Below are positions 1 through 33,619 of a stretch of 33,619 nt of DNA, in pieces. The stretch lies in contig NW_003314282.1 of assembly GCF_000143415.4 (NCBI RefSeq), positions 1 through 33,619 on the forward strand, given 5' to 3'. Origin of the DNA: Selaginella moellendorffii. Taxonomy: Eukaryota > Plantae > Lycopodiophyta. The translations under genes were made by a program, and so were the position numbers. Below the pieces are notes generated by a model that saw only the letters and a list, made by a program, of their open reading frames with translations, made no database searches and was not told where the DNA came from. Numbering within the stretch: the stretch's first letter is position 1; every line of letters starts with the position of its first letter.

Positions 1-960
1 CTGTGGCATGATCTGTCGAGTTCGAATCTATCCACAACAACCATGCCTTAAGTTGGTGATTTCCCTCCCACACAAGTAGTATCCGATTTGAAAGAATTTC
101 TTTCTATACAACATAAATTTCATCCTTCAAAGTGGCCTCAAATTTGATATTAAGACACTACCATATTTTATTCTAAGAAGCTATTTTCCCATTCAAAAGC
201 GCTAAACCCTTCGCCATAATAAGTTTGGACTCTATTTGCACAAAACTTTGTTGTTAAATGGAAAACCTAAGTTGGTCCACAATTTCCACTACTAATCATA
301 GTATTAGATTTTTGATTATGCGGTATAGAGTTACTCAAAGAGATGGAACTTTCTTTTTGATTATCAACTATTATAGTGAATCTAAAACAACTTTCACTTT
401 GAACTTAAAAGGATAATTGAATAAATGTTTATTTAAAGCTTCTTTTTGTATTCATGAGTTTGCTTTCGTTTTTCCTTTCTTTTAACCCCATCTTTAGCTC
501 CACTTGGTTCTTCTGTAACCATTCTTCTCTATGCAACTTTACTTTCCAAAAGGTCAAGGCCATCATCTTCTTCTTTTTCATCTTATTACTATTCTTCTTT
601 CTCAGACTCATCTTCAGGAAATTTGGGATTTTTTATCCACTCAAGATTCTCAATTTGCTCATTTTCTTAAAGATTGCTTAATGAAGCTTGAGAAAGGTTT
701 TCTGGCCCCCTCCTTTCGCCCCCCTGCCCCCTCTAACCTCCCTTTCCTTCCCCCCCCACTATGTGCCTATGTTCCTCGTAACATGCATAGTAATATTCTT
801 GATAAATATTGCCTCCTAACATATGTTCTAGCAACTTGCTAAAGTCTAGAAAGAGCAAGTATAAACCTAAAAAAAAAATTAAGATCAATAATTGCAAATC
901 AATATAGCTAAGTATAGGAATTAGCCATGAATCAAGCCACCACATTTTGCACAACCATAT

Positions 961-1470
961 TTGCATAAGGGGAGCTATAGTGCTACTCCCCCTCACACAG
1001 GAGCTCAGGTGGCAAGTCCCAGTTGTGGCACTCGCCACCACCCAAGTTGCCGAATGAGGGGGAGAAGTGCTATGGCTCCCCCCATGGCAGCTTTGAATGG
1101 TGGTGAGCACCACCACCCAAGCTGTCATGGGTGGAGCCACAGTGCCGCTCTCCCTTATGTGGCAGCTTGGATGGCAAGTTTGAGTGGTGGTGCTCACCAC
1201 CACTAGAGCACCACCACCCAAGCTACCATGGGGGGAACCACAGTGTTGCTCCCCCTCATGCAATACTTCGATGGTGGTGAGCGCCACCACTTGGACTTGC
1301 CATAGAGCAGGTATGGCATCGCTCCCCCTAATGCGGTAGCTCGGATGGTAGCGAGCGCCACCACTTGGACTTGCCGTGGGAGGAACTATAGTGCCACTCC
1401 CCCTCATTTTGCAACTTGGGTGGTGGTGAGTGCCACCACTTGGACTTGCCATTGGGGGATCCATGATGCC
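961..1470. repeat. GC-rich ~75-bp minisatellite with direct and inverted copies
   Basis: GCCACCACTTGGACTTGCC recurs at ~1282, ~1357 and ~1432 (period 75). 1011-1050 is the reverse complement of 1411-1450 with 3 mismatches. The flanks are AT-rich. Confidence 0.85.
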
Positions 1471-2551
1471 CCTCCCTCTTACGTGGCAGTGTGATTTTCA
1501 GCCAATTCCTATAATCGGGGCTGCTGTGAGAATTGCTATAGCATTGTTTGAGCTCTTATGGTAGATCGAGTTTGCCTAGCTTGGGCCACCATGGCCGCCG
1601 CACAATAAGGTGTGCTACCATGGCTCACCCCACAGTAGCATAGGATAAAGCACTAGATAGTCTTTCAACACTTACCAACAAACAAAAGTAAGATTTAGTC
1701 ATTTTAAAATATTATTTTATACATACTTTTAAATATTTTGTAGGATGCAAATTGTGATAGAAAACTCTAGAAGGAAATTTCTTTTTCTTGAGAAGTACTC
1801 AAGTCTTAATGCAGTTTTAAAGCTTAAAAATAAGTTTACTACAACTTTTTCCAAAGCATTACGTTTTCAGGATTAATCCAAGTTGAAGCCTAAAAACGAT
1901 GTCATGCAGCCAGGTATGGATTTGCAATACTCTTGAGTGTGTTTTGATCATACATACAGAATTCTCAAATGGTCAATAATGATTCCAAGGTAGATATGCA
2001 TTTATTTAGTTATTATATTAATAATATTTTTTAATTCTTGATGGTGATAATTGTTTGTGAGATGAAAGGAGAAGATACACTAGCTCAAATCTTTTTTGGA
2101 CATTACTAAATAAAATATATTAAGTTAGAATAGGATCTTTAACACCACAAATGTTTTATAATTTCATGAGTGATGAAGCACGAACAAATTGGCAAGTTAT
2201 TATAACTATCTATAATAGTGGTTTAGATAAGGTTTTAGTTGGACAAAAGAGTTCCACTAGGAGTAGAGTTTACACATACAGCAAAATGCACTTGAGTTGA
2301 ATACTGTGATAAACATAAGTAGTTATGTTGGAGATTAAAAAGTTGCAAACATTTTAGAAGATGCAAAAAAATAGTACAAGTTAATACATTTATGGTGGGC
2401 TGGAGATAATGTTTATTAGAAAGCAATTCCAAGACTACAAATTTGGCTAACATGGTAGTTTACTCATTTTCCTCATTCGGGGACTTTAGTTATTTATCAT
2501 GTGAGCAAGTATTAACATTGATCTTTTTTATTAATTCTTTTTCTATTGTAG

Positions 2552-3400
2552 ATGAGTTCTAAAACAATTGTTGCCCAAATTTCAACAACAAATCTTACTA
2601 AAAGTTACCATGCAATGTGGCTAGCAAAAACAAATAATTATAAACATGTACCTCTATTTAAAACTTGCTGGAATGACCTATCCTACAATAAACCTTTATA
2701 CACATTTATATGAAAGGCTAAGTTATAAAAAATGGATTAAATCTTAAGGATTTAGTGGCATGTTTATTTGCTATAACATCAATATGACTTCTTAGTCATA
2801 CACTCACACAAGTGATAAGATCAACTTTATATGATCTTGGAATTCGATTTGCAACAAAACCAACTAGGAACCTTAAAATTGTCAAAAGGAAGAGACAAAT
2901 AAATAAGCTAATACAATCGATAAATTTTACACCGTCTTGAGTATAAGTATGTTATTAGAAAATGAGGAAGACCAATGCTTTCGAAAAATCAAAAGCTTAA
3001 GTGTTTCTAAGTCAAAGAATAAAAGATTCATAAGATTGAGTGGGCTATATATCAATCTAGAATAAGATCTATAGTTAAGTGTCTTGCTTAGATTGAAGGA
3101 AAATTATGTGGTAAATAGATTATTATAGAAACTCTATACACTCCAACACCCTTTTTTGGGGATAACGACAATATAGTGATCCCTCACAACACTATGATTA
3201 GTTTATGTAGTTCTGTTAAACAGAAGTTTTGCACATATTATCTATTACAACACAGATTATTCAAAAACTAGAACATGTACCACATACTTAATTGAAGAAG
3301 GGGTGAACTTGAGCCACAACCACAAGCCCAACATTAATACTATTCTGAAGAAGTTTCAAAAACAAGAAACAACAAATGTGAGAAAATTACAAATACTTGG
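2552..3400 (+). mobile_element. Possible highly degenerate copia-type gag relic
   Basis: Translation from 2552 (MSSKTIVAQISTTNLTKSYHAMWLAKTNNY) loosely resembles the copia gag N-terminal L-x-G-x-N-Y-x-x-W motif. Many stops follow, and the boundaries are uncertain. Confidence 0.2.
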
Positions 3401-4225
3401 TCAAAGGAAGGAAAGGCAACATACTCAAAAGTATTATAGTTGAAGGTAAGAAAATCACTTTCCTCAATTTATTTTTTCTCTAACAAAAATAGGAGATGAA
3501 AACAGTGAGTATCTGAAAAGTTAAGAGTGTCAACATCAAGCAGTAATATTGTTATCATGAGCATACAATTTTCAGTTATCGAATTGATACTATAAACAGG
3601 AAAGTTTACAATTTCACAATCAAGAAATTCCCAAATTGCACTTGCATATACTTCTTTCAACATTAGATTTTTGATAAGTCTTTTATCCCTTGCAAATATA
3701 TATATTTTATATATTGTATGCTTCTTAGGATGGATTCAAATGTTAAACTTTAGATTCATTGCCTTGCAATGTCTAAACTTGAGGTGTTTATGACATTGAA
3801 AAAGAATTAGATATAGGTATTGTATTCAAATTTAATATAAGATAAATAATTTTTTATTTATAAATTACATCTAAAATAACATATAGCATTTCTTATAATA
3901 GGGATTTTATATAATAATGAAAAGTTTAATATAAATATACATGTATAAATACTAATTATTAAATATTAAAATAATAATTTCTTATGTAAATAAGTTGATA
4001 AGGCAAAACATCTATTAAATAGCAACTATTGCTACTAAGATTAGATACTGGTAGTTTACACAGATCTAAATATTATTAAAAAAATTAATTTGTTTTAAAG
4101 TACCTATTTAATAAAAATAATGCCACTAAAATTTTAATAGAATACTCTTTAGTGTGCCAGAATATTTTTAAAATATTCTTATCAACAGCAATGACTCCTT
4201 TGGCTCCCTATATTGGCAAATCCAA

Positions 4226-4432
4226 AAATACTCATATGTACATTATTCGATAAAAGTGGATTTCATTTTCACACATGATGTTGGCTATGTAGGTATATCC
4301 TGACTTCAGTGGAAAAGCCTGGTGTCAAGAAGGTATCCTAGCAATAAACTTTATTTGAATTTTCTTATAATCCTTCTTTTATATGGATTTGTTGAAGAGT
4401 CAAAAAACCAACAATATAGACATCACTCTACT
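4226..4432 (+). pseudogene. Duplicated genomic fragment of the SF3B2 gene (end of exon 14 to part of exon 16, both introns retained)
   Basis: Colinear with 22009-22217, for example GTGGAAAAGCCTGGTGTCAAGAAGGTATCCT is identical. About 29 substitutions and one 2-nt deletion by hand alignment. Confidence 0.95.
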
Positions 4433-4559
4433 ACTAATCCCAACAAAATAAAGAGGGTTGTCCTCAATATGATATTAAAAATGTTAATGCTAAAACAACA
4501 AGTTATTATTAAATAATACAAGATTCTTAAACCCCTCCCAAAGCTTTTAGATCCACAAC

Positions 4560-5350
4560 TCAATCTTTGAGCTTCACAAACCTTGTCAAGAAAAGGTAAA
4601 TTTTGCTCCACACCTTATAAATACTAAATATAAACTTCTTAAAACCCAAACTACTGCTAAACACTCTTTCTCTACTGTGGAATAGTTCACCTCTACTTAT
4701 TGTAATATACAGTTAATATATACAATAGGATAATGCCAACCAAGCACACTCAGACTCTCTTGCATTAACACCCCTCTGAAACCGATATCATAAGCATCCA
4801 CATGTAAAATAAAAAGTTGAGTGTAATCAGGATATGTTAAAATTGGAGGAATCATTAATAGCTTTTTGAGATCCATAAATTCATGCTCATAATCTTTAGA
4901 CCAGATGAAAAATGATGTTAATAACTTCAGTAACACTCACAATGATGCAGTACGATCAAAAATATAATCAACAAAACAATTGAGATATTACACTTTGCTT
5001 AAGAGACATTATACATCATTCACACATTTTGGAGTAAGGAACCTTAGAATAACCATTAATTTATCAAGATCTTCACAAGAAATATGGTATCTAAGATAAA
5101 TTATATTTTTGGACTCAAATATACACTTTAATTTTGAACCAACTTTTTGCAACCAATCCAACACCACATCACAAATATGCTCCTCTTATGTCCCCTTTGA
5201 GTGGATCAAGACATCATCAATGAAATCAATAATCACCTTCAGTATATCACAAAATAAATTTTCCATCATTTGTTGGAAAATTGTTGGCAAGAAATGGAGC
5301 TAAAGAATATGCAACAAAAAGTGAAAAAGGTAATATCTCATAATATTGTA
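4560..5350 (-). mobile_element. Degenerate Ty3/gypsy pol fragment (RT and RNase H)
   Basis: Minus-strand motifs: FQQMM...FIDDVLIHS (RT), ILTYPDYTQLFILHVDAYDIGFRGVLMQE and YSTVEKECLAVVW (gypsy RNase H). Frameshifts and stops; no LTR found. Confidence 0.85.
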
Positions 5351-5399
5351 TATATCGAAAAGCATCATTAAGGGTGGTTGGAGCAAGTGCATGCACAAG

Positions 5400-7387
5400 T
5401 CTTATAAGATTTTGATGAAATGTTGGCCATAACATTCTTAACTTGATCCATTCTGATATATTTAACTCTAAACAAAGCAAGAGGCTCCAAAAGCAAATGC
5501 TAAATTGCATCACTAACTAAAACAACCTTTAATAAAGACAATGCAATTGTTATAAGACATTATTACAATTGTTGATATGTTCAGCCCATGTGATGGCACC
5601 TCCTGAGAAGGAAAGGCAAATGCCAGAAGTAAAGTGATGGCATTTGTTGTTGGCAAAACTAGCATCTGTATAGCATGTCAATGATGCATTACCCCCTGAA
5701 TAAGTAATGCTATAGTCCATAGTGCTTTGGAGGTATCTCACAATATGCTTGGCAGCTTGCCAATGTATAGTGGTTGGTGATATGTTGTACTGACTCAAGG
5801 CAAGTTGCATATGTGATGTCGGAGCAAGTCATCAAGGCTAAATATATGAGGCAACCAATGAGATGCTGATAGGGAGTCCTAGTAAGTAAATTGCTCAACT
5901 GTGAGGTCAATAGCACCAACAACCATTGGCGTCTTGACGGGGTGGCAATCACGTATACCAAACCAATCCAGCAAGACTTTGACTTTATGTCATTGGCTAA
6001 GCATATAGCCACCAAACTTAGGATTGCGTGTGACTTCAAAGCCAAGAAAGTAGGAGACTTGGCCAAGGTCCTTCATCTGGAATTGCTAGTTGAGAGCAGC
6101 TTTTAGAGCAACAATGGCATTAGTGTCATCACCCATGATGAGCAAATCATCAACGTAGAGGGCCACAATAAGCATGCTCTCAGCATGACCATTCACATAC
6201 ACATTGTGATCGAGCATGTAATAAATTTTTTGATACCAAATACAGGAGCTCTGTTTTAGGCCATACAAAGCTTTCCCAATTGCCATATAGGGCCACCAGG
6301 GGCAACATCGTCCTCAAAACTAGGAGGTATATGCATATAGATGTCCTCTTGCAAATCCCCATTAAAAACATACAGTTTTGACATCTATATAGTGGACTTG
6401 CCATTTACAAGCAGCCGTAAGTTCAAAAAGGGTATGGATGCTGGCCATTTTTACAACTGGTGAGAATGTTTCATTGTAGTCAAGGCCATGGACTTGGCAA
6501 AAACTGCAAACAACCAACCATGCCTTATAATGTATAACCTGACCATCTTTCCCATACTTTTTGGAAAAACTCTATTTTAGATCCAAAACACGTTGTCCCA
6601 ATGGCGCTAAATCAACTGGAACATAAGTTCCATTAACCAGAATGGAAGCAACTTCTTCCACAATGGCTTCCATCCAAGATGTGAGATGGCCTCATCATAG
6701 GTTATGGGGATGCCGATGTCAACAAGGCCATAAAAGTCATCAAGCTCTGTAGCATCTGCTTCAGCATTTTCCTGGACTTTCAATGAGGGCCGACATTCCC
6801 GGGGGTGATCAAGAACTGGCATCGGATCAGGCATGCCACGACGTCGACAAAGTGGTGGAGGTGTTGGAGGCTTGTCCTCGACTAGAGGAGCATCAGCTGG
6901 TTCAAGCATGTCTAGAATTGGAGGATTCCCCAGTGGAATCTCTAGCAGCAACTCATGAATAGGATCTTGAGGTGGAGGTAAGAGTGGACCATCTCCCATA
7001 AGTGGGATCAAAGGAACAAGTTGAGTCTTAGCAATGAAAGAAAGATCTTGAAGAGCCTCTACATGCATGGGAAAGTCACTTTCGTTGAACATGATGTCTA
7101 TACTTACAAGAGCCTTGTGAGATGCAAAATCCCACAACTTGTAAGCTTTTCTCCTGATGGTGTCATCCTGTGCATATCCCACAAAGATGAATTTTTTACT
7201 TTTGGGATCTAGCTTTTTCCAAAGTTGATTAGAGGTATGTGCGTATGTTGCACAACCGAAGACCTAAAAGTGGGACACATCAAGAATAGAACCTGTCCAA
7301 AATGGGTTTTTCCATCCAAAGCAGCCGTGGCAAGGTGATTTTGGACATGCATTGTTGTGGCTATGGCCTCTTGCCAAAACATCTTAT
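5400..7387 (-). mobile_element. Ty1/copia pol, 3' part (integrase C-terminus, RT, RNase H), degenerate
   Basis: Motifs FWQEAIAT, GYAQ..KAYKLWD, GLDYNETFSPVVK, KALYGLKQS, LYVDDLLIMG, PYQHLIGCLIYL, HWQAAKHIVRYL, YTDASFA and SGGAITW occur in copia INT-RT-RH order. The 3' LTR is not found. Confidence 0.95.
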
Positions 7388-8529
7388 TGTAAGGAACCAA
7401 CTCCCCGAGGTGTCGTAGGCTAAAGGATCCCCGAAAACACAACCGAAATGATAAAGAGTTCATCGGATGGGACTGAGTCTGAGATCGAGTCCAAGACCGA
7501 CTCTAAGACCGAGTTCAAGATAGAGTCCGAGATCGAGTCCAAGGCCGACTCCAAGACAAAGTTCGAGACCGAGTTCGAGATAGAGTCCGAGATCCAAGAT
7601 CGGGTCCAAGACCGAGTCTGAGGTCGAGTCCGAAGTCGAGTCCGAAATTGGGTCCGAGGTCGAGTTCGAGATCGAGTCCGAGACTGAATCTGAAGTCGGG
7701 TCCGAGATCGAGTCTGAGATCGAGTCCGAGACTGAGTCCGAGTACTAATATAGGTTGAGGGGTGAAAGCCCAAAGCGTGTGTCTCCCAGGGGGGGGGGCC
7801 TGTAGGGGGTTCCAAAAGTATAGTAGAGATAGTGAGGTCCAGGAACCAGTCTTGAAGGAACTCTCTAGTGGTGCTTCCAAACTGACTTGAGGTTGAGACT
7901 GGGACTAAGAGGCCTTGGGTGGGAGTGAGCATGGACTTGGGTGGTGCCGAAGGGGCCACCCAAGGAAGTGCTCAAGAGCAGCTCCCACTGCCGGAAGGGA
8001 AACCGACTACGGTGCTCCCGGCTCATGTGGAGTGGTGCCCCACTTGAGTACCTTGTGGCTCATTGGTCCTCGCCCTTCCTAGGGGCTTGGGCCTTCCCTT
8101 TGGGAAGGAAATGGGGGGGTAGAAGTACCCATACCGGGCTGTTAGGCCACGGTGTTTCACCCCGGTGTCCCGAAGCAAGTGTTGCACCCAAGGCTTGGGA
8201 TTTAAAGGGTCCCATGATCAAGTCTTGTTGTACCAAGGGATGTTAGGAACCTAGAGGCTTGGTGTGTTTGGCTGCTTGTGTCTGCAGGGAGTGTAGCCGA
8301 AGCTTTAGTCTAACCCGGGGAGGGGGATTGGGAGAGATTTGGGAATCCGTGGATGGAGGGCTAACGCTCCATTGCTCGTGCAGTGAGTAGTTGAAACCAA
8401 GTAGGACCAAGTAGGAGCTGGTACAATAGGCAGGAACTTTGGCGAGGGAACTTAGCTAAAACCAAGTCGGTGTTGGTTGAATAGATGAGGTAAGCTGGCA
8501 AATTGGAAAGGAAAAATTTGTTGCTTACA
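7388..8529 (+). repeat. 5' LTR of the chromovirus (1142 bp)
   Basis: Direct repeat of 13726-14853. Starts TGTAAG, ends CTTACA, and is followed by the PBS. Confidence 0.97.
7475..7743 (+). repeat. 12-bp tandem array (GAGTCCGAGATC-like) inside the 5' LTR
   Basis: Degenerate repeats of GAGTCCGAGAYC. A counterpart lies at ~13813-14068 in the 3' LTR. Confidence 0.9.
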
Positions 8530-8532
8530 ATT

Positions 8533-8545
8533 TGGTATTAGAGCC
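8533..8545 (+). other. Primer binding site, initiator tRNA-Met
   Basis: TGGTATTAGAGCC lies 3 nt after the LTR and is one C>T change from the canonical TGGTATCAGAGCC. Confidence 0.92.
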
Positions 8546-11500
8546 TTTTTCTCAGTTCTAGCGAAGGATAGAGGCGGATTGCTAGGAGATGGCAAAGGTA
8601 GGGCGGAAACGAACTAAGGCGGAGACGAAACCTCCTCCAAAGCTGGAGCCTCCGGTTGAACAAGAGGCTATAGATGAGGAATCCTTGTATGAGGAGGACT
8701 CAAGTGAGGAAACCTCCAAACAAGAGTCTGGTGGTGAGGTTCGGTAGTCCAAGGCTCGATTGGACGTTCTAGAAGGACAATTGGCTCTACTGGAGACTCT
8801 CATATGCCCTGCTGGAGACTCTTGTACACAAGCTAAAGTGTGACGAGAAGCGGAAAAAAAGGCAAAAGATTGTAGATGCTGGCAGTGCAGAAGGTGCGAA
8901 CCCTTCGGCAGGGACTGAAGCAGAACCAAACAAGGTCGAACAGACTGAAATGGAATCAGTCTCTTAGACAGTTCCCAAGTACAAACCAAAGCCCCCACTG
9001 GTCTTTAAGGGAGTGAATGACTATAAGGTGGTGGAGGATTAGTTTTACGATATGGAGGACTACTTCCGAGCTTTGCAGTTACCGAGCTCGGAGAAGGTCC
9101 CATGTGCAAAACTATGTTTGGCAGATAATGCCAAGTTTTGGTGGAGAACAACAGAGGCCAATGAAGGACCGGTGGCCACTTGGGAAATGATGAACGTGAG
9201 GATCCGCGCGACTTATATTCCTCCAAATGCTACTCTGAATCTAAGGGATGAGCTGAGTAGGCTGAAGCAGACTGGAACCATTCAAGAGTATGTGAATGGG
9301 TTTATGGCAAAGAGGATACTTGTCATGGATATGGGTGATATAAATGTGTTCCATGCCTTTATATTAGGCTTGCAAACCTGGGCTCGCGGCGAGGTGATGC
9401 GTTGGAACCCGACTAACTACAAGGAAGCAATGCGGCTATCAAGGTGCATTTCAATGATAACCTGCAAAAGGGGAACACGATGGGGTCGGGGTCCACGTTT
9501 AGCAAAGGGGCCAAACCAAGGGGAACATATAGCAAACGGAAATTCAAGAGGAGTTTCTCTAAGAATGAGTTCTCGGGGTTCCGGAAAGGCAAATCCAGTG
9601 GCCAGCGAGCAAATACGTGGGGGAGTCAAACAAAAAGAGACAAACCCATGGATAAAAAGGTCAAGTCTGTTAGCAGCGTGGGAAACAACGTATATTACAA
9701 CTGCGGTGAAGCGGGACACTTTTCGAGGGAATGTCCCTACCCAAAGAAGGCCAAAGCCAATATAGCCATTAAGTCAGGTGAAATCCAAGCTGAGGTATGT
9801 GATTTAGTCCTTAGCTCAAAGTTACTCATTACACGAGCAACTTTGATAGAGAGTCATTCGCGACATCTATTAGCCCTTTGAGGGAAGCTTGGAGATAGCT
9901 TTGTTAAGATCCTTATTGACACGGGTGCTTTGGATAATTTTGTGGCTGCAGACATAGTCCAGCAAGCCGGACTAATGGTGCAGTAGCTGGGTGAACCAAG
10001 GACGATAGAGTTTGTTCAAGGTAGCCAAAGCACCGATGAGATACTTCGACAAGCGAGAGTCGAAGTAGGGACATGAAAAGTAGACATGGATTTCACCGTG
10101 TTGGACAAAGCGGGATTTGACGTAATCTTTGGGATGGATTGGTTCAATCGGTTTGTGGTAGCCCTACATGGACAATAGAGGAACCTTGTGGTATTGGCGA
10201 ATGCCTGGGGAGAATGATCCAGGGTGAAGGCCCAGGATCTAAAGGTAAAGCAATGTAAGGCCAAAAACTCTTGCTTAAACCTAGTGTTCACAAGAGGACA
10301 ACTCACTAAAGGAACCAAAACAACATTTTTGTGCTTATTCTCGGTGAAGAATGACAAAAAGACAGGAATAGAAGAAGTACATTTAGTGATCTAGCGAGTG
10401 TTGGACCAATTCTAGGATACCATGCCAGAGGAGCTACTGGATAGAACACAAGATTGAGCTGGTCGAGGGTGCTAAGGCAATAGTTCATCCCCCCTATCGT
10501 TTGAATGAAAAGGAACTCAAGGAAGCTCAAGTGCCAACTAGAAGAGTTGGTGGGCAAAGGGTATGTTAAGTTGAGTAAGTCACCATATGGGGCGCCGATG
10601 TTATTTGTGAAAAAGAAAGATGGATCTATGTGCATATGCATAGACTACCGGTTGCCCAACAAGTATACAAAGAAGAACAAATACCTTTTGCCAAGGATTG
10701 AGGACCTGTTCGATAAGTTGGGAAAGGCAAAATACTTCTTGAGGATTGATCTAATGTCAAGATACTACCAAATCAAGGTAGTAAAGGAAGATGTCGAGAA
10801 GACAACCTGTCGAACAAGGTATGGAAGCTTTAAGTTTTTGGTGATGCCCTTTGGGCTGTGCAATGCGTTGGCAACTTTTTTGGCACTGATGAACCACATC
10901 TTTGTACCTTATCTAGATCACTTCGTGATCGTCTATATTGATGACATCCTGATCTATAGCGAGACACTAGAGGATCATGCCGAACACTTAACGAAGGTGT
11001 TTGAGAAACTAAGGGAACACAAACTATATGCTAAAAAGAGCAAATATGACTTTGCTCAATAAGAGGTAAAGTTTCTTGGGCATGTGGTGGGCCAGGACGG
11101 GCTCAAGGTGGACCCTGAGAAGGTTCAAGCGATCCAGGAATGGGAGTGACCATCGAATGTACATGAGTTGAGGGCATTCTTGGGGCTATGCAACTACTAC
11201 TGAAAGTTTATCAAACACTATTTGAGAGTAGCTCTGCCCTTAACAGACCAAACGGGTAAAGGGAAGATGGTTTGGATAATAGAATGTGAGGCGGCATTTG
11301 TCCACCTCAAAGAGAAGTTGAGGAAGACACCCGTGTTAGTGTTATTTGACTTTGGTAAGGACTTTGAGGTAGAAACGGATGCTTTGGACTTTGCGTTGGG
11401 TGCAGTTTTGAAGCAAGACAACCATCCAGTGGCGTTTTTCTCGAAGAAGTTGGACAAAGCTCAGCGAAAGTGGCTTGCCCACGAGAAGGAATTATTTGCA

Positions 11501-12446
11501 GTGGTCAAGGCGCTCAAGGAGTGGCGACACTACCTCATGAGGCACTTCAAAGTTTACACGAATAATGTGGCAACAAAACACTTCTTATCACAACCCGACC
11601 TAAGAGGGAAACAAGGTCAGTGGGCCAATGCTTTGGCTGAGTATGATTGCGAGATTCTGTATAAATCTGGGTAGAGCAACATCGTGGCAAATGCTCTAAT
11701 CTGAAAAGCAAGCTTGAAGTTGGCAATATCTAGCGCGACAGCAACCTTTTAGGACGATGTGCGAACAACGTATGAGAACGATGGTCTAGCACAAGAAGTG
11801 TTGTGGAGGAACCAAGAGGTGCGAGAAGCTCACCAGAGAGGTGAGTTGCCAACAGAAGAGAAAACAGGTTATGCAGAACGCAATGGACTCATCTATTATA
11901 AACAGACGAGAGTGTATGTTCCAGAAGGGGAACTAAGGAAGGTAGCCTTAGAAGAGTGTCATGACAGACCTCTTGTGGGACACGGCAGAGTGCCTAAGAT
12001 GATAGGCTTACTCAAGAGGAAGTATCACTGGCCAGATATGGCTAAGGACGTCCAAGACTATGTAAAGACATGTCCAACATGTCAGCAGGTCAAAGCTGTG
12101 ACTAAGGCTAGTGGGGGCTTGTTACAAAGCATCCCAATTCCAGATCGGCCATGGAAATGTCTTAGGATGGACTTCATCACAAGACTACCCCCAAGCAAGG
12201 GGTTCGATGTGATATTCGTGGTGGTGGACCGATTTTCGAAGATGTCACATTTCATACCCACCACACCGGAAGTGGATGCAAAAGGTGTGGCGAAGCTATT
12301 CTTTGAATAAATGGTTCGAGTGCGGGGAAGGCCAGAAGAGATCATCTTAGATCGGGATAAGATTTTCACTAGTAGGTTCTGGAGAACTCTCCTGGAACAG
12401 TATCGCACTAAATTGAAATTCAGCACAGCCTATCACCTATAGACAG

Positions 12447-12493
12447 GTATTGGGTATTAAGTCAAGTTTGATGGCACTAACACTTCTTGACAG
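12447..12493 (+). other. Putative 47-nt spliceosomal intron in the integrase core
   Basis: CAG|GTATTG...CACTAAC..TTCTTGACAG|AT. Removal restores STAYH..TD.QT..VNKQLEDYL in frame. Confidence 0.8.
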
Positions 12494-12908
12494 ATAGACA
12501 AACAAAAAAGGTGAATAAGCAGTTGGAGGATTATTTGTGATGTTATGTCTCAGGAGACCAGACTGATTGGGTAAGTCATTTGGGACTTGCGAAAATGTGC
12601 TATAACAACTCACCACACTCGAGTATTGGGGTGAGTCCATGGGAAATCATCAATGGGCGAGCTATTGAAGGTCCTGTGGAACTCAGCGTGGCCAAGTATC
12701 ATGGAGAGTCACTTGTAGTGGAGGCATTCACGACGGAAAGACTCAACATTTGGAATTTAGTGAGGGATTCCTTGGAACGGACTCAACAAAGGCAAACCAA
12801 ATATGTAAACCAGAAGCACTGGGATGTAGAGTTCCAAACTAGGGAGAAAGTGTGGCTGAACACCAAGAACCTCAAGCTACCAAGTGGGATCAGCCAGAAG
12901 TTGAGCAT

Positions 12909-12949
12909 GCATGTATTCCTGTAAATGAATTGATCTTGAGTTCCTTAAG
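12909..12949 (+). other. Putative 41-nt intron (GC donor or mutated GT donor) just before the integrase GPY/F motif
   Basis: AT|GCATGT...TTCCTTAAG|C. Removal joins ORFs 12580 and 12852 into KLSIKFARPY, matching KLxxxFxGPY spacing. Confidence 0.55.
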
Positions 12950-13713
12950 CAAGTTCGCAAGGCCTTACGAGATTGAGGCACGAATCGGTAAAGTGGCTTA
13001 CCATCTCCAACTTCCTCGAGAGATGGGGAAGATGCACCCAGTGTTCCACATGAACTTACTCAAGCCGTACTTTGAGGATCTGCTTCGCAAGGACCAAGTA
13101 AAACCTTTACATGAGGTTATCCAAGGGGAAGAGGAATACAAAGTCAAGGCCATCCTCAATGCGTGCAAGAGCAAGTGACAAGGATGCGAGGTGAGAGAGT
13201 TCCATGTGAAGTGGAAAGGATTTCCACACTGCGAAGCAACATGGGAACCAGAGGAGAACCTAGCGAATGCATGAGAGTTAGTGGAGGAATTTCTGCAAGG
13301 CAAAACTCTATGTACTTATGCAAAGTTCAGTTAAAGTATCAATTTGTGAAGTTGAGCAATGGCATATGTTGGGACTCGAAGGCACGCCGAAGGTAAGCTA
13401 ATTAGCATGGGTTAGCTAAGTCGACCAGGCGTAGGGAATTACGCCTAACTCCTTGCGGGGATGTCGAATCCATAGACATATTCTACGAAGGTTGGGTTTG
13501 AGTCCCAACCCCTTAGTAAAGCAAGGCTCCGACCCCATACTAGAGCGTGGTGAGGTGAGGGGTATAGGGACACCTATATTCCATTATCATGGGCTCTTGG
13601 CCGGGGAGGCTAACTTAGGCACACCGCTAAGTGGGGGGATGCCCCCGGAGACATGGGCAACAAGTCGTAGGATTAAAAAGAGACGTTCGATGTGGGGATC
13701 GAAGTTCTTCTAT

Positions 13714-13724
13714 GGGTGGTGGAG
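13714..13724 (+). other. Polypurine tract
   Basis: GGGTGGTGGAG lies 1 nt before the 3' LTR. Confidence 0.8.
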
Positions 13725-13725
13725 T

Positions 13726-14853
13726 TGTAAGGAACCAACTCCTTGAGGTGTCTTAGGTTAAAGGATCCCCGAAAGCACAACCGAAATGATAAATAGTTCA
13801 TCGGATGGGATTGAGTCTAAAATCAAGTCCAAGACCGACTCTGAGACCGAGTTCGAGATAGAGTCCGAGATCGAGTCCAAGGCCGACCCCGAGACCGAGT
13901 TCGAGACCGAGTTTGAGATAGAGTCCGAGATCCGAGATCGGGTCCAAGACTAAGTCCGAGGTCGAGTCCGAAGTTGAGTCCAAGATCAAGTCCGAGATCA
14001 AGTCCGAGACCAAGTCTGAAGTTGGGTCCGAGATCGAGTCCAAGATCGAGTCTGAGACCAAGTCCAAGTACTAATACTGGTCGAGGGGTGAAAGCCTAAA
14101 GCGTGTGTCTCCCAGGGGGGGGGGGGGGTTCCAAAAGTATAGTAGGGATAGTGAGGTCCAGGAACTAGTCTTGAAGGAACTCTTTAGTGGTGCTTCCAAA
14201 CTGACTTGAGGTTGAGACTAGAACTGAGGGGCCTTGGGTGGGAGTGAGCATGGACTTGGGTGGTGCCGGAGGGGCCACCCAAGGAAGTGCTCAAGAGCAA
14301 CTCCCACTCCCGGAAGGGAAACCGACTGCAGTGCTCCCGGCTTATGTGGAGTGGTGCCCCACTTGAGTACCTTGCGGCTCATTGGTCCTCGCCCTTCCTA
14401 GGGGCTTGGGCCTTCCTTTCGGGATGGAAGTGGGGGGGTAGAGGTACCCATTCCAGGCCGTTAGGCCATGGTGTTTCGCCCTAGTGTCCCGAAGCAAGTG
14501 TTGCACCCAAGGCTTGGGATTTAAAGGGTCCCATGATCAAGTCTTGTTGTACCAAGGGATGTTAGGAACCTAGAAGCTTGGTGTGCTTGGTTGCTTGTGC
14601 TTGCGGGGAGTGTAGCCAAACCTTAAGTCCAGTCTAACCTGGGGAGGGGGATTAAGAGAGATTTGGGAATCCGTGGATGGAGGGTTAATGCTCTGTTGCT
14701 CGTGTAGTGAGTAACTAAAACCAAATAGGACTAAGTAGGAGCTGGTACAATAGGCGGGAACCTTGGCAAAGGAACTTAGCTAAAGCCAAGTCGGTGTTGG
14801 TCGAATAGACGAGGTAAGCTGGAAAATTAAAAAGGAAAAATTTGTGGCTTACA
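13726..14853 (+). repeat. 3' LTR of the chromovirus (1128 bp)
   Basis: Direct repeat of 7388-8529, with about 10 differences in the first ~105 nt by eye, mostly transitions. Followed by TSD CTTAT. Confidence 0.97.
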
Positions 14854-14858
14854 CTTAT

Positions 14859-16429
14859 CAAGATGTGCATCAGCTAACAAAGCGCAAGCAATATTGATAA
14901 GGGTGTGATTCTTCCTTTCTACAACACCATTTTGCTGGGGGGTGTAGTGGGCTGTGGCTTGCAGTCATATGCCTACATCACGACAGATGCCCCAAAGCTC
15001 ATTGTTGAGGTATTCACCACCACTATCAATTCGAACAGCTTTTATCTTTCGATCAAGAATATTTTCAATGTAGGCCTTGTACGTTTGAAAGGCAACAACT
15101 GCATCACTCTTACACATCAAGAAGTGGATGCATGTTCAATAGCTATAGTCATCAATGAATGTGATGAAATATCTTGCACCATTGTGGCTTGGCACATCTA
15201 TGGGGCCGCAAAGATTAAAATGGACCAAGTCCAGAAGTCCAATTGCTTGGTACTTGCTCGGCGAGAAATTCCAGCGATGATGCTTCCCTAAAATACAAGC
15301 TTCACAAAATGTAGATATCCAATAACAATATCTTAGGATTTCATCTGTTGAAGAGATTGATAATGAACATGACCAAGTCTCTTATACCAAAACTCTGCAC
15401 GAGAATCTGCCTCCACAATTTGAAAGGCCTAAACCTGGTCGGTAGTAGTAATCTCATACAAGTCCCTAATGCATGGCCCATGAAGCAACTATGTGTCAAG
15501 CATGTGAAAGTCGCTAGAGTCAACCAAAGAGACTCCCTTTGCATCAAAGACTACCACTACATTTTGATCACATATCTTGGAGACAGACATTAAGTTTCAT
15601 CACAAGATGGAGACATGCATGGCACCACCAAATGCCATGGTTCTCTCATGATCAAGTGAAAACCTAAATTGCCCGATGGATAGTGGTATTGTCACCTAAA
15701 TGAACACCATGTTTTCCAATACTCGGCTGATAATACTCAAAAAGACTCTTTTTATTGCCCATAAAATTAGTACAACTAGAGTTTAGGAGCCACATACTTG
15801 GTGCTACAATTGCCTCTGTGTTGTAGAGCTCTTCAACAGCCTCATTTGCTGTCGCAATTCCATCACCCTTAAGTAGGTTGGCTTTTGCCATCGTAGCTAA
15901 TTGCTTAACAAGCTTTGGAGCAATGCAATCTCAAGCCCAGTGACCCATCTCCAAGTAGCAAGCGCATTGATTCTTGGCAAGTCTGGGCTTGGCATGCCCA
16001 GATACCACAGAATTTTGCCCTTTTTGGGCATTTGTAGCTGTATGTGGTTTTGCCACCTTGGCATCACCAGAATCCTGTGAAACATACATAGCTTGTAGCA
16101 TTTCCTCTCTCTCACTTCGCATGGCCTCAATGTTGCGAAGACTCTTTACGACATCTGCCCAAGTCATCTCTGGTTGGAGAAGTAGGCTCTCAATTGCATT
16201 CTTCTAGCTAGCTAGCAAGGACCTATAAAGCAACAGCCTTTGCTGCTCATCCGTGAGATAGTGCTTCGCCCCAGTAGCCTCAAGTTGTGTAAAAAAGCCT
16301 AAAGTTTGGCAGTGTGAGTTTGGATACTGCCATTTTCCTCTAGCCTCAAGGAATCCATTTGTGAATGGATGTTGAAGACATCCATTTCACTCTTGGTGGC
16401 ATAGGTGTTGCTCAACCACTTCTAGAGCG
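14859..16429 (-). mobile_element. Ty1/copia middle part (gag C-terminus, zinc knuckle, protease, integrase core)
   Basis: Motifs CACYLEMGHWA*DC (knuckle), WLLNSSCTNFM (protease), WYKRLGH, CEACILGK, YFITFIDDYS, RIDSGGEY and YTPQQNGVVERKNHTL. Joins the 5400-7387 segment in frame across the TSD (ADAHLDK|MFWQEA). Confidence 0.95.
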
Positions 16430-17988
16430 TGTGAAACACAAATCCCTAAGCCCCAAAGTGGAGCCAAAAGGGTGCCATGTGGTAGTGGCTGAAGCAGAAG
16501 CTAAACAAGCGTAACATGTTTGGACTAAAAGCTCTGACTTGAAAAGTCGAGAGCAAGAGTGGAACTCCCAACGAAGGTCTCAAGGAACAAGCTCGAAGTG
16601 AGCAATAAGTGAGTCTCTAGAAAAGGGATTCAAGAGGACCAACACATAACACGTGGAAGTGTCGAGATGGACCTAAGATGGAGTCCAAAATGGAATCTGA
16701 GATGGACTTGAGATAGACCCGAGATAGAGTCTGAGATGGACCCAAGATGGAGTCCAAGATGGAGTCCGAGATGGACCCGAAATGGACCTGAGATGGAGTC
16801 CGAGATGGATCTGAGATGGAGTCCTAGATGGACATGAGATGGAGTCCGAGATGGAGTCCGAGAAGGACCCGAGATGGAGTATGAGGTCAAGACCGAGACG
16901 GAGACTAAGACCAAGACCAAGGCTAAGATTGAGATTGAGACCAAGACTAAGACTGAATCCAAGTCTGAGTTTGAGTCCGAGTCCATGTCTGAGTCTGAGT
17001 CCGAAGGTGAAAGCCCAAAGTGTTCATCTCCCAGACCTTAGAGGGTTTGGTGAGCTCCAAAAGTATAGTAGAAGGAGGACTCTAGTGGAGCCAGTTTGGC
17101 CAGGAAAGGTCAGTGTGACCAAGGAAGGCTATACTCATGTGGTGGGTGATGATAAAACCATTAAGGAGTCCAAGGCTAAAGTGAGTACGGACAAACAAAT
17201 GGGGTAGCTTGGTGAAGTTTTCAAGAGCCAACTCTAGCTCCCCTAGGAGATTGAATGGTCGATACTCCCAATCTAAATGTAGGTGGCATTACCTACTTAG
17301 ATACCTAGCATGGCTCATTGGAACCTTGCTCTAGCCATATGGCTAGGGCACCTAAAGGCAAAAAGTGGGGAGAGTACCTACGAGGCTTGCGTAGGACCAT
17401 GGTGTTTTAAAATATCGTCCCAAAGTCCCAGACTGTGGAAAAGAAAATGAGCAATCCTCTAGTGTAGTGACCAAGGATATGGTCACATGGTGAAGAAATC
17501 CTAGAAGACAGTGGGACTTAGTGGTTGTGCCTTTGGGCCTTGACCTAATGGCAGTCTTGGCAAGCATGGCTATGGTTGAAGAGGGACTTGGTAGGGATGG
17601 AAGAAGGGATATTGGGGAAGGGTGTTCTTTATGTCTCTGGGCATCCTAAGGGTGCTAAGGTGTGATCAAAGAATGACTATTCGTGGATGGATGGCCCAGG
17701 TTTTGAGAGGTGCAGGTAGAGTTGGATCACCAGTGTGGCAAAGGTGAATGGGCATGGCTTTAGCATAACAGGTTGATATATTGGTGGTAGCTTTGAGTGT
17801 CAGTCATGGGATCAGACACATGGAGCACTTAGACCAAGTGCAAAGTTTGAGTGGCATGGATGCTATTCTCGGGGCTAACAAGCCCCAAGTCCGGAATAGA
17901 ACTTATGGAAGTTGTGAGTGAAACTCCTCCAAGTGGTTGGAAGTGTGATTAAGTGACTAAAGTAGAATGGAAAATTTAGTCATTTACA
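16430..17988 (+). mobile_element. Solo LTR (1559 bp) of a family related to the chromovirus
   Basis: TGTGAA...TTTACA termini; TSD GAGCG (16425-16429) / GAGTG (17989-17993). Excision restores the copia gag frame. Shares TGAAAGCCCAAAG, CCAAAAGTATAGTAG, TGGCTCATTGG and a 12-bp array with the 7388 LTR. No internal domain. Confidence 0.88.
16662..17003 (+). repeat. 12-bp tandem array (GAGTCCGAGATG-like) in the solo LTR
   Basis: Repeated GATGGAGTCCGA and GATGGACCCGA units, grading into 6-bp GAGACT/GAGTCT units. Confidence 0.9.
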
Positions 17989-18252
17989 GAGTGTTGCTGT
18001 GATGCACTTTCGAATTAATGGTGCAGCAAAGAGAACATTCGAGGACATGCACATCACAATACTCCCTCTAGAGTTGGAATCCTGAAGGTTCCAATCATGC
18101 ACCTCAACAACACTAGAGCCTAGAGCCGGTGATGACTCTGTCCCATCTACAATCCCCAACAAACCATGAAACAAGAGATAGGATTCAAGATGGATCTTGA
18201 ATCCCTCAAACCCTTCTCCATCAAGCTTATAGATGGATGGCTTTCCTTCCAT
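17989..18252 (-). mobile_element. Ty1/copia gag N-terminus
   Basis: MEGKPSIYKLDGEGFEGFKIHLESYLLFHGLLGIVDGTE..P matches the copia gag N-terminal pattern. Continues in frame at 16424. Confidence 0.9.
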
Positions 18253-18264
18253 AATGCTATCCCA

Positions 18265-18346
18265 GCTCCAATACTATGAGATAAATTGGGATCAAAGCGC
18301 ACTGCACTAGCGGATAGAACAGGAAAACTCTAATGTCTACGTGGCA
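18265..18346 (-). other. Degenerate iMet PBS (18265-18276) and probable 5' LTR remnant of the copia
   Basis: The minus strand reads ...ATCTCA|TAGTATTGGAGC, a 9/12 match to TGGTATCAGAGC, 12 nt before the gag ATG. LTR extent is inferred only from where germin homology begins. Confidence 0.5.
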
Positions 18347-18960
18347 AGGTGTGTCATGTAACAGGCTCGACGTTGTGGAGGGTGTCTTCATCCCGCCTCA
18401 CACGCATCCTCGTGCCTCCGAGTTCATCTACATCACCCAAGGTCGCTTGTACATTGGATTCATCAACATAGCCAACAGGGTGTTTGCAAGAGTTTATGCA
18501 ATAGTAAGTTTAAACCATTTAAAGAAGTATTATGAAGAAATATTGTCTATATCTTAGAGTACAAAACTATGGATAAGCTCTTGGATGAAACCCTTAGAGA
18601 GATTCTTCATGATAAACTACTTAATTGCACAAATAGAGTGACCAACTAGATGAAGGATAAAGTCTAGAAAAATTTTACAAAGTGACATCAAACTTTGTTT
18701 ACTCCAAGGGTGAGGTGATAATCTTCCCAAGGGGTCTCATCCACTGGCAGTTCAACATAGGAGAGGGTCCAGTGTCAGCTTTTGCAGTGCTAAACAGCAA
18801 GAAGCCCGAGTTTCAGACCATAGCTCCATCCATGTTGGGGAGTGGTGTCATGGAAGAAGTTCTTCAAAAGGCATTTTGGCTGGATGCTTGGACTGTGAAC
18901 AGGCTTGTCGAAGAGTTTGTTCCCATCGCTGAATTTATCCGAGGCACGGTAAGGTTGTGA
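18345..18960 (+). pseudogene. Germin-like protein (cupin) pseudogene, 5'-truncated and interrupted by a 200-bp insertion
   Basis: Germin boxes PPHTHPRASE and GEVIIFPRGLIHWQFNIG, and C-terminal VLQKAF. The N-terminus is missing. The insert at 18497-18696 carries in-frame stops. Confidence 0.92.
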
Positions 18961-19142
18961 TTAACTCCCGCTTCTTCGGCGGGCACTCATTGCGGAGATT
19001 CATTGTAGAACAATAATACATATTTTATATCAATTCTTCAGATGATATCTAGTCCACTTAAATCCTTTTGATTTGCAAGGCGGCAACCTTTCGATCTACG
19101 CAGTGAATGGCGGTAAAGGTACACTCAGTGATCGGCAACAAA

Positions 19143-19505
19143 ATGGCAGCGTTGTTTTGCTTTCCAGCCTTGTTCTTCTCTGCAAGTTTCATGCTCGGAT
19201 TGCGATCCACTCCATGACTTTTGTGTGGCGGACCTATCTATCAATTCTCCAAAGATGCTATTATCACGTACTATGGCAACGAGTTTGGGCTGAGAGGCAC
19301 CAGCCTTGAGAAGGTGCTTAGGGGGTCGCAAGGCATGTACGCAATCTCCAAGCCGGACAAGGCCATTTGTGGCAAGATGCAGATGCTTGTGGTGCCGGAG
19401 GCAAGAAAGGCGTTGCGTGCAGCAGGTTATCCAATCCCAGCAAAGTACGAAGGGACCAGGTTGCTGAGATTCGAGGAAGAGGTGGGGGTTTTTGAGGGCG
19501 ACTAG
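19143..19505 (+). pseudogene. Unidentified coding-like segment (120 codons, one internal TGA)
   Basis: The ATG at 19143 is in frame with ORF 19221-19505 except for a TGA at 19215-19217. Hydrophobic N-terminus, GC-richer than the flanks. No family recognised. Confidence 0.35.
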
Positions 19506-19716
19506 CTCCTCAAAAACCCATATTAAAACAAAGAGAATGCATAAGAGTGAAATCAAATGTGTTTTCTATCTTGCTATGAGTGTAGCGGCTTAGCCTCATT
19601 AAAAAATATATATAAAATCCATACTTTTCTTTTTCTTATATTAAACAGAGAATGTATACTAGTGAAATGAAATGTGGAAGCAACTTGATATTAGGGCTTG
19701 TTTGAATGAGGGAGAA

Positions 19717-22518
19717 ATGGCGATGGTTGCTTCTCCGTGCGGTGCGGATGCGAGCAGCACCAAGCGCGCCAGGGAGGCTGAGAAACGAAGGCGCAGAAGG
19801 ATGCGGAAGAAGGAAAACCCTGCTGCGCCTCGTGATTCTGGCGGCGAGAGCAAGGTAGTCCACCCTCTTTTTTGTGCTATTGGAATTGCTTGCTTTGCTC
19901 TAGGTGAATGCCGGAAGCGCGGAGATCGAGTACGTTCCAGACAAATCTCCTCTCGACGGCGATGGATTGGTCGAGTTCCAGCGGATTTTTGACAAGTTCT
20001 CGGGCCTGGAATCGTCGAAAAAGGTAGAGCGCGCTTTGCTTGAGAGTCATGCTCATGCTTGGCCTGTGTAGAAGCCTAAGGAAGCCGTGAAGACGGAGAA
20101 AATGCAAATGAGCTCGTCCGAAGACGAAGATGACAAGCCCGACGTGAGAGTGAAAGAGGTGGTGCTGTCCAACAAGAAGAAAAAGGTGGACAAGAAGTTT
20201 TTGTTTGATCACTGCAATTTCCGTGCCTGTCTTCTTTCCTTTCTTCAGATGAAACGAAGAATGACGGTTGCAGATCTTAAGGACTACTGTGGCAAACCGG
20301 ATGTTGTCGAGGTATTCGATGCTAGGCCTAGAGATGAAAAAATTTCTTCAATAGTGGCTCTCCACAGGTGTGGGACGCTACAGCTGCGGATCCCCGGCTT
20401 CTCGTTTTTTTGAAGGCTTATCGCAACACCGTGCCTGTACCGAGGCATTGGTGTCAAAAGCGGAAATTTCTACAGGTTTGTAGTGTTGTTTCGACATTCT
20501 TCTTGTTTCTTTTCCCTACTGGTCATGCTTGCATCGTTCGCGATTGTTTGTATGAACGGCTTGCATCTTAAATTGCAGTGCCTGGTGCTTGCAGGATGCC
20601 GGAGGACGGGCCATCCAAAAGGGAGGCAGTGATTTACAGGGTACGAATTTCTAGAAGCTGCATTTTTCGTGTTGCATTGTATGAGATGGTCTGCATTTCT
20701 TCTAAATCATACAGTAGCTACGTGTTTTTTCTCGGCTCTGAAATGATGCATGTCATTGCAGGGAAAGCGTGGTGTCGAAAAGTTGCCATTTCATTTACCG
20801 GAGTTCATAGCTTCGACGGGAATTCAAAAAATCAGACAGGTGCCAGGATATGTCTCTAGCGACTCGACTAATCCTTTTTCTCTGTTTTTCTCAGGCCTAC
20901 ATTGACAAGGAAAATACAAAAAAGTCGAAACAAGTTCAAAGATCTCGCATGCAACCAAAAGTGGGAAAAATGAGCATCGATTATCAGGTAATCATGCTGA
21001 CACCCTGGTGCTTGACTTAACTTGTTTCTTCTTGTCTCGCAGATCCTGCATGACGCATTTTTCAAGTACCAAACTAAACCCAAGCTGACATCCCTCGGGG
21101 ATTTGTATCACGAAGGAAAAGAATTCGAGGTGAGAGTGCTTTAGGTACAGGTAGTCGTCCTGAAAATGGTTTCGCAGATAAAACTAAGAAACATGAGACC
21201 CGGGTATCTCTCTCGTGAGTTGCGGAGTGCACTTGGCATGGACGACGGTGCTCCACCTCCATGGCTTTTCAACATGCAGGTACGTAGTCACTACACTACA
21301 TTCTATAGACTAAGGAAAGCGGACTGATTGCAGAGATACGGGCCACCGCCTTCTTATCCTCAGCTGAGGATTCCTGGATTGAACGCACCTATTCCCGTCG
21401 GTGCGTCCTTCGGTTATCATCCTGGAGGCTGGGGTAGGGCTCCTGTCGACGAGGTAAGCCAGCCAATGCTCCAAGTACGCCGAAGTATGGAAGTTTTTGT
21501 AGTATGGAAGGCCTCTATATGGAGATTTATTCGGTGCACAACGGCAGGAACTAGTGCATTACGAGGTGAGGGTTGTCCTTATTCCGTTAAAAGGCCGTGT
21601 AAATGGCTGTTGATTTCTACTTAAATGTAGGAGGAGCCTGTCGATCGCTTTAATCACTGGGGTGAGTTGGAAGATGAGGACGAAGAAGAAGAAGAGGGAC
21701 CGGAAGAAGAGCAACGGGAAGAGGTGGAGGCCGCTCCTGTTGAAGAAGCAAGCGTTGCATCTTTGGAGTACATTCTATTTACTTTACGAATCCTAGGTTC
21801 GTTTTCTAATCCTTGTAATGTCTCCAGGACTCCAGCCGGTGATGAAACTCCCAACGCGATCAACCTTCGAAAGTCAAAACGTAGTGAACCAGATATCAGG
21901 CTATATCAGGTTGTCATCGACCGTCCTATCTATGTATGCTTACTCTTTTGTCCTTTTACAGGTTTTAGAGGAAAAGAAAGAAAGTGCTCGAGCAGGAATC
22001 CTTCTGGGAAATACCCATACGTACGTTGTTCGATAAAAGTTTGGATTTCATTTTCATCCATGATGCTGTCTGTGTAGGTATGCCCTGCCTTCGGTGGAAA
22101 AGCCTGGTGTCAAGAAGGTATCCTGGCAGTAAACTTTGTTTGAATTTTCTTACGGTTCTTCTTTTAGGTGGATTTGCTGAAGAGTCAAAGAACCGGCAAC
22201 GTGGACATCACTCTACTGCCCGAGGAACTCGAAAAACTGGATGAAACTGCCCTGGCTGCAAGGTTTGCGAACATTTTTCTAGTTCATTCTCTTCATTCAC
22301 TTTTTGTTTTGATTTCTTTACAGGTTTGAGGAGGCCAGAAAAGAGAAGCAGCAGGAAACCGTAACGGAAGACTTCAGCGACATGGTTGCGTCGGTAAGTG
22401 AAAGGAAGTTCCATGTTTATTGCAAATTGTCTAAGCTTGTCCCATTCAGGCCGAAAAGAAACGAAAGCGCAAAGCCGAGAAAGATTCTCGCGCAAAGAAA
22501 GTCGACTTCAAGTTTTGA
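19717..22518 (+). CDS. SF3B2: Splicing factor 3B subunit 2 (SAP145/Cus1; DUF382 + PSP), 18 exons, 545 aa
   Basis: Exons: 19717-19854, 19904-20023, 20072-20185, 20249-20311, 20368-20475, 20762-20839, 20895-20987, 21043-21129, 21178-21279, 21334-21453, 21503-21565, 21631-21767, 21828-21909, 21962-22020, 22078-22117, 22168-22262, 22324-22393, 22450-22518. All introns are GT-AG and the frame is open. Hallmarks: NTVPVPRHWCQKRKFLQGKRG, LHDAFFKYQTKP, PPPWLFNMQRYGPPPSYP, EDFSDMVA and terminal DFKF. Confidence 0.97.
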
Positions 22519-22564
22519 TGGAAAGAAAGCTCGCTCATTTTCTTGGCAGCTGCATTGAAAGTCT

Positions 22565-23211
22565 ATGAGATTAATTCACGGTTTAGCTGGAAATGGAAGC
22601 TCCGATCGCCAGGCGTTGTTTGGAAGCGCAAGATCTCCCCCAGGGTGGTTGACTGCTGGAATCTCGGATGCTGACGACGACGATCTTGAGCTCAAGGCAA
22701 GCTGCATTTCCAGTGATTCTATTCTTCATTGCAAGCGATCATTCGTGGATCCTAGCATTGATCCGATCGATAGTGATACCACGTCCGAGGTAACGAGACA
22801 GCCTGGCTCGTCTCTTTCTTCTCCTCTCATCGATAAGGATGCATCCTTGAGCAAGATTTCTGTGCAAGAGCTTCAAGAGTTTAGCAGCGACGATGGGGAT
22901 CTTCCGGCAGAAGCCTCGTCAAAGTTTAAGTCAGTGGCTCTTCCATGTCGCTCTTAACATCTGACGGGCTTTCTTTTCTTTGTTTCGTAAAGGTTTGAAG
23001 TGCTCTTGGCACAACTAAGAGAATCACCTGAGCACAGACATGAAACTAGCTGGTATGTCTTGTTTTCTTTTGTTTGCTTCGACAGGATCCTTGTTTTAGA
23101 TGCTTTACGAGTGCTCGAGAAACGTCGTCTGGGGCACATCTCACATCCACAAAGTGCGAGACTTTCCAAGTCGTCACCGCTAGTATCGACAGCATTTCTC
23201 CCGATGTACAG
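22565..23211 (+). CDS. Unidentified spliced gene or pseudogene, boundaries uncertain
   Basis: ORFs 22565 and 23000 join in frame through a 63-nt GT-AG intron (22930-22992). Further GT-AG candidates lie at 22790-22837 and 23053-23085. Product not recognised. Confidence 0.4.
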
Positions 23212-23714
23212 GTCAGATGTGTTCTATGCATTGATCCTCCGTGGCGAGCAAGATTTCTGGCTGTCTCTAATTCTGTGTGTTTTTACTGCCTCGGCACGAA
23301 GTAGCGAGTGTAAAAGGACATGGAAGAGTACGTCTTTCCTCCCTTTGAGCTTCTCTTGGCTCAAAAGATTGAGAGTACAGTTGAATCTAAACTATCTATT
23401 GTTTTCTAGCTGGTACCACGGCAAATTGCATATATGCAAAACTTGTCAAAGTCTTTAGGTAACACGAGTTGACGACAAAAGCAAGTTCTGCCACGTGGGT
23501 CAACTATTGAAACTCTCTTCGAGCCTACACAATGATATTGAAACGGTAAACGGGTCACCCTCAAGTACCCAAAGGCTCTAAGGCACATCACTTGAAGAGG
23601 AAATTCCAAACAAACCATGCATCCTTGGAATAGTCAAAACAGGCAGCTTCTTCCTGCGTCAGGACAGAGCTTTTAAGCACCCCAAGCCTTGAGCTCAACT
23701 CTCAGACTACAACA

Positions 23715-24495
23715 ATGGCTTTGCTTTCCCTGACTCGAGTGAATGACTGGTGCAAGGCTCAAGAAATTGGGGTCTCTCTGGATGTGGTAGCAGCTGCATA
23801 ACCACAGTTGGAGCTTCTTTCTGTGGTACATGCCAATTTCAAGCTGTTTGAGAGGCCTGTTTTGGACCAGGCAACTAAGAGGTAAAACATTTTACTTGTT
23901 TGATCTGGTTTGCTGATTCCTTCTTGGATTCTAGATACCATTACTGCTGCCTTCCGCTGCTAGCAAGTTCTTCTGGGACCTTTGTACCGCCACTCGACGA
24001 CAGTTGGATATGGCCATCGCTTGAATCCTGGCTATTCATTATCTGTTTATTTCAATTTACTAAAGTGACCTGTCTGATTCAATAAGAGATTGTTCGGTAA
24101 GATTTGTGGATGGACCTTCTTTGGTGAGGGACTAAAGCAAGCTTCAACAAAGTCTCAATACCTAGGCTTCACAGATGAACCATACACTCTTGACATATAC
24201 GGTGGAGACTTGACAAGAAGATATTATGATAGACCAACCAGAAGCAGCTCTCAGGCAGAAAAGTTTCTACTATTAGGCAAGTGATGCTCTTTTCTTGAAA
24301 GAAAACTAACTTTAAATATGCAGGTTTCTGAGCTGTATTACCTGGACCAGAGTTTCTTGCTAGCAACAGCCGATCATTACAAAGCATTTCTCCATCTCAT
24401 ACACAGGGCTAGCATATCAACGTTTTTTGTTCCCACTTACGACTTTGATTTAATATGGCATACTCATGAGCTTCACCCTGTTGGATTCACAAAGA
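23715..24495 (+). pseudogene. Glycine-rich domain-containing protein (GRDP1-like, DUF1399) pseudogene, 3'-truncated
   Basis: Motifs WCKAQEIGVSLDVVAAA, RYHYCCLPLLA, VPPLDDSWIW, AALRQKSFYY, YKAFLHLI and VPTYDFDLIWHTHELHP match GRDP1/DUF1399. Stop at 23799-23801 and a TAG before the next donor. Intron at 23882-23934. Homology ends next to the LINE. Confidence 0.9.
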
Positions 24496-24589
24496 TAAGA
24501 TTTACCTTCATATACAAGGATATAGAATATTCCTTGCACTCTCTCAAGCCAGAATCTAAGCCGTGACATAAGGAGAAGGCGGTGATGAG

Positions 24590-27500
24590 CTAATGCCACA
24601 ATCATTCTAGCCCATACCCATGCCATCATTACCTTCAGCCTTTCATGTTTGTCATTGAAGATCTTGCTACACTTGGCTTCCCACATGTAATTCCTCTCAA
24701 CAGGTTTAATAGCTCCAAGGTTACTGTTGCTGTGTCTGTTTATGTTGAGTTGGTCAAACCATGCTACCCTTTCTTGTGTTGAGGACCACTTCCAAGATTC
24801 TATTCTGTTTTGCATTTTAATAGTTGTTTCATCCCATACTGCCACTTCATATGTTAGGCACACTTGTCTTTAGGAGTGTTATTGTAGCAACTTGCATGTG
24901 CTTCTCCATATATCTTGCATGCTCTCACATTCAAAGTATGTGCCTTTGTGTCTCCCTTGCCCCACATTTATCACATGATTGATCTGGGAGATCTATATTT
25001 CATTTGGATGGAAGGCACTCTTGTATGATTAACCACATGAAATATCTCATCTTCCAGCTCAACATCCTTTCCACAAACCTTTTAATATGGCCATTATCAT
25101 CAATGAATCACTGTTTGACCTAATATGTCTTCTTCCCAACTTTGTTTCATAACAAAAGAATTCCTCCTTCTTTTACCCTTGCCAATTCCATTTTGTTGGA
25201 TCCCATGTTAGTTCCTGAATTTTCTGCTCTCTAAACCAATATAGCCTGGCTATAAATCCTTCCATTACTATTGGATCCATCATTGCCATTTTCTTATCCA
25301 TCCTTATTACCCAAATTGGTTCCACCATCTACATTTCTAGTCTTATGCTTTCTACGAAAATTTTGAATGGTAGCAACCCTACTAGGCCAATATCAAAAAT
25401 TACACATTTAGACTGATCTTGAATAGCCATATAAATAACCTTTCCATTCATTGTTCACCATATCAATATCGTTTCTCTAACATCCCCTATGCTTTCTTTG
25501 CAATACTTTCAGGCACCATCAAATGCCATCTCAAACTTTTTTAATTGATGTGCCAATGTTTCTAGTCTATAGAAAGCTTTTAACATGTCCTTGTTTCTAT
25601 TTGTTTCCCCCACTTTTAAGATTGAATCTTCTTTTGCAAAAGTGACATCCCAACCTTGTGTGCACACCTTGTCTATTTCTCTATCTCCTATGTCTCCTAA
25701 GCATCTCTCTTTATATTTGTAATAGGTTGTTGAGAAATATTGGTTGTCAGTCTAGCTCATAGCAATTTGCAGGTTTTCTCTGTGCCAACTTTCCTTTGAA
25801 CTGTTTCCACGACTTCTCAGAAAAACTATTTGGTCTTGTCATCTTCAAAGGGCAGTTCACAAAGAGCCACCTTTCATCCTTACCCCACTTCTACCTTGTG
25901 TGTTCTAATCTATCTGGGATAACCTTTAAAAGTTAATGGCGCAACAATAATTTCCATGGTAGATTTTTTAGCATATTCATGCGATGGAAAACTTTGAATA
26001 ACAATGCCTTAATATTACTTTTTTATGTTAAATATGTTTATCCCTTCATCTTGCTTCACTCTTGTAACTAAACTTGGCATGTCCTCAGAAACCATTGCTG
26101 CCCCCTTCCATATATACATTTTGATTAGCTTGTTCAGGTCCTTCAAAGTCCTTTTTTTCTTTTTAAATTCCATGTATACTACCAAGAACCATATTGCCCT
26201 GAGCAAAATGTTATTTGCCACCACACATCTTGTTGAAAAGGACAGTTTTTGTGAGGCCTAGAATTTTAATTGATCTCAAAGTTTGTTTACTCCTTTTGTA
26301 ATTTGTGGAAGGTCATATTTGCAACTAAGTTAAAACCCAAGTACCTTATAGGTTTGCCTTTTTTTTACCATTTGAAATCCCATTCAGTGGGTCAAAGTTT
26401 GGCAGCCATATAGCAACTAATTTCCTAGTTTATTTTAGAGCCCACTGCAAGATTGAAAAAGTCCAAACTTGTCCCGCTCCCCATGCCACTTCCGTAGCCA
26501 CTTCCAGAACCTAAACCACGTCTAGTGCTGCTCCCAATTCCACTTCCAAAGCCACTTCCAGAACCCGAACCACATCCAGTGCCACTCCCAATTCCACTTT
26601 TGAAGCCACTTCTGGAACCTAAACCATTTCCAGTGTTTGTCCTGCTCCCAGTTCCACTTCCAAGAACTGTCCTCCTTAATCTTGTTCATGTTTTCCAAGG
26701 AGCCTTTTGCTATTATTCTAATGTCATCTGCAAAGGCATTAGACTTCAACTAATGTTCTAGCCATATCTTGCAAAGAGTCATGACACTCAAGTAACGCCA
26801 TCCCTTCCAGCCCTTTTGGTCTTGCTAGATAGTGTGCTAATGCGTCGGCCACAAATAAAAACAAGAAAGGAGGCAATGGACATCCTTGTCTTATTGATTG
26901 TTCATATTGCCAATTATCCCATTTTTTGTGACTTTGCTTAATGCATTTTGGTAAAGAGTAGCTGTCCATTTTATGAATTTATCTGGAATACCAATTTTTC
27001 TCACCATATTTTGTAGAAACTCTCACTCCACTCTATCGTATGCTTTCTCATAATCCAGTAGAATTAGTGCCATCTGCAATACACAATCCTTAACCTGTTC
27101 TTGTGTTAGCAGTTTTGATGTTGTCTACCAACTATTTCCCTCCTACAACACCATTCTAAGTGTTATATATTGTCTCTGGTAGAATTAATCTTAATCTCTT
27201 TTAGCTAACGCTTTAGCTATGATTTTATAAAGCATATTAAGCATTGAAATCAGCCTCTAATTCTTGATCAAAGATCATCCCCCTCCCCCCCCCCTTTTTT
27301 GGGATGAGTGCAATAATTCTATGCTCTTGAATGTCATTTTCCCATGTGGATCACCTTATTCCTTGTGCTCAAGTTTTCTAACCTTATCCATTCCTAGTTT
27401 GTTTTATAAAATGCTAGTGGCATTCTATCTTCCCTAGGCATTTTGTCATCATTTAAATCCCTTATTGCTTCCTTTAGTTTATCAAGTGTGAACATTCTAC

Positions 27501-28835
27501 ATAGAACTTCAGTAGACAAGCTATCGACTTTTTGTGGAATAAACTAGACCACCTCATTTATCACCTTATTTTGGTTCTCAGTCCATGATTTTGCCATGAA
27601 AAGTTTTAGCCATCTTGTACATCTTTTGTTAAACTTCTGTGCACCCTTTAATCATCCTTCAGTTCAAATATGGGTGGGGATGTAACTTTGGATTTTATGG
27701 ACTTATAGAACTCTTTATTCAATAACACTAATATACTACCTCCAAGTGTTTTGATTTTATGAATGTCTCCATTTTTTCCACCTCTAAGGTGCACTCATTA
27801 TTCCTTTATATCTGTCAACTGAGTTTTCAATGTTGTATCTTGTGGTCGTTGCTTAACTAACCTCTTAATTGCCTTAATATTTTTCTTTATTGCTTGCACT
27901 TTATGAAATGTTTTCCTTTGCTTGAGCTTTTTTTCCAGACTTCATTAGCCATTTTTACCATGAACTTATGTAAATCCCCTCCCCCTTACTAGCACTAACT
28001 CTCCTTTATGTATTCATTTACCTCTGCATCTTTAAAATGTTTTTGAAGACTAGGGGTGACCTCCTTATTCCCTATTTATTTAGGATATGGAGAGTTAATA
28101 ACACCAAATAATGGTCTAAGAAATTTCTATACTCTATAGCAATGTTTAACTTTCCACTATTAAAACATAACTCAGGTGACATATAGAATCAATCCAATCT
28201 TTGTTGGATTCCCTGTTGTTGATGTCCTTGCCATGTGAACTTTGGTTAATGTTGAATAAATCTAGGAATCTTATATGCATCCTTTAATTCAAATGAAAGC
28301 ACTAATTATGACCACATTTCTTTTTCCCTTTTCATCCTTTTGTCTCTCATTTTTCCCTCTTCTTTGTCCAGCTCTTTTTCCATAAAGTTAAAATCCCCAA
28401 TGACCTTCCATGCTAATAATTTTCCAAGTAAACATGTTAGTAACACATGAAAGAACTCCACCTTTTCGAAAGAACAACTTGTTAATGCATACACATTTAA
28501 CAGTCCCACCAACATGTCCTTAAGCCTAAACTAGACACACTATGCTATGTTTGGTCTTAGGATTTTATAATCTTCACAAAGAAACTCCCATGATCCCTTT
28601 ACCACTATTAATATACTTTGACTATTGGATTCCAAAAGTATTTTCCTTTTGCAAACTTATAAACCAAATCCACACTTGAGAGTTTATGCTCTTTCACACA
28701 TAAAAAATTCAAACTTTATGACACCCTTTCAAGTTGTCTAAGATACTACCTAAATTTTGTTTTCTTGTTATTCGTGGCTAACCTTTCCTTTTATAATCCC
28801 CTAACATTCCATATTCTCACGTTGATGTTAACCAT
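24590..28835 (-). mobile_element. Degenerate L1-type LINE ORF2 (AP endonuclease, RT, C-terminal Cys/His region)
   Basis: Minus-strand motifs: IWNVRGL, VIGDFN, YKIIAKALAKR, LDYEKAYDRVE, SIRQGCPLPPFLF, FADDI, LDFFQSCSGL, YLGF and CGARETQRHILFEC. Many stops and frameshifts; no clear poly(A). Confidence 0.93.
26469..26671 (-). repeat. ~54-bp tandem repeat inserted in the LINE RT domain
   Basis: CCACTTCCAGAACCTAAACCA-like units at ~26498, ~26552 and ~26606 separate FADD..KIKE from LDFFQSCSGL. Confidence 0.85.
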
Positions 28836-28839
28836 TATG

Positions 28840-29650
28840 GTATCCTCGGGCACTACCAAGATGCTGTCTCTCCACCTAATGGTATGGTCCCATTGGTTGA
28901 AATGGCTATGCAAACAGAATTCTAACAATCCCACAAAATCTAAAAGAGTTTGGTGCCTTTTCCATGAAATAGTCTTCTTGGATTGTGAACCTCTATGGGT
29001 TCCAATTGAAATTATACACCACCAAATCTTCAAGAGTCCGCACTATATCTTACCTAGACATGATCAAAATTGCAAGTGGCATATAACCAACTATATTGTC
29101 AATCCACTCCCCCAAAAACTTCAGAGGGTTTGTACCACTAATGTATAAATCCACTTTGCATACTGCACATCTAAGTGGAGTGAACCTTAGTGGGTAGTTC
29201 CCCCTTGCAAAGTCCTTTGTCTTTGGTGATCGTGACTATGATTACCCTTGGAGTTGCCCAAGACCCCCTAAGGTGCTTGTTCCGGAAGTACTTCTAATTT
29301 ATCCTATACTAGCTTTATTGTTGGAGCAGGTCCCCATGATTTATCCAGCTTATATCCTTTTAATCTCCTTCTTATCAATCTCCATTCCTTCACTCTAGAC
29401 GATCCCAACTAACTTTTTTTCCTATTTCAGCACTATAATTGGTTCACCTTATCCCTCATCCTTGACTTTGGTCCATGGCTTCTTACTCTCTCCACTTGAA
29501 ATAGATCTTCCTTTTTCCCTCCCTATTCTAACTCCATAGTTCTTCCCCTCCAACCCATTGGATGCCTTTGGTCGATCCTCCAATAGCTTCTAAGCCTCCT
29601 CCATGATTGCTCCTTTTATTAGGCAATTCTTTCCAACGTGTCTAGTCCTT
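28840..29650 (-). mobile_element. Probable LINE ORF1 relic
   Basis: Directly upstream of ORF2. LDFVGLLEFCLHS..QWDH resembles a decayed ORF1 zinc knuckle. Otherwise poorly conserved. Confidence 0.45.
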
Positions 29651-29670
29651 TAGCAAATAATTCATACATT

Positions 29671-29815
29671 TATAGAGGGAAAGGGCCCATAAATAAAAGT
29701 GCATCCCCTTTTCCAATCAGTTAAGGGTCTTGGGATAATTGGGGTTAAGCATCCTTAGGTTTGAATAGTACTGGGTTAGGTGACCTCCCAGGAAATCCAA
29801 ATTCAAGAGCTTACA
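29671..29815 (+). repeat. 5'-truncated copy of the short LTR at 29952-30145
   Basis: Colinear with ~30001-30145 and ends in CTTACA. Confidence 0.9.
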
Positions 29816-29951
29816 TTTGGGCAAGAATTTTGGTAATGTTACAAAATTCTTTATAAATTGTGCTTTTGTAAGATTATGTTGGCTATTGGTGGAAAAGATA
29901 TTGAAGACCTTCCTGGACCATTTCTTTTTATTGTCCAAGGTGCAACTTTGT

Positions 29952-30145
29952 TGTAAGCAACCGAAGGGAACAACTCAAGAAACGATCCATAGGGTTCAAA
30001 TATAAAGAGAAAGGGCCCATGAATAAGAGTGCACCCCCTTTTTCAATCGGTTAAGGGTCTTGGGATATTTGGGGTTAAACATCTTTGGGTTTGAATAGTA
30101 CTGGGATAAGTGACCTCCCAGGAAGTCCAAACTCAGGATCTTACA
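29952..30145 (+). mobile_element. Short solo LTR (194 bp)
   Basis: TGTAAG...CTTACA termini; flanked by TTTGT/TCTGT (5-bp TSD, one transition); internal TATAAA at 30001. Confidence 0.75.
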
Positions 30146-30659
30146 TCTGTCAGAGGTAATCTTTAGGGCAAGAATAGAACAATTTCTTTAAATCTATTTC
30201 GTTGTGCTTGGCTACCTTACAGGCTCTTGGCACTGTTCAAAACCATTTTTTATGCATCGGGAGGGACTCAACTTGGATGAGCAATATCTACTTCATTTGG
30301 AACTAACAATGGAGTGTGCAATGGGTAATAGTGCAGGTGTAAATCTACCACTTTACATCGAAAGTGCGTGCTTACAGCAACACTAGTGAAGCGATGAGCT
30401 TTGGAAAAATTATACTTAGCCATACTCGGAGAAAACTAAGTGTTCTTTAGTGTACATTTCAAATTTAAATTCAATTCTTGATTTCTTCAATTTTAGGGTT
30501 CCCACATTCGGGATTAGGGTTTACACCCACCTATATTAATTGTGCCTTGGATATAGGGCAATTTCATTTTATGACATAATTTTGTCGATGGTTTGTTTGG
30601 ATTTAGGAGTAGCATAATCTAAATCCTTCTTTATTCTTCCCTTTTCTTTTGCTTAAGTT

Positions 30660-31000
30660 CAATCTCAAACAGAATGTGCACTTCCTATATGATTCTCACC
30701 TTAACTATAACTCTATCCCCCACCAGCATTCCTTCCATCCTTATGAATGTGGCGAATTGCCAAAGTATTGCCACTAATACTTTATCCTTTGCTAGCACCA
30801 TATCAATTCCTTGAAATTCAAAATTGACAATAACTAATGGCAGGAGCAACATTTTCTTCTTCTGTGGCATGAAGTTGTTGTGGTACGCTCTAAAAAACAA
30901 TTGAAACTCCAATTGTGCATATGCATCCACTCGCAAAAGTTTGTGTCGTGCTTTTTCATCTTTGATGACCACATTGTAACTTCTTCCCTAGGTCTTTCAC
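30660..31000 (-). mobile_element. Possible second LINE ORF1 (DUF4283-region) fragment
   Basis: ORF 30685-30972 has the hydrophobic pattern of plant LINE ORF1 (F..Y...F.P...P.V.V....I....L..I...F). This is resemblance only. Confidence 0.3.
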
Positions 31001-31119
31001 ATCCTTTACTACTACAATGACCATTATATCATGATATGCTAACGTTGCGCACATTGAGTTTGATATCACAAAACCAACTGGGACTGCTCCTTCAACTATG
31101 ATATGAATAGTTTCTTCTA

Positions 31120-31299
31120 NNNNNNNNNNNNNNNNNNNNNNNNNNNNNNNNNNNNNNNNNNNNNNNNNNNNNNNNNNNNNNNNNNNNNNNNNNNNNNNNN
31201 NNNNNNNNNNNNNNNNNNNNNNNNNNNNNNNNNNNNNNNNNNNNNNNNNNNNNNNNNNNNNNNNNNNNNNNNNNNNNNNNNNNNNNNNNNNNNNNNNNN
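31120..31299. other. Assembly gap (180 N)
   Basis: Run of N. Confidence 1.
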
Positions 31300-33619
31300 T
31301 TATTCAATTGGTGCTTCATATGTTTAGGCCATTGTATCTACTTCACTTAGATCTTCTGGTCTAACCTCTTTGTCCAGCCTTACATTCTTTACCTTGTCCC
31401 TTGGTCAAGTCACTTCTTCTTCCTCCATCTACTTCACTTCCTCCTCCACCAATTATTTTGCCTTTTGTTCCTTCCTTTCATTTGCTTCCTGGATTGCTCT
31501 AAAATCAGGAGGGCCTTTTTTTAGTGGACAGTTCTACTTGATTCTCCATTTGATCCTTGTTGGAGATGCTATCCCTACTTCCTTCCCCAGAGTTTCCTTT
31601 TCCTTTACCTTTGCAGTTGCTCTTTCATCCCCTGTCCTAGCAACTCCATAAGGTTTCTCCTGACTATTTTTTGAAGTGGCAATCCTTCATTATCATCTGA
31701 ATCCATCTACCCTTTATTCTCCACATTGACCAGTGACACTTTTCTTACCAGTGCTGCCTCTAGGTCAAGAACTTCCACTAGACCCAACAACTGCACTCCC
31801 CTAGCTCTTCCTCCTGCCGTGCTTATCCTTGCTATTGCCCTTGCATGTGGCATTATTCCTTTGATACTTTTCCTCCCCTCAATCTCAAGCTCTTGCTTCT
31901 CCCCCCTGTACCTTTCCTTTTCCCTATCACTTCCTCTCAACACTTTGCTATTTCGATCCCCCTCCTCTTCTTTGTGCCCTGCTTTCTCTGTCACTTTGCC
32001 CTCAATTCTCTCTACTTCTAAGATTGCCCTTGACCACTCAACCTTGCTATGCTCTTGCTCACACTCAGCATTTTTTTTCCTCTCTGCCCTCCCTTTGAGA
32101 ATGAAAACAATGACCTCCAAATTGACAAGTCCTCTTTATATAATAAAGGCTTTGATCAACATGCATTATTTCTTGATAGGATTCTTGGCTTCTCCTCAGA
32201 TATAACACTACCACACATCCATTCCTTGAATTTTGTACCAGTCTTTTCACATGCATCACCACACATCATTCCTTCTTTCTTCACCTTCTGCCTAATAGTG
32301 ACTTGTCTAGCCACATTAATACCCGTGTGAAGAGAGCTACTATTATTCCTTGAACTTTCCCAGATTTTTTAGAATGCTACCATTAATTACCTTTTTCCCC
32401 ATATTCAATACTTTCCTATCAATTAAGCACTAGCCATTGCCTTAGGATTCCCACTCCAATTATTTCTCAGTTCCTTGTCCTGCCACATGCACACTTTTCC
32501 CTTCATTGATTCCTCTCGAGTGGATTGCATCCTAGCTGTCAAGTTAAGCATTTTTTCTCCTTTGAATGTCATGATCTTACTTCGTGTTTAACACTTCTAC
32601 TCTTCAGCTCTTCTTGAACCAACGAGCTCAACCTTCCAATTCTTGTGAGGCTCCATTTCCTCAGTTACTCCTGCTTTGGATTGCGATCCTTAAACTCTTA
32701 AAAACTTTCATGGTAGACCTAAACCGATTTCAACCTTCTAGTCCAATTTTGCTGTGCTAGAGACCTTGCTAACTTGTGCTCTAGATCATTACTTTACTGC
32801 GACCAAGTCTCTTATCCCCAAAACACACACTCTTTTTATTTTGATGCACGCAACAAGAGACTTCTCCATAGCCTAGCGATCTTACTCCTCTTTGGCCTGT
32901 TCCCCAAAGGACTGAAAGGAATCTTTTTTCAAGCCAATACTAGGTAGAAAGAATGTCAATTGAAACCATTAGAGAACATGAGCTACGAGCAACAAATGCA
33001 AAATAGAAATGATTTAGAGAGATGCTTTCAGTTATTTCTTTCTGTGCTTTGCAACTTAAGGAGATGCTTCATTTCCAACTTTGATCCTTTGCTTTTGCTT
33101 GAAGATCTCTTATGAAAAGAAACCAAACAAAAGGTGTGAAACTAGCTTGGACCACACTATGAGCTTTGCCAACCAAATCTTTTGCTATAACTTTTCCGAG
33201 TTGCATAGAACCAAGATAGAATTAAACCTATTGGCAAAAGCAGTTGTGACTTTGCTCAAACCATCTGGATCTACTCCTCCTCGAAACCAAAAAACCCCAA
33301 CTCTAACTATTGCTGTTGTAAACAATCAAAATGCCTCACACCCATCCAATGCCATGCATAAGAGGAAACTCCACTCCCATAGAGCACTTGAACTCACTCC
33401 CCTTGCATTGGCACCTTCCCTCCCCACTCTGCCTTCTCTCACTATATTGTCATTTTTTTTTCTTCTAGTCTGACTTTTCTAGTTTGACTTGTCAACTAGG
33501 TTTTATTTATTTATCCTCTATAAAACCATAGAGTCCAATTTCAACATGCTCGAAACTAGAAAAGAGCAAATGGGGGGTGAGGCATAACAAGGTATACCAT
33601 AGAAGTGCCATCCATGATG

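Follow-up and report, generated by a model that had tools for sequence, protein, structure and literature searches.

A chromovirus of Selaginella moellendorffii with two intron-like inserts in its integrase gene

The window (the whole stretch of DNA analysed, 33,619 nt from Selaginella moellendorffii) contains a complete Ty3/gypsy chromodomain element of 7,466 nt with the target-site duplication CTTAT and LTRs that are 91% alike. We put the probability at about 70% that the element, itself old and dead, belongs to a high-copy chromovirus family whose integrase gene is split in nearly all copies by intron 1, which one read shows spliced, and by a predicted intron 2. Only spliced RNA would then encode complete integrase, while new insertions would probably be copied from unspliced RNA.

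Each round of copying is expected to strip LTR elements of their introns. Exceptions named for plants are Ogre and EVADE (reviewed in the available parts of PMC12786077). Small introns in the catalytic core of the integrase of a high-copy family would provide a built-in marker of messenger versus genome on each RNA or cDNA molecule, and the sorting of RNA for translation or packaging would therefore be directly countable. The inserts also represent a dated instance of a retroelement gaining introns beside an intron-less sister family, and annotation tools that are blind to introns will call such families dead.

The element and its family

The features of this copy are collected in Table 1. The element shows the characters of a Ty3/gypsy chromovirus, i.e. 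TG..CA LTRs, target-site duplication, primer-binding site and polypurine tract, and the domain order gag, PR, RT, RH, INT, followed by a C-terminal chromodomain. The LTRs differ by 101 mismatches, of which 90 are transitions; the primer-binding site is taken here to be of the initiator-Met tRNA type. The copy is indeed dead, as originally stated: gag is disrupted by stops and frameshifts, the intron 2 ends are lost, and two stops, at positions 12440 and 12538, are private to it (93% and 85% of the depth of DNA run X1 differ at these positions). Because these two stops are private, most copies have an open exon 2.

Table 1. Features of the chromovirus copy in the window
Feature	Position	Strand	Remarks
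left target-site duplication CTTAT	7383..7387	+	same 5 nt recurs at 14854-14858
5' LTR	7388..8529	+	1142 nt, TG..CA, 12-nt tandem array, G run of 10
primer-binding site, presumably initiator-Met tRNA type	8533..8544	+	sequence directly 3' of LTR
gag	8589..9794	+	Retrotrans_gag 9109-9375, zinc knuckle 9696-9737
candidate facultative intron, gag/protease border	9795..9849	+	55 nt, GT..TAG; composition
aspartic protease, same frame as gag end	9882..10200	+	weak Pfam matches; tblastn
reverse transcriptase	10505..11059	+	RVT_1 E 6.7e-26
RNase H	11204..11671	+	RT_RNaseH E 4.7e-29
integrase exon 1	11753..12446	+	H2C2 zinc domain and core to HPQT motif, first two catalytic aspartates
intron 1	12447..12493	+	47 nt, GT..AG; family-wide in DNA, one RNA read skips it exactly
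integrase exon 2	12494..12904	+	core remainder with position of third catalytic residue, linker, first third of SH3
intron 2 remnant, predicted	12905..12952	+	comparison with contigs of other copies
exon 3	12953..13334	+	SH3 remainder and chromodomain, contains 309-nt frame 13023-13331; SH3_Tf2-1 E 1e-13, Chromo E 2.5e-10
3' untranslated region	13335..13725	+	several short hairpins, polypurine tract at end
3' LTR	13726..14853	+	1128 nt, TG..CA, G run of 14
right target-site duplication CTTAT	14854..14858	+	

The element is likely SM1-Galahad of S. moellendorffii, to which it was matched by features (size, LTRs, ORF lengths) and not by sequence. SM1-Galahad was described as a Galadriel-related chromovirus of approximately 7.5 kb, with LTRs of 1076/1146 bp that are about 90% alike and with G tracts of 11-25 (PMC3350952), compared with 7466 nt, LTRs of 1142/1128 nt that are 91% alike and G runs of 10 and 14 here; the Galadriel placement rests on that description, which also gives a Met primer site in agreement with our assignment. 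The SM1-Galahad consensus, derived from hundreds of copies, comprises a main ORF of 3885 bp that ends in the core integrase, and two further ORFs (PMC3350952). The corresponding frames here are 3872 nt with private indels (ATG 8589 to stop 12458-12460) for the main ORF, 330 nt with a damaged intron-2 start (ATG 12595 to stop 12922-12924) against 316 bp for the middle ORF, and 309 nt (13023-13331) against 309 bp for the last ORF, with a group I chromodomain. The gaps between the three published ORFs are read here as introns, one of them with a spliced read, and the terms 'intron' and 'splic' have no occurrence in PMC3350952; the family thus appears to have been described already, but not its introns, which explain why the integrase was earlier described as truncated and the chromodomain as lying in a detached ORF. 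The authors of that description encountered no SM1-Galahad copy that is still intact, whereas the sister family SM2-Galahad is intron-less, young and intact, with one 4731-bp ORF including the chromodomain, an LTR identity of 99.7%, hundreds of copies and a different LTR length (PMC3350952).

Protein searches did not recover the family itself, the best identities being about 50-55% over most of the query, and a search with exon 2 alone among proteins 66-212 residues long gave no match. No relative of the element was found in viral contigs. Of 22 metagenome loci that fitted a pattern describing an intron at the same codon, none encodes an integrase (0/22).

The inserts in the integrase gene

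The original prediction of two host-intron-sized inserts that break the integrase frame is upheld for insert 1. This insert is 47 nt long, runs GT..AG with CTAAC 12 nt upstream of the AG, and interrupts the HPQT/DGQTER motif upstream of the third catalytic residue, presumably the glutamate in exon 2; when retained it leads to an in-frame stop at 12458-12460. Its composition (38% GC, 34% T) deviates from that of the coding region (46% GC, 23% T), and the nine introns of a neighbouring SF3B2-like host gene are 48-63 nt long and GT..AG, hence insert 1 resembles a spliceosomal intron in its ends, host-like size and composition. All six uninterrupted homologues compared by tblastn change frame at insert 1. 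Among 349 homologous proteins that were fetched, 187 reach the motif; 184 of these are colinear across it by pattern and one more by eye, while one ends there and one diverges.

Splice-like patterns alone are no evidence, since donor-branch-acceptor matches in the window (5) lie below the number expected by chance (10.4); this generic pattern and the gag donor motif discussed below were left out of the support.

Both inserts are shared across copies, as the original prediction expected. In DNA run X1, 5,722 contigs were mapped on positions 12351-13040, and none of them skips the 47 nt (complete joint table, 14 rows, and indel table, 2 rows), with the caveat that contig assembly loses rare variants; the tables do list single-contig variants at a depth of 110-480. 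The X1 depth over insert 1 (718k, 912k) is not lower than in the remaining bins, and in DNA run X5, from a separate sample and study, the insert-1 bin is evenly covered (354 vs 160-838). Insert 1 is uninterrupted in X1 records 1-3 and in a contig of run X6, which differ from this copy in 26-57 other letters. An origin of the inserts in this single copy after its integration, for which the lesions peculiar to it, among them the two missing intron 2 ends, might speak, is refuted by these contigs of other copies, and also by the published family consensus, which breaks at the same places as both inserts (PMC3350952).

Removal of insert 1 was seen in RNA run X21, where one of four reads covers 12401-12441 and 12489-12597 (41 + 109 = 150 nt); it is a single read on both sides, as indicated by its one start and 16 other differences, and derives from another copy. 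The gap of 47 nt equals 12447-12493, given that GACAG at the exon end is repeated at the end of intron 1 (a 5-nt direct repeat). The one RNA read that spans insert 1 is thus spliced exactly (1/1, n = 1), so the junction reads that were anticipated are represented, for insert 1 only. The skip was inferred from depth bins, as joints are listed only from three reads upwards, and had been predicted from coarse bins before a finer view showed it. The strandedness of X21 is not established because its pairs lie in both orientations, and the spliced read and the X1 contigs come from different samples.

Given the 5-nt repeat at the junction, the X21 read could also stem from template switching by reverse transcriptase or from a rare genomic copy without the intron. 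In a rival reading, the inserts represent repair filler DNA that was acquired by the founder copy and never spliced; GACAG at both ends of insert 1, the single spliced read and the chance frequency of donor-branch-acceptor patterns fit this explanation. We regard it as improbable, however, since insert 1 can be cut at six equivalent positions, of which one gives GT..AG ends on the sense strand while the opposite strand offers no canonical pair, since both inserts share host intron size and T-richness (34-37% T in all three intron candidates of the element, vs 23%), and since no DNA contig shows the skip.

For insert 2, its existence and family-wide occurrence hold, but not the ends and the 3n+2 length that had been assigned to it. 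All six homologues change frame (tblastn) between 12903 and 12945-12963, and the SH3 profile resumes at position 24 of 64 directly after the insert. The insert was originally placed at 12909-12949 (GC..AG, 41 nt, 3n+2); this GC donor and the acceptor at 12949 were rejected as the ends of the family intron, as other copies show different sites. These copies contain 10-11 extra letters after 12906, including a GT donor (32 and 23 contigs), and 94% of the X1 DNA depth has a YAG acceptor whose last letter is 12952. The family intron 2 is hence about 51-52 nt long and GT..AG in other copies, with GT..AG ends and a host-like size there but not in this copy, where the donor was lost by a short deletion and the acceptor is also gone; the 3n+2 length is specific to this copy. 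Two X6 contigs end within insert 2, unspliced, and none of the raw RNA reads reaches it. On the conservation of intron ends relative to interiors, 40 of 71 rows were covered, and none of these lies inside intron 1.

Genome, messages and the source of integrase

As this copy is flanked by its own target-site duplication and contains the family-wide inserts, its template is deduced to have been unspliced RNA. It can likewise be deduced that such RNA encodes a Gag-Pol that halts before the third catalytic residue and is devoid of SH3 and chromodomain. An X6 contig of 614 nt retains insert 1 and runs into the insert 2 donor; X6 is guessed to be RNA but may be DNA. Homologues and the sister family are without introns, and the integrase introns therefore seem to have been gained within this lineage.

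We infer that a minority of transcripts would lose introns 1 and 2 and provide functional integrase for particles in which unspliced RNA is packaged, with the integrase dose set by splicing. Packaged spliced RNA ought to yield self-sufficient intron-less copies, and their absence calls for a putative sorting step; as a best guess by analogy with BARE1 of barley, distinct RNA pools would exclude spliced RNA from replication. The original claim that the family separates genome from message is consistent with the family-wide inserts, the one exact insert 1 splice, the unspliced contig and the deduced unspliced template of this copy; its detail on insert 2 was not sustained.

The strong donor GAG|GTATGT at 9795 that had been predicted is present, though the motif by itself is no commoner than chance (2 found in the window vs 1.92 expected). 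It opens a 55-nt stretch (36% GC, 34.5% T; within the top 5% of windows for T) that ends with TAG at 9849. When kept, 9795-9849 is read through in frame, and its removal leads to a stop 7 codons past the junction; the stretch is, by composition, a plausible candidate intron of the Gag-only (BARE1/EVADE) type. RNA run X21 shows no depth at 9751-9924, nor does X22, in which, as in RNA run X23, no read mapped at all. A third intron at this border would yield a Gag-only message. The 3' UTR had been called extensively self-complementary, which overstates a modest folding into short hairpins: it folds better than shuffled sequences (z -2.66; 1 of 100 shuffles equally good) and, in a second test, reaches z -2.83, the six control stretches ranging from +0.4 to -2.1, and it contains no inverted repeat of at least 25 nt.

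The main rival to a splicing-dependent integrase is that the inserts crippled the integrase of the founder, and that SM1-type elements owe their spread to the borrowed integrase of an intron-less relative, e.g. SM2-Galahad, with splicing being incidental. In favour of this, SM2-Galahad is intact (one 4731-bp ORF, 99.7% LTR identity) while no intact SM1 copy was found (PMC3350952); parasitism between subfamilies is known for BARE2 on BARE1 (available text of PMC3735527); and transcripts are very scarce (three RNA runs, each sampled to about 12%, yielded 11, 0 and 0 reads). Nevertheless, borrowing appears unlikely to us: there are two independent inserts of host-intron size with GT..AG ends, and removal of either restores colinearity; the stops in exon 2 are peculiar to this copy; profile searches still clearly detect the SH3 and chromodomain behind both inserts, and the tblastn identity to a moss-type homologue is 34% and 32% there vs 43% before the insert; and the LTR lengths of SM1 and SM2 are unlike.

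An extended form of the splicing-dependent reading is tentative and less probable than its core: the introns, gained de novo, might act as a three-way switch, in which unspliced RNA serves as genome and as message for integrase-dead Gag-Pol, the gag splice yields Gag, and the double integrase splice yields the only active enzyme, with strict exclusion of spliced RNA having kept the introns in hundreds of copies.

Comparison with known systems

The original view that small introns inside the integrase core differ from most of the splicing known in plant LTR elements needs qualification. A splicing-dependent integrase has a precedent in Ogre (Ty3/gypsy, Tat clade, legumes), which carries an intron in all copies and whose enzymes, including integrase, are translated only after splicing of a subset of transcripts (available parts of PMC6317226 and PMC12786077); production of Pol/integrase requires splicing there, as proposed here. 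What stands is the position of small introns inside the integrase core: for introns in gypsy integrase, we found no report in the open-access literature searched, and the accessible portions of PMC13547354 and PMC2864245 contain nothing on them. In contrast to Ogre, which is not a chromovirus, the element has a chromodomain, its two introns, each about 50 nt long, interrupt the catalytic core and the SH3 domain of the integrase, and reverse transcriptase and RNase H need no splicing; it is thus not a member of Ogre.

BARE1 (barley) and EVADE (Arabidopsis), both Ty1/copia, have a facultative intron at the gag/protease border for a Gag-only RNA, and BARE1 has separate RNA pools for translation and packaging (available parts of PMC3735527, and of PMC5580714 for the intron). 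The candidate at 9795 would act in the same manner. In those elements, as far as these sources extend, unspliced RNA encodes the whole polyprotein and splicing drops the enzyme coding, which is the opposite of the integrase introns here, where splicing would create the enzyme. In foamy viruses, Pol from a spliced message must join particles with unspliced genomes (PMC7828637, in part); unlike here, their separate Pol is made from a subgenomic RNA, without small introns inside pol. Spliceosomal introns survive retrotransposition in Penelope-like elements (PMC8557442, in part), but these are not LTR elements, are without a DDE integrase, and have their characterised introns mostly in the 5' leader.

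The element and its surroundings

The window contains a complete LTR retrotransposon with Pfam domains in gypsy order (gag, zinc knuckle, a weak protease, RT, RNase H, integrase zinc domain, SH3 and chromodomain). Its LTRs are 91% identical, with 101 mismatches of which 90 are transitions, and the copy is therefore old.

Nine introns of the SF3B2-like gene, about half of those visible and with one longer intron (~285 nt) left out, measure 48-63 nt and are all GT..AG; together with the germin-like remnant, these sizes indicate a plant host with very short introns, probably Selaginella. A fragment of this gene, 17.8 kb upstream (4226-4432, matching 22009-22217 in stretches of 176 nt and 32 nt at 86-88% identity), is a copy made at the DNA level; the matched stretches include exons and introns.

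Features of the window
Feature	Position	Properties
Complete LTR element	7388-14853	7,466 nt; target-site duplication CTTAT
LTRs		1142 nt and 1128 nt; both TG..CA
Arrays in each LTR	7457-7765, 13807-14070	degenerate 12-nt tandem array (~300 nt), then G run
Decayed copia-type element, minus strand	5550-7263, 14878-16203	encloses the gypsy element; ORF lists show fragments resembling integrase, RT and RNase H, identified by eye
LTR-like piece	16640-18000	similar tandem array, short matches to the element's LTR; possibly a solo LTR, related family
Germin-like (cupin) gene pieces	18340-18900	Cupin_1; interrupted, apparently broken
SF3B2-like splicing factor gene	19700-22520	DUF382, PSP; ~17 introns, most 48-64 nt
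Repeat cluster	970-1455	direct and inverted repeats of 30-115 nt, in a GC-rich island

Two interruptions of the integrase

Insert 1 (12447-12493) lies in the integrase core. All six uninterrupted homologues align by tblastn to 12436 in one frame and then continue in another, and removal of the insert reunites both halves of an HPQT/DGQTER motif, which is alignable via a homologue to Ty3 and foamy virus integrase structures; the motif glutamate, which we take to be the third catalytic residue, lies 3' of the insert. With the insert retained, the frame is closed by a stop at 12458-12460. The motif start is absent from 162 of 349 fetched homologous proteins; 187 reach the motif (184 colinear by pattern and one more by eye, one ending there and one diverging). 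Because these are nearly all colinear, the uninterrupted motif is ancestral, with the caveat that interrupted relatives are often missing from protein sets. The insert is bordered by a 5-nt repeat (GACAG at 12442-12446 and again at 12489-12493), as expected if it was inserted into a duplicated proto-splice site or arose through microhomology repair.

Contigs from two DNA runs (42,969 from X1; 986 from a second sample, X5) were aligned to the internal region, and the best-supported rows listed show insert 1 free of skips, gaps and loose ends. For 12351-13040 (5,722 X1 contigs), the 47-nt skip occurs in no row of the complete joint (14 rows) and indel (2 rows) tables, in which single-contig variants were reported, and X1 records 1-3, differing from the window by 26-44 letters, span the insert ungapped. 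Insert 1 is thus common to the family rather than private, as proposed; X1 is possibly the window's own source sample, its depth is not copy number, and rare variants are lost in contigs.

A second insert had been placed at 12909-12949. Its presence was upheld, with the SH3 profile picking up at position 24 of 64 immediately after it; its borders were rejected, as only a remnant is left and the true sites are seen in other copies. These carry 10-11 extra letters after 12906, containing a GT donor, and a YAG acceptor ending at 12952 is found in 94% of X1 depth, which indicates a candidate family intron of ~51-52 nt whose ends are both lost from the window copy.

Transcripts and candidate splice sites

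The RNA run X21 yielded 11 reads on the element from about 12% of the run; X22 yielded none on the element and X23 none on 12351-13040, so neither is informative on splicing. None of the few reads on the element lies over insert 2. A gap in one X21 read was forecast from coarse depth bins on the whole element and then seen on 12351-13040 (4 reads): coverage at 12401-12441, zero depth at 12443-12488 and resumption at 12489-12597, i.e. 41 + 109 = 150 nt with a skip of 47 nt. One start, 16 other differences and variant letters on both sides identify a single read. As GACAG is present at both borders, the join equals removal of 12447-12493, the precise excision that the original prediction implied (n=1; the sole raw read across insert 1, absent from the joint listing, which requires at least 3 reads). 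One read and a 5-nt repeat at the junction are also what an artefactual gap would present, an explanation that we regard as improbable. A contig from X6, tentatively taken as RNA, retains insert 1 and runs into insert 2; hence unspliced RNA or contaminating DNA is also present. An X21 read pair on exon 2 (12568-12816) has the opposite orientation (antisense transcription or an unstranded library).

The donor motif GAG/GTATGT at 9795, at the gag/protease border, is by itself not above chance in a window-wide count. The 55-nt candidate intron from 9795 to a TAG ending at 9849 has 34.5% T (integrase inserts, 34% and 37%; coding mean, 23%), and if it were removed a stop would follow after 7 codons; gag and protease share one frame across it, so removal is unneeded for Pol. 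The 3' UTR, described as extensively self-complementary, folds modestly better than shuffled sequence.

Integrase supply and comparison with known families

The element's own target-site duplication and the family-wide introns imply that this copy was reverse-transcribed from unspliced RNA. Such RNA would encode Gag, protease, RT, RNase H and an integrase truncated before the third catalytic residue; a working integrase with SH3 and chromodomain would require removal of both introns, or a donor family. We favour (probability about 0.7) that the family makes its own integrase by removing both, because two independent inserts have intron ends, size and composition, one read is spliced exactly, and the downstream stops are private (at 12440 and 12538, 93% and 85% of X1 depth carry another letter). 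The original observation is real and stands largely as predicted for insert 1 and in corrected form for insert 2, while the gag donor is a candidate. Packaged spliced RNA would found intron-less copies, yet none was seen among the contigs examined; a sorting step as in the barley Ty1/copia element BARE1 might, at a guess, keep spliced RNA out of replication. Borrowing of integrase from SM2-Galahad, a sister family with a single unbroken ORF (PMC3350952), is unlikely.

The element is likely a member of SM1-Galahad, matched by features and ORF lengths. As published, this S. moellendorffii family (consensus from hundreds of copies ~95% alike) has 7.5 kb, LTRs of 1076/1146 at 90.2%, G tracts, a first ORF of 3885 bp that stops in the core integrase without a chromodomain, then a 316-bp ORF and a 309-bp one that carries the chromodomain (PMC3350952). 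In the window, insert 1 brings its first stop after 3872 nt, and the last frame is exactly 309 nt long. Should this match be correct, it would speak independently for breaks shared by the whole family; since SM2-Galahad has an unbroken ORF, the SM1 lineage probably acquired the introns after the two separated. Neither 'intron' nor 'splic' occurs in PMC3350952, and our literature search found no report of an intron inside a gypsy integrase. The gene structure of this probably known family is likely a previously unrecognised and unusual one, a variant of splicing-dependent Pol expression.
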